A DNA stretch of 64,000 bases. Source: Malacoraja senta. Its lineage: Eukaryota. The stretch covers positions 16,990,001-17,054,000 of the forward strand of contig CM075989.1 in assembly GCA_038087875.1 (NCBI GenBank), written 5' to 3'. Position 1 is the stretch's first letter, and every line of letters begins with the position of its first letter. Positions 1 through 64,000 of the stretch are shown here, one piece after another. A program made the position numbers and the translations under genes. Under the pieces are notes generated by a model. The model did not search any database and had not been told where the DNA came from. It worked only from the letters and a program-made list of their open reading frames with translations.

Positions 1-2
1 CA

Positions 3-71
3 TCTTCTTCTTCTTCTTCTTCTTCTTCTTCTTCTTCTTCTTCTTCTTCTTCTTCTTCTTCTTCTTCTTCT
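3..71. repeat. (TTC)n microsatellite, the (GAA)n tail of the adjacent minus-strand retroposon
   Basis: Perfect TTC run from window start, directly abutting the element at 72-202; the same CTT tail abuts the copy at 4135-4218. Confidence 0.95.
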
Positions 72-148
72 TTCGCGTGGCGTGCACAGCCTAAAGTTGT
101 TGGACAACTTGTTCTAGTATTTGATCTTCCGTTTGTGCACGTCGAGTT

Positions 149-202
149 GATTGCATTAGTCGAAACAGGGCGGACCACGTGAAGGTTGCAATCGTCCACT
201 CC
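149..202 (-). ncRNA. Minimal HDV-like (CPEB3-type) ribozyme candidate, no P4
   Basis: Minus strand GGAGTGG-AC-GATTGCA-ACC-TTCACGT-GGT-CCGCCCT-GT-TTCGA-CTAA-TGCAATC parses as P1/P2/P3/L3/P3'/P1'/J1-4/J4-2/P2'; one A-C mismatch in P1. Confidence 0.75.
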
Positions 203-574
203 GCCGAGATCTTCTCTGAATCCCTGACTCAGGACTATTTATGTCAATGGCTATTCTCCAGAGTTGGCACCACGGTTTATCCTGCAAGGCACCTTTGATA
301 GCAAAAAACAAAGTGCTTGAGGAACTCAACAAGTCAGGCAGCATCAGTGGAGGAAAATGAGCCACAATGTTGTGTCCCCTTTCACACTTCACCATACCTC
401 TTTGTTCCAAATATTTCTCTTCAAATTTGTTTGAAATCTTGTTGTGATCAGAGCCCCAATGCTGGGAATGTTGGAAGAGGAGTTGGTAGATTTGCATACC
501 CTGCACGATTGATGGATTTAGCGCAGATAGCATTGACCATAACTCCCCAGTACTCTTGAGATGCCTGATGTATA

Positions 575-800
575 TGGTAGGAAGGAACTGCAGATGCTGG
601 TTGATGCCGAAGATAGACACAAAATGCTGGAGTAACTCAGCGGGACCAGCAGCAATACTGGAGAGAAGGAATGGGTGATGTTTCCGGTCGAAACCTGAAG
701 AAGGGTCTCGACCTGAAACGTCACCCATTTCCCTCCAGAAATGTTGTCTGTCTGGCTGAGTTACTCCAGCATTTTACGTCTATCTCTGATGTATATAGTC
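575..800. mobile_element. Palindromic Penelope-derived non-autonomous element (inverted pseudo-LTR arms) with hammerhead core
   Basis: Arm ...gatagacacaaaatgctggagtaactcagc... is reverse-complemented by ...gctgagttactccagcattttacgtctatc; CTGAAGAAGGGTCTCGACCTGAAACGTC at ~696-723. Confidence 0.75.
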
Positions 801-859
801 CTTGGTTCTGAAGTGTATGAGACAGCAGGTAACCAGTGACCATGTTTTTTTTAGATTTA

Positions 860-1960
860 CGTGATTTTTGAAGAAGCATTTTCTCAGATTGGCAAAGCTG
901 AATCTGGTGAATCTTCTCAACCTTGTCTTCATTGACGGGTGGGTTCCTGAGAAATGGGAGGTGATCCATATTTACCAGGATCTCAGCATGGATCTTGAAT
1001 TGAAAGGAACGGTTTTGTGTGGAAAGGGGAGGTTTGTGAAGGACCAGTTGTCTTCTGAATATTTTATGCAGAATTCACTCAATTGTTTACTTCAATAAAG
1101 ATTTGAGCAATGACTCCAAGCTTGGTCTCTATGTATGCATAAAAGCAAATGTCAACGCATACTGCACCTGAAGCTATATATGTATTACTACCTAGAAGTG
1201 TAGCTAAAAAAATTGATGAAGTGAAGCAGCAGGCGTGGTGTACATGGACATTAGTAAGGCTTTTGACAAGTCCCACAGGGTAGATTGGTCCAGAAAGTGA
1301 ATGCACAAATAATCCATGACATGTTGGAAAACTGGATTTAAAATTGGCTTGTTGAAGGGAGAAGGGGGGTAGTTGTGAATGGGTGTTTTTGTAACTGGAA
1401 ATCTGTAACAAGTAGTGAACCTCAGATCAGTGCTGGGACCTTTGTTTATAATATTGGATGAGAATATAGGGGTATGATCAGTATATTTGCTGGTGGGGTT
1501 ATAGATAGCAAAGAAAGTTGTCTGATGATACACCAGGATACAGATCAACTGGAAATCTGGATGGAGAGGCCACAGGTGGATTTTAAATCAGGAAAGTGTG
1601 CAGGAGTACACTTTGGGAGTGCAGAGATGTTAAGAGCATTGATGTACTGAGAGACCTTGGGTCGCAAGGCCATAGTTACCTGAAAGTGGTAACACAGGTG
1701 TGGAAAGGATTTAAAAAAAAACAGCCTTTAGTATGGTTACCTTTATAGGCCAAGACATTAAATATGAGTTTGGACGTTAGTTTGCAGTTGTACAAACCAT
1801 TAGTTAGACCGCAATTACAATGAAAAGGCATTTAGTCAAGTCGACGGATAGCAAAGGCATAGAGAGATATGTGTCAAAAGCAGGCAAATGGCATCATGAT
1901 CAGCATGGTTGAGGTGGACTGGAAGGGTCTCTTTCTGTGCTGTACGTTTCTATGATTCTA
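860..1960 (+). mobile_element. Degenerate CR1 LINE RT and 3' tail fragment
   Basis: gtggtgtacatggacattagtaaggcttttgacaag reads VYMDISKAFDK (CR1 DFSKAFDKV motif); tail ctatgattctatg; many stops. Confidence 0.75.
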
Positions 1961-1961
1961 T

Positions 1962-2110
1962 GTCTCACCTGTGGCAGAGTCTGGTATCGCACCTTGGCCT
2001 CATCAGACACCTCCGAACCCATATCATGAGAGTGTAAGCAAGTCCTGAGAGTGTAAGTAAGTTACTCCAAGGGACTGCCTCTACTCCAAGGAACTGCCTC
2101 AGAAGATGAA
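1962..2110 (+). mobile_element. RTE-clade LINE 3' end fragment
   Basis: CLTCGRV...LGLIRHLRTH C2H2-like C-terminus typical of RTE ORFs, ending gaagatgaa; two short internal tandem duplications. Confidence 0.55.
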
Positions 2111-3366
2111 TATTTCTGAGGTAGAGGTGGGAGGCTTCTAGAAGTGGGAAAAAAACAACAGTGGGAGAAGCATGTTAAGGGCTCCATTTTAATGGCAATC
2201 CATCAGTTTGTTTCTGAATTGCCACAGCTTTTGTGTACAAATGTCCGAAATCTTTAACTAGCTCTCAGCCAATGGCTGTGCTCATTGAGATAGGGAGGGT
2301 GAGTGAAGAAAGGGAGAGATTATTTATTCCCTGCCTCACACCTACTAAAATGCTCCGTACATAAAATGATTCAGGTCATTTCCCTGTGTATGTAATCTGA
2401 ATCTGGTATTAGTATTGGTTTATTATTGTCACGTGTACTGAGATGCAGTGAAAAGCTATTTGCATGCCATTCTTGTTATCAGGAAAAATTGCTGGAATTA
2501 AAAAATATATATTTCCACCCATTTTTTCTGCAGACTTCCTCTGACTGCAAAATATATGTCTAGAAGGTCGAGAAGGAATGCCGCACCCGTGCCTGTACGA
2601 ATGACAGTGGCCATCAATGACATTGTCATGAGTCTCCAGTCACCAAATTAGAATTGGTCTTCAGCCTGAAACAGGAAAGAGTCTGAGCCACCCAAGCAGA
2701 GGACAAAACTGACTTGGCTACAAAGGAGTAAGGATTTCAAGGACCCATATTGCTGCTAGTATATAATTATAACCGACCACCCTCTGTTACACTTGACACA
2801 ATTTTCACAATTACGTACATTCCAATAACCAAAACGTTTCTCCTTTTAACAGTTTGTCAGAGAATAGCTGATTAATAACCCTCCAAATGCTATTCTCAAT
2901 CCCACTGTATAATTCATTATAGTTCGCAACACATCTGCATATCTTAGACCAGTACTCGTCACACACACACACACACAGAATAACCATTTACGCTGTTCTC
3001 TTATTTAACATTCACAAAGGAGCAGCAGCAGAAATAACAGTCATTGATCCAGATTTTCTCTCATTGTTTTCCCACTACTCCTTGGGGGTGTGATTCTAAT
3101 GCTTTACAGTAGCACGGAGACACAGCATGAATCTTAATGTCCTCCTTCAGCTGTGTAGCAGGAAGTTTCAATGCACCAGATGGGAACTGAACCACTGTGC
3201 GGTGATCACTACAACAAACACCACACTGAGCATTGTACGCTGTTTTGAATATTATGCACAGAACATCGTACACTGAACGGGATATTTTAAGAAACATTTA
3301 GACAGGTACATGGATACGATAGGTTTAGAGTGAAACCCTCACAAACCCTCGCACGCACGCCAGGAT

Positions 3367-3420
3367 GATTGCATTCGTTGAAACAGGGTGGACCACATGA
3401 AGGTTGCAATCTCCCACCCC
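3367..3420 (-). ncRNA. Minimal HDV-like ribozyme candidate (second copy, head of truncated retroposon 3351-3420)
   Basis: GGGGTGG-GA-GATTGCA-ACC-TTCATGT-GGT-CCACCCT-GT-TTCAA-CGAA-TGCAATC; full 7-bp P1 with G1-U wobble, 7-bp P2, 3-bp P3, J4/2 CGAA. Confidence 0.8.
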
Positions 3421-3629
3421 ACAGGGAGGTGAGAATAGTGTTGATGGGGCACGTTGGTCGGCATGGGAAGTTGGGCCAAAGAGTCTGTTTCCACACTGTA
3501 TACCTCTTATGACTCTATAACTGCAAGTACTGGAATCTGATAAGTAAGCAAGATGATAATGTGAACCATTAAGGGAGAGGTGAAGGACAGATGTCACCAG
3601 ATGGGCACGAGATCCATAGACACAGGCAG

Positions 3630-3878
3630 TTTCAATTCCTTTTCAACTCTTACACTGACCGTCCATCGTAAACTGGAAGAACAACATTTCATATTCCACC
3701 TGGGTAGGCCACAACTCGATCGTCAGAACATTCAATTGAACATTGGTCTGAAGAAGGTCCTGACCTGAAATGTCACCTTTCCATGTTCTCCAGAGATACT
3801 GCCTAACGTGATGTGTTACTCCAGCACTTTGTGTTTGTTTTTTTGTAAACCAGCATCTGCAGTTCCTTGTGTCCACAT
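3630..3878 (+). mobile_element. Penelope-like element 3' fragment (endonuclease C-terminus + pseudo-LTR)
   Basis: RKLEEQHFIFHLG matches the PLE C-terminal motif, followed by ctgaagaaggtcctgacctgaaatgtcacc and the common pLTR arm. Confidence 0.7.
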
Positions 3879-4134
3879 AGAATTTTTCAACATCAGGTAA
3901 CCCTTACCTCCTGTGTACCCCTCTCCCATTCCTTCCGATCCACTTCTATTGTTGTTCCCTTTCCCATATCCCCCACCAGCACCCCAAATTTACCATTCAA
4001 CTACATTAGGGGCAATTTACAGTGGCCAATTAACCTACCACCCCACGCACTTTTGAGGTAGTGGAGGAAACTGAAGCACCCAGAGGAAACCCATTAGGTC
4101 ACAGAGAACACATGCAAACCCTAAGCAGGGAGCA

Positions 4135-4218
4135 CTTCTTCTTCTTGCGTATGGCGTGCACAGCCTAAAGTTGTAGGTCAACTTGTTCTATTTGATCTAT
4201 TTGTTTTTGCACGTCCAG
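4135..4218 (-). mobile_element. 5'-truncated copy of the (GAA)n-tailed retroposon
   Basis: cttcttcttcttgcgtatggcgtgcacagcctaaagttgt... aligns with 60-145. Confidence 0.85.
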
Positions 4219-4224
4219 ATTTCA

Positions 4225-4545
4225 CTACGTCTGTGTGAAAATGTTTTTCCTGATTTTGCTCCTGAGAAGCTTGGCTGCAGATTTAATTCTCCTTTCTTGC
4301 GTTTGATCCCACAATGGTGGTGCTAGTCTCTCTGTATCCAACATAAATAAACCTTCTAACATTTTAAACACCTCAATCAGATCTCCCTTCGGTCTTTTCC
4401 ACTCGAGAGAAGACATCACATTTATTAATCCTGACCTCATAATTTACCACTTTGACTTTCGATATTATTCCGGTGACTCTCCACTGCATTCTCTCCAAGG
4501 CCAATATATTTCTCCTGATGCTTGGTGTCTGGAACAGTAAACAGA
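4225..4545 (-). mobile_element. CR1 LINE 3' ORF2 fragment
   Basis: SSLEWKRPKGDLIEVFKML...IRKNIFTQ matches the CR1 C-terminus (compare SLEFRRLRGDLIETYKIL at 22120-23253). Confidence 0.8.
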
Positions 4546-4814
4546 TCTCAGGAAATAATAGTCCTGGAACTAGCCAATAAATCATGCACCATCTGTGGAA
4601 AAAGAAACGGTGACCATGTATCAGGTTGATGACGTTTCATCAATCTTCCAAAGAGTTCACACAGAGACAAATAGGGCTCCAGAGTTTGACTGATAAAGAT
4701 TACACAACTGAACTGTAACCCCCTCCCCTTGTACTGCAGCCTACTTGAAGTAAAAGCCCACAATCTGCTAACCTTCTGCTTTCTCTCGCTGTCTGGTAGA
4801 GTTAATGATTTGTT

Positions 4815-5350
4815 ATTGATATTGGTTTATTATTGTCATGTATACTGAGACACGGTGAAATTATTGATTTTGCTTGCTATCCAGTCAAATCATTCTATGT
4901 ATGAGTGCAATTAATCCTTGCACAAATACAACTGGTAATGTAAAGAGAAAAACAGAATGCATAATATAGTATTGCAGCTACAGAGGAACTGCAGAACAAA
5001 ACAAGTGCACGGCAGCATCGAGGTAGGTTGGGAGTTCTGGACTCTTAACTTAAGAAAGGTCAGATCAGTAGCCTGATAATAGCAGGGAAGCTTTTCCAGA
5101 GCCTAATGGTACAAGCTTTTATTTCTTCTGCACGACGGGAAAGGAAGAAGCAGGAATGACCGAGCTGTTAGCGGCCCTTCATTATATTGGCTGCTCTCTC
5201 AAGGTAGCCTGGAGTGGAGATGGAGTCAGTGGGAGGGGGGAGGGGGGCTAATTTGCATGGTGGACTGGGCTACACCTACAACTCCTTGAAATTTCTTGCT
5301 GTCTTGGTCAGAACAGTTGCCCAAACTAAGTTGTGCTGCAATCCATAGGA
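4815..5350 (-). mobile_element. Degenerate LINE 3' region (Rex1/L2-type tail)
   Basis: Tail ggtttattattgtcatgtatactgagacacggtgaaa also at ~2415, ~25620, ~49480 and reversed at ~60230. Confidence 0.5.
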
Positions 5351-5384
5351 TACTTTCTACAGTGCAAAAAATCATGAGTACAAT

Positions 5385-5720
5385 AGAGTAGATAAATGCA
5401 CAGTCTTTTGCCCATACGGGAATCGAGAACCAGAGGACATGGGTTTAAGGTGAGGGGGTAAATATATAATAGGAACCTGAGGGATAACATTTTTACATAA
5501 AGGGTATGGAACGAGCTGCTGGAGGACGTAGTTGAGGCCGTTACTATTGCAACATTTAAGAAACATTTGGGCAGGTACACGGATAGGTTTAGAGGGATAT
5601 GGACCAAATGCAGGCAGGTGGGTCTATTGAAAATGGGACATGATGATCGGCATGGGCAAATTAAGCTGAAGGGCCTGTTCCCACACTGTATGACTCTGTG
5701 AATCTATGCATCTATAAGGT
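5385..5720 (+). mobile_element. CR1 LINE 3' end
   Basis: agaaccagaggacatgggtttaaggtgag...gggcctgttcccacactgtatgactctgtg CR1/HER1 tail. Confidence 0.75.
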
Positions 5721-6454
5721 TGGAGTCTTTGGCAACATGCCAAATTGCATTGGATTTGTATGTATTCCCAAATCCTTTCACTGCTCTCTAGTACTGACAT
5801 TCGAGATGTGTGCTGTGATGGACTGTGCTGGAATCTGGTGGTACATGCTTCCAAGTGGTTACACTCACTGAAGCATCACTGGATCAGGCACTCACATGGA
5901 ATTAGTGCTGCCTTGTGAGAGCTGTACAACTGAGCCGGGAAAAAAATAGGCATTTTCCAAAGAGGCTTTTATCAAACATTTCTTAATGATTGGATGATAG
6001 CCGGCCCCAACAAGTTCACACATTGTGTGTCGGTTTATTAGTTTGACAATGACTGATAACCATTGGTAGTCCTCTTCTCAGGAATTAGGCAGGTCAATTT
6101 GTATTATTGATTGATCCCATTTATGCAGTTTTTGAAAATGTAGAGTTTACAGGAAATGCTGTCCAAGAAATCAAAGGGGAAATCAATCCAATTATATTTG
6201 CTGTCGTTGTCAGTGAAGGTGATTTAGTTGCCATTTTGCAGACACAAGCAGAAACAAGTGAGCCCACTGGTTAACATTGTCCCAATTAATCTCTCACAGA
6301 ACATTTGCATGTCACTATGGTTAACTTAGTCAAGTCCTGGCAGCAGCAGCGACCAAGGATATTGTCAATATCTTCAGACCCATCCACTGCCTGAGTAATG
6401 CATCCTCACAGATCCAATGACCTGGCTTTGATCCTGACCTCCAGAATTGTCTCC

Positions 6455-6800
6455 CTGTGATGGAGTGGATGTGGAAAGGATGTTTCCACTCGTGGGAGAG
6501 TCAAGGACCAGAGGCCATAACCTCAGAATAAAATAACGTCCCATTAGAAAGGAAATGAGGAACAACTTCTTTAGTGGGTGGGTGATGAATCTGTGGAATT
6601 CATTGCCACAGAGGGATGTGGAGGCCAAGTCAATGAATATGTTTAAGGTGAAGATTGACAGATGCATCATTAGTACAGGTGTCCATGGTTATGGGGAGAA
6701 GGCAGGAGAATGGGTTTGCGAGGGAAAAATGGATCAGCCACAATTGAATGGCGGATGGGCGGAATGATGTAATTCTTCTCCTATAACATAAACTTATGAT
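6455..6800 (+). mobile_element. CR1 LINE 3' end
   Basis: MRNNFFSGWVMNLWNSLPQ...GYGEKAGEW CR1 C-terminal peptide. Confidence 0.8.
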
Positions 6801-8384
6801 CATGTAGAAACAAAGAACTGAAGGTGCTGGATTACACAAAAGGACACACAGTGTCACGATCCAAAACGTTACGAATCCATGTTTTCTAGAGATGCTGCTT
6901 GACCTGCTGGATTGCTCCAGCACTTTGTATCCTCTCCATGATCATGTTAGTTTTCTCCGGGTGCTCCCGTTTCCTCCTGCATTCCAAAGCTGAGCAAGTT
7001 AGCAGGTTAATTGTCGACTGTAAATGCACCATGAGTAGGTGGGCAGCAGGAGAACCATTGGGGAGTTGTTCGACAGGTGAAAGAGAATAGGTTACATGGA
7101 AATAAATGTGTGAATTGGATTAATGGACTACTTATAGTGTCGGCACAGACTTGATGGGCCGAATGGCCTTCTATATTATAAATATGAAAGCTCGGTGGAC
7201 AACACATTCATGTAATGCCTGTACCAAGTATATCAGTTCACTGTGTTCTCTGCATCTTCTCAACCCATCCATCCCTTGGGTTTTCAACTTTCAGTTGAGG
7301 AAATCTATGTTGAACTATGTAACTGCTTCAATGCCTTTGCAAAATATGTGCCACTTTGCTACATTGCCACATAGCCTAATTTGTGATGGTTCTAAGGTTG
7401 TGCCTTTAACCTTTCAACTTCAGCGGACTAAGCTTAGAAGTGTATATTGTCAAGAGGGAGCAATGAGCTGAAGCTTTGGCCAGTGACATTCCTTCGTTAT
7501 TGTGCCAGTGAGTCTCTCTATTGCAAGGATAGTCATGTGTATGTAGCACCTCAGATCAATTTACACCTAATTAATGTTACGTTATAGCTCAAAAGGCTTT
7601 CCATTTTCAGATCTGTATAATATTTTCAAAACAGGGTTCAGTGCCATGTCACAGTATTGTGTTTGCAAATATCTTGACACATGAGTGGACGTATGCACCC
7701 ACAATGGAAATTCAAGCATGTGAAGCGTTCACAATTTTGTCCATTGCCTGTTTTGGAATTTCTTATCTGTGCAGCTTGCAAGTTGCAAATTAGTTGATTT
7801 CAGCAACACTTGATGGGTGAGAGAAGTAGCAGATCTAAAACTGCTGCTTACACTGCGAGTGCTATTTTAAACCAGGTCGAATTTGTTCATTTCGCTGGGT
7901 TGGGTGATGTTAACAATATAGATTGAAGTGCCACATTGTACTGTGTGAACGACACATTCATAGTTTCCACTCTCAAGATCAATTGATTTCCTTGGTCGCA
8001 ATGTCACGCAGTGTTTTTTTTGTGTGGAAGACCTGTGGTCTGGACCTCATCCCTGAGCCTTAGCTTCTTCTGGTCTTTTTGACCAATTTAAGCCCTCATC
8101 TTTGAAACTTCCCCTCTTAATACTTATTGCTTTGTGTGCTCAAGTTTGATAGGATCATAGAGACTTGCAGTGTGGAAAGAAGCCCTATGGCCCAACTTGC
8201 CCACACGGGCCAACATGTCCCATCTACTTTAGTCCCACCTACCTGCATTTGGTCCTTACCAGTCCCTCTAAACCTGTGCTATCCATGCACCTGTTTAAAT
8301 GTTTCTGAAACATCCATGTTACTTTTATGGAAGGAATTTCACAATTATTCCTGTTATAAATTTCTCTTCAGAAGAAACTAGGTA

Positions 8385-8630
8385 TAATACAATACAATAA
8401 TACTTTATCAGCCAAGTATGTTTTGCAATATACGAAGAATTTTATTTGCCAAGTCAGTCATACAAATAAAAAGCAATGGAACACACAAAATGCATTTTCG
8501 CATAAACATCCACCACAGTGACTCCTCCACATTCCTCACTGTGATGGAAGGCGAAAAAAAAAGTTACATCTCTTCTCTTCTTTGTTCTCCCGCGGTCGGG
8601 GGCCTCAAGCCTTCTGTTGACGGGATGATC
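8385..8630 (-). mobile_element. Non-autonomous retroposon, hairpin family (copy 1)
   Basis: Shares cataaacatccaccacagtg...ctcactgtgatggaagg core with 13033-13400, 17083-17675 and 38440-38925; short-repeat tail next to a poly(A)-signal-like motif. Confidence 0.65.
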
Positions 8631-8639
8631 TTATATGAT

Positions 8640-9478
8640 TTCTCTGGGTGATCCGGTTTCCTTCCACAATACAAAGACATGCATGTTTGTAGGTTCATCG
8701 TTTTCTGTAAATTGTCCCTAGTGTGCAGGGTAGAACTAGTGTATGCGGTGATTGCTGGTCCGCGTGGACTCGGTCAGGGGCCGAAAACACAGGGGGGGCC
8801 AGAGGGGACACATCCCCCCCATGTTTTGAGAGGTGGGGGATATCCCCCCCAAGTTTTTGTGATCCGTATTTTAAAATCTCCGCTTTCCACGAGACAGTGG
8901 GGGTGAGACTGATGTTCGAGGGCGCGATGATTGGCGGAGGGAGGAGTGGGGAGTCCCGGTGGGACTGAGGATAGAGTGCGGCGATTGGAGGAGGGAGACG
9001 TGGCACAGACCTACGCCTCATCCGCAGGCAGGATCAATCCCGGCCGGGTCTCTGGCGCTGTCCCGAGTGCCCCCCCCCCGCGGGTGTCCAGAGAGGTCGG
9101 GAGTCAGACGCGAGCTGTGCCCCCAGGCCCACAGCCAGCGCAGAGAAACAGCACTAAACCCAGCTCAACTCTGCCTGTCCCTGCCAGGTTAACCTGCCTG
9201 GGCTTGCGGGAAATATGGCCAGCGTGGAGAAGCTGCGCTGGTATCCCGTCAGTCCAGTCAGGGCTGTAGTTAACCCGGTGAGACAGGCAGTGTGGAGCTG
9301 CATTTAACGCTGGATTGAGCCTCCGAAGCCTCGCGTGTGTGTGAGTATGCGCATGCACGCGCGGCCGCCAAAACATTGTGTCCCCCGTCCCCTCCATGTT
9401 TTGATAGCGAGTTCCGCTCTTGGACTCGGTGGGCCGAAGGGCCCATTTCCACGCTGTACCTAAACTAAACTAAACCAA
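8640..9478 (+). mobile_element. HE1/V-SINE-type SINE interrupted by an hAT MITE
   Basis: V-domain-like tccggtttccttccac...gtaggtt, resuming after the MITE with gggccgaagggcccatttccacgctgta...(ctaaa)n. Confidence 0.75.
8775..9422. mobile_element. Non-autonomous hAT-type DNA transposon (MITE)
   Basis: Perfect 8-bp TSD GACTCGGT (8767-8774, 9423-9430); imperfect TIRs CAGGGGCCGAAA / revcomp CAAGAGCGGAAC; GC-rich interior, no transposase. Confidence 0.8.
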
Positions 9479-10290
9479 ATTGGAGCAAGGCATCTCTAAA
9501 TCCAGTTGCACAGCAACACCAATATTTGGGAAATGCTTGTCAGATATGTCCTAACTTCACCACTGTGTATACAATTGTACATCCTGTGTTGAGGACAGCT
9601 CGCATCTTGTGTCTGTCCTTTCAGCTTCACCCCAACCATGGCTGGGAGATCAATATGGCCCTGTCATTTGAGTCGAGTCACCTAGCTGCATTTTTTAGAG
9701 ATACAGCATGGAAACGGGCCCTTCGGCCCACCAGGTCCACACCATCCATTGATCCGGATTGCTCCTCAGTGATGGGGCCTCAGAGAAGAACCTGGAGATC
9801 ACGATTTCATCTTCCAATGAAGTGGCTGCAATTTGCACTTTTTAAACTTTTCACAGAAAGGAATAACCTCAATCGGTCACCATCCCACTGCCGGTTCCAT
9901 GGGAGATAAATGCACCTAAAAGGAGGTGATGTCATGACTCTCATGACCTCTGTATTGACCTTTGGGCCAGTAGTCAATACAAAGGACATCAAAGTGGCGT
10001 CAATAGGTTTGATATCCATGACGTACTCTGTGCACAATCCTTGCTCAGCCTTCTGAAACTGAAATCTTCCACTCACATTATGTGCAAATTAACAAAAGAA
10101 GATTTGTGCAGCAGAGTAAATCGCTTTCGCATTATGGTTGCACATGCATGATTATTGCAGTGAGGTAGCACTAATCACGTTAGTGGTCAGTGACAGGTTA
10201 ATGGACTCCAGTAAGTTAAACTGACCCGTGTGACAATTCAATTAATACCGAAAGTCTGCTTTGTTTACAGTGATCAGGCTGCCTTTGAAA

Positions 10291-10415
10291 GTATGTTATC
10301 AGTACGTTCAAAATAAATGTAGTATTGAGCATCACATTTCATTTGTTTTCCTCTAAATGTATGTTATCTGTACATTCAGAATAAGTGCAATATTGAGCAA
10401 CATATTTCATTTGTT
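10291..10415. repeat. Diverged tandem duplication, 68-bp period
   Basis: gtatgttatcagtacgttcaaaataaatgtagtattgagc... repeated at 10359 as gtatgttatctgtacattcagaataagtgcaatattgagc... Confidence 0.85.
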
Positions 10416-11114
10416 GATGTGACCTTTCCAACCTGCTCCTGATCACACAGCTGTTACACCAAGTGAGCTCAAAATACCCTCTGCCTTTGATCGGGAAAAA
10501 TCATTGGTATAGGAAGATAATTTCAAGTCCTCATTACTGCTCTGGTTATAATTTTGCAGGTTTGGCATGAAGCTTGTTTGCTTATGAAAAGATCACCATG
10601 GGCTGGCTAAATTGCTTTAACTCTGATCTTGATAGAAGAGCAGGTTTAAACTATAGCAGTGGCTGCTATTTTACAGCCAATTTGCAGTTGCTGAATCTTC
10701 GCCTTTGGAAAATGGATTTGCATAAATCTGCAATAACAAGAGACATTTTAGAAATGTAACTTGTGTCTCAAATCTGTGGAAAACATGAAGTGCGTTCCTT
10801 TGTTCAATATATGATGGGAAATGCATTTAGTCAAAACATTAGTGACAGGATGGATATCCTGGGTGATCAATTGGTTAGTTTACAACATTTATGATGGGAC
10901 ATGCAGCTTTATCTTAATTCTTTATCTTAACGTGATATTTCATGTGATGCAAGCCATGACAGAAAAGATGAAAATATATTCAGGGATGTGTTATTATGCT
11001 GAACAAGGATATTCAAATACGTTGTAAAGAATCATATTTTAATTTGTTTTTTTAATTATTCATTTTGGTATCTGTACACTGCTCACAAGATCACCATTTG
11101 TTGTCTGTCTATAA

Positions 11115-11895
11115 GTATATAAACTTATGATAGGCATAGGTAGAGTAGGCCAAATTATTTTCCCAGGGTGGAAATATCAAAGACCAGACAACATAGCTTT
11201 AAGGTGAGAGGGGCAAAGTTTAAAGCACGGATGGTGGCGAGTGCCTGGAACACACTGTCCAAGGTGACGGTGGAGGCAGAGTTAATAGTGGCTTTTAAGA
11301 GGCATTTAGATAGGCACATGGATATGCAGGGACTGAAGGGATATAGACCATGTGAAGGCAGATGAGATTAGTTTGCATGCCATCCAAACAGATCAGATAT
11401 TCCATGCATAAATCCAATCATCAAACTCAAGTACAATAGTTAAAGGGGAGGAAACAAAGTGCAGACTATAGTTCTACTGTATACTTACAGGTAGAAAAGA
11501 GATTTAAAAGAGTAGAGTGATTGGATCAGTTGGTAGTAATCCTTCTCTGAGAAGTACATGCAGAGAGTCACCATTCTCTGGCGCCAGAGGAGTATAAAAT
11601 CATCATTATTAAGAACCAGAGGGTGTAAGTTTAAGGTGAGAGAAGTAAGAGTTAATCAGAACATGAGAGGCAACTTTTTCACATAGAGGGTGGTGGGTAT
11701 ATGAAACGAGCTGTCAGGTGAAAGCAGGTACAGTAACATTTAAAATTCATTTGGATAGGTACATCGATAGAAAGATTTAGAGGGCTTTGGGTCAAAAACA
11801 GGCAAATGGGACTAGTTTGGATTGGCATCTTGTTTGGCATGGATGAGTTGGGCCAAAGGGCCTGCTTTCCTGCTGTACATCTCTATGGTTCTATA
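11115..11895 (+). mobile_element. Two CR1 3' end fragments (11115-11375, 11610-11895)
   Basis: SKTRQHSFKVRG...AWNTL...AFKRHLDRHM peptide; second tail agaaccagagggtgtaagtttaaggtgag...ctctatggttctat. Confidence 0.75.
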
Positions 11896-12684
11896 ATGTC
11901 GCACATTGTTTCACCCTGCATGAAAGACTGGGCGAGTGTCAACCAGTGTAACGTGCTGTCAATGGAGCTGACAGCTGGGCATTCCTTCTTAACAATGACT
12001 AAACACTGTCAGTGCTGTAGAGGCCATGAATAAAGATAACCCTTCCTGACAAAGCAATTCACCATCGACTTTAATGAAACCCACACGAAATACGATGCAC
12101 ATCGAATATAAATTGGAAAATTACTTCCCCAGCTTGGAAATATGTATAAGAAAACATAGCATTCAACTGAGCAATCAGGAAGGAAAAGTTCTTCTCAATT
12201 CCGTAATATTATTTTGCATAAAGTCAGTAGATTCTCTCTGTAAGATGGTAAGAACTCGTAGTGGGGGATGCAGCAAAATTAGACGGATGCAGTCATTTTA
12301 ATAATACAGTGAAACCTCATTAATCTAGACACTTGGAACATTGATGATGCCGAACTAGCAGATCTTCCAAATTATTGGATGTTATTTGGGACATGAAACA
12401 TGGACTGGTACAGGCAACAATATCTGTCAGCCATGATGCCAATTTACACTGCACCTGTATCTTGCCTCACCACTCTTACCTCACTTATATCATTGTCACC
12501 TGTTGTGGGCATAGCCATCCCCATCCCTAGCTGTCTTGAGTAGATGCTGGTGAACCATCTTTGTGGACTGCTGCAGTCTTTGTGGTGGAGGTACACCCAG
12601 CTCTGTTGAGTTGAAGCACTGCTGTTTATGGATGGTGCACAATGCAGCCACTGTGTTTGAGTGGGGACGGAATGAATATTTAAT

Positions 12685-13565
12685 GTAGGAAGAAACTGCA
12701 GATGCTGGTTTATACCGATGATAGCCACAAAATGCTGGAGTAACTCCGCTGGTCAGGCAGCATCTCCGGAGAAAAGGAATAGGCTTCGGAATCCTTTTTA
12801 TGAATAGGAATATTTAGGGTGAAGATGGACGCAAAAAGTTGGAGAAACTCAGCGGGAGAGGCATCATCTCTGGAGAGAAGGAATGGGTGACGTTTCGGGT
12901 TGAGACCCTTCTTCAGACTGGGACAGGCAGCATCTCTGGAGAGAAGAAATCGGTGACGTTTCGGGTCGAGACCCTTTTTCAGACATGGCAGGGGAGACGG
13001 CGATACAGAGATAAAATGTAGTCAGAGACAATAATTCAATTCAATTCAATTGCCCTTTATTGTCATTCAAACATGCAAGTTTTGAACGAAATTTCGTTCC
13101 TGCAGTCATAACAGCAAAAAAAAGACCAAAACACACAATTAACACAATTCCACATAAACATCCATCACAATGAATCTCCAAACACCTCATCACTGTGATG
13201 GAAGGCAAAAGTCTTATCTCTTCCCTGTCCTTTGTTCTTCTTCCACGGTCAGGCAGCCAAACTGCACGTCGAGGTGACTGGGGCTCCCGATGTTAAAGCC
13301 CTCGGCGGGCGATGGTAAGTCCCGCGACCGTTTAAGCCGCGCCGGGCGATGTAAGGCCCTGCTCCGGGCCAATTCAAACCCTCGTTTCGGGTGGGAGAAT
13401 AAGACTGGTAGGAGAACTGGGAAGGGGGAGAGGATGGTCTGAAGAAGGGTCTCGACCCAAAACATCGCCCATACCTTCTCTCCAGAGTTGCTGCCTGTCC
13501 TGCTGAGTTACTCCAGCCTCTTGTGTCTACGGTTTAAACCAGCATCTGCAGTTCCTTCCTACACA
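12685..13565. mobile_element. Penelope-derived element with terminal inverted arms, internal duplications and a nested insertion
   Basis: Left tgtaggaagaaactgcagatgctggttt... and right ...aaaccagcatctgcagttccttcctaca are inverted; atgaatattt occurs on both sides; hammerhead cores at ~12885-12918 (-), 12951-12984 (-), ~13437-13470 (+). Confidence 0.7.
13033..13400 (-). mobile_element. Non-autonomous retroposon, hairpin family (copy 2)
   Basis: (TTCAA)n tail + ctttattgtca; cataaacatccatcacaatg...tcactgtgatggaagg core. Confidence 0.65.
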
Positions 13566-14011
13566 TGAATATTTGGGATGATTGTTGGGATGCCAGTCAA
13601 GCGGGCTGCTTTACCCATGATAATGCTCAGCTTGAGTTAAAGTTAAACATATTCGGGCAAGTGGAGAGCATTGTGTCACACTCCTGACTGGCAGATGGTG
13701 GAAAGGCTTTAGGCATCAGGAAATAAGACAATCACTGTTATCCCTGAGCATCAACAGCTTCTTCTGTTTATATTTAAAATTTCCAGCATTTGCCGTTTTT
13801 TGCCTTACTTTGTTTAATCCTGCAATTTTCATTTTCCAACTGGACAACTGGTTTGCAGTGCTTCAGCTATGATGAGAGACTGGAAAGGCTAGCACCGTTT
13901 TCCTGGAGCCAAGGTAGTTAAGAGGCAACCACAACTGAGGTATATAAAGCAATGAGTAATACAGATGAGGTAAGACTGAAGGAACATTTTACCCATGTCG
14001 GAGAAAGATAC

Positions 14012-14111
14012 TGAAGTCTGAAGAAGGGTTTAGGCCCGAAACGTTGCCTATTTACTTCGCTCCATAGATGCTGCTGCACCCGCTGAGTTTCTCCAGCACT
14101 TTTGTCTACCT
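14012..14111 (+). mobile_element. 100-bp hammerhead-containing Penelope-derived insertion inside a CR1 fragment
   Basis: Perfect 14-bp direct repeat TCGGAGAAAGATAC at 13998-14011 and 14112-14125; CTGAAGAAGGGTTTAGGCCCGAAACGTT core; near-identical copy at 45270-45361. Confidence 0.8.
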
Positions 14112-14591
14112 TCGGAGAAAGATACAACTAGAGGGCATAAATTTAGAGTAAGGGGTAAGAGATTCTGATGGGGATATGACGGGGACTTTCTCCACCCAGA
14201 GAGTGGTGAGTACCTGGAATGAACTGCTGGAGAAAGTGGTGGAAGCAGAGTCATTGAAGCAATGTCTAGATGACCATTGAATCGCCCAGGCATAAAAACC
14301 TATAGGCCACATGCTGGAAAATGGGATTAACATGGATGGGTGCCCAGTGTTTGGCAAGATTGTGGTGGGCTGAATGGCCTGTTTCCATGCTGATAGACAT
14401 CAGTCTAGAGAAGGGTCTCGACCCATATACTCACCCATCCTTTCTCTCCAGAAATGCTGCCTGACCCGCTCAGTTACTCCAGCACTGTATCTCCCAGCAT
14501 CTGCCGTCATTTCTACACATTTTGTCTGTTCCACTGCAAAATCTCCTCAATGTATGCCTACTCTGAAGAAGTTCTCCTCCTCTTTCCGATG

Positions 14592-14627
14592 GGGTCTGAA
14601 GAAGGGTCCTGACCCGAAACGTCACCC
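14592..14627 (+). ncRNA. Minimal hammerhead ribozyme motif (Penelope type)
   Basis: GGGT-CTGAAGA-A-GGGTC-CT-GACCC-GAAA-CG-TC-ACCC: 4-bp stem I, core CUGANGA, stem II, GAAA, palindromic ACGT helix III, predicted cleavage after C14623. Confidence 0.7.
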
Positions 14628-17082
14628 GCCCTTTTTCCCCCAGAGATGCTGCCTGACCCGCTGAGTTGCTCCAGCACGTTGTGCCTATCTTCGGTATATA
14701 CCAGCATCTGCAGTTCCTTTCTGCACACTGTTTCCATGCTGTATGATTCTATTACTCCTAAGTCCATGGCAAATCAACTCAGATGTGGAGTGTTCTGCCG
14801 AGCTCCAGTTTAGTATACAGCTCACATCTCAGGTGGTGCGGCTAAAGGTTCCAATAACCTTAATAGAACCTTGAGAGACCTTGAGAGTCTTCAGAGAAGC
14901 AGCAGTGCACTTGGACAAAGTCCTGTAAGAAGCAGATTAATTTCATAAACCCGCTGGAGAAATAATTCGGGGAAAAGGGTCAGATCAAAAAACCCAAATT
15001 GCTCATAATTTGCCATTTCCTGATTAGATGTGGAACAATGGCATGTTCTTTGAACCCAATTCGGTTACTAGTAAATTAATTAGCCCGTTCAAGAGCTAAG
15101 CAGCGAAACAACCAGTTAATCTTTCGTTATGTAGCACATTTTTCACATTGTGCTTGAAATAATACTGCAGGAAATAAAGACACAAGGAATTGCAGAATCT
15201 GGTTTATTAAAAAAATGACACAGAGTGCCAGAGTATCTCTGGAGAACATGGATATGCCACCGAAATGTCACCCATTCATGTCTTCCAGAGGTGCTACCTG
15301 ACCCGTTGAGTTACTCCGGCACTTTGTGCTTTTATCTGTTGAACTGGATTAAAACGGTAGGTTACACTGCAAGTGGATTTCAAGAGTAGGTGAGTGAGAA
15401 ACATGATTACAGGACATGTAAAAAGGAAAATATTTCAAAAGACAAAAAATAAGCAAATTTTGTTTCCATCTGAGTAAATTGCAACATTTCCCTAATGTGT
15501 GTAGGATAGTGTAAAATACAGGGATGGCTGGTCGTTGCGAATTCAGAGGGCCGAAGGGCCTGTTTCCGTGCTGTATCTCTATACTATACCAAACTAAACA
15601 CATTCACGCGCGCAGACCTGTGAGTGATCTAGAAGTTCTAGTGCAACAAGGTAGGTGGCTGCTTTAGTCATGGGCCTGCAGTGCTGGAGCCCCAGTCTTA
15701 GCTCACATGATATTGTGCTAATTTCAAAATTTTAACAACCAATTTAATCACATTTGTGCACACGTATATGAGGAAAATGTCGAAATTCTGAAACTAATGA
15801 CTGTTCTTGGTTATCCCCGGAAGATTTGTACGGATAATTTATCCCATCCTGTATCATTGCTCTACCCTGTCAATTTATTTTGCTCATTTCTATTATCAGC
15901 ACCTTGTTTTTCCTCTTTGCTTTCACCGATTCCCTTATTGCTTTCTGCAGCTCCTCATGCTGTCTGAACAGTTAGGATTGACTTTCTGACTTCCTGCTAA
16001 CACATCAAATCCCTTCTTGCTGACTTTTGCTCAGCACCATCTGGCCAGTCCGTTAATTGAAGCCCGTCTTTTATGTTTCTCTTTTGACGGGACAGATCCA
16101 TCCGTTCACAGGTTCCCCTAATTGCTCCACTCCTGCTCATCTCATCGTGGTGATGTTTGCTTCTGAGATTTGCCATGATATAAATCATTACATTAATACA
16201 TTCCTTCTCTCCACAGATGCTGCCTGTCCCGCTGAGTTACTCCAGCATTTTGTGTCTATCTTTGGTGTAAACCAGCATCTGCAGTTCCTTCATACACACC
16301 AGGATTATTATTACACTTGTGTTAGAAAATGCAATGGTGTATTCTCAGTCCTCGGCTTTGAAAGTAATTTATTTTGCTACGCTCCACTTTACCCGAATAT
16401 TGGCTGCAGAGGTCCGTCTGCACAAACTGCAGACTGAACAAAATGAGTTTGTAATGTGCCCTCACTGTACAGTTTGTGTGGCTCGCACTTCATCCACTTT
16501 CCAAAGTGATGGATTCCAACAATATTCCAACAGATGGCTGTGGAGGCCAAGTCAATGGATATTTTTAACCGGAGATGGACAAATTCTTGATTAGGACAGT
16601 TGTCTGGAGTTATGGGATGAGGGCAGGAGAATGGGGTTGAGAGGGAAAGATAGATCAGCCACGATGGAGTGGCGGAGTAGACTCAATGGGCCGAATGGCC
16701 TAATTCTACTCCTAAAATGTATGCATATTTATAGTTTCTGCAAGAAAATCTTTTTTATTTTTCAGGTTTTTTTTAAATTGCAAGTAAAATATTTCAATAC
16801 CTTGAAAATTTCGAAGCCAATATTGTTGGTAACTAACAGCTGTAAGCACCGTCTGGTTTCAGAGTCCAATATAATATTGGGTTGTGCATTTTCACATTGA
16901 TTTGTACTGCCAGTCCTTTGGGACTGGGATCGTTTAAATAAATCCGATATTTATTAATTATGCAGCATGTGTGTTAGCAACCAATATCCTTACACAGTGC
17001 CCACATGTCAGGAGCCATCTGCTCTCACTCCAACTTCTTGTCAAATTCAGCTTTCCCTCTGGCACTGAATCAATTTCTAATC

Positions 17083-17675
17083 AAAGATTTCAAAGGTTTC
17101 AAAGGTCTTTTATTGTCACATGTACTAATTAAGGTACAGTGATATGCGAAATACCATACAGACATATGAAAAAAAAGCAAGACACACAACTACATAAAAG
17201 TTAACATAAACATCCACCACAGCGGATTCCCCACATTCCTCATTGTGAATGAAGGCAAAAAAGTTAAAACTTCTTCCTCTTTATTCTCCCGTGGTCGGGG
17301 CAGTCGAACCATCCGTCGGGGCAATTGAAGCTCCCGCAGCCGGTGGTCAAAGCCCCCATGTCGGGGCGATCGAAACTCCCGTGGCTTGGAGTTTCCAAAG
17401 TCGGTCTCTGACCAGAGATCGCGGGCTCCGTGATGTAAGTCCGCAAGCACCCGTGGTTGGAGATCCGAGGTAGATCTCAGGCAAAGAGATCGCAAGCTCC
17501 GCGATGGTAAGTCCGCAAGCGAGCGCGGTGGAGCTCTCAAAATCAGTTTCCAGCAAAGGCCACCAACTCCTCGATGTTAGGTCGCAGTGTGGACCGAGAT
17601 ACGATACAGGAAAAAGATCGCATCTCCGTCGAGGTAAGAGATTAGAAAAAGTTTCTCCCAACCCCCACCCCCCCG
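17083..17675 (-). mobile_element. Non-autonomous retroposon, hairpin family (longest copy)
   Basis: tttcaaagg-repeat tail + ctttattgtcac; shared core; internal repeats gtcggggc x3 and agagatcgc...gtaagtccgcaagc x2. Confidence 0.65.
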
Positions 17676-17919
17676 CGGACTTGATGGGCTGAAGGGCCTG
17701 CTTCCACACTGTATCGCAGCCTTACAATTGCTGCCTTACAGCACCAGAGACCTAGGTTTGATCCTGACTATTGGTGCTGTCTGTGTGTGTAGGATAGTGC
17801 TAGTGTGCAGGGATCGCAGGTTGGCTCGGACTTGGTGGGCTGTATCGCTAGACTAAACTAAAGCGCAAAGTTCCTACTTAAAAGAATAATGAGTGTTTTG
17901 TTATCGTCTTGCTTGAAGA

Positions 17920-20603
17920 TCAGGTATCACCCCTGCTATTTGCCCTTATGATAGAACCTTTGGCTGAAAGTATAAGAATTCATCCTAATATCCAGGGCTA
18001 TAATACTAGGGACTCAAATAATAAAATTTCATTATATGCAGACGATATACTTTTATATATTACCAAGTCACAAACGAGCATACCAAATTTATTAAATTTA
18101 ATAGAGGAATTTGGGTCCTTTTCTGGATATAGAATAAATTGGAATAAAAGTGAAATCATGACGTTAAAACCTCAAGAATCTACACACTTATTGAAGTTCC
18201 CCTTTAAAATAGCAACAGAAACATTTAAATATTTGGGTATTCAGATTACTAGAAAATATAAAGCATTATTCAATGCTAATTTTATACCTTTATTAAATAA
18301 ACTTAATATACTGATTAAATTTTGGAAAACACATCCTTTATCATTAATAGGTTGAATAAATGTTATAAAAATGATCTTTCTACCACAATTATTATACCTA
18401 TTTCAGTCTATACCAGTATATATACCAAAATACTTTTTTTTTAAATTAGACTCTAATATTACTAATTTTATTTGGGATTATAAATCACATAGAATTAAAA
18501 ATAAAACTTATGTAAACCAAAAGATGTCGGGGGACTTTCACTCCCGAATTTTTTGTATTATTATTGGGCAGTGCATATTAAGAATATAATTTATTGGTTG
18601 GACAGTTCTACCCAACAGACAGAATCAATAAAAATGGAGAAAGAGGATTGTTTTCCTTGTAATATAGGAACGATCCTCTTCTCCCCGAAAAAACTGAACA
18701 ATACAATATATAAGAAGAACCCAATTATACATGATACAATAAGAATATGGAAACAAATAAAATTATCCTTAAAATTAAGAAACTTATCATTGTTAATGCC
18801 AATAACGAATAATCCTTTATTTAAACCATCTCTTATTGATAAAACATATAATCAATGGGAAAGTTTAGGAATTAAAAGGATCGGGATATGTATGAAATGG
18901 GACATTTATTATCATTCCAACAATTACAATTAAAATTTAAATTGAAAAACAACCATTATTTTAAATATCTTCAGATTTGCGATTTCATGAAGAAATACAT
19001 ACAAGGATATCAAAAAATAACTCCTGACTTATTGGAAGAAGCAATGAATATTAAAGCTGACACAAAAATTAATATCATATTTATATAATATTTTAAATAT
19101 AGACCTACCATTGACTTAGAGAAGAGTGGGAACGGGAATTAATGATAAAAATTACGAAGGTTACATGGGGAAAGTATTTGATATACATTCACAAATGTTC
19201 GATTAATGCAAGACATAATCTAATTCAATTTAAAATTTTACATAGATTATATTATTCAAAAACAAGATTGAATAAATTCTATCCAAATATATCCCCCATT
19301 TGCGATAAGTGTTTATCCCAAAACGCAACCATAACACACTCTTTTGTTTCCTGCATAAAACTTTATAGATTTTGGAGTGATATTTTTGAAATATTTACAA
19401 AATTATTTAAGATAAGAATGGAACCTAATACTGAATTGATTATATTGAGAGTAATGGAAGATGGGAATAAATTGAATTCATCTCAAAATTTATTTTTTAA
19501 TTATGGTTTAATAATAGCAAAAAAATTAATACTTAAATTTTGGAAAAATACACCAATACCAACGCTCAAAATGTGGATTGCAAGCATTTGGATACCGCAC
19601 ATCTTGAGGAAATGCGATTCTTCCTAATAGATAAATCAGACCAATTCATAACGAGTTGGTCTCCATTAGTCGTCTTTTTGGAATCATATGGCGTCATTGG
19701 CGTCTCCCTATCATTGGCGTCTCCCTACCCTCGGTACAAGAACTGTTCCAGAGCCGCTGTCTGAAAAAAGCTCAGAGAATTTCTAAGGACAAACTGCACC
19801 CCCTCCACATACACCTGGATCTCCTGCCATCAGGCAAGAGATATCGCAGCATCAAAGCCCGGACTACAAGACTGCTAAACAGCTTCCTGCCATATGCTGT
19901 GAGGCTGCTAAACAGCCACTCTGTACTCACAGTCACCTGATTCTGCGGCTTGGCACGGACACTTTAATAACTGGCACTGGCCACTTCAATAACTGGCACT
20001 GGCCACTCAAATCAGCTGCCCCGGACATGTTTATGATTGGTTTTACTGTATTTTAACGTAGTTTTTACCTACTTTTTAACTATTTATACTGTTCCATCAG
20101 GGACTGGATTGATTTTAGTGTTATTATGTGTGAAATGTTTTAAATTTCATGTGCGATGCTCCGGTATTCCCTGGGAAACGTCTTTTCATTTTGCACTGTA
20201 CAACTGTTGCTTGCAAGATGACAATAAAGGTTGATTTGATTTGATTTGATATGGTGCAACACAATTGTAAAAGCTAATTGTCTCGGGACTGGGCGAGGGA
20301 TGGTCAAGAGTAGAAATAATGATCTCCTTACTTCTTTTTTAATTTTTTTATTTTTTACTCTCTTTTCCCCATTTTCTTTTCTTTAACTTTCTTCTTTCAT
20401 TCTTTTTTCTTCTTCTTCACACACTATATATCTCACGTTTTTCTATACTTTATTATCTAATTTCTTTTTCTTATTCTTCTTTATTATAATAAAAAAATAA
20501 GAAGCTGTACATAAAATGTATTATGAAAATATATATTAGGCACTTTGGTGCCATACGATTGTACTTACTTCTAATAAAATTAAAATAAAAAAATTTAAAA
20601 AAA
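17920..20603 (+). mobile_element. 5'-truncated AT-rich L1-clade LINE (ORF2 3' half, frameshifted) with A-rich tail
   Basis: SPLLFAL, SLYADDILLY, FGSFSGYRINWNKS, FKYLGIQIT, CDKC...THSFVSC; T-rich 3'UTR, AATAAA and A-rich end at 20573-20603. Confidence 0.92.
19692..20250 (+). mobile_element. Rex1/Babar-type LINE 3' end nested in the L1
   Basis: HPLHIHLDLLPSGKRYRSIKARTTRLLNSFLPYAVRLLN; gacaataaa + (TTTGA)n tail; TSD ATATGG (19686-19691, 20249-20254). Confidence 0.8.
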
Positions 20604-20699
20604 GATCAGGTATTTCCATCACTAAATAACCTGGTTCGAACCTTTAGAAAACCTTTTGTCAAATGTGACGCTTGTGAATTCAACTTATCAAGTGTGATG

Positions 20700-21035
20700 T
20701 GCACTACAAATAACATTCACATTCACACCTAAAGGTAGTTGAAATCACACACACTTCCAGACACTGACACACACGCTTACATGCTATGGTATACACTTTC
20801 ACATGTATTGATACACACCTTTACATGCACTGACACGCACTTACACAAACACTGACACACACCTGCACAGACACTAACACACACTTACACAGACACTGAC
20901 AAAACATTTACATGCACTGATATGCACTTTCACAGACACTGACACACATTCACGTGTACAGACACACACTTTTACATGCACTGCCGCACACTTACACACT
21001 CATACACACTTTCAGAGACACGGCACAATTACACC
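20700..21035. repeat. Degenerate CA-rich minisatellite (acactgacacacac..ttacatgc units)
   Basis: Repeated cactgacacacac and ttacatgcact motifs. Confidence 0.75.
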
Positions 21036-21427
21036 AAACTGCAATTTCTCAAGTCACCCGTCACGTGTGGAGAGAGAAGCAGAGCTAATTGCACATCATC
21101 TTATCAAATGAATTGGTAAATATGTGTAACTTGGCTCTGTTCCCTCAGGCCTGGATTATTTCAAAAGGTGTTGACAAAAAGTGTGATATTTGTTGGAATT
21201 CATTTAATTCATTTCATATTTCAGCTCTTTTCATATAAAATCTGGTGAGTCATCTCCTTTCTCTTCCCATGTAATGTCCCCCTGGTAAATATTGGCAGCA
21301 ATGTAATTTCATACTTCTGTTTTCTTATTTTTTACCACATGATTTCTCCTGTCTAATTCTCCACTCAACTTTTTATATATGTGTCTGCAGAATATTTTGT
21401 ACGATTTCCTTTATATTACTTGATAAG

Positions 21428-21700
21428 CAGGTAGAGCTGCTGCCTCACAGTGCCAGAGAGCCGGGATCAATCCTGACCTTGGATGCTGCCTGTGTGGAGT
21501 TTGCACGTTCTCACTGTGCAAACTAGGCTTCCTGCAGGTGCTCCAGCTTCCTCCCACATCCTAAAGACTTGTGAGTTCGTTGGTAAATTGGTCTCTGTAA
21601 ATTACCCCTGGTGCGTAGGGAGTTGATGAGAGAGTGGGATAACATAAAACTAGTATGAATGGGTGATTGATGGTCAGTGTGGACTCAGTGAGCTGCAGGG
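21428..21700 (+). mobile_element. HE1/V-SINE-type tRNA-derived SINE
   Basis: ggtagagctgctgcctcacag...gatcaatcctgacc tRNA-like head and tgtgtggagtttgcacgttctc V-domain. Confidence 0.8.
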
Positions 21701-22020
21701 TCTTTTGAGCCAGCACCGCCATTCAATATGATCATGGCTGATCATCTAAAATCAGTACCTCGTTCCAGCTTTTTCTCCATACCCCTTGATTCCTTTAGCC
21801 GTAAGAGCTAAATTTAACTCCCTCTTGAAAACATCCAGTGAATTGGCCTCCACTGCCTTCTGTGGCAGAGAATTCCACAGATTCACAATTCTCTGGGTGA
21901 AAAAGTGTTTCCTCATCTCAGTCCTAAATGGCCTATCCCTTATTGACGCCTGCTTCTGGACTCCCCCAACATTTTTCCTGCATCTACCCTATCCAATCCT
22001 TTAAGAATTCTATAAGATCT

Positions 22021-23350
22021 CATAGATACATAGATACATAGAAAATAGGTGCAGGAGTAGGCCATTCGGCCCTTCGAGCCTGCACCGCCATTCAATATGA
22101 TCATGGCTGATCATCCAACTCAGTATCCCGTACCTGCCTTCTCTCCATACCCCCTGATCCCTTTAGCCACAAGGGCCACATCTAACTCCCTCTTAAATAT
22201 AGCCAATGAACTGGCGTCAACTACCCTCTGTGGCAGAGAGTTCCAGAGATTCACCACTCTCTGTGTGAAAAAGTTTTTCCTCATCTCGGTCTTAAAGGAT
22301 TTCCCCCTTATCCTTAAGCTGTGACCCCTTGTCCTGGACTTCCCCAACATCGGGAACAATCTTCCTGCATCTAGCCTGTCCAACCCCATAAGAATTTTGT
22401 ACGTTTCTATAAGATCCCCTCTCAATCTCCTGAATTCTAGCGAGTATAAGCCAAGTCTATCCAGTCTTTCTTCATATGAAAGTCCTGACATCCCAGGAAT
22501 CAGTCTGGTGAACCTTCTCTGCACTCCCTCTATGGCTATAATGTCTTTCCTCAGATTTGGAGACCAAAACTGTACGCAATACTCCAGGTGTGGTCTCACC
22601 AAGACCCTGTACAACTGCAGTAGAACCTCCCTGCTCCTATACTCAAATCCTCTTGCTATGAAGGCCAACATACCATTCGCTTTCTTCACTGCCTGCTGCA
22701 CCTGCATGCCTACTTTCAATGACTGGTGTACCATGACACCCAGGTCTCGCTGCACCTCCCCATTTCCTAATCGGCCACCATTTAGATAATAGTCTGCCTT
22801 CCCGTTTTTGCCACCAAAGTGGATAACCTCACATTTATCCACATTATACTGCATCTGCCAAACATTTGCCCACTCCCCCAGCCTATCCAAGTCACCTTGC
22901 AGTCTCCTAGCATCCTCCTCACAGCTAACACTGCCCCCCAGCTTAGTGTCATCCGCAAACTTGGAGATGTTGCTTTCAATTCCCTCGTCCAGATCATTAA
23001 TATAAATTGTAAATAGCTGGGGTCCCAGCACTGAGCCTTGCGGTACCCCACTAGTCACTGCCTGCCATTGTGAAAAGGACCCGTTTACTCCTACTCTTTG
23101 CTTCCTGTTTGCCAGCCAGTTCTCTATCCACATCAATACTGAACCCCCAATACCTTGTGATTTAAGCTTGTATCCTAATCTCTTATGTGGTACCTTGTCG
23201 AAAGCCTTCTGAAAGTCCAGATACAACACATCCACTGGTTCTCCCCTATCCACTCTACTAGTTACATCCTCGACAAATTCTATAAGATTCGTCAGACACG
23301 ATTTACCTTTCGTAAATCCATGCTGACTTTGTCCAATGATTTCACCACTT
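22021..23350 (-). mobile_element. Young 5'-truncated CR1 LINE inserted in an older CR1 (21710-22020, 23351-23420)
   Basis: Uninterrupted RT ORF; (catagata)n tail at 22021-22041; flanks rejoin as ttctataagatct|tctcctcacatccttctaaattcc, the homologous CR1 segment. Confidence 0.92.
22120..23253 (-). CDS. CR1 reverse transcriptase, C-terminal 377 aa (5'-truncated)
   Basis: YLDFQKAFDKVPH, GVPQGSVLGP, KFADDTKL, RDLGV, RPHLEYC, NLWNSLP motifs. Confidence 0.9.
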   Translation of the reverse strand: MDRGEPVDVLYLDFQKAFDKVPHKRLGYKLKSQGIGGSVLMWIENWLANRKQRVGVNGSFSQWQAVTSGVPQGSVLGPQLFTIYINDLDEGIESNISKFADDTKLGGSVSCEEDARRLQGDLDRLGEWANVWQMQYNVDKCEVIHFGGKNGKADYYLNGGRLGNGEVQRDLGVMVHQSLKVGMQVQQAVKKANGMLAFIARGFEYRSREVLLQLYRVLVRPHLEYCVQFWSPNLRKDIIAIEGVQRRFTRLIPGMSGLSYEERLDRLGLYSLEFRRLRGDLIETYKILMGLDRLDAGRLFPMLGKSRTRGHSLRIRGKSFKTEMRKNFFTQRVVNLWNSLPQRVVDASSLAIFKRELDVALVAKGIRGYGEKAGTGY

Positions 23351-23454
23351 TCTTCTCCTCACATCCTTCTAAATTCCAGTAAATACAAGCCCAGTCGACC
23401 CATTCTTTCATCATATGTCAATACCGTTATTTGTTTTATATTGGCAAGTGCATA

Positions 23455-23875
23455 GGAGGGAGCTGCAGATGCTGGTTTACACCGAAGATAGACACAAAAT
23501 GCTGGAGTAATGCTCTCGCTCATATTTCATTTGGGTAGCTTACAACCCAGCAATATGAATATTGACTTTTCTAACTTCAAGTAGCCCTTGCTTTCCCTCT
23601 CTCTCCATCCCTCCCCCATCTTAGTTCTCTGACCAATCTGACTGTCCTACTGATTAAACGTTATCTTTGTATGCCTCATTGTCACCATCGCCTAGATCTA
23701 TTCTACATTTTCCTTGAACTCTCCCATTTGATCTCTCCTTTTCACGCCTTACCCTTCCATATCTCTGTGTATCTCTCTCCCTTGACTCTCAGTCTGAAGA
23801 CGGGCTTCGACCCGCAACGTCACCCATTATCTCTATCCTGATGCTCTGAGTTACTCAAGCATTTTGTGTTTATAT
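23455..23875 (+). mobile_element. Penelope-like 3' fragment with inverted arm
   Basis: LIFHLGSLQPSNMNIDFSNF peptide at ~23518-23578, pyrimidine-rich UTR, then ctgaagacgggcttcgacccgcaacgtcaccc. Confidence 0.75.
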
Positions 23876-23999
23876 TGGCAAATTATATTCTCAGCCCGTC
23901 TAAGTAGAATTGCTCCAATCTTATCGGTATTCATCTTCATTTTATCTTAAAACACAAAATGTCAAGTTGAGAATTACTTACAGGTCCTCCCTATTTTTG

Positions 24000-25300
24000 C
24001 CTCTTATCGGTTCTGGTTGATTTCTTTTTATTAGAAACATCCTCCCTTGCTGAGTGTATGAGATACTGAGTTGACAACCAGTCAATGTACTCCACTCTCC
24101 CATCCATTCCTCTTCTGGTCAATTAATTTCAAGTGGTTGAAAGTCTACGTGAGAATTTAATGTTTCTTTCCTTACTTTTGCATCTCCACCTTCCTCCCAC
24201 TAACTGTTTGACTTGATCCCCCTTATCTATTCTGCTCGGCACATCCTCAAAGAACTCAAAAAGTTATGTTCCTTTCATAAATCCATGTTGACTGTTGAAT
24301 TGTATTATTGCTTTCAACTCGTTCTGTTATCATTTATTCCATTGGATATTTCCATCATTTTCTCCACCACAGATGTGAGGCTACGGGTAAGGTATGGTCA
24401 CAGTTCCTGCCCACCATACCACAGGAGCAACGCAGAACCTACAGAAGGTGATAACTAGAGGATCCACTATCTCAGAACTCTGAGCTGTAGATCATCAATA
24501 CCTGCGGATCAATTGGCTTTTAGGTTTACCAGCTTCTCCAGTGCTATTTTCTGACTAATACTTAGCGGCTTCAGTTCTCACTAAACAACTGATTAACCTC
24601 ATACATCCAGCAAGTTTTATTAAATCCCTCTGCCATTTCCTTATTCTCCATTTTAAATTCTCCTCTCTGACTATAAACACTCTCCACTTGCCTTTGCTCA
24701 TTTGTTCCTTTTTATGGCCCATAAAGACATTTACTGTCTGTTTTTATGCCTCTCGCCAGTCTACTCTCACTTTCTTTCTTGCTTTTCTCCCAGTCCTCGA
24801 GCCTATTGCAGTCCCAGCAATTGTATAAGCCTCCTCATTCGATTCAATCTTTAATTTGTAAGAATGAACTGCGGATGCTGGTATAAACCGAAGATAGACA
24901 CAAAAAGCTGGAGTAACACAGTGGGACAGGCAGCATCTCTGGAGAGAAGGAATGGGTGACGTTTCGGGTCAAGACCCCTCTTCAGACGGGTCTTTCATTT
25001 TTAAAATCTTTAATTTCTTTGGTCAACCGTGAATAAATCACTTTTCTTTTGGGGTTATTTTTGCCTGTGAGGAATTTTTCACAGCTTATTTCTTTACCTT
25101 TCCACTGTCTCAATTTATCATCCCAAACAACCACATTCATCTTGCCTTCGTACCTTCAGAATTTCCTGACTTTAGATTTTACTTGCATTACATCACTTTG
25201 AAATCCATAGTAGAGTCGCATCACATTGCAGTTACTCTTCTCCCGTGAAGGCTGCTTGACAAGAATATTATCAATCAACCTTTCTCATTGCACAAAACAA
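24000..25300 (-). mobile_element. Highly degenerate CR1 ORF2 fragment, with a Penelope-derived arm at ~24860-24990
   Basis: cctttcataaatccatgttgact and tctccaccacagatgtgaggcta resemble CR1 RT-proximal segments; no open frame. Confidence 0.5.
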
Positions 25301-26726
25301 GGTCAAATATTTATTTTATAAAGCTGTACTGTTAATCTCCTGCCCTTACATTTTACACCGAGGCTAATAGTAATAAAATACACCTCCTTCACCGACTTAG
25401 ATCCACCTTCAGAGATCCTTGGACTTGTTTGCCAAAGTCCTTCCGTTTTTGCCCTACCATTCACTTGCATGATCTGATCCCCTCTGAATCCCTCTCCCCA
25501 CCCCTCTGCATTTCTCTCTACAATCACCTTTGTTCCTTCTTTGTCTACCCCACAGTAAATAAAACACCCACCTGCCATCCAAGGTATGCAGCCATCATGA
25601 TAATGCTCATGCATTGTTTAGTTTATTGTTTATTGTCACGTGTATCGAGGTACAGTCAGAAGCTTTTGTTGCGTGCTAACCAGTCAGCGGAGAGACATAG
25701 GATACAGAGACAAAGATTCCCATCTCAACATTCCTGTACTTTACGATCTTCTGTGTGGGCACATTTAATCATCTCAAATCATTTTATCTCCAGTTGGACA
25801 GACAGTGATTCACATGGACTATATGAATGGCACAAGGTCCTCCCTCCTGGATAGACACAAAATGCTGGAGTAACTCAGAGCGACAGGCAGCATCTCTGGA
25901 GAGAAGGAATGGGTGATGTTTCAGTTCGAGACACCTTCTTCAGACTGATGTCAGGAGATATGACCACGTACTCCCATCCTGGTATCTGCTCCATCAACTG
26001 TGACATTAAAGGACTTTAATCACGAAAGTGAAGTTGTGTTTGGTGCCTGTCCATGCACTGGACCGGAGCCAAAACCTTTTCCTGCCTTCCTATCCTCTCT
26101 GTCTGAGTTTCTTTGCAAGCTGGCTGCTCTTACTGAGGGAAATTTAGAGACCACTTAAAAATAATCCTCTTTTCATCTTGGGACGTCGTTGAGTTAAAAA
26201 GTCCGGAGGAAATTGTAGGAAACACTTAGTTTCCTTTACTTTTATCTAGATTTGTTGTACCTTTGTTGAAAGGTTTCCTATTGTGTAAAGCAGTCTGCAA
26301 GGCTTGTCGCATTGCTACCTAATAGACTGAGCCAGTGACCTGGTCCTTCCAGGCATCTCTCTCAATCTGAGGCTGCCACCGAGTGCACCAAAGGTTCTTA
26401 CACAGCCTGGGAGACCAGCAGCAAAGTCATACAGCATGGAAACAAGCCCTTCAGCCCAACTTGCCTACACTGACCAAGATGCCCCATCTACTCTAGTCCC
26501 ACCTGTCTGTGTGTGGCCCATATCCTTCTAAACCTTTCCTATCCATGTACCTGTCCAAATTGTCCACTGAGGCAAAGGCTGGCTAGGTCATCCCTCCCAC
26601 CAGTAGTGAGGTGATCGATGGCTTGATGGATTGCAGGCAAGTCCAGTCAGTTTCGTGTTCGTCTTCTAGGTCTGCACAAGTACTTGAGAGTCTTCAAGGT
26701 ACAACAGAAGTCTTTATTACATTACT

Positions 26727-27821
26727 TTAATGCTGGCAGCAAGGCAAGACAAGACAAAATGGCTGCCCACACAGTCTGTCTATAGACAGGATAACTATGT
26801 ACAAGACATCTCCCTTTGTCCTGTGCAGCGCCACCTGCTGCACGGGAAGAGCAACGGGTCCTCCCACCCCCCACACAGACCACCCCACACAGTCGGTGAT
26901 CGGGGCCACACCGAGCACTTCAATAGAAATGGTCTCCGCGATTTGGTCGACTGTGTTTTGCGCTTTCTTGCCCTTTCTCTGCTGTCCTACGGATTGACAC
27001 ATTACCTGGAGATTACCTTTTCGGTAACAGGCATAACAAATGGACTTGATATATGGGCACTCACGGTGATGATGAGCAGTCGAGCCGCACCGGTAGCAGG
27101 GTTTCGATCCTCTCCCCACAGGGGGACGGCTCTTCTGAAACTGTCCCACCTTCTCCGGATTTGCTCTGGGTCGATCAACTGGTTTCTGGTGTTGCGGACG
27201 AGTCTGACGAACTGTATGCACCTCCTGAGGGAGCTTCGACGCTGTTTCGCCGGCCATTTTGTGCAGTTCTTTACTCAGCAGCTCGGCCATCTTAGCACAC
27301 TGTAGCACATTCTTCAATGAAGCATTCGATTCCTTGAGAATTGCCTGCTGGATGAATGCGTGCCGGCAGCCCATGACCAGTCTATCCCGCGACGCATTGT
27401 CTTGGCACTTTTCGCAGCATTGAGTTTTAAAATCACATGCCTTTGCCTTGGTGCGAAGTTCGGTAATCGATTGCCCTTCCTGTTGCACCGTTCGGCATAA
27501 ATCAAAGCGAGCTGCGAGGAAGTTTAGACTTTCTTCGAAATGCAGCTGCAAAGCCGTTGGGATTTCAGCATATGAGGCTTCAGTTACTTCTTCTGTAAGT
27601 AAATTTTGAAGCAGTGCAAATGTTTCTGGAGACATTGAAGAACACAAGAGAGCCTTCTTACTCTGGTCAGTCGTAATTGCCATACTGTCAAAATAAAACT
27701 CAGCTCGCATTAAATGCGATGACCACCTTTCTCGCTCGGGATCAAAACGATCGAATTGCAGAAAATAGGCTCTAATCTGGGTCTTTGGACGCAATCCGAA
27801 GAATCCCACTTCTGACACCAC
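26727..27821 (-). CDS. Gag-like protein (open frame 364 codons; first ATG at 27710 gives 327 aa), C-terminus read into the LTR
   Basis: FDRFDPERERWSS...RDRLVMG; zinc knuckle CYRCGSTAHHHREC plus degenerate second CYACYRKGNLQVMC. Confidence 0.8.
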   Translation of the reverse strand: MVSEVGFFGLRPKTQIRAYFLQFDRFDPERERWSSHLMRAEFYFDSMAITTDQSKKALLCSSMSPETFALLQNLLTEEVTEASYAEIPTALQLHFEESLNFLAARFDLCRTVQQEGQSITELRTKAKACDFKTQCCEKCQDNASRDRLVMGCRHAFIQQAILKESNASLKNVLQCAKMAELLSKELHKMAGETASKLPQEVHTVRQTRPQHQKPVDRPRANPEKVGQFQKSRPPVGRGSKPCYRCGSTAHHHRECPYIKSICYACYRKGNLQVMCQSVGQQRKGKKAQNTVDQIAETISIEVLGVAPITDCVGWSVWGVGGPVALPVQQVALHRTKGDVLYIVILSIDRLCGQPFCLVLPCCQH

Positions 27822-27897
27822 TTTCGTGTTCGTCTTCTAGGTCTGCACAAGTACTTGAGAGTCTTCAAGGTACAACAGAAGTCTTTATTACATTACT

Positions 27898-28992
27898 TTA
27901 ATGCTGGCAGCAAGGCAAGACAAGACAAAATGGCTGCCCACACAGACTGTCTACAGACAGGATAACTATGTACAAGACATCTCCCTTTGTCCTGTGCAGC
28001 GCCACCTGCTGCACGGGAAGAGCAACGGGTCCTCCCACCCCCCACACAGTCCACCCCACACAGTCGGTGATCGGGGCCACACCGAGCACTTCAATAGAAA
28101 TGGTCTCCGCGATTTGGTCGACTGTGTTTTGCGCTTTCTTGCCCTTTCTCTGCTGTCCTACGGATTGACACATTACCTGGAGATTACCTTTTCGGTAACA
28201 GACATAACAAATGGACTTGATATATGGGCACTCACGGTGATGATGAGCAGTCGAGCCGCACCGGTAGCAGGGTTTCGATCCTCTCCCCACAGGGGGACGG
28301 CTCTTCTGAAACTGTCCCACCTTCTCCGGATTTGCTCTGGGTCGATCAACTGGTTTCTGGTGTTGCGGACGAGTCTGACGAACTGTATGCACCTCCTGAG
28401 GGAGCTTCGATGCTGTTTTGCCGGCCATTTTGTGCAGTTCTTTACTCAGCAGCTCGGCCATCTTAGCACACTGTAGCACATTCTTCAATGAAGTATTCGA
28501 TTCCTTGAGAATTGCCTGCTGGATGAATGCGTGCTGGCAGCCCATGACCAGTCTATCCCGCAACGCATTGTCTTGGCACTTTTCGCAGCATTGAGTTTTA
28601 AAATCACATGCCTTTGCCTTGGTGCGAAGTTCGGTAATCGATTGCCCTTCCTGTTGCACCGTTCGGCATAAATCAAAGCGAGCTGCGAGGAAGTTTAGAC
28701 TTTCTTCGAAATGCAGCTGCAAAGCAGTTGGGATTTCAGCATATGAGGCTTCAGTTACTTCTTCTGTAAGTAAATTTTGAAGCAGTGCAAAAGTTTCTGG
28801 AGACATTGAAGAACACAAGAGAGCCTTCTTACTCTGGTCAGTCGTAATTGCCATACTGTCAAAATAAAACTCAGCTCGCATTAAATGCGATGACCACCTT
28901 TCTCGCTCGGGATCGAAACGATCGAATTGCAGAAAATAGGCTCTAATCTGGGTCTTTGGACGCAATCCGAAGAATCCCACTTCTGACACCAC
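27898..28992 (-). CDS. Gag-like protein, second copy (first ATG at 28881)
   Basis: Near-identical to 26727-27821, open frame. Confidence 0.8.
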   Translation of the reverse strand: MVSEVGFFGLRPKTQIRAYFLQFDRFDPERERWSSHLMRAEFYFDSMAITTDQSKKALLCSSMSPETFALLQNLLTEEVTEASYAEIPTALQLHFEESLNFLAARFDLCRTVQQEGQSITELRTKAKACDFKTQCCEKCQDNALRDRLVMGCQHAFIQQAILKESNTSLKNVLQCAKMAELLSKELHKMAGKTASKLPQEVHTVRQTRPQHQKPVDRPRANPEKVGQFQKSRPPVGRGSKPCYRCGSTAHHHRECPYIKSICYVCYRKGNLQVMCQSVGQQRKGKKAQNTVDQIAETISIEVLGVAPITDCVGWTVWGVGGPVALPVQQVALHRTKGDVLYIVILSVDSLCGQPFCLVLPCCQH

Positions 28993-29068
28993 TTTCGGGT
29001 TCGTCTTCTAGTTCTGCACAAGTACTTGAGAGTCTTCAAGGTACAACAGAAGTCTTTATTACATTACT

Positions 29069-30052
29069 TTAATGCTGGCAGCAAGGCAAGACAAGACAAA
29101 ATGGCTGCCCACACAGACTGTCTACAGACAGGATAACTATGTACAAGACATCTCCCTTTGTCCTGTGCAGCGCCACCTGCTGCACGGGAAGAGCAACGGG
29201 TCCTCCCACCCCCCACACAGTCCACCCCACACAGTCGGTGATCGGGGCCACACCGAGCACTTCAATAGAAATGGTCTCCGCGATTTGGTCGACTGTGTTT
29301 TGCGCTTTCTTGCCCTTTCTCTGCTGTCCTACGGATTGACACATTACCTGGAGATTACCTTTTCGGTAACAGACATAACAAATGGACTTGATATATGGGC
29401 ACTCACGGTGATGATGAGCAGTCGAGCCGCACCGGTAGCAGGGTTTCGATCCTCTCCCCACAGGGGGACGGCTCTTCTGAAACTGTCCCACCTTCTCCGG
29501 ATTTGCTCTGGGTCGATCAACTGGTTTCTGGTGTTGCGGACGAGTCTGACGAACTGTATGCACCTCCTGAGGGAGCTTCGACGCTGTTTCGCCGGCCATT
29601 TTGTGCAGTTCTTTACTCAGCAGCTCGGCCATCTTAGCACACTGTAGCACATTCTTCAATGAAGTATTCGATTCCTTGAGAATTGCCTGCTGGATGAATG
29701 CGTGCCGGCAGCCCATGACCAGCCTATCCCGCAACGCATTGTCTTGGCACTTTTCGCAGCATTGAGTTTTAAAATCACATGCCTTTGCCTTGGTGCAAAG
29801 TTCGGTAATCGATTGCCCTTCCTGTTGCACCGTTCGGCATAAATCAAAGCGAGCTGCGAGGAAATTTAGACTTTCATCGAAATGCAGCTGCAAAGCCGTT
29901 GGGATTTCAGCATATGAGGCTTCAGTTACTTCTTCTGTAAGTAAATTTTGAAGCAGTGCAAAAGTTTCTGGAGACATTGAAGAACACAAGAGAGCCTTCT
30001 TACTCTGGTCAGTCGTAATTGCCATACTGTCAAAATAAAACTCAGCTCGCAT
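29069..30052 (-). CDS. Gag-like protein, third copy (327 aa from ATG; stop just upstream of the ATG)
   Basis: Near-identical copy; TGG>TGA in the upstream in-frame leader. Confidence 0.75.
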   Translation of the reverse strand: MRAEFYFDSMAITTDQSKKALLCSSMSPETFALLQNLLTEEVTEASYAEIPTALQLHFDESLNFLAARFDLCRTVQQEGQSITELCTKAKACDFKTQCCEKCQDNALRDRLVMGCRHAFIQQAILKESNTSLKNVLQCAKMAELLSKELHKMAGETASKLPQEVHTVRQTRPQHQKPVDRPRANPEKVGQFQKSRPPVGRGSKPCYRCGSTAHHHRECPYIKSICYVCYRKGNLQVMCQSVGQQRKGKKAQNTVDQIAETISIEVLGVAPITDCVGWTVWGVGGPVALPVQQVALHRTKGDVLYIVILSVDSLCGQPFCLVLPCCQH

Positions 30053-30239
30053 TAAATGCGATGATCACCTTTCTCGCTCGGGATCGAAACGATCGAATTG
30101 CAGAAAATAGGCTCTAATCTGGGTCTTTGGACGCAATCCGAAGAATCCCACTTCTGACACCACTTTCGGGTTCGTCTTCTAGTTCTGCACAAGTACTTGA
30201 GAGTCTTCAAGGTACAACAGAAGTCTTTATTACATTACT

Positions 30240-31332
30240 TTAATGCTGGCAGCAAGGCAAGACAAGACAAAATGGCTGCCCACACAGACTGTCTACAGAC
30301 AGGATAACTATGTACAAGACATCTCCCTTTGTCCTGTGCAGCACCACCTGCTGCACGGGAAGAGCAACGGGTCCTCCCACCCCCCACACAGTCCACCCCA
30401 CACAGTCGGTGATCGGGGCCACACCGAGCACTTCAATAGAAATGGTCTCCGCGATTTGGTCGACTGTTTTGCGCTTTCTTGCCCTTTCTCTGCTGTCCTA
30501 CGGATTGACACATTACCTGGAGATTACCTTTTCGGTAACAGACATAACAAATGGACTTGATATATGGGCACTCACGGTGATGATGAGCAGTCGAGCCGCA
30601 CCGGTAGCAGGGTTTCGATCCTCTCCCCACAGGGGGACGGCTCTTCTGAAACTGTCCCACCTTCTCCGGATTTGCTCTGGGTCGATCAACTGGTTTCTGG
30701 TTTTACGGACGAGTCTGACGAACTGTATGCACCTCCTGAGGGAGCTTCGACGCTGTTTCGCCGGCCATTTTGTGCAGTTCTTTACTCAGCAGCTCGGCCA
30801 TCTTAGCACACTGTAGCACATTCTTCAATGAAGTATTCGATTCCTTGAGAATTGCCTGCTGGATGAATGCGTGCCGGCAGCCCATGACCAGTCTATCCCG
30901 CAACGCATTGTCTTGGCACTTTTCGCAGCATTGAGTTTTAAAATCACATGCCTTTGCCTTGGTGCGAAGTTCGGTAATCGATTGCCCTTCCTGTTGCACC
31001 GTTCGGCATAAATCAAAGCGAGCTGCGAGGAAGTTTAGACTTTCTTCGAAATGCAGCTGCAAAGCCGTTGGGATTTCAGCATATGAGGCTTCAGTTACTT
31101 CTTCTGTAAGTAAATTTTGAAGCAGTGCAAAAGTTTCTGGAGACATTGAAGAACACAAGAGAGTCTTCTTACTCTGGTCAGTCGTAATTGCCATACTGTC
31201 AAAATAAAACGCAGCTCGCATTAAATACGATGACCACCTTTCTCGCTCGGGATCGAAACGATCGAATTGCAGAAAATAGGCTCTAATCTGGGTCTTTGGA
31301 CGCAATCCGAAGAATCCCACTTCTGACACCAC
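30240..31332 (-). pseudogene. Disrupted gag, fourth copy
   Basis: Nonsense codon at 30703-30705 and a 2-bp deletion near 30466 (unit is 1169 bp). Confidence 0.85.
31312..31331 (-). promoter_or_regulatory. Primer-binding site complementary to tRNA-Leu 3' end (also 27801-27820, 28972-28991, 30143-30162)
   Basis: TGGTGTCAGAAGTGGGATTC one base after the LTR; plus strand GAATCCCACTTCTGACACCA is the tRNA-Leu 3' terminus with CCA. Confidence 0.88.
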
Positions 31333-31569
31333 TTTCGTGTTCGTCTTCTAGGTCTGCACAAGTATTTGAGAGTCTTCAAGGTACAACAGAAGTGTTTATT
31401 ACATTACTTTAATGCTGGCAGCAAGACAAGACAAAATGGCTGCCCATACAGACTGTCTACAGACAGGATAACTATTTACAAGACATCTCCCTTTGTCCTG
31501 TGCAGCGCCACCTGCTGCACGGGAAGAGCAACGGGTCCTCCCACACCACACAGTCCACCAAACATCACA
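31333..31569 (-). repeat. 5' LTR (237 bp), TG...AA termini
   Basis: Starts TGTGATGTT next to the TSD; TAAATA TATA-like motif; ATTAAA/AATAAA signals; ends CACGAAA before the PBS. Confidence 0.9.
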
Positions 31570-33004
31570 GTCAGTCTGACCTGAGAGGAAGGGAAGTCCA
31601 CCAGTGTCACAGTTGGTCAAATAGTCAGGCACTCATCCCCTTGCGTTCTCACACCTTGTTCACTTCTCCAGCACACTGTCTCCAATTCTAGATTCAATTA
31701 GAGTCGTAGAGTCATACAACATAGAAACAGGCCCTTCAGCCCAACTTGTCCATGCTGACCAAGATGCCCATCCGTACTAGTGGCGTTGTATTCGCATTTG
31801 CTATTTTTCTGCCCAGTGGACCAGGCCATCAGTATCCTCCTGCAGTCCTTAACCATTCCTCCTCAACCACTCGACCAACTTTGGTATCACACCCCCCGAT
31901 ACATAGATCTAACTCAGTAATGTATATTATACAAAGCACTCTGTTGATGCTGAGACCTATGGAACCCATTGGCACCAGCTTCCAATTACAATAACCCCAA
32001 CAGTTGGCGCCCTTTGTCCCTCTCGCTGACCCAGTTTTACTGATCCTGATCCCATGGGCTTTGAGTATCTTGACCAGCCTGGCATGTGGATCTCATGAAA
32101 AGCCTTGCTAAAATTCCTGCCCTGCTTCACTTATAAAGGTGTCGCGAATTAACATCTTTCTCGTGTTCATTTGTTCAGTCGCTGACTGTTTAAGTTCTTT
32201 CTACAAATTGTAATCCTCTAAAACTAAGTTCAAATGGCTGCCATGGCACTGCTATCAATCTGGCCAGCTGGCACGGTAAGGAATGCTTTGGTTCCATGCA
32301 TTCTAACGGGCTCTTAAATACTTATGGACAACGTGACATTTCGAAGGATGATGAAAGTGACTACCCAGTCAAAATTATGTGGAATATTGCAGTTATGAGG
32401 GCAATAAATTCTACTGACCTTTTGCAGATCATGAATTCAAAGTTCTTCTTTAATTTAAATGTGAAGATGGAGCTCATTAACTATTGAAACACTTGCAAAA
32501 TCCCAACACTGGTGCATATTTGCAAACCTTGGTGCCTATGATCGTTTTATACTTCTTGTCAGTAAATAGTACAACTAATCATTTTCTCTCCTGTCTCCTC
32601 ACCACTCCCTCCCCCCCCCCCCTCCCCCCTTCCATCCCTTCCCACGCTGGAAAGCAGGAGTGATCCATCCGGACCTTTGAGTCTTTTCAGGACTTTATAG
32701 AGTCATAAATTCCTACAGAACAGAACCAGGCCCAACCTTCTAATTATTTGTGTATCTGTATGCCAAGTTATCTTTGATTCTCTTTTCAGGGGAACACAAC
32801 ACAATTGTTCTTCCCGTCTCAGTGGGCAAAATATCATTTATTCAAAATGAAGACCAATTCATTGACCAAGGGCTGCCTAGATTCCAAGCCATGGTAGAAA
32901 AATGAAAACAATCTTTAGAAATGTGACAATAAAATAACTGATTGCTCTTAGTTATAATAACCTCTCAAGTTCACTTGAAGTATGAATAAAACAGAGGAGG
33001 GATC

Positions 33005-33380
33005 TCACTAAAACTTACAGGATAGTGAAAGACCTAGAGAGTTGGATGTGGAAAGGATGGTTCCAGCGACAGGAGAGTCTAGAACCAGAGGACACAGCCT
33101 CAGAATAAAAGGATGTACTTTCAAAATGTAGATGAGGAGTAGTTTCTTTTGCCAGAGCATGGTGAATCCGTTGAATTCATTGGTATAGATGACGGTGGAG
33201 GCCAAGGCATTGGGTATTTTTACGGCAGAAATTGATCGGTTCTTGATTAGGAAGGGCATCAAAGGTTATGGGGAGAAGGCAGGAGAATGGGGTTGAAACG
33301 GAACAATAGATGATTGAATCCTGGAGTAGACTTGTTGGGCTGAATGGCCTAATTCTGGTCCTATGTCTTATGGTCTATGA
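33005..33380 (+). mobile_element. CR1 LINE 3' end
   Basis: ggagagtctagaaccagaggacacagcctcagaataaaagg...ggttatggggagaaggcaggagaatgggg tail. Confidence 0.8.
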
Positions 33381-33924
33381 TCTCAATGGGCACAAACTTT
33401 CAAACTTCCAAATATATCAGCTGTGGTAATGAATGCCAGGGGAATGTTGCTGTTTGATGAGATAGGTGTAAATATGGGACCTCTTGCCTCCCCGTCCACA
33501 AAACTTTAAAGTGCCCTGTTCTAATGTCCAGGGTGAGTGAAGCCTCCTTAAGGATTTGTCACCGTGTTAATAAGATGACATATGATGAAAATGCTGATTT
33601 GTATGTTTTTTTAATATACGCATAGGAAAATTTATGAATCAATTAAACTTTGAAATAAAATAAATATTAGCCAACCTGGCAACTGTGTAGAATTAACATC
33701 TCCAGTCTGCTTCTGGCTGCACTCTCTGTCGACCTGAGCTCCTCCAACACTGTTGCTGAAATAGAAATGTTCTTGAAGATTTAATGTCCAGTGACACTTC
33801 ATTTAACAAATTCTCATTCTTATTTTCAAGCCTGTTCACTGCCTCGCTGCTCCTTATCTCTGCATCTTCATCCAGCTACAGACACCATCTGCACCCACTG
33901 CGTCCCACTACCTCTGACCCCTTG

Positions 33925-34225
33925 TTTAATTTAGTTTAGTTTAGAGATACAGTGTGGAAACAGGCCCTACGGCCCACCGAATCCGCGCCGACCAGTGATC
34001 CCTGCAAACTAACACTATCCTACACACACTGGGGACAATTTACAATTTACCAAAGCCAATTAACCTACAAACCTGCACGTCTTTGGAGTGTGGGAGGAAA
34101 TCAGAGCACCCGGAGAAAACCCACGCGGGTCACAGGGAGAACAAATTGCAGCCGTGGTCAGGATTGAACCTGGGCCTCTAGTGGTGTAAGGCAGCAACTC
34201 TACCATTGCGCCACCGTGCTGCCCA
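33925..34225 (-). mobile_element. Full-length HE1/V-SINE-type SINE
   Basis: Head revcomp gggcagcacggtggcgcaatggtagagttgctgcc; V-domain; (tttag)n tail. Confidence 0.88.
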
Positions 34226-35837
34226 AAGATAACCTTATTTGCTCCTTGGTTTCAAATGTCTCACTCCGAAACCTTGAACAGCTTCTTTTAATGTTTGTGC
34301 CTCTCCCTTACCCACTGTATCTGACCAAACTTTTCCTTTATGTCCTTGTGTCTCTTTCTTTAGCTTGGTGTGAAATATTTTGTTAAGCACCTGAACAAGT
34401 TTTAGTATGTAAAGACGTTAATGTTGGGAGCTGGTGGAGGAGAGAGAGTATATTGTTCCGTTCCATCAGAAAGAAACAGATTAGTCACGGTGGAGCATCA
34501 GCTAATGAAAGACATGTCCTATAGATGAGAAGAGCTTTATTACATGTTATTAACTTCTCATTTATCTACTAAACAATTTATTTCTCATAGTATTTTAGTA
34601 AAACGACCTCTCTATGTATATCGTCCTTTACACTCCAGCTATCTCATTCTGGATGTGCCGTTTTATTATTAATGCAAAACAGTGTTACTAATGAAAAATC
34701 TCGTCAATCCTTTCAGCAGTGTTTGCTGATCTGAAGTTGGAAATTTGTGCAACTTGACCTTGCAATCGACCTCAACATGATGGATGCATCTATGGATAAT
34801 TTAACTTTTAGATTTTTCTAACAAGTATTGTTCTTAAAGAACCAGCACACAAACCTTCTCTTCCTCTCTACACTTAGTGGGACTGAAGGCAACCCATTTC
34901 TTCCACCGTGTTACATCAAGCTGTCCATGTTGGTCCATAGACTGCTTCTGCAACAAATTCCTAGGCTGCAGAAGGGTCCAGACCTGAAGCATCTTCTTCC
35001 CTTTTCCTAATTCTGCCCTTCTCTTGCCCCTTGACTTGACTCTTGACCCTGATACACCACGTTACTCAGGATCACAGGGGGTTTGCAGAAAGGTGCATGA
35101 AACTTTATTGTTACATGCAAACCTTGATGAAAACAATGCGACCTGCAGTAGCTTGCTGATTTGCACTGGCGGGGAAGACTAGTTGTTCTTCCAAACCTGT
35201 AGGCGAGAAATTAATGCCACACTTCCAGCTTTCAGACAGCGAGTGCATTACCATGTACAGTGTGTGTTGGTCGAATGTATGATTGTGGCAGCCTGAAGGA
35301 AAGGATAAGGCATTAGCGAAGGTGAACAATGTTCGTGCTGTGGTCAACATGATCTTCTGCATGCTGCTTGTTCTTATTGGCAAGAACTTCCAAAACCAAA
35401 CCTACACAAAGTGCTGGAATAACAGCAGGTCAGACAGCATCTTTGGACAACATGGATAGGTGATGGGTCAGAAGAAGGATAGAGACACTGCTTACTTCAG
35501 AAGAAGGGTCCCAACCTGAAACATCACCTTTTCATGTTCTTCAGAGAAGTTGCCTGCCCTGCTGAGTTGCTCCAGCACTTTGTGTACTTTTGTGTATTAA
35601 CCAGATCTGAAGATCGTTGTTTCTAAACTTCCAGGTCCATCTCATTAAAGAGAGCTAAGCTATGATAATTTTGGATCTTCTTCTAGTTCTGATCCATTGC
35701 CTAATTTAAAAACAGAAAATGCTTGAGATGCACAGCAGGTTAAGCAGCAACTGCGGAGAAAGAAACAGAACTCTGATGATGGGTTATTGACCTGACCATA
35801 ATTCTCCCTCCACAGTGGTGTCTGTCTGATCTGTGGG

Positions 35838-36145
35838 TTTAGTTTAGTTTAGAAATACAGTGCGGAAACAGGCCCTTCGGCCCACTGAGTCTGCACTGAC
35901 CAGCAATCCCTGTACACTAACACTATCCTACACAAGCTAGGGACAATTTACAATTATACCAAGCCAATTAACCTACAAACCTGTACGCCTTTGGAGTTTG
36001 GGAGGAAACCAAAAATCTCTGAGAAAACCCACGCAGGTCACAGGGAGAATGTACAGACTCCGTACAGACAGCATCCATGGTCAGGATTGAACCCAGGTCT
36101 CTGGCTCTGTAAGCAGTAGCTCTACCACTACGCCACCGTGCTGTC
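35838..36145 (-). mobile_element. Full-length HE1/V-SINE-type SINE
   Basis: Same architecture as 33925-34225. Confidence 0.88.
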
Positions 36146-36764
36146 CAATCTTTGGTTGTTTCCAGCATTCCCTGTTTTTTTTCTTCATATTTCCAACATC
36201 TGTTGTTTTTCTGCTTTGCTGATCCATCGCCTACTTTATGAGATACTTCGTACATTTAGACAAGTCCTCTTATTCATTTTCAGTTTGTTGATCACATACA
36301 CAGTGATAACCAATGTGTCAGTGAGTTGTGTTAAAGTATTTGCTGTGCAAAGTCTTTTCAGGATGTCAATGCATCAAGAGTTTCATATGTTACAGCTCGA
36401 ACATCTGCCTTGCTGGCACATGAACACAAATAGAGAGAAATGAGTGAGCTGTAAGATTATTTGAAGAATAAATGTGCATCAGATTGATTTGCAGCGCTCT
36501 GCAGTGCATGTTGCCATCTATCTGCTCCAGGTTCTTTTAACTAGTCTTATGCTGATAGAACAGAGATATGCTGCCTTTTACCGCCTCCGCTTTCATAGCA
36601 TCTGTTATGTTGACCGTGATAGGTGGCACCTCCTCTGGTGCTCTCTGAGGAAGGGGCACTTGAATAATCAACAGACCAACCTTGCATGGCAACACATCTT
36701 CCTGGCATTTTGCCCTGGTATGGTGTTGTACTCGATAAATAGTTGATGCCTTTAGACATTAGAC

Positions 36765-37054
36765 TTTAGAGATACAGCATGGAAACAGGCCCTTTGACCC
36801 ATTGAGTCCGCACTAACCAATGATCACCCCATACACTAACACTATCCTAAACATTAGAGATTTTTTTAGCGAAGAAAAATAACCTACAAACCTGTATTTC
36901 TATGGAGTGGGAGGAAACCGGAACCCCCAGAGAAAACCCACACGATCACAGGAAGAATATACAAACTCTGTACAACAGCATCCGTAGACAGGATCGAACC
37001 TGGGTGTCTGGTGCTGTAAGGTAACAACTCTACCACTGCGCCACTGTGCCGCCC
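36765..37054 (-). mobile_element. Full-length HE1/V-SINE-type SINE
   Basis: Head revcomp gggcggcacagtggcgcagtggtagag...ggttcgatcc (A and B boxes). Confidence 0.88.
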
Positions 37055-37082
37055 GACACACATCACTGGCAGCAGTCGGTGC

Positions 37083-37590
37083 CAGGGATGTGTGGTCAGG
37101 GGAGGCAGGGGAGGCAGAGCCTCACCTGTCATACTCCCAATGAAAATAGCTGTAAAGGAAAGTAAAGAAAAAAAATAATAAAATAAAATAAATATAAAGC
37201 TTTTTCCACTGATCTGTGTTATAAATGTCATTACTATATGAATGCAATCATTTTTTATAGTCAAAATTACCAAATTTGCGCAGATCCGCTGCAAATACAG
37301 GGAGAGATGAGAGGTGAGGCAGCGGCGAGCTGAGCCTCCCCTCTGATTGTGCAACCCCTCAAACTGTATGGAGCGCGGGCAATAAGCGTGTGCCTGTTAC
37401 TATCTCTCTGTATCTCACCAATGTAATGTGTGTAAACCCCTTCATTACATGTCCTCACCTTCCATAGTCCAGGTAACTTATTTCACATATAAATATATTA
37501 AATTTAGGCTCGCTGGTCTCTTCATAAAATTGCAATGAAAAAGCAGCAGGGGAGGCAGCTATCACGTCTGCCTCACTGAGGGGGCGTGTG
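37083..37590. mobile_element. Probable non-autonomous DNA transposon remnant
   Basis: Begins CAGGG...tggtcaggggaggcaggggaggcagagcctcac; gaggcag/gcctc motifs recur at ~37315 and ~37550; no clear TSD. Confidence 0.4.
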
Positions 37591-37847
37591 TTGAGCCCAG
37601 TGGAGGGAGAGCGAGCATCAATTACGTAGGCTCACGTAATTGACGCTGCCTCGCCCTCCCCCCACGTTAGCTAGCTTCAGCAGCGCCGGCGCAGCACTGG
37701 ATTCCACCGCGGGCGGTGCTGACTGGTTGATTTATTGATTTGAAGCGGCCGATTCGGAGGCTGTGGGCTGCTGAGAGCTCCCAATTGGGCCACACACTGG
37801 AGTAATCTACTCTCAGCTCGGGTCCCCGGCATCCACTCCCACCACCG

Positions 37848-38001
37848 GTCCTCTCCCTCCCTTCTCTCCTTCCATTCTCTCCATTCCCTTCTTCCCTCCC
37901 TCCCTTCTCTCTTTTCCCTTCTCTCCTTCCCTCGCTTCTTTCTCTCCTTCCCTCCCTCCCTTATTTCTCTACTTCCCTCCCTTCCTTCTCTCCTTCCTCC
38001 C
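37848..38001. repeat. Polypyrimidine/polypurine tract
   Basis: ~150 bp almost entirely C/T on the plus strand. Confidence 0.9.
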
Positions 38002-38023
38002 AGACACATCACGCACAGACAAC

Positions 38024-38171
<148 letters not shown>

Positions 38172-38439
38172 CAATTGCAGAACAAAACAGTTTAACCTAA
38201 TTCCACCTTCCAACTGGTACAGTCGCAATAGTTCAACGTTGGCTCAAAGGTAGACAGGCAAGGAGAGGATGTCGGTTTGTTGGTCAATCCACGTGTCCAA
38301 GGGAATGCGATGGCTGGAGGCTTGCAGCAGCCTGTGGCTCGCCAAGAACGGGCTCCACTTATAACAACTAGAGTGCGGACTGGAGTTTCGAAATTGCGCC
38401 AAAACATGTTGCCTCTTACATGCGAGCTCAGTGGACTAT

Positions 38440-38925
38440 TTCTGTACAATTTGATAATCTTGTATGTGCTTAGGTTCCAACATTCTTGACGTCGGAGTTT
38501 CCATCGTCCCGGCAACAGGGCCTGTACATCGGGCCGTCCGTAGCGGTGACTGCGGAGGGTTCAAGGGCCCCAACCACGGGTCCACAGAACAAGGAGGACT
38601 GACTGGACCTTTGTGCCTTACTTCACAGTGGGATAGATCCACTGTGGTGGATGTTTTATGTTTAATTTCTGTTGTGTATTGTGTTCTTTCTTTCTTGCTG
38701 GGAGAGGACTGCTCATCTGCCCAGCTTACCCTTGAGCAAAACTGCGCAATGCAGATGGCACCACTCAACCTCGGTTAGAGTGAAAGCCACTAAATGTTAA
38801 TGTAATGCTAATGTATGTGCTTAGGTATGGCAATACTCTACTGGACTGTTTGTAAGAAATTAATTTCACAGTGCGTTTGCACTTCGCTCTGTGACAATAA
38901 AAGTGCCATTGAACCATTGAACCAC
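38440..38925 (+). mobile_element. Non-autonomous retroposon, hairpin family (copy 4)
   Basis: cttcacagtgggatagatccactgtggtggatgttttatg core; gtgacaataaa + (cattgaac)n tail. Confidence 0.55.
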
Positions 38926-41364
38926 TGGTTCTGCAGGTCAAATCCTCTCCATTTTGTTGACTTTGTGTTTATCTTCTGCTTTGACTCAGAGGCTGAGGGA
39001 TTTTGCTTTCTCGCCCTAACATTGTTAAGTAACATATAAAGTGGCTGCTTCAATTGCCATCTTCACAGAATCATGTTGTTTTGTTGACCGTTGTTGAACA
39101 GCGTTGCTGAGTCGCAAGAGATTTCCCATCTCAGTGTTGTGAATTCTTCAAATTGTAAGCACGTCGCCCAGCAAGTGTGACCTTTGCAAACAGATCAGAC
39201 GGAGACATGCTGCACAGTACAAACACTGCCCCTCAACCACAGGGGAGTGTTTGTGCTGAATGCGGACACTGCAGGATAGATTGGGCTGAGGGAGGGGCGG
39301 TGGGGGTGAGGTAATTTCAGGGTAGGGGGTGACCTGGTGGGGACCAACGTCGGCAGGAGGCAGGTGTGGTGGTAAACGGTCGGAGAAGCCTCCAGGTGAT
39401 CCTGGCATGAGGCATGCGGTGAGGTCTCTGTCAGGATATTGAATGTGCTTTGCCTGCACTTTGGGGAAGCCTGCAACACAGCCTGCAGCTGTGGCATGGA
39501 AGGGAAGCACAGATGAAGTCTTCTTGCCTTCATTGTGGAGTCTGGGTGAACTCCCAAAAGTAGCCGTAAGATATGCTGGAGATCAGCAGCCAGGAGTGGT
39601 CCTGAGGTGAGAAAGTGACCAAGAGGCCCTGACCTTCATGGGCAAAGCAATCAGAGCACATGTACAGCACGGAGGTCAGTGATCTCAGTGAGGACAAAGA
39701 ATGGAGATTAAATGCTGGCCCTGTTATGTATCACAATGTCAGGGGCAAGGATTAGTAAGCCTTGGCCACTTGGTTGGGAACAGGAACAGTTGCAGATCCA
39801 CAAAGGGTGGTGGGTGTATGGAACAAGCTGCCAGAGGAGGCAGTTGAGGCTGGGACTATCCCAACATTTAAGAAACAGTTAGACAGGTAGATGGATAGGA
39901 CATGTTTGGAGGGATATGGTCCAAGCACAGGCAGGTGGCACTACTGTAGTAGGCCGGTGTGGGCAAGTTGGGTCGAAGGGCGCTGTATCCATACTGTATC
40001 GCTCCATGCATCTATGATAAATCATTGAAAACCTCACTGTGGATGAATTTTGTATGTTGCATTCTGGTGTCATTGTTTGTGGTAGTTTTATGCCAGAAAG
40101 AAAATGTGAGGGGGGAGCAAAAAATTCACAGAGGAAGGAAGAGTTGGATTTGTGAAAGGACACTTGGACAATCAGTGTATGGAATTATTTCAGACCCAAT
40201 TAGCAGCAGTGCATCACCACTGTTTCTTCTAGAGTTGTGGGAACAATTTTATAGCCCTCTGTGTCACATATAACTATGTTAACTGATGGCTTGGAAAATA
40301 GTGAGACAAAACTTGGAGAAGTGATAAAAGGTGAAGTGGATGCTTCGTAAGAAGAATTAGTGGGCTGGCAGGTGGACATCAGGTGGGCAATGCTGTTTGA
40401 TCATTGTGCTCTTTCATACCTCGAGTGTCAGGGGTTTTGGGGTGAAGGCAGGAGAATGGCTTTAAGAGGGAAAGATAGATTAGCCATGATTGAATGGCGG
40501 GGTAGACTTGATGGGCCGAATGATCTAATTCTGCTCCTAGAACCTAGGAACTTATGAATCGCCTGTCTAAACTGCTGCGTTTCTGGTGGTGGGTATCCAT
40601 TGCTTACATTTAAAGCTGTTAAAATCAATCTCAGGATGCAGAACCACTACTTGCAGTTACTGGGTAATAGATTACGTTGAGGTTTCACACTTTCACACTA
40701 TTTGTCACCACACGCAGGATGTGTTTCATTCTCTCAGACCCGCTCCTTCGCCGACTTCACTATAGTGTTGGGCGGTTGCTTTTCTTCAACTGTCCCAAAT
40801 GTTCCGTGGAACTGTGCTGTGCCGAAGAAGATTATTGATCTTTCGACAGGATCAGTCTTTGCCCAACCTCCCAAGGAGCATGATCTGAGCATTAACACTT
40901 TTTCTCCAATATGTGCGTTTGTTAGAGGACTTGCTCGTATTTATAATTTATCCTGTTAACCAATAATGCTATCAGTCGATGAGGGGTCAGGACCTGAAAT
41001 ATCGCCTGTCTCTTTCCTCTGCAGAAGGAACCATGGCCAGATGAGTTCCACCAAAACTTTGTGTTTTGCTCATTCATGTTTGTCCCGGCACCCTGAAATC
41101 CTATGTTTCTTCTTTCCTCCATTCCCTACAATGATCTTTATTCAAAGTCAACCATCTCTCTCTACCATTGTTTCCGGTCAGACATTCATGGAACGCGAAA
41201 CATAGAAGATAGGACAGCACAGGAATGGGCCCTTCAGCCCGCAATGTATGTGCTGAACATTATGCATAGCTGAACTGATCTCATCTGATCCATATCTCTT
41301 TATTCCCTGCACTTCCACGTGCCTATCCATGAGCCTCTTAAACGCCACATGGAGAAAAACATTG

Positions 41365-41697
41365 GAGTTTTTCTTCGAAACATAAATTTTATTCAGCATA
41401 AAAAATATATACAAAACAAGAACATTGCAAAAGCTCTACCAACATTCTCCGAGTCTACACATTTTTTTGTGTCATATTCGGCAGTGTTCGCAAACTAACC
41501 TTAAACCTTGTCACTCGTGCCCCCTGGGGTGATATCTCTTCCCTTATTTGAGGGGTGTCTCCACTGGACTCTACCCCTCAATGTCCCACAGCGGATGGAC
41601 CCAAGACTGTGGCCCTCCCCCACAGAGCCTTGGTGTTGGCTGCTCCCAGCTTCAGCCAGTCCCTCAACACAAACTCCTGTTGGCTAGACTGGAACGT
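41365..41697 (-). mobile_element. L1/Tx1-type LINE extreme 3' end
   Basis: Minus strand reads QEFVLRDWLKLGAANTKALWGRATV, then UTR, AATAAA and an A-rich end. Confidence 0.6.
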
Positions 41698-43639
41698 TAC
41701 ATTTCTGAATGTTTATTGTTCTACCCGTCATGCCTGAATGTTTTTTATTGCAGTGTGCTGCATGAAATGGAAGTATTGTAAAAACACTGGTACCATCTAT
41801 GCCTGCTCATCTGCAGTTACTGAACACGAGATTTGGCAACATTTTCCCTGTTGATTCTCCTGAGGCTGAGGTCTCCAGCTTGGTATTGCTGCAGCAATTC
41901 ACACAGATTACCTCTTTTGAATTTCACAGCTATTTTACCCATTCTGTACTTGTCAATCTATGTTACCCGGTGGACAAATGAATATTACTTGTTCAAGTTA
42001 AATTCATCTATTAGTGTCACCAGTGCTACCCAGTTTCCAAATCCTTGTTCTTCCCACATCCCTTCCTAATTCATCTCTGAGAGTCATCCCGACAACAACT
42101 AACTCTCCCTAAAATATTTTATCCCTTTTCCTGGTATCGTCTTGACATTGACCTTTGTTAGATTATTTACTGAAGCAGATGTTATGGGGAGAAGGCAGGA
42201 GAATAGGGTTGGGAGGGAGAGATGGATTAGCCTTGATTGAATGGCGGAGTAGGCTTGATGGGCCGAGTGGCCTAATTCTGCTCCTATCACTTATGAACTG
42301 ACGAAGCACTTCAAAGTTCCATTGCACGTAGTGTTCAGTTGGTAAACACATGGAACTTTATTTTTGATGTACAGGAGCATTATTAGTGAAGAGAATAAAT
42401 AACAAATATGAGCCAGTCCTCCAACAAATGTACATATTGGAGAAGTATTAATTTTCAGGGCATGGTACCTGGGAAGTAGGACAAAGACGGACACTGTTGA
42501 AAGTCTGGGAAAGGCGGAGGGGTGGGGGGGAGGGGGGCGGTAAGAGAAACAGAAGAAAGAACTCAAAGATGGAAAGCCAATGGAGCCATCAGTGTGATGC
42601 CAGCTGGCAAAGTCCAAGGGATGGCTGCCTAGTGCTGAGAAGCACTACCCAAACGTCCACATTATGTAGCTTTAGTAAAGAACAGAAGGTCTTTGTAGGA
42701 CTGCAGCTTTGATTAACCTGTTTTTACTTGAGTAGCACAAACTCTGCCATCAGTAGCTTCTCTTTTTATTAATGTGCGGAAACTGTATGTGGCCTGTGTA
42801 TAAACAGAGGGTTGAGAAATTAAATCCAGCCCATTTAAGTGAAACATAACTGTGGCTACAGTGTCAAAGGTCAGACAATATTGTTCCAATACTGTTCCAT
42901 TTTAGGCTCAAGAGCAGAATGAAACACAAAAGAAAATGCAGATGCTGGAAATCAGAAATAAAAACAGGGAATGTGGAAAATATTCAGTGAGTCAGGCAGC
43001 ATGTTATTTTATATAAATCACATTTTTATCGCCCTTCCCAAGTTCTGCAAGTGCACAGCAGAGAAATAGATCATCCAAAACAAAAGGCCAATGCCAAGGT
43101 TTAATTTCCATCCAAGCCTTTTACCCAAGCATTGGGTGTTTCAACAAAAAACTTTATTCTTTTCATGTAAGCATTAAAGATTGGAGACTTCAACTGTTTC
43201 TGAATTCTGATACTCCTCCAGGTTCTGCTCCCTTCATTGACCCCATCTCTATACCCAGTTTGATCCCTACCATGTTTCCACTATCCCATTTTATCTTCCC
43301 CTCTCTGAACCCAAATAACTCTGCCTCCTTAACGAGCTCTGACTCCAGCAAGATGTCGAGCTTCACCTTATGTTGTGGCCAGTACTTTGATCACGAGTCC
43401 TCACTTTGTACTCTGGACTTCTGCCATCAGAATTCCTGACCCAAACAGACCCCTCCGTCTGTTTTCTCAGCTTCTCTAGATGTACTCATCATTAACTGCC
43501 AACAAACATTAGTTCATCTTGTTGTCCACTGCCTTCACTCTCCCCATCTATACCTCTCTGAACCTCCAGTACCCGCTCATTAAAGACTAACTCTATTTAC
43601 ATCAGGTCTTGTTATTGGGGGCAGTGTTTTTCTGGTTTG

Positions 43640-44100
43640 GGGAACTGATCTCTATCCAGAGAAATCAGAAGTCAGCTCTCAGCTGCTTCCACCTCCCTCA
43701 GAACATGAGGCCACTACTTCCCAGACAGCCACTGACTTCAATTCCTTCGGAGAATTTCCCTCCTGCCTCATCGCCTTCCTGACCTATCCAGCCCACTTCC
43801 AATTCCTCACCAGGATTCACTAGCAGGATTGTCTGAACCCAGCTCTTACCCCACCAAACATGGTTCCTCCTTCATTTCAAACATTTCCCAGGTCCAGCAC
43901 CTTCCCACTTACATTCCTGTCACCTCTGACATTCGCTGCCATTTTGGTAGTTTCCGGTTTCCTGGTCCCAACCAACTCATTTTCACCTTGAACGTACAAT
44001 CCCTCTACAACTTCAGACAGGTCTAATTTAATTCCACCTCGCTTAACCCCCTCAACCACCACACTTATTTACTCTGAACTCATGTCCATGCTGGCTGCAT
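43640..44100 (+). mobile_element. Degenerate Penelope RT fragment
   Basis: VQHLPTYIPVTSDIRCHFGSFRFPGPNQLIFTLNVQSLY resembles PLE RT (...FTMDVQSLYT). Confidence 0.65.
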
Positions 44101-45269
44101 GTGCCTATTTATACTGATCCTAGCATACTTGTTATGCCACGGCATTTCAGGTCCTTATCTAAGTTCTTTTGAAAGGTTGTGAGGACCTCATTTCACTTTC
44201 CTTCCAGCAGTATGCTCCAGATCCCAACCATCTTCTGGTTGAAAGACATCCTTCCTCAAAATCCCCTCTAAATCTCCTCCCCTTTACCTTAATCCAGTGC
44301 TCCCTGATTATAGACACCTTTAATGAAAGTTTTTCACTGTCTACTCTGCGTACATTATTTCCCTCATAATTTTGTTTACCTCAGTCTGGATCCCTCCTCA
44401 GCCTCCACTGCTCCAAGAAAAACAAATATAATATAATAAAATATAATATAATTTTTAAATTAACAAAAATATATATATATATATGGTCTTTCCTCCTTGT
44501 TGACGCACTTCCAGTGAATCCCCTCTGCACCAAAGATCATAGAGCGGAGCTGTGGAATTCAAAGGTAGTGACAACAAATGTGTTTATGGCAAGTATTGGA
44601 GGTATAATGGTAATGTTATGACAGTGGGTATGTTAAATAGTCAAGACTAGCTAGTGTCTTATGAACACCACATGGAGTGGAGTTCAAAGGTAGGGAAAAT
44701 GAATATGTTAAATAACAGATACTAACTGGCAACTTGATTTAATGCATTAATGAATTGTACATTACACCGACAGCTTTTGGGACTTCCACACTATTTTTGT
44801 GCCATGACCAATCAAATTCCTTTTTTATTTGAAAAATCTCTATCTAGAATAAAGTCCTGCATTGTTTAACCACTTTTGTTAAGAATATCTTTGTAAATCT
44901 TATTTGCATCTTTCTAGAGCATCTGTAACATTTCTTTACAGGCAGTGTACACAGTAATCCACAGGTGTGGTTTTACTGAGGTTAGACACAAATTTAACTT
45001 TCCTGTTGCTTAGTTCATCCCACTAGAAATGAACCCTAGTGCTTGATTTTATTGCCTCGTTACAAATCATTAACTGGTATTTTAATTAATTTGTGCATCT
45101 ACTTCCAGATCCCATTCCTCTTCTACTTTATTTTGACTTTTATTTTAGGAATATGTCAATTTCTATCTACCTAACTGCATTCCATTTATATTTAAATTCA
45201 TTGCCAATTACATGTCCATACTATAAATGTATCAAAGCTCACATCCATCTTTGAATTGTTCTCAATACT

Positions 45270-45361
45270 GAAGAAGGGTTTCGTCCCGAAACGTTGCCTA
45301 TTTCCTTCGCTCCATAGATGCTGCTGCACCCGCTGAGTTTCTCCAGCAATATTGTGTACCT
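45270..45361 (+). mobile_element. ~92-bp hammerhead-containing Penelope-derived insertion
   Basis: Near-identical to 14012-14111; flanked by TTGTTCTCAATACT / TTGCTCGCAATACT (12/14 match). Confidence 0.75.
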
Positions 45362-46579
45362 TTGCTCGCAATACTCCCAGAGTTTGTATGATATAATATG
45401 ATTTGATAGAACTTTATTCATCCCAGGAGGGAAATTGGTCTTCCAACAGTCATAAAACACAACAAGATACTGTACGTGAAACATGAAATTAATGTGACAA
45501 GTGGAAAGTCCAGAATTTGGGATGTGCAAAGAATAGGGATGGGGGAGGGGGAGTGGGAGGAGGGGGGAAAGAGGAGTTAGTCTACCCCACAACATAATTT
45601 ATGAAAATTTAGAGCAACTCCAAGTGAATGGTGCAATAAGTTTAAACAGTACACCTATGCGTAAAATAACTGTCCCGACGTTTATGAAATTAAATAAAAA
45701 GATTTGTTAATTGTATGTTCCTTTCTGACACCATCCCCAAATTCTGAATGGTTTTTCTGCCTACGGAGTACAGATTATTAATTATGAACAAAAATTGCTT
45801 CTAGCAACAATCCATGTGGAACAATATTTCACAAGCGTAGGAAGTCCTTAAAGTCACATTGAACCTTTGGGCTATGAATATTGTTTTGCCAGTTTGCTGC
45901 CCATTTGCTGCCTGGACCCAATTGTACACGTTTTAAGTAGACACAAGGAATTGCAGATGCTGGTTTACAAAAAAAGACACAAAGTGCTTAAGTAACTCAG
46001 CGGGTCAGGCAGTATCTCTGGATAGGCGACAATTTGTGTTGGGACCCTTCTTCAAACTGAAGAAAGGTCCTAATCCAAAATGTTGCCTATCCATGTTCTC
46101 AAAGAATGCTTTCTGACTCACTGAGTTACTCCTGCACATTGTGTCTTTTTATATACATGTTTTGATCCTGTTTATGATACTTCCTCAATGCAGTATCTCA
46201 TCAATGTTAACTTCTTACGTGTCAAAAACGCAGCTCCGCAGTGCATATTTTGTGGGTGCAATGGAAACTGGGAATTGGTTCTAAAATAGCACTGATCTGA
46301 CTGTGGTAGATTTGGGGCCTTGGGACGTCATCCACACCAAAGATACTGATCCACACTGTTGAAATGACATCACATACACCGTTTTCATTGGAAATAGCAC
46401 CCTCTAGTGCGTGGAGGGAAATTTAAGAGCAATGATGCAAAAGATGGCCACTCATAGACCTTGCACATGTTGGATGATCTCATAATGAATTAGGTCAATC
46501 ATTGTGTGTCTAGAGCAACTGGACGATGCTATTATGATTGTGGCGTGCTCATTTGTGGTGTGGGTTGCATCTTCTGCCA

Positions 46580-47555
46580 TCATAGTTATACAGCACGGAA
46601 TCAGGCCCTTCAGCCCAGCTCCTCAGTGTCGACCAAGATGTCTATCTGAACTAATGCCATTATATCCCATATCCACCTAGATCCTTTTTATCCATGTAAC
46701 TGTCCACATTTTTTTTTAACATTGTAAGCATATGATTTCCTCTGAAATCTCATTCCATATACCCACCATTTACCCTGTGTGTAAAAAACATTGTTTTTTA
46801 AAGATCCTTTAAGATCCCTTTAAACATTTTTCCCTGCTTAACCCTATGCCTTCTAGTTTTAGACTCGCCTACTTTTATGATAAAAGACTGTGACCATCCA
46901 CCTTATCTGTAGTCTTCATGATTTTTTATATTGTATAAAGTCACCCCCTCAACATTCTATCCTCCAGAAAATGAAGTCCTTGCCCATCCAGCCTCTCCTC
47001 ACAACTCTAGTCCTCCAGCCCTGGTAACATCATCGTGAAATTTCACTGCATTTTATCCAACGTAATGACATCCTTCATAAAGCTTTGGAATTATGTCAAA
47101 CACTCCAAGTGCAGTTTCTACAATAACTTGTATTGTTAAAATGTGATATTGCAACCACTATACACAATGCACTGACCAATGAAGGCAAGCATGCCAAATG
47201 CCTTATTCACTACCCTGTCACATTCAGGAATATATGTACCAGTGCTTCTAGATCTCTCTGTTCTACAATATTCTACAAGAACTTACCATTTACTGTGTAA
47301 ACCTTGCCCTGGGTTAACTTATCAAAATGCAACAAACTTGTCCAAATTACATTCCATCTGCCATTCCTTGGTCACTTCTCCGGTTCGTCGAGATTCTGCT
47401 CTAATCTTAGATAACCTTCTTCAATGTCCCGTACAAAGCCTATTTTGGTGTCATTTGCAAACATATTAACTGTGTTAACAATATTTATGTAGATGAAAAA
47501 AAACAAAAATGAACCTAGCACCGATCTCTCTGGCACAGTTCTCCAATCTGAATCA
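46580..47555 (-). mobile_element. Degenerate CR1 RT/3' end
   Basis: PERSVLG...MFANDTKIG remnant and CR1 tail at ~46580. Confidence 0.75.
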
Positions 47556-47559
47556 TGAC

Positions 47560-47875
47560 CTTCCACTGCTATCCTCTGGCTCCTTTCACCAATTTCACTT
47601 TCCATAGAGACCATTCCTTCAACAATCCTTGGTTCACTCATCCCTTCCCTCCCGTCTCCCGAGGTACTTTCCTTTGCAACCACAAGAGATGTAACACCTG
47701 TCCCTACTCCTCCTCCTTCATCTCCATCCAGAGGCCCCAGCAACCCTTCCATGTGAAACAGAAGTTCACAGGCACCTTTTAATTTCATTTACTGCATTTG
47801 GTGCTCCTGATGTGGCCTCCTTTATGTCGGCGAGACAAGAGTAGACTCGATGGCTGTTTTGCTGAACACTTGCTA
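47560..47875 (+). mobile_element. Penelope GIY-YIG endonuclease fragment
   Basis: GTFLCNHKRCNTCPY...PFHVKQKFT then IYCIWCS*CGLLYVGET (PLE Cys motif + GIY-YIG). Confidence 0.8.
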
Positions 47876-48419
47876 GGTCCCAATGTGGACTCAGTAGGCT
47901 GAAGAGCCTGTTTCCATACCAACTTCTATGATTCAGTGACTCGATTCGATGCCTGCTGCAGGTAAACCATTTGTTGGGAGTGTCTTGGTGCTAGGGATTG
48001 CAGTAGTCTGCTAACTATGAGCTGTGTGTGTTGAGTTTAGTCTAGTGTAGATAGAGAGTGTGGAAACAGGCTCTTTGGCCTACAGTCCAGGCTGATCATC
48101 AATCACCTGTTCACTCAAGTTCTTTGTAATTCCACTTTCTCGTCGACAAGCTACATACAAGAGGCAATTTTGCAGATGCCAATTGACCAACAAACCCACA
48201 CATCTTTAGGATGCGGAAGGAAACTGAAGTCAGGCCCTCTGCCTGAAATGCTGAGTTTCCCCAACACTTTGTGTTTTGCTGAAGGATGGGAGGAAGCTTG
48301 AGTGGAATATAAATGCCTGCAAGGACTGAACAGAACTAAATATCCCCTTTCCATTGTATATGGCACAGAATTCTATTTAATTCTCTGTTGACCTTTTCCT
48401 GCTTCTGAAAATCTTCAGA

Positions 48420-49010
48420 AAATGTAAGAACATAAATAAAAGCAGGAATAGGCCCACGAGGCCCCACAAACTGGCTCCACGATTCGATAAGATCTCAGCT
48501 GATTGATCTCGACCTTATCTCGATTTTTCCACCTGATTTCCTTGCTTCCCCGTAGACCCAAAATTTGTCTATCTCGGGCCTTAACATATTCAGTGGCTCA
48601 GCTTCCACAGTTCCCTGGGGTAGAGAGTTCCAAAGATTCATAGCCCTCTGAGAGAAGAACTTCCTCTGCATCTTTCTTTAATTGGTCATCCTTTATTCTA
48701 AAGTCATGGCCCTGTATTTCTAGATTCTCCCCTTGAGGAGAAACATCTTCTCAACCTGTATTCATTCAAATCCCCTCAGCTTCCTTTAAGTTTCAATAAA
48801 ATCACTTTGCCTTCCGCTGAACTCCAATGTGCACAGGCTCATTCTCACAATCACTCCTCAGAAGATAACCCTTTTCATCCCACTTCAAATCTTATCTGGG
48901 CTGCCTCCATTGGAAATATTTGTTCAGCTGCCGTGAGTTTTCCGACCTTTATTACCCATTACCTTTATAATAAAGGCTAATATTCCTTTGGCCTTTTTAA
49001 TGATCTGTTT
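48420..49010 (-). mobile_element. Degenerate CR1 3' end
   Basis: gggtagagagttccaaagattc...ctagattctccc CR1 segments and aagaacata tail. Confidence 0.7.
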
Positions 49011-49129
49011 TGGAACTTTCTCAAAGTTAAAAAAATGTTATCCATCTTCTGGCCTAGTGCCAATCTTCACATTATTTGATCCTTCTCTCAATCTGTAACT
49101 TAGCCACAGATGGATTATCGTTTTCAAAC

Positions 49130-49317
49130 TGAAGATAGACACAAAAAGCTGGAGTAACTCAGCGGGACAGGCCGCATCTCTGGATGTCTGAAGGAGGGTC
49201 TCGACCCGAAACATCACCCATTCCTTCTCTCCAGAGATGCTGCCTGTCTCGCCGAGTTACTCCAGCTTTTTGTGTCTATCTTCGGTTTAAACCAGCATCT
49301 GCAGTTCCTTCTTACAC
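49130..49317. mobile_element. Palindromic Penelope-derived element
   Basis: gaagatagacacaaaaagctggagtaactc (49131) is the exact reverse complement of gagttactccagctttttgtgtctatcttc (~49254). Confidence 0.85.
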
Positions 49318-50076
49318 TTATCAAACTTTATTTCTCGATGGAAAATGCTTTACTAGGGACTGTGAAATATGTCCTTAAATGTCTGCCTCTGCTTTTCTGC
49401 CCTCCTAACTTTTGTTCCATTTTGCCACTTCACTTTAGCTAGCTTAGTTTAGTTTAGGTCAGTTTAGTTTAGTCTAGTTTAATTTACTGTCACGTGTGCC
49501 GAGGTACAGTGAAAAGCTTTTTTGTTGTGTGTTATCCAGATAGCGAACAGGTTCCTAATTCCAATTTCATAACTTTGTAATTGGGTGTAAATGGATATTA
49601 TAAGGAAGCAGATATTCTTTGGAGGATAGTTCACAGACATCACAACTACTGTGCTTGAAGGATTTATACAGAAAGCTATTCCACTTGTTAAACTGTGCAG
49701 TAGCTTCCAATTTACAAGCCCAGCAAAACCTGCTAATTTTCTTCAAATTAGTTCTCTACGGAAGAATTTTATTATCCTATTTCTACATAAATTCTCATGG
49801 TATGCCGAAGCTATGCTCTACTGAGCAGTGACTCGAGCTAATCATTTAGCTCACAGCTTAGAAGGAAAAGGCAGGCTTGCTGCTGGTACAATTTGAAATT
49901 GTGTTTTCAGTCCCTGGAGTCAATTTCCTCTGCAAATTGTGAACTATTAACCCTTGCACTCCACCCAAACTGAGTCCCTACACTTATCACCTGCTCTCTG
50001 CTTTCTCTTTCATAGCCAACTTGTTTGACGAATTGCACTCCCTGATGAGAAATACATAGATTGATTCGAAAAGCAG

Positions 50077-50083
<7 letters not shown>

Positions 50084-50142
<59 letters not shown>
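50084..50142. repeat. (GA)n microsatellite at the Tx1 5' junction
   Basis: ~29 GA units after A7; (GA)10 also follows the poly(A) at 56708-56727. Confidence 0.97.
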
Positions 50143-50143
<1 letters not shown>

Positions 50144-50614
50144 CTGGCTGTGTTTTTTTCAGCTCTGCAGTTGAGAAGGATTCAAACAGCTTTTCAAGGA
50201 CGTTGTCGATGGGGAAGGAACAGAGGCAGAGGGGCTTCATGGTCTAACTTATTGTTGGACTGGTGAAACTTTTCTCTGCTCTAGGAATTCTCCACAAGGG
50301 CGGACATTCCGGAGATATTTTTCCATTGTCGAGGGTGCGGTTGTCGTTGGCGGACTGCCAAGAGTGGAGGCAACGGGAAAAAAGGCATTTTGCTCCGGCG
50401 GATGTCGGGTTTAATGTGAAGATGGTACTGTTGAGTCCGGAAAGAATGGGATAGAGCTTCCCAAAAGCTGCTGTCGGCTGTGGACGTCTTTGGGGATTTT
50501 CTGGCTGTAGCTGGAGGCTTCAGAGTTCTGCTACTTGTTGACTGTGACTATTTGAAGGAGTTAACGTGGAGCTGAGCTGCCGGGGCGATTGGAGCTGGTT
50601 GTGCCTCTGTCAGG

Positions 50615-52873
50615 ATGGCGAAGGCTGGGGCGAGGCCGAAGAACCGGAGTTACGCAGTGGCGGCATCAGAGGCGGATGCGAGGACAGTGGAGCATGAGCC
50701 TTATGTGAACTTGGATTGGGGCAGGTTTGGTATCTCGGTCCAAACTGGGCCCCAGATGTCTAGGGGTGCAATTACCAAGGCCGTGAATGACCTTATTGGG
50801 GGGCGGCCTGTTGTCTCTTCCGAGCTTGTAAGAGGCAAGGTGGAGATGATTTTGAAGACCGAGGAGGGTGTGAAAATGGCGTTGGAGAGGGGGATATCAG
50901 TGGGGGGGATCCAATTACAGGTGGATCCGTGGTTATCGAGGGTGAGACCGGTTCTCCTGCGGAGTTGCCCCACATTTATTTCGGATGCTGCACTTATGCC
51001 ACACCTGTCTACGATTGGGGAGGTGAGGTCTAAGTGCTTTAGGCTCAGGCACCTTGGGGGGGACCCGGAGGAAAGAGGGATCTTCAGTTTTAAGAGGAGG
51101 GTGTTCATGAAGGTGGGTGAGGGCGAAGGCGCGGAGGGGAGCTTTGAGGTGGATTGTCAGGGTCTCCATAGAACCGTGTATTGGAGTTGGGGGAAGGCAC
51201 GGTGTCATGAGTGTGGAGCATATGGACATTTCCGTAACGAGTGTCTTTCTCGCAGGGGCGTTGCTAGAAGTTCTAGCGTAGTGGCCCAGGATGGCAATGC
51301 TGGCCCATCCGGGGTGGTACATCATGCCTCGGTGGCGCGGGCTGGCACTGCTGACCTGGCTAGGGCGGCTAGCTCCACCTCGGGGATCCGGGGCGGAAGT
51401 GATAGGCCATCTGGGTCTGAAAGTTCTGCCTTGGGGACCCGGGGCGGGGAAGGCCTCAGGCCCCTGCGTCCTGAGACTGTGGAGGTGGTGGTGGCTAATG
51501 GTGAGGGGGAGGGAGAGGGTGGAGAGGGGGAGGATGAAGACGGGGAGGGGAAGTGGGAGGTGAAGAAGGGGAGGAAGAAGAGGGGAAAGGGCCATCCGGA
51601 GAGTAAAAATATGTGTGTTAGTTCTAGTGAGGTCCAGAGTGTGCTTGATGTGGCCCAGCAAGGCGATGAGATCGCTCAGACGGGGGAAGGGTTGGTAAAG
51701 GGTGCGGGGGGTATAGTGGATGGGGGTAGGGAGGGGGTGGAAGACCCTTCCTTTATGGAGGTCACCGTACTGCCGCATGCTAGTGGGGTGAAAAGGAATA
51801 GGCCTGGCGAGGAAGAGGAAGGGCGTGAGGCGAAAATTAGGGCAGGTGAGGGGGTTGATTCCGCTGGAGATGTGTCCTCTGGGCGGGGGGCTGTCTCTTC
51901 ATTTCAGGGGCCCTCCGATGGAGTTATCTCATCGGGTGGTGAGGTGAGCTCCCCTGGGGGTGTGTCCTCTGGGTCGGAGGATGTCCCCTCGTTTCAGAGG
52001 CCTCTTGAGGGTGATGGAACGCCAGAGGATGGGGTATGTGCCCCTGGTAGGGGGGCCCCTGAGATGGAGGATGAGCAGAGTCAGCCTGAGGGGGGTGGTT
52101 CGGGGGCTGTGGTGTTCCAGTCTATGCTGCACATCAGTGCCAGTGGTGGTAATGGGGGGTGTGCTGCATCGCCGGATGAGGTGGAAGGGGAGAGGCTAAA
52201 AGTAAGAGGCGAGCCTCTGGGTATTGCTAGTGGTGGGGATGCTATAGGTGGTGTGGAGGTCGGGGATAGTTTGGGTGGTGATGTCCCTTTAGTTTCAAGG
52301 GGTGTCAGTGTATCCCAGGCCCTGGGGGAGCCTAGTGTTTTTGCTTCCCCAGGCCAAGGCGTGGAGGGTGAGGGTAGCGTGCAGGGGCCAAGCCAGTCAG
52401 GGGGATGCTTGTTGCAGTTGGGGGTTTCGGGGCCCTTACCTGGCATTGATCCTGGGGGTGGTGTCTTGCTGGAGGAGCGGGAGGGTGAACTGGAAAGTTT
52501 GGGTAGTGGGGGTGGAGAGCTTTTGGAGAGCTCTGGGCGTTCAGTTACAGAAAGAGACCTTGAACGTTGTGATGTGGAGTCTGATGGTGCAGGTGCAAGT
52601 GCGTTGGCCGAGTGCCCAGACTCCAAGGCCGAGGCTCTTGATTGTGAGATAAAGGTGGTTCGAGAGTTTCTCAGAACAAACCGCTCCGCAAGAACAAGAG
52701 TGGATGCTGCTAGTAGGCGGTGGAAGGATCTGCCAGGATTGATTCCGATTCTCGAGGATATTCTTGGCAGCAGGGAGAGTGCTCTTACTGACGTAGAGGT
52801 GGGGCAGTTTGGGGACTTTTTGGGGTTACTCAGAGAGAAATTTGTTGTGTCTACGGGGACTGAGGGGGTTTAA
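50615..52873 (+). CDS. Tx1 ORF1 (752 aa; CCHC knuckle, long Gly/Glu/Ser-rich region)
   Basis: ATG in good context (AGGATGG); CHECGAYGHFRNEC; basic patch KKGRKKRGK. Confidence 0.9.
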   Translation: MAKAGARPKNRSYAVAASEADARTVEHEPYVNLDWGRFGISVQTGPQMSRGAITKAVNDLIGGRPVVSSELVRGKVEMILKTEEGVKMALERGISVGGIQLQVDPWLSRVRPVLLRSCPTFISDAALMPHLSTIGEVRSKCFRLRHLGGDPEERGIFSFKRRVFMKVGEGEGAEGSFEVDCQGLHRTVYWSWGKARCHECGAYGHFRNECLSRRGVARSSSVVAQDGNAGPSGVVHHASVARAGTADLARAASSTSGIRGGSDRPSGSESSALGTRGGEGLRPLRPETVEVVVANGEGEGEGGEGEDEDGEGKWEVKKGRKKRGKGHPESKNMCVSSSEVQSVLDVAQQGDEIAQTGEGLVKGAGGIVDGGREGVEDPSFMEVTVLPHASGVKRNRPGEEEEGREAKIRAGEGVDSAGDVSSGRGAVSSFQGPSDGVISSGGEVSSPGGVSSGSEDVPSFQRPLEGDGTPEDGVCAPGRGAPEMEDEQSQPEGGGSGAVVFQSMLHISASGGNGGCAASPDEVEGERLKVRGEPLGIASGGDAIGGVEVGDSLGGDVPLVSRGVSVSQALGEPSVFASPGQGVEGEGSVQGPSQSGGCLLQLGVSGPLPGIDPGGGVLLEEREGELESLGSGGGELLESSGRSVTERDLERCDVESDGAGASALAECPDSKAEALDCEIKVVREFLRTNRSARTRVDAASRRWKDLPGLIPILEDILGSRESALTDVEVGQFGDFLGLLREKFVVSTGTEGV

Positions 52874-55800
52874 TAAAGTGGGCCTTTACATTCACCGTCG
52901 CAACATTAAACTTAAACGGGAGTAGATCGAGTTTTCGTAGATTTCAGCTTTTATCAGGCCTTAAAGAGGGGAGATTTGCAGTGTGTTTTCTGCAGGAGAC
53001 GCACACAGTTGTTAGTGATGAACCTACCTGGAGACTGGAGTGGGAAGGGGGGGTTTACATGAGCCATCTCAGCTCAAATTCGAGTGGGGTGGCCTTTCTG
53101 TTGGCCCAGAATTTCCTGCCAACGATTTTAAAAGTGAATGAAGTTGTGCCTGGACGTTTGCTCCATCTGGCAGTGAGCTTGGATGGCATGCCGTTGCATT
53201 TCATTAACGTGTATGCCCCTAGCTCCAGCACGATGCAGGCTGGCCTAATTCAGGAGGTGACTGCTCTGTTGAGCACTATTGATAGGGGAGAGTGTGTTTT
53301 CCTTGGTGGGGACTTTAATTGCACACTTGAGGCGGGAGATCGTTCTGGTACTCAGTGTGCCCCTGCTGTAGCGAAGAAGTTGAGGGGGATGATTGAATCC
53401 TTTGAGTTGGTTGATGCATGGCGGAACCTCCATCCGGATTCCAATGCTTTTTCGCGGAGGTATGAGGGTGGTGGTTCCCGTATTGACAGAATATATATTT
53501 CCCGAGCGTTTGTTGGCCGTGTCGCAGAGGCTTCAATGCGGGTGGTGCCATGCTCGGATCACTGTCTGGTGCGTGTGGACTTTAATCCGGCGCGCGCTAG
53601 GGCTGGGTCCGCGTACTGGCACTTTAACAACCGGTTGCTGGAGGATCGGTGTTTCCGGGAGTCATTCAGTCGGTTTTGGGGGAAGTGGAGAGAGGGGCGG
53701 AGGTGCTTCTCTTCCCTTAGGCAGTGGTGGGATGTGGGGAAGGCTCACATTCGTCTATTTTGTAAGGAGTATACGTGGGGGTCGACAGGACGGAGGGACT
53801 CAGCGGTCGCGAGGCTTGAGAGGGAGCTACAGGGTGCAGAGTCTCGCCTGGGTCGGGATGGTGAGGACTCCTGTGAATGGGGAGAGTTTCAGGAGAAGAA
53901 GGAAGCCTTGAGGAATCTGCTGCTTGAGCGGTCCCGAGGCGCTTTCGTGAGGGCGCGGGTACAGATGATGCAAGATCTGGACCGAGCGTCGCCTTTCTTT
54001 TTCTCTTTGGAGAAAGGGAGGGGAGCCTGCAAGCAGCTCGTAGAGCTGCTCGCAGATGATGGATCCTCAGTCACTGATCCGGAGAGGATCAGTGAGGAGG
54101 TCAGGTCATTTTATGGGTCCCTGTTCTCCGCAGGGGGGTATAACGGGGAGGCTCAGAAGGAATTGTGGGAGGGTCTACCGACTATTGATAGGGAGGTGGC
54201 CGATCTTCTTGATGGCCCCTTATCTTTGGAGGAGTTGACTTGTGCATTGTTTCAGCTCAGGAAGGGTAAGTCACCCGGGATGGATGGGTTGACGGTGGAG
54301 TTTGTCAGAGCTTTCTGGGAGATCCTGGGGGGTGATTACATGTTGGTGCTGGGGGAGAGTCTGGCGGCCGGGGCGATGCCCCTCTCGTGGCGTAGGGCAG
54401 TTGTTGTCTTGCTGCCTAAGAAGGGTGAACTCCGCTTGTTGAAGAACTGGAGGCCGGTATCTCTCCTATGTACAGAATATAAAGTATTTGCACGGGCAAT
54501 GGCAAATCGCCTGGGCCCTGTGCTGTCTCAAATGATTCATCCTGACCAGTCCTATACAGTCCCTGGCAGGTCCATTCAGGATAACATCCACCTGGTTAGG
54601 GACCTGATTCATCTAGTTCAGGGTACTGGTCAGTCAGCTGCTTTTCTGTCTCTTGATCAAGAGAAGGCTTTTGATAGGGTAGAGCATGATTACCTATTCG
54701 GGACGTTGCAAGCGTTTGGATTTGGACCGCATTTTGTGGCCCGGGTCCGGCTTCTGTACGCTGCAGCGGAGTGCCTGGTGAAGGTTAATGGTGCGTTGTT
54801 GGCTCCCTTTCAGTTTGGGAGGGGGGTCCGTCAGGGGTGCCCCATGTCGGGTCAGTTGTACTCGGTCTGTGTGGAGCCGTTCCTGTGTCTTCTTCGGAGG
54901 AGGTTGACAGGTCTGGCCCTACCTGGGCCGGGGTTGGAGGTGGTTCTCTCAGCGTATGCAGATGATGTACTTCTTATGTTCACTGATCCTGGTGACCTGC
55001 GGAGGATGCGTGACTGCCAGGAGATTTTCTCAGCTGCATCTTCTGCAAGGATTAACTGGAGTAAGTGTTCTGGTCTTTTAGTGGGTCAGTGGCAGGTGGA
55101 TTCCCTGCCGGAGGAGATGGCAAGGTATGTGTGGAGCACAACCCATCTCCTCTATCTGGGGGTTTACCTGAGTCCCACTGAGGATGCTTGGCCGGCGAAT
55201 TGGCTGGAGTTGGAGACGAAGGTGGTTGCCCGGCTGGGTCGCTGGTCGGGCTTGCTTGGAGTTCTTTCTTTTCGGGGGAGGGTGCTGGTCATAAATCAGC
55301 TGGTGGCCTCCATGTTATGGTACCGGCTGGCTACTCTTGTCCCACCTTCCATATTTGTAAATGCTCTTCAGAAGAAGCTGGTAGATTTCTTCTGGGGAAA
55401 TAGGAAGCACTGGGTCTCTGCAGCGGTCCTGAGTCTCCCGTTAGAGGAGGGCGGTCAGTCCTTGGTATGCGTGCGTACCCAGGTGGCGGCTCTCCGTCTC
55501 AGGACTCTGCGGAGGTATATGTATGAAGAGAATCCCCCCAGATGGCACGCTCTGGCCACGTATTTTTTTCGTCGTGGTCGTTGCCTAGGGGGGGTCTCGC
55601 GGCTCCCGGTGGCGGGCATCAGTAGACCCGCCCTAAGGGGTTTGCCTGTTTTCTATCGGGATGTGATCAGAGTGAGGAATTTGGTTGTTTTCAGCCAGCG
55701 TGTTGTTCCACGAGGGGAGGGGGATGGTGCGGATGCGGGAGTGGCCGGTCCTCGCCCAGTCATGGCGGGTGTCGAGGAGAGGCGAGCGCCTAGAGTGGTT

Positions 55801-56586
55801 CTGGCTGAGCTTTCAATTGCTCCGTCAGATCTGCTCATCGGGCCAAGGCTCCGGGATATTTCTCGGGAACCGGCTCCACACAACCTGAGCCGCCTTTCTG
55901 AGATGATCAGCATACCGTTTCGTGATGCGAAGAGACGCACATTGTATAGGATGTTCCTGCACATTCTGCACCTCCTTGCCTTTGTTTCCCGTCCTGACAC
56001 ACCTTGGCGGACGGTGTTACCACCTGATGGTGGGGGGGGTCCCTGGTGGGGGTCCTTCTATGAGGGAGTTGTTCCCCTTTACATTGGGGACCTGGGGTGG
56101 AGACTGTTGCATGGAGCGGTGGTTTGCAATAAACTTTTGAGTCGGTTCACGGGTTCGTCTGCCGCGTGTATTTTCTGTGGCAAGGAAGAAACCGTGTTCC
56201 ACGTATACATGGAGTGTGAGAGGTTACTGCCCCTGTATCAATATCTGAAGGGGTTGTTCCTTAAGTTCTGGTTGCATTTTAGTCCCACGATTCTAGTGTG
56301 TGGGCATAAGGTAGGGTGTGGGGAGAGCCAAGTGGGGGGTTGGGACCTCCCTGTCGGTTTGCTCCTGGGCCTGGTTAAGATGGCCATTCGTGGGTCCAGG
56401 CAGCGGGCGGTCGATGGTGAGGCGAGAGTTGGCTGCCTGCCCCTCTTCCGGGCGTACGTCCGTGCACGGGTGTCCCTGGAGCGGGAATATGCGGTGTCCA
56501 CGGGGACTCTGGAGGCCTTCCGTGGGCGATGGTCACCACGTGGGGTGGAGAGTATAATAAATCATGAATGTAATGTTGTACTATAA
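52873..56586 (+). CDS. Tx1 ORF2: APE endonuclease + reverse transcriptase + Cys domain (start uncertain, non-AUG)
   Basis: Frame open from 52864: TVATLNLNG, FLQETH, GGDFN, SRIDRIY, SDH; KSPGMDG, WRPVSLL, DQEKAFDRV, GVRQGCPMS, YADD, YLGV; CIFC...HVYMEC. Confidence 0.95.
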   Translation: MKWAFTFTVATLNLNGSRSSFRRFQLLSGLKEGRFAVCFLQETHTVVSDEPTWRLEWEGGVYMSHLSSNSSGVAFLLAQNFLPTILKVNEVVPGRLLHLAVSLDGMPLHFINVYAPSSSTMQAGLIQEVTALLSTIDRGECVFLGGDFNCTLEAGDRSGTQCAPAVAKKLRGMIESFELVDAWRNLHPDSNAFSRRYEGGGSRIDRIYISRAFVGRVAEASMRVVPCSDHCLVRVDFNPARARAGSAYWHFNNRLLEDRCFRESFSRFWGKWREGRRCFSSLRQWWDVGKAHIRLFCKEYTWGSTGRRDSAVARLERELQGAESRLGRDGEDSCEWGEFQEKKEALRNLLLERSRGAFVRARVQMMQDLDRASPFFFSLEKGRGACKQLVELLADDGSSVTDPERISEEVRSFYGSLFSAGGYNGEAQKELWEGLPTIDREVADLLDGPLSLEELTCALFQLRKGKSPGMDGLTVEFVRAFWEILGGDYMLVLGESLAAGAMPLSWRRAVVVLLPKKGELRLLKNWRPVSLLCTEYKVFARAMANRLGPVLSQMIHPDQSYTVPGRSIQDNIHLVRDLIHLVQGTGQSAAFLSLDQEKAFDRVEHDYLFGTLQAFGFGPHFVARVRLLYAAAECLVKVNGALLAPFQFGRGVRQGCPMSGQLYSVCVEPFLCLLRRRLTGLALPGPGLEVVLSAYADDVLLMFTDPGDLRRMRDCQEIFSAASSARINWSKCSGLLVGQWQVDSLPEEMARYVWSTTHLLYLGVYLSPTEDAWPANWLELETKVVARLGRWSGLLGVLSFRGRVLVINQLVASMLWYRLATLVPPSIFVNALQKKLVDFFWGNRKHWVSAAVLSLPLEEGGQSLVCVRTQVAALRLRTLRRYMYEENPPRWHALATYFFRRGRCLGGVSRLPVAGISRPALRGLPVFYRDVIRVRNLVVFSQRVVPRGEGDGADAGVAGPRPVMAGVEERRAPRVVLAELSIAPSDLLIGPRLRDISREPAPHNLSRLSEMISIPFRDAKRRTLYRMFLHILHLLAFVSRPDTPWRTVLPPDGGGGPWWGSFYEGVVPLYIGDLGWRLLHGAVVCNKLLSRFTGSSAACIFCGKEETVFHVYMECERLLPLYQYLKGLFLKFWLHFSPTILVCGHKVGCGESQVGGWDLPVGLLLGLVKMAIRGSRQRAVDGEARVGCLPLFRAYVRARVSLEREYAVSTGTLEAFRGRWSPRGVESIINHECNVVL

Positions 56587-56663
56587 TGATGTGGTTTGAT
56601 ATAATGTATCTTAGATTATGTATTGATGTGATGTATCATTGAGTGTGTTGAATAAAGTTTTTG

Positions 56664-56710
<47 letters not shown>

Positions 56711-58432
56711 AGAGAGAGAGAGAGAGATATGATACGACAAACAACAGATGGAAGGAAGAAATAAATGAATGAGAGAAGAGGGAGATTGGTGCAGTAATCT
56801 GGCAGCAGGTTCATTGATTGATTGTGATTGATCCACAACATCTTTCAGCAAAACACTCTTTTATGTTCTTACGTTATGCAGAAAAATGATGAATCCCTTC
56901 TCAAACTGCTTTGCTGAGATTGTAAATTGGTGGCTACCATAATGACTTTACCTTGTGGATTGTCAAGTCTGTGACAGCCACTTCAAGTGTTGCAAATCTT
57001 TACCTCTGTGAAGCAATATATCCTCGGTCACAAGTTTCGTCTGCAAGGACATTCTCCGAAAGAATTAATGAACGGACTGAACTTACTCAGGAACAATTCC
57101 CTATCACTATTCCGCACTCATCCAAGGCTGTAGATATTTTGTTCTCAGTGCTCTGCATAATTTACAGGCCGACTCGTGCCTCTGGCTAGCCTGTAGTCTT
57201 GGTGTCAGCGCATTCCTGCATTCCATGCGTACACACTGCAACGTGCATGTCAGGAAGATGCTGCAAGGCCGATGCCAGAGCATCTGTGCTCCTCTGCACT
57301 CCTGGACTCGTAACAGCCCATCTGTCAACCCAGCCCTGGCCCGCTCCCACTACTGTGAAGGCTGTTACTGTTATCGATGCAACGTGTAAGTGATTCGTTT
57401 TTCCTCTGTGTTTTATATTCAGGACTTCAATTAACTTACACAAGATAAATATGCTTTGAATCATTTTTATTATTATTTTATTGAAAAATTGTGTGTAATC
57501 ATTTTAATCTACTTCAATGGTTTTAATTGTATCTAATTATCAGGGGAAATTAGGGACAGTACAACATGCCTTTGAGAGCACAGATGATTAAATCGGAATC
57601 GGGATAGTCTAGGTCAGGGCCTTCAGCTCCTTTCCCTGGGCCCGAGCCTGGGCCTGAGGGTCAGGGGTCAGTTGAGGCTAGGTGTCAAGGGTCAGGCTGA
57701 GGCGCACCTGGTGAACCATTCCCCTTTGCAGGGTGGCCACGGTAACAGAGTCTTGAACTTGTTTGGATCTGCAGGGCCAGCAGAGGTTGGTACAGCTCTG
57801 GGAATAGCTCAAGGGGTGAGCGTGAGGTCTGAGCTCGGCACAAGGAAGATCCACCTCATTAAATTACAGCTGTGGGAAAAATCTTTCCTCATCTAGGTTT
57901 TGGACAATATCGGAAGAGACACAATGCAGATTAACTTTATTAAAGAGATTTGTTAAAGAATCTTCAGCATTACTAATAAAAGCCCTCAAATTTAACCAGC
58001 AGTGTGTGATTGCTTTTAATACCTGTGAGCCCAATGGCTGAGACCTTACACCACACAAGGAGGCGAGTTTCAGGTCAACACTGGCATGTGGCATACACAG
58101 TGCACTGGCACACACTGCAGGTTAAATGGATCAGACTCTCCTCAAGGAGGCAGCTGGTATTTGGCCTGTTGCCAACGCAACTGGAAACCCGAGGCCTGAA
58201 ATTGAATTGCAAATGGCGGTTGTTTGTAACATGCCACCTGAGGTCACTGTGTTGGGTGAACAACAGCTAAACAAATGGTCTGTAAGGGCCTGCTGGAGGC
58301 TACTGGTTCAAACATAAATACAAGTGTGCTTTGACCCGCACAACATCCAAACTCACACCGTGCACCACACAGTTTGCTCTGTGACTGGTCTTCAATCTGG
58401 ATCTTCTGTTTCACCAATCTGCTGTCCGTGAG

Positions 58433-58745
58433 GTGCAGTGGTGTTCCAGTGTGCTCTCCTCTCTGAGGCTGCACTGGCTTTTAGTGTGCTGTCCTCTTTG
58501 GAGATGCACTGGCGTTTCGAGGGTGCTGATTTTCACTGGGGCTGCACTGGTGTTCCAGTTCCAGAGGGCACAGGTGTTTCCTGTGTCCTGTCCTCAGGAG
58601 GTATGCTGGAGTTTCCAATGTCCTGCTCCTCTCTGGGACTGCACTGGCTTTCAGTGTGCTGATGCTCACTGGGGCTGCACTGCTGTTTCCAGTGTCCTGG
58701 ACCTCCCTGGAGGGCACTGGTATTCTAGCGTGATGTCCACTCTGA
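58433..58745. repeat. Degenerate ~35-bp minisatellite
   Basis: About 9 repeats of gctgcactggtgttccagtgtgctg..ctc.ctgg. Confidence 0.75.
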
Positions 58746-60323
58746 TGCTTCATCAGCATCACCTCTGTGAAGTCAATTAGCCGCTGCTCAGTTTCTGCTC
58801 AACAGTTGAAGCCGTTTGGTTTGTACCCACATTTAGCCACCGAGGCAATCCCAATGTTTTTTAGAGGGGATTATTTAGATCAAATTGTTGTATTTCACAG
58901 ACCAAACCCCCATCGTTCTGCTCAGCCCCCACCAACGACTTTGAAATGCTCTCCTCTTGAGCCCTGAGAGTCCAATTTCTCTGCAGCTGAACACCAGCTG
59001 AATTTGAAGCAGTATAATGTACCTGGAAAGCTGCAGCAAGGAGGCATCTCATTGTTCCACTTCATATCCGGTGCATCTGACAAATACACACTCCTGAATG
59101 TTGATAGCATCACAGCTTGAATGCTCAGCTAATGAACACAAGTTTCCCTGGCAGCAAAACATTTCTAATCTATGTTAAAAACCTAACAGCCAGTAAATAC
59201 CTTTGGAATGATTAGAACGTGTAAAGTGTAAAATGTATTTATTCACAGAAGAAACTGCAAATGAGGATATTTGAAGGGCTGTTTGTTTGGAGCTATTTCT
59301 CATGGTAGGAACTATTACACCAACACAGTTAAATGCCTTGGTTGATATTCTGCCTCTGTGATTCTGAATGCCTTGGTGATTCTGAATTCAATATCCCACA
59401 GTCTAATTCCAACCTCCCTTATCTCCCTTTCATCCATTCCATTCCAGTATACTCTCACAATCCCGATCACCATGTACCTTTCAATATCCCACTCAGTCTA
59501 ATCCAACTACTATCTTACTCAGTTTTATCCCACTCACCATTGACATGTCTTTGTGGTGGCACTATTTAATATACTGATCATTTAATCTTCCTTCACAATC
59601 CCCTTTAATATCCCGCTCATTCTATTTCTAATCTCTGCTCACTCGAATATTTTACTAATCAAATCCCACTTTCCAATTAAAGGACACAAAGTGCTGGAGT
59701 AACTCAAGGGGTCAGGCAGCATCTCTGGAGAGTATGTATAGGTGACGTTTCAGATCGGGGCCCTTCAGAAGAAGAAGAGTCTGAGACCAAAGATGCTGCC
59801 TGACCAACTGTTACTCCTTTTGTGTAAACCAGCATCTGCAGTTCCCTGTTCCCACTCCCCCGTTAATCCCTGTATCCTTCAATTATCCCCAATAATCTCT
59901 TCACTTCCCATTCTTTAATCTCCCACCTCATCCAATCTAACAGTCTTTTTACTAACACTTTGTAAAATCCCTCCCAATCTCACACACCCCTCCCCTTAAT
60001 CCTAGATCCTTGAAAATTACATTGCATCTAATCCCACACTTCCCTCAACGCCTGCACCTTTGATGACCAATCCAGTGTAGTTCTGCACTCTCTCAACCCA
60101 TGCACCGTTCCACATCCCACCTACTCTAATCCTACCCTCCCTTCACACCCATTAAAATCAATCTTGATATCATCCTTGTCTGTGCACTCTGCTGATATTC
60201 TATCAAGTGGCTCGATTGTAATCATCAAACTTTTCACTGTACCTCAGTACACATGACAATAAACTAAATTAAACTAACAAGTATAATCGCACACACCGTC
60301 ATTCCAAACACCCTCTAATGCAC

Positions 60324-60815
60324 CTCATCTTTCCACCAGAGATCATCACAACTAATCTCATGCCAGACCTGATCTTGTGGTCAACCTCACAGAAGTACCT
60401 GTACATCGTGGAGTTAACAGTGCCTTGGGAGGCTGCAGTTGGTGTACTCAGGTGCTCCCTGTAGAGGTTGGTTGTAGAGGGTTTGTAGCCATGTCAACAA
60501 CCAGACTCCTGAAGTGAATGGGAGTTCGAGGACAAGCCGTCAGGTCGCTGTCAGAGGCTGCCGAGCGAAGCAGCAACTGGCTGTGGATGAAGAGGAAGGA
60601 CTCCAACTGGGCTGCAAAATGACCAGCAAGAGGGGTAAAACGGAAGGGAGCGCACCTGGGACGCCAGGTGTTGCTGTTGAGCCCTCTGGAGGTGATGTGG
60701 GCCTATCAACAAAACACCAAGGAAGGAGGGTGCCCACCTGATGACCCCAATTAAGTTTTTACCCCTACCCCCACTCAAGATAGTAAGAAGGTGCCGATTA
60801 TAGTAGGGATTGTAA
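60324..60815 (+). mobile_element. Hero-type (restriction-like endonuclease) non-LTR retrotransposon 3' end
   Basis: FPPEIITTNLMPDLILWS...IVELTVPWE...PVEVGCRGF...AAERSSNWLWMKRKD; internal deletion and one stop. Confidence 0.8.
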
Positions 60816-62410
60816 TATCAACTCCTATAAGCCCAACTGTCCAGACTAAACAAATTTGGAGAATGTCCTGACCAAGAGCGTGGTGAAGTTGTGGAGTTTT
60901 CTACCATGGAGGCACTGGAGGACAAGTTGTTAAATGTATTCAAGAAAAAGGTAACTCCGTTTTTTTTTAAAGCTGTGGGGATCAAATGTTGTGGGAAAAG
61001 GTCATAACCAGGTACGTACATTAGTATAAAAGAGTAGCTGATGTCAGCTGAAGGGGCTGCTTTTGTGCTCCATCCCACTATGATTATTTAAGAATCTGAC
61101 TCACTCTCTGCAAATGAAGCACACTTGCTTTCTCACTTTTTCCACTTCTTTTGAAGAGTTTTTGACTGTAACATGGACTCTGATTCTCTCTCCGTGGAGA
61201 CAGAAGGAACTGCAGGTGTTGGAATTTTGAGCAGAACGCAAAGTGCTGGAAGAACTCAACAGGTCAGGTAACATCTGTGGAGAGAATGGACAGACGATGT
61301 TTCAGGTCGAGACCCTTCTTCAGATGAAGTCTGTCCATTTCCTCCACAGGTGTTGCCTGTCCCCCCTGAGTTCCTCCACAACTTTGTGTTTTGTCAATTC
61401 ACAGATGCTGCCTGACTTGCTGGGTATTTATAGCATTTTCTGATTATATTTCTCTGTGGTCTTTGATCTGATTCTGAAACCTAATTGGTGCAAATTTGGA
61501 CTGAAGATAGACAAAATGCTGGAGTAACTCATCGGGTCAAGCAGCATCCCTGGAGAAAAGAAGTAGGTGATGTTTCGTGTCACCTACTTGATTTCTCCAG
61601 AGATGCCTCCTAACCCGCTGAGTTACTCCAACCTTTTGTGTCAATCTTCGGTATAAACCGGCATCTGGAGTTCCTTCCAACACACAAATGTGAACTAAGG
61701 TGAACTAACACCGTCCCAATTTTACTGCAAAAGGTTTAACCACGAGCTTTAGCTGTCAACTCTCTTAAACATAAAAACTATTTGTAGTGATAGTATCAGC
61801 TGGTAAATTAATCCCAAACCTAAAATATATTCCTCTCGTGATGCTGTCACTGACCTTTCTGTGATTTTCTGACGTCCCAGTGCTGTGTGAAGGGTCACCT
61901 GCTCAGGCGATTGTACGGGCTTCCCAGAATTGTTCCTGGGCGCCCATCCAAAAGGGGGAAGGTTTGGAGATCTCTCGCTCCCCTCAACCAGACAGGGAAA
62001 TTCTGACCTCTTGTACCGCACACCCCCCCCCCCCCCCCACCCATTCTGCAACACTCCCAGCAGTGGCCACGGAGATAGGCTGCACTTCCCACTCCCGGTT
62101 GGGTGGGGCTGGTGGGGTAGCAGGACCCTGGGGTACATTTGCAACCTCTGACTATCAGACTGCCTCAGGCAGAGGCTCCACGGCTTCCTCGGCACCAGGC
62201 ACTGCCGGCCCACCAAGGGAAGGAATGAGAAATGGCCATTTTCCTACTTTGGGCAGTGTGGACCACGTCTGTCCTGCCACAGTGCTTAATCCACTGCTAG
62301 TGGGGTTATTCCACGAGTCTGGGCTGCATGTACTCACCAGCAGAACTGTGATTCCCATCTACCCAGGGCTCCCAGTTGCTCATTTGCTCCACACATTACG
62401 AGGTGCTACA

Positions 62411-62735
62411 GGGCGGCACAGTGGCGCAGCTGGTAGAGCTGCTGCCTCACATTGGCAGAGAACCAGGTTCGATCCTGACCTCAGGTGCTGTCAGTGTGGA
62501 GTTTGCTCGTTCTCCCTGTGACTGCGTGGGTTTCCTCTGGGTGCACTGCTTTCCTCCCACATCCCCAAAATGTGCATGTTTGTAGGTTAATTGCTCTCTG
62601 CAAGTAACAAAATTGGTCCGTAGTGTCTAAGGAGTGGATGAGAAATTGGGATAATATAGAACTAATGTGATCGATGGTTGGCATGGATTTAATGGGCTGA
62701 AGGACCTGTTTCCATGCTATATCTCGAAAACTAAA
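62411..62735 (+). mobile_element. Full-length HE1/V-SINE-type SINE
   Basis: gggcggcacagtggcgcagctggtagagc...ggttcgatcc head, V-domain, CR1-like tail. Confidence 0.88.
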
Positions 62736-63029
62736 AAATAAATTAGTCTGAATCCTCAAGGCTGATTATTGTTCCTGAGTGTCTACATTTCAGTGAGAGC
62801 AGGGTGTACATTCAGTCTGACAGGCAGTGGGACTATATTGATCTCAGCTGATAGTTGACTGTGCTTTGTGGAGCTGCACCTGGATCCCACGGAAAGATCC
62901 TCCCTTTGCACCCAGGCATTCCGATGCAAACCATTCCTGGCCATGCTTAATTCTGGCAAAATGCTGCTCATCTCTCCAGCAAACAGTTGATTTCAGACTT
63001 TCTCTTCATTTACTTGCTTTTATCTCACG

Positions 63030-63210
63030 TAGAAACATAGAAACATGGAAAATATGTGCAGGAGTATGCCATTCGGCCCTTCGAGCTAGCACCGCCATTC
63101 AATATGATCATGGCTGATCATCCAAAATCAGTACCCCGTTCTTGCTTTCTCCCCATATCCCCTGATTCCATTAGCCCTAAGCGCAATATCTAACTCTGTC
63201 TTGAAAACGT
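63030..63210 (-). mobile_element. CR1 3' tail
   Basis: (agaaacat)n + ggccattcggcccttcgagc...caatatgatcatggctgatcat, as at 22021-22200. Confidence 0.85.
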
Positions 63211-64000
63211 GATTCTAATTCATTGGTTTTCATTCTCGGCTATATTCACTTCATCTTCTCTTAAGTTTAATTGGTAACTGGACAGAAGCTTAGACCCACC
63301 AGTCTCCAGTTTGTATCTAAGCCACCCAGTTACCAGCCTGCACTCCTGGTTATCTCTGGTGTACCTGATCTGAAAGAGTGTACAGTTTTAATTGGAATAT
63401 AACTTTAATATTGCAGCCTACCTTCAATTTAGTCTTCCTGTGGGAGATGGAGCAATCTGCCAAAGTGAAACAATTTCCTTCAAGTTTGCCTGACAGACTA
63501 ATTTGCTCCTATTACAAGCCCGTCACCCATTGCTCTGATGTGTTACACAGATAACATACAATTTCAGAGAAGCAGTTGGCATAATGTTGAATAATTTTAT
63601 ACACTCCATTGCTCCGTGGTATTACATTCAGCTCTGTTTATTTTATGATTATATACAAAATTATTCAGTTCAATTGTTATAGATCACAGTTTTCACAGGT
63701 GGGATCGCAGGACTGAACACATGTTATAATTCACAGCTAATGATCAACAATTATGATGTATGCGTTTATTCAGTGTTTGCAGATATTAAAGAGGCAATTT
63801 CACAACCCCCCTTCCACCCCCAGAGATGATATGAAGTTTCCTCTCTCCAGTTCATGTTGATCCAGCCACAAAGGAGGCAGGATTCAGAGATGACCGTGTT
63901 TTAGGGGGATATCCAGGGAATAAAGGATGACTTTGATCCTTGGGTCTTAGGGGGGGAGGGGGGTTACCAAAGTTTCCCTCCTATCACTGTCTCCCTCCCC

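Follow-up and report, generated by a model that had tools for sequence, protein, structure and literature searches.

A shared-LTR tandem array of a decayed Ty3/Gypsy element in the skate Malacoraja senta, most likely an ordinary repeat

A 64-kb stretch of the genome of the skate Malacoraja senta, referred to here as the window, contains four tandem copies of a retrotransposon gag, which raises the question of how such an array is formed and whether its gag has been recruited by the host. The reading favoured here, with a probability of roughly 0.8, is that unequal crossing-over at this locus expanded a dead Ty3/Gypsy copy from a single unit to four, and no selection on its gag was detected. 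As listed in Table 1, the array consists of one whole long terminal repeat (LTR) and four units of about 930 bp, each comprising a primer binding site (PBS) and gag and closed by a truncated LTR. The LTR-like copies are spaced at 1171, 1171, 1171 and 1169 bp, four of the five adjoin a PBS, and one shared LTR separates each internal region from the next. A single GTCAG target site duplication (TSD), a 5-bp match with a chance probability of about 0.001, encloses the entire array, and the inner junctions have none. The LTR-(PBS-gag-LTR)x4 structure within one TSD proposed in the initial annotation is thus borne out, with its orientation corrected, since the element lies on the minus strand, with its 5' LTR on the right. 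A double insertion into the same site is ruled out by the lack of a TSD between units, and retrotransposition of the entire array by the lack of a polypurine tract (PPT) and the presence of just one whole LTR. No tRNA gene was found in the 64-kb window.

Table 1. Coordinates of the array features in the window.
Feature	Coordinates	Strand	Remarks
TSD, left copy (GTCAG)	26646..26650	.	
Truncated LTR d1	26651..26891	-	Array 3' end; lacks first 17 bp; terminates ...CGAAA
Internal unit I1	26892..27821	-	PBS 27803-27820, leader, gag remnant; gag start codon deleted in leader (junction 27761/27760); joined to d1 by GAC microhomology
I1 open frame	26727..27710	-	327 codons from internal ATG; final 55 codons are LTR-derived read-through
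Truncated shared LTR d2	27822..28062	-	
Internal unit I2	28063..28992	-	PBS 28974-28991; 327-codon frame from internal ATG, 28881 down to 27898; recombinant by SNP pattern (5' part I1-type, 3' part I4-type)
Truncated shared LTR d3	28993..29233	-	Two SNPs in common with d4
Internal unit I3	29234..30163	-	PBS 30145-30162; stop 30065-30067 upstream of internal ATG, 327-codon frame below; recombinant pattern as in I2
Truncated shared LTR d4	30164..30404	-	
Internal unit I4	30405..31332	-	PBS 31314-31331; premature stop 30703-30705 before zinc knuckles; 2-bp deletion further on
Whole LTR (5' LTR)	31333..31569	-	Sole whole LTR; 237 bp; TG...AA ends like rest of family
TSD, right copy (GTCAG)	31570..31574	.	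Flank beyond is single-copy in genome

The units were correctly described at the outset as near-identical with distinguishing SNPs: pairwise, they are separated by 11-16 substitutions and one indel, giving four distinct haplotypes. These haplotypes speak against an assembly artefact in which one unit or two alleles were laid out four times, an explanation that is scarcely credible even with no spanning read or contig among the short contigs surveyed. Identical LINE copies elsewhere indicate that the assembly is not 1% noisy, and run X1, possibly the assembly's own sample, yielded two array-type contigs at depths of 114 and 135, the flank having a depth of 22, by a rough measure. A joint from 27821 to 26651 observed in contigs was discounted as proof of tandem structure, because every copy of the family has this LTR-PBS junction.

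Judging from sequence comparison, the array derives, by a deletion specific to this locus, from an old and decayed family of Ty3/Gypsy elements, many copies of which occur in the genome at 85-92% identity. The relatives share with K02A2.6-like Ty3/Gypsy elements of a single Gag-Pol frame the order of gag with two CCHC knuckles, protease, RT, RNase H and integrase, and differ from them in their TG...AA rather than TG...CA termini and in being broken in all copies examined. In one relative (L032), RVT_1 and RT_RNaseH_2 are followed by Integrase_H2C2 and rve in Pfam; the protease, which has no Pfam match, was recognised by the motif VDTG in the relatives' translations. RT relatives are named K02A2.6-like, while gag relatives match PF14893 PNMA. 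Two CCHC knuckles in Gag are a feature of the Mag clade, and the family is presumably Mag-like. Both a PBS, which we take to be of the tRNA-Leu type, and a PPT are present in the relatives, and a perfect 5-bp TSD was found in 10 of the 13 with both ends called. These TSDs fix the LTR termini as TG...AA, the canonical TG...CA not being encountered; other non-canonical LTR ends have been described in plants (PMC5659011). The family looks long dead, with LTR pairs 2-7% diverged and a lesion-free gag in none of 26 relatives. A mobilised, gag-protease non-autonomous form of the family is present at 40 loci at least.

By the same comparison, the copy that gave rise to the array appears to lack everything from the end of gag to LTR base 17. 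No pol or PPT was found in the array, whose units carry PBS-gag and LTR only, as the initial annotation had it; in all 20 relatives examined, the matching sequence stops at gag and gives way to protease-side sequence, and 19 of them have a 3' LTR with a PPT within the examined stretch. The annotation's order of events, with pol deletion preceding expansion, is supported, the size of the deletion being uncertain given that 15 of the 20 relatives already lack RT and integrase; the nearest relative retains integrase sequence. All four units have in common a deletion of the start codon, a 12-bp in-frame gag deletion and the gag-LTR junction, which carries a 3-bp GAC microhomology and a 14-bp local duplication. 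A suggested search for the same deletion derivative at other loci found none among the candidates scored: the junction occurs solely at the four array positions (40 scored of 99 candidates) and the start-codon deletion solely at the array (40 scored of 136). Elsewhere in the family there were no exact matches to a shared-LTR tandem, against 57 to an LTR-PBS and 85 to a PPT-LTR junction, and the event is therefore rare here.

The series of events proposed begins with insertion of an element with TG...AA ends, leaving the 5-bp TSD, followed by the start-codon deletion, the 12-bp gag deletion and formation of the gag-LTR junction with its 14-bp duplication. This junction is probably a chromosomal repair scar dating from after insertion, because a copy without PPT and 3' LTR tip is not normally reverse-transcribed and integrated. 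The two LTRs, then just 930 bp apart, may have mispaired to produce an array of two units that share an LTR. Variants polarised against other family copies suggest that an exchange within gag, between unit positions 106 and 499, then created a hybrid third unit, and that a further exchange duplicated this unit together with its two-SNP LTR, giving four. Position 106 is derived in I1-I3, positions 499 and 791 are derived in I2-I4, and the two LTR SNPs are derived in d3 and d4, confirming the private SNPs reported earlier for the LTRs at 28993 and 30164. This mosaic is the pattern predicted by unequal exchange and fits a crossover series of one, two, three and four units. Later changes in the units, stops included, accumulated in neutral proportions. 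Against the series, position 300 is out of place unless back-mutation or conversion is invoked, and the downstream LTRs have just 0-1 derived substitutions in common, versus the 3-5 that a long single-copy phase would have left (P 0.004-0.16), which weakens any firm statement on how long such a phase lasted and on which LTR gave rise to the truncated ones.

The LTRs also bear on an unlikely alternative first step for a neutral array, in which microhomology-mediated tandem duplication copied the 5' LTR (from base 15-17) with gag and LTR-LTR recombination later removed the protease-to-PPT part, the truncated LTRs thus descending from the 5' LTR. All five array LTRs share five states that are rare among 28 other LTRs, and the downstream four have almost no derived substitutions in common, both of which speak for this account. 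Against it, the rare states can be subfamily variants present at insertion, and the 5 substitutions private to the whole LTR exceed the 1.3 expected to have arisen since the array first duplicated (P = 0.011). None of the four downstream LTRs is complete: each lacks the first 17 bp and carries the 14-bp duplication at the junction. They had been credited with at least seven differences from the 5' LTR, a count that stands, since 220 aligned bases contain 5 substitutions and 2 indels; all 5 substitutions are private to the whole LTR, and therefore provide no date for the expansion by themselves.

Unequal crossing-over within a single inserted copy is also consistent with the gag tree, in which a shared stem of 0.025 precedes unit tips of 0.004-0.006; together with the polarised mosaic, this upholds the earlier view that insertion and deletion came first and stepwise expansion afterwards. 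It is very unlikely that the tetramer was inserted complete, from a circular or concatemeric cDNA amplified by rolling circle. The majority of differences are private to single units and pairwise distances are nearly equal (9-10 in gag), as a one-step origin would produce, but such an origin requires a whole 5' LTR beside others that are all truncated, and is at odds with recombinant units at the expected positions and with a stem bearing neutral changes common to all units. Root-to-tip distance for the array, 0.030, resembles that of other copies (median 0.035). The expansion, on these sequence distances, is late in the history of the element rather than recent as had been supposed, because the units differ by about 1%, whereas 10 other copies of a young LINE in the window are identical over 301 bp. 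An age of at least about 2 million years is inferred at any ordinary vertebrate rate. The epaulette shark rate of 7e-10 per generation (PMC10587355) would give 7-10 million generations, which is implausibly long and was not adopted.

With regard to recruitment, the statement that three of four units keep a long open gag frame is valid solely when reading starts at an internal ATG, about 17 codons in, which gives these units a frame of 327 codons; the native ATG, kept by 23 of 26 relatives, is deleted in 4/4 units, and I3 has a stop upstream. The unit behind the whole LTR (I4) has one stop and one frameshift, and the second zinc knuckle, one of two CCHC knuckles present in relatives, is changed from H to N in all four. 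Synonymous and non-synonymous changes in the array gag number 10/26 pooled (6/13 after duplication, 4/13 on the shared stem). The neutral baseline was 100/250 singleton changes in 25 other dead copies, L017 being left out as a near-identical twin of L013. The synonymous share is 28% in the array versus 29% in the dead copies (P = 1.0 pooled), and the array counts reject an omega of 0.3 (P = 0.0004) or 0.5 (P = 0.03), although weak constraint is compatible with them. Stops and frameshifts after duplication number 3 against 2.0 expected. The comparison with dead copies favours the neutral option listed at the outset, while that of Gag co-option or a restriction-factor precursor is not supported, because the native ATG is lost, I4 is broken, substitutions show a neutral synonymous share and lesions accumulated at the neutral rate.

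Early domestication has a slim chance at best: an N-terminally shortened Gag with a 55-residue LTR-derived tail, made from three of four units, could act as a dominant-negative restriction factor whose dose is raised by extra copies under weak selection, in the manner of p22 and DRT2 of yeast but in a vertebrate. Like Ty1 p22 (PMC4599808) and DRT2 (PMC10951436), the array frame is a Gag fragment from an internal ATG in a relic element. Three units are free of stops and frameshifts below the internal ATG (chance about 0.08-0.12), where none of 25 other copies has a lesion-free gag, and the counts are compatible with a constraint as weak as that of DRT2 itself (dN/dS 0.84, PMC10951436). In a second organism, organism B, an LTR end lies at the orthologous site (LTR-flank junction only). 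DRT2, on the other hand, is intact in all 40 carrier strains, transcribed and tested (same source), while the array frames are broken among units. The target family is seemingly long dead, and its TATA-like motif, an inferred assignment, is altered in all five array LTRs. Pfam returned only a weak DUF7041 match to the array gag frame (E 0.06). A structure predicted from a 28-row alignment was of low confidence (pLDDT 60, pTM 0.31), and Foldseek with this model gave no match in the PDB at E <= 0.001. X2 yielded no contig across the right flank. The X4 contig starts at 31574 and carries 49 unaligned letters, that of X5 starts at 31568 and carries 36, and an empty site in both is likely.

LTR recombination is known to generate shared-LTR arrays enclosed by one TSD (PMC5932611 section 6, Fig. 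1A legend; PMC13570524 section 28). The Drosophila survey (PMC5932611) and the work on tandem-array TRIMs of sugar beet (PMC13570524) describe LTR-(internal-LTR)n structures with shared LTRs and one TSD, as here, those of sugar beet having 3-21 LTRs and keeping the TSD in 73 of 97 cases. The present array differs in its 5'-truncated shared LTRs, lost PPT, locus-specific deletion unit and cartilaginous-fish host. With the plant TR-GAG elements (PMC8704663, PMC13570524) it has in common LTRs that flank an internal region of gag alone or of gag and protease. TR-GAGs have two whole LTRs with PBS and PPT, a Gag ORF with its own start and dispersed, transposition-capable copies, whereas the array occupies one locus, has lost the PPT and the 3' LTR tip, and lacks the native ATG in every unit. 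The short gag-protease relatives are dispersed copies and far closer to the TR-GAG concept than the array is.

The literature on non-autonomous gypsy and gag elements in cartilaginous fish, covered mainly through open-access sources, held no description of this element, and a search of similar coverage for skate LTR tandems, co-opted tandem gag and TG-AA ends found none. The array is most likely an ordinary repeat and not a recruited gene; "emerging satellite", as it had also been called, is a mere label for four copies with no sign of further growth. Wide importance would follow solely from the unlikely co-option reading. The parent family, in which LTRs have TG...AA ends and a mobilised gag-protease derivative occupies at least 40 loci of this cartilaginous fish, constitutes a modest gain for annotation. 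The array itself is a natural record of an LTR element turning into a short tandem array, with the exchanges still readable in its SNPs, and may interest repeat biologists as a case, in a vertebrate, of the earliest stages in the passage from transposon to satellite.

The array in this window has the layout that the initial annotation described, with five LTR-like blocks and GTCAG at either end. Read on the minus strand, it begins with one whole LTR (W5) followed by I4-d4, I3-d3, I2-d2 and I1-d1, each repeat comprising a PBS, a gag remnant (I1-I4) and a truncated LTR (d1-d4). The units differ pairwise by 11-16 substitutions per 1171 bp, plus one 2-bp indel. Across 220 aligned bases, W5 differs from all of d1-d4 by the same five substitutions and by two indels, and the two SNPs reported as shared by d3 and d4 are present. 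An assembly artefact is unlikely, since there are four distinct haplotypes, base accuracy is high, as exact copies elsewhere of a LINE in the window indicate, and in sequencing run X1 depth reaches 114 and 135 on two contigs that carry array-type alleles, compared with 22 on the single-copy flank. Depth is a rough measure, the run may be the assembly's own sample, and no sequence extending across the whole array was seen.

Features of the array and of other elements in the window
Feature	Position	Strand	Remark
d1, truncated LTR	start 26651 (+ strand)	-	
d2, truncated LTR	start 27822 (+ strand)	-	
d3, truncated LTR	start 28993 (+ strand)	-	
d4, truncated LTR	start 30164 (+ strand)	-	
W5, whole LTR	31333-31569	-	element read on minus strand
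L1-like fragments	17882-19627		
CR1-type RT frame	22120-23358		
LINE	50576-56707		ORFs of 765 and 1240 codons (endonuclease, RT, zf-RVT)
Poly(A) run	56670-56707		in LINE

The LINE, which we take to be of the Tx1/L1 clade, is apparently intact. A 301-bp probe from it had 11 exact matches including itself, with 40 of 40 scored matches at 98% or more, and its family is thus likely to be active, or to have been so very recently. The closest named relatives of the CR1-type RT come from skates and rays (Leucoraja erinacea, 88-93% over partial matches), which makes a skate the probable host. As far as an unsystematic inspection goes, the window showed no host exon.

A search of the 1.94 Gb genome with one array unit (40 scored of 569 candidates) revealed 39 other loci matching PBS-gag at 85-92%, the match stopping at the gag end. 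The 20 of these retrieved with flanks are Ty3/Gypsy elements, presumably of the Mag clade and with a PBS that we take to be tRNA-Leu, with a gag that carries two CCHC knuckles and shares its frame with a protease motif; the long copies add RT, RNase H and integrase, in this order. Their RT relatives are named K02A2.6-like, and their gag relatives match PF14893. The LTRs end in TG...AA, not TG...CA; of the 13 copies in which both ends could be placed, 10 have perfect 5-bp TSDs exactly there. TG...AA is not among the non-canonical ends (TT, GA, TA, AA-CA) in the accessible part of one report (PMC5659011). The family is old, given that LTR pairs are 2-7% diverged (mean 5.2%, 14 copies) and that gag is broken in all 26 relatives. 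One long copy (L032) has an internally duplicated RT-RNase H part. Two family copies (L013 and L017, G000 C8) lie about 135 kb apart on opposite strands, with gag differing at 2 sites and identical 5' flanks, likely an inverted segmental duplication or assembly duplicate.

A short form without RT and integrase accounts for 15 of the 20 retrieved relatives (L033-L035, L037-L046, L049, L050), while RT only is kept in one intermediate lacking integrase (L036) and integrase sequence in four. The short form is laid out as LTR-PBS-gag-protease-RNase H fragment-PPT-LTR and measures about 2.25 kb where nothing has inserted into it later. All 40 loci scored, out of 203 candidates, cross the same RT-deletion junction, so the short form must itself have been mobilised. 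The nearest relative of the array (L005/L031, support 98/93) keeps integrase, and so the array may have lost either about 0.9 kb or 3-4 kb.

In all four units the gag end (...CACCGAC) is joined to LTR base 18, with GAC on both sides of the junction, 14 bp of LTR duplicated just past it, and protease, PPT and LTR tip absent. This junction is limited to the four array positions (40 scored of 99 candidates). A second deletion, whose junction likewise occurs only at the array (40 scored of 136), takes out the leader and the gag ATG, which is present in 23 of 26 relatives and in none of the units. The units also have in common a 12-bp in-frame gag deletion and, in the second knuckle, N in place of H, a change that 3 relatives show too. 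As a copy without PPT and 3' LTR tip cannot undergo normal reverse transcription and integration, the gag-LTR junction would most likely have arisen on the chromosome.

When polarised against the 26 relatives, the derived state occurs in I1, I2 and I3 at unit position 106 and in I2, I3 and I4 at positions 499 and 791, and both d3/d4 SNPs are derived. A starting two-unit array (I4, I1) would mispair by one unit, and exchange between positions 106 and 499 would yield a middle unit that matches the I2/I3 pattern exactly; further exchange copying this unit plus the SNP-bearing LTR would yield the present order. Position 300 fits this series only with back-mutation or conversion. All five substitutions distinguishing W5 are private to it, and d1-d4 have 0-1 derived substitutions in common against 3-5 expected from a long single-copy phase, which leaves room for the truncated LTRs having been copied from the 5' LTR. 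The polarised sites and the gag tree (common stem 0.025, unit tips 0.004-0.006) bear out an expansion following insertion and deletion; with a root-to-tip distance of 0.030, similar to other copies (median 0.035), this expansion falls in roughly the final fifth of the time since the copy arose. It cannot be called recent in the ordinary sense, as had been proposed, since the units have diverged by 0.5-0.7% per lineage whereas young LINE copies in the genome are identical; at a rate of 2.2e-9 per year this would represent at least 2-3 million years. In run X3, from another organism, a contig joins 38 bases of LTR tip to 106 bases of single-copy flank, which puts the insertion before the split from that organism; in another two organisms the site is probably empty.

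Gag-derived restriction factors have been described (PMC10951436; PMC4599808, as far as the parts available go), and co-option had been raised for this array. Its gag fails the selection test. Changes after duplication number 6 synonymous and 13 non-synonymous (including 2 stops), and those on the common stem 4 and 13; pooled (10/26), they fit a neutral baseline drawn from singletons among 25 further dead copies (100 synonymous, 250 non-synonymous; P = 1.0) and reject an omega of 0.3 (P = 0.0004) and, marginally, of 0.5 (P = 0.03), the post-duplication set alone rejecting only 0.3 or lower (P = 0.02). Weak constraint, as for DRT2 (0.84), may be compatible with the 36 changes. Lesions since duplication are 3 against 2.0 expected. 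From an internal ATG, I1-I3 keep 327 codons, including a 55-codon LTR-derived tail, and I4, behind the sole whole LTR, has a stop after 172. None of the 25 other copies is lesion-free (mean 3.2 lesions), and the chance of three open frames is about 0.08-0.12, a figure ignoring that the locus had been chosen for its open frames. On these comparisons, co-option appears highly improbable.

The array belongs to the shared-LTR tandem class, for which the available portion of one study counts 97 non-autonomous elements in tandem form, with 3-21 LTRs apiece and the TSD kept in 73, and also gives gag/protease-only families (PMC13570524). It is not a TR-GAG, a group defined, and its transposition shown, in the part seen of PMC8704663. 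No published description of the element was found in the literature searched. Within the family, the exact shared-LTR pattern had 0 other matches, against 57 (LTR-PBS) and 85 (PPT-LTR) for its halves, so that the array is unusual there, likely by reason of the short inter-LTR distance left by the deletion. The array is real and well preserved, a neutral, transposon-derived structure that is ordinary in kind.
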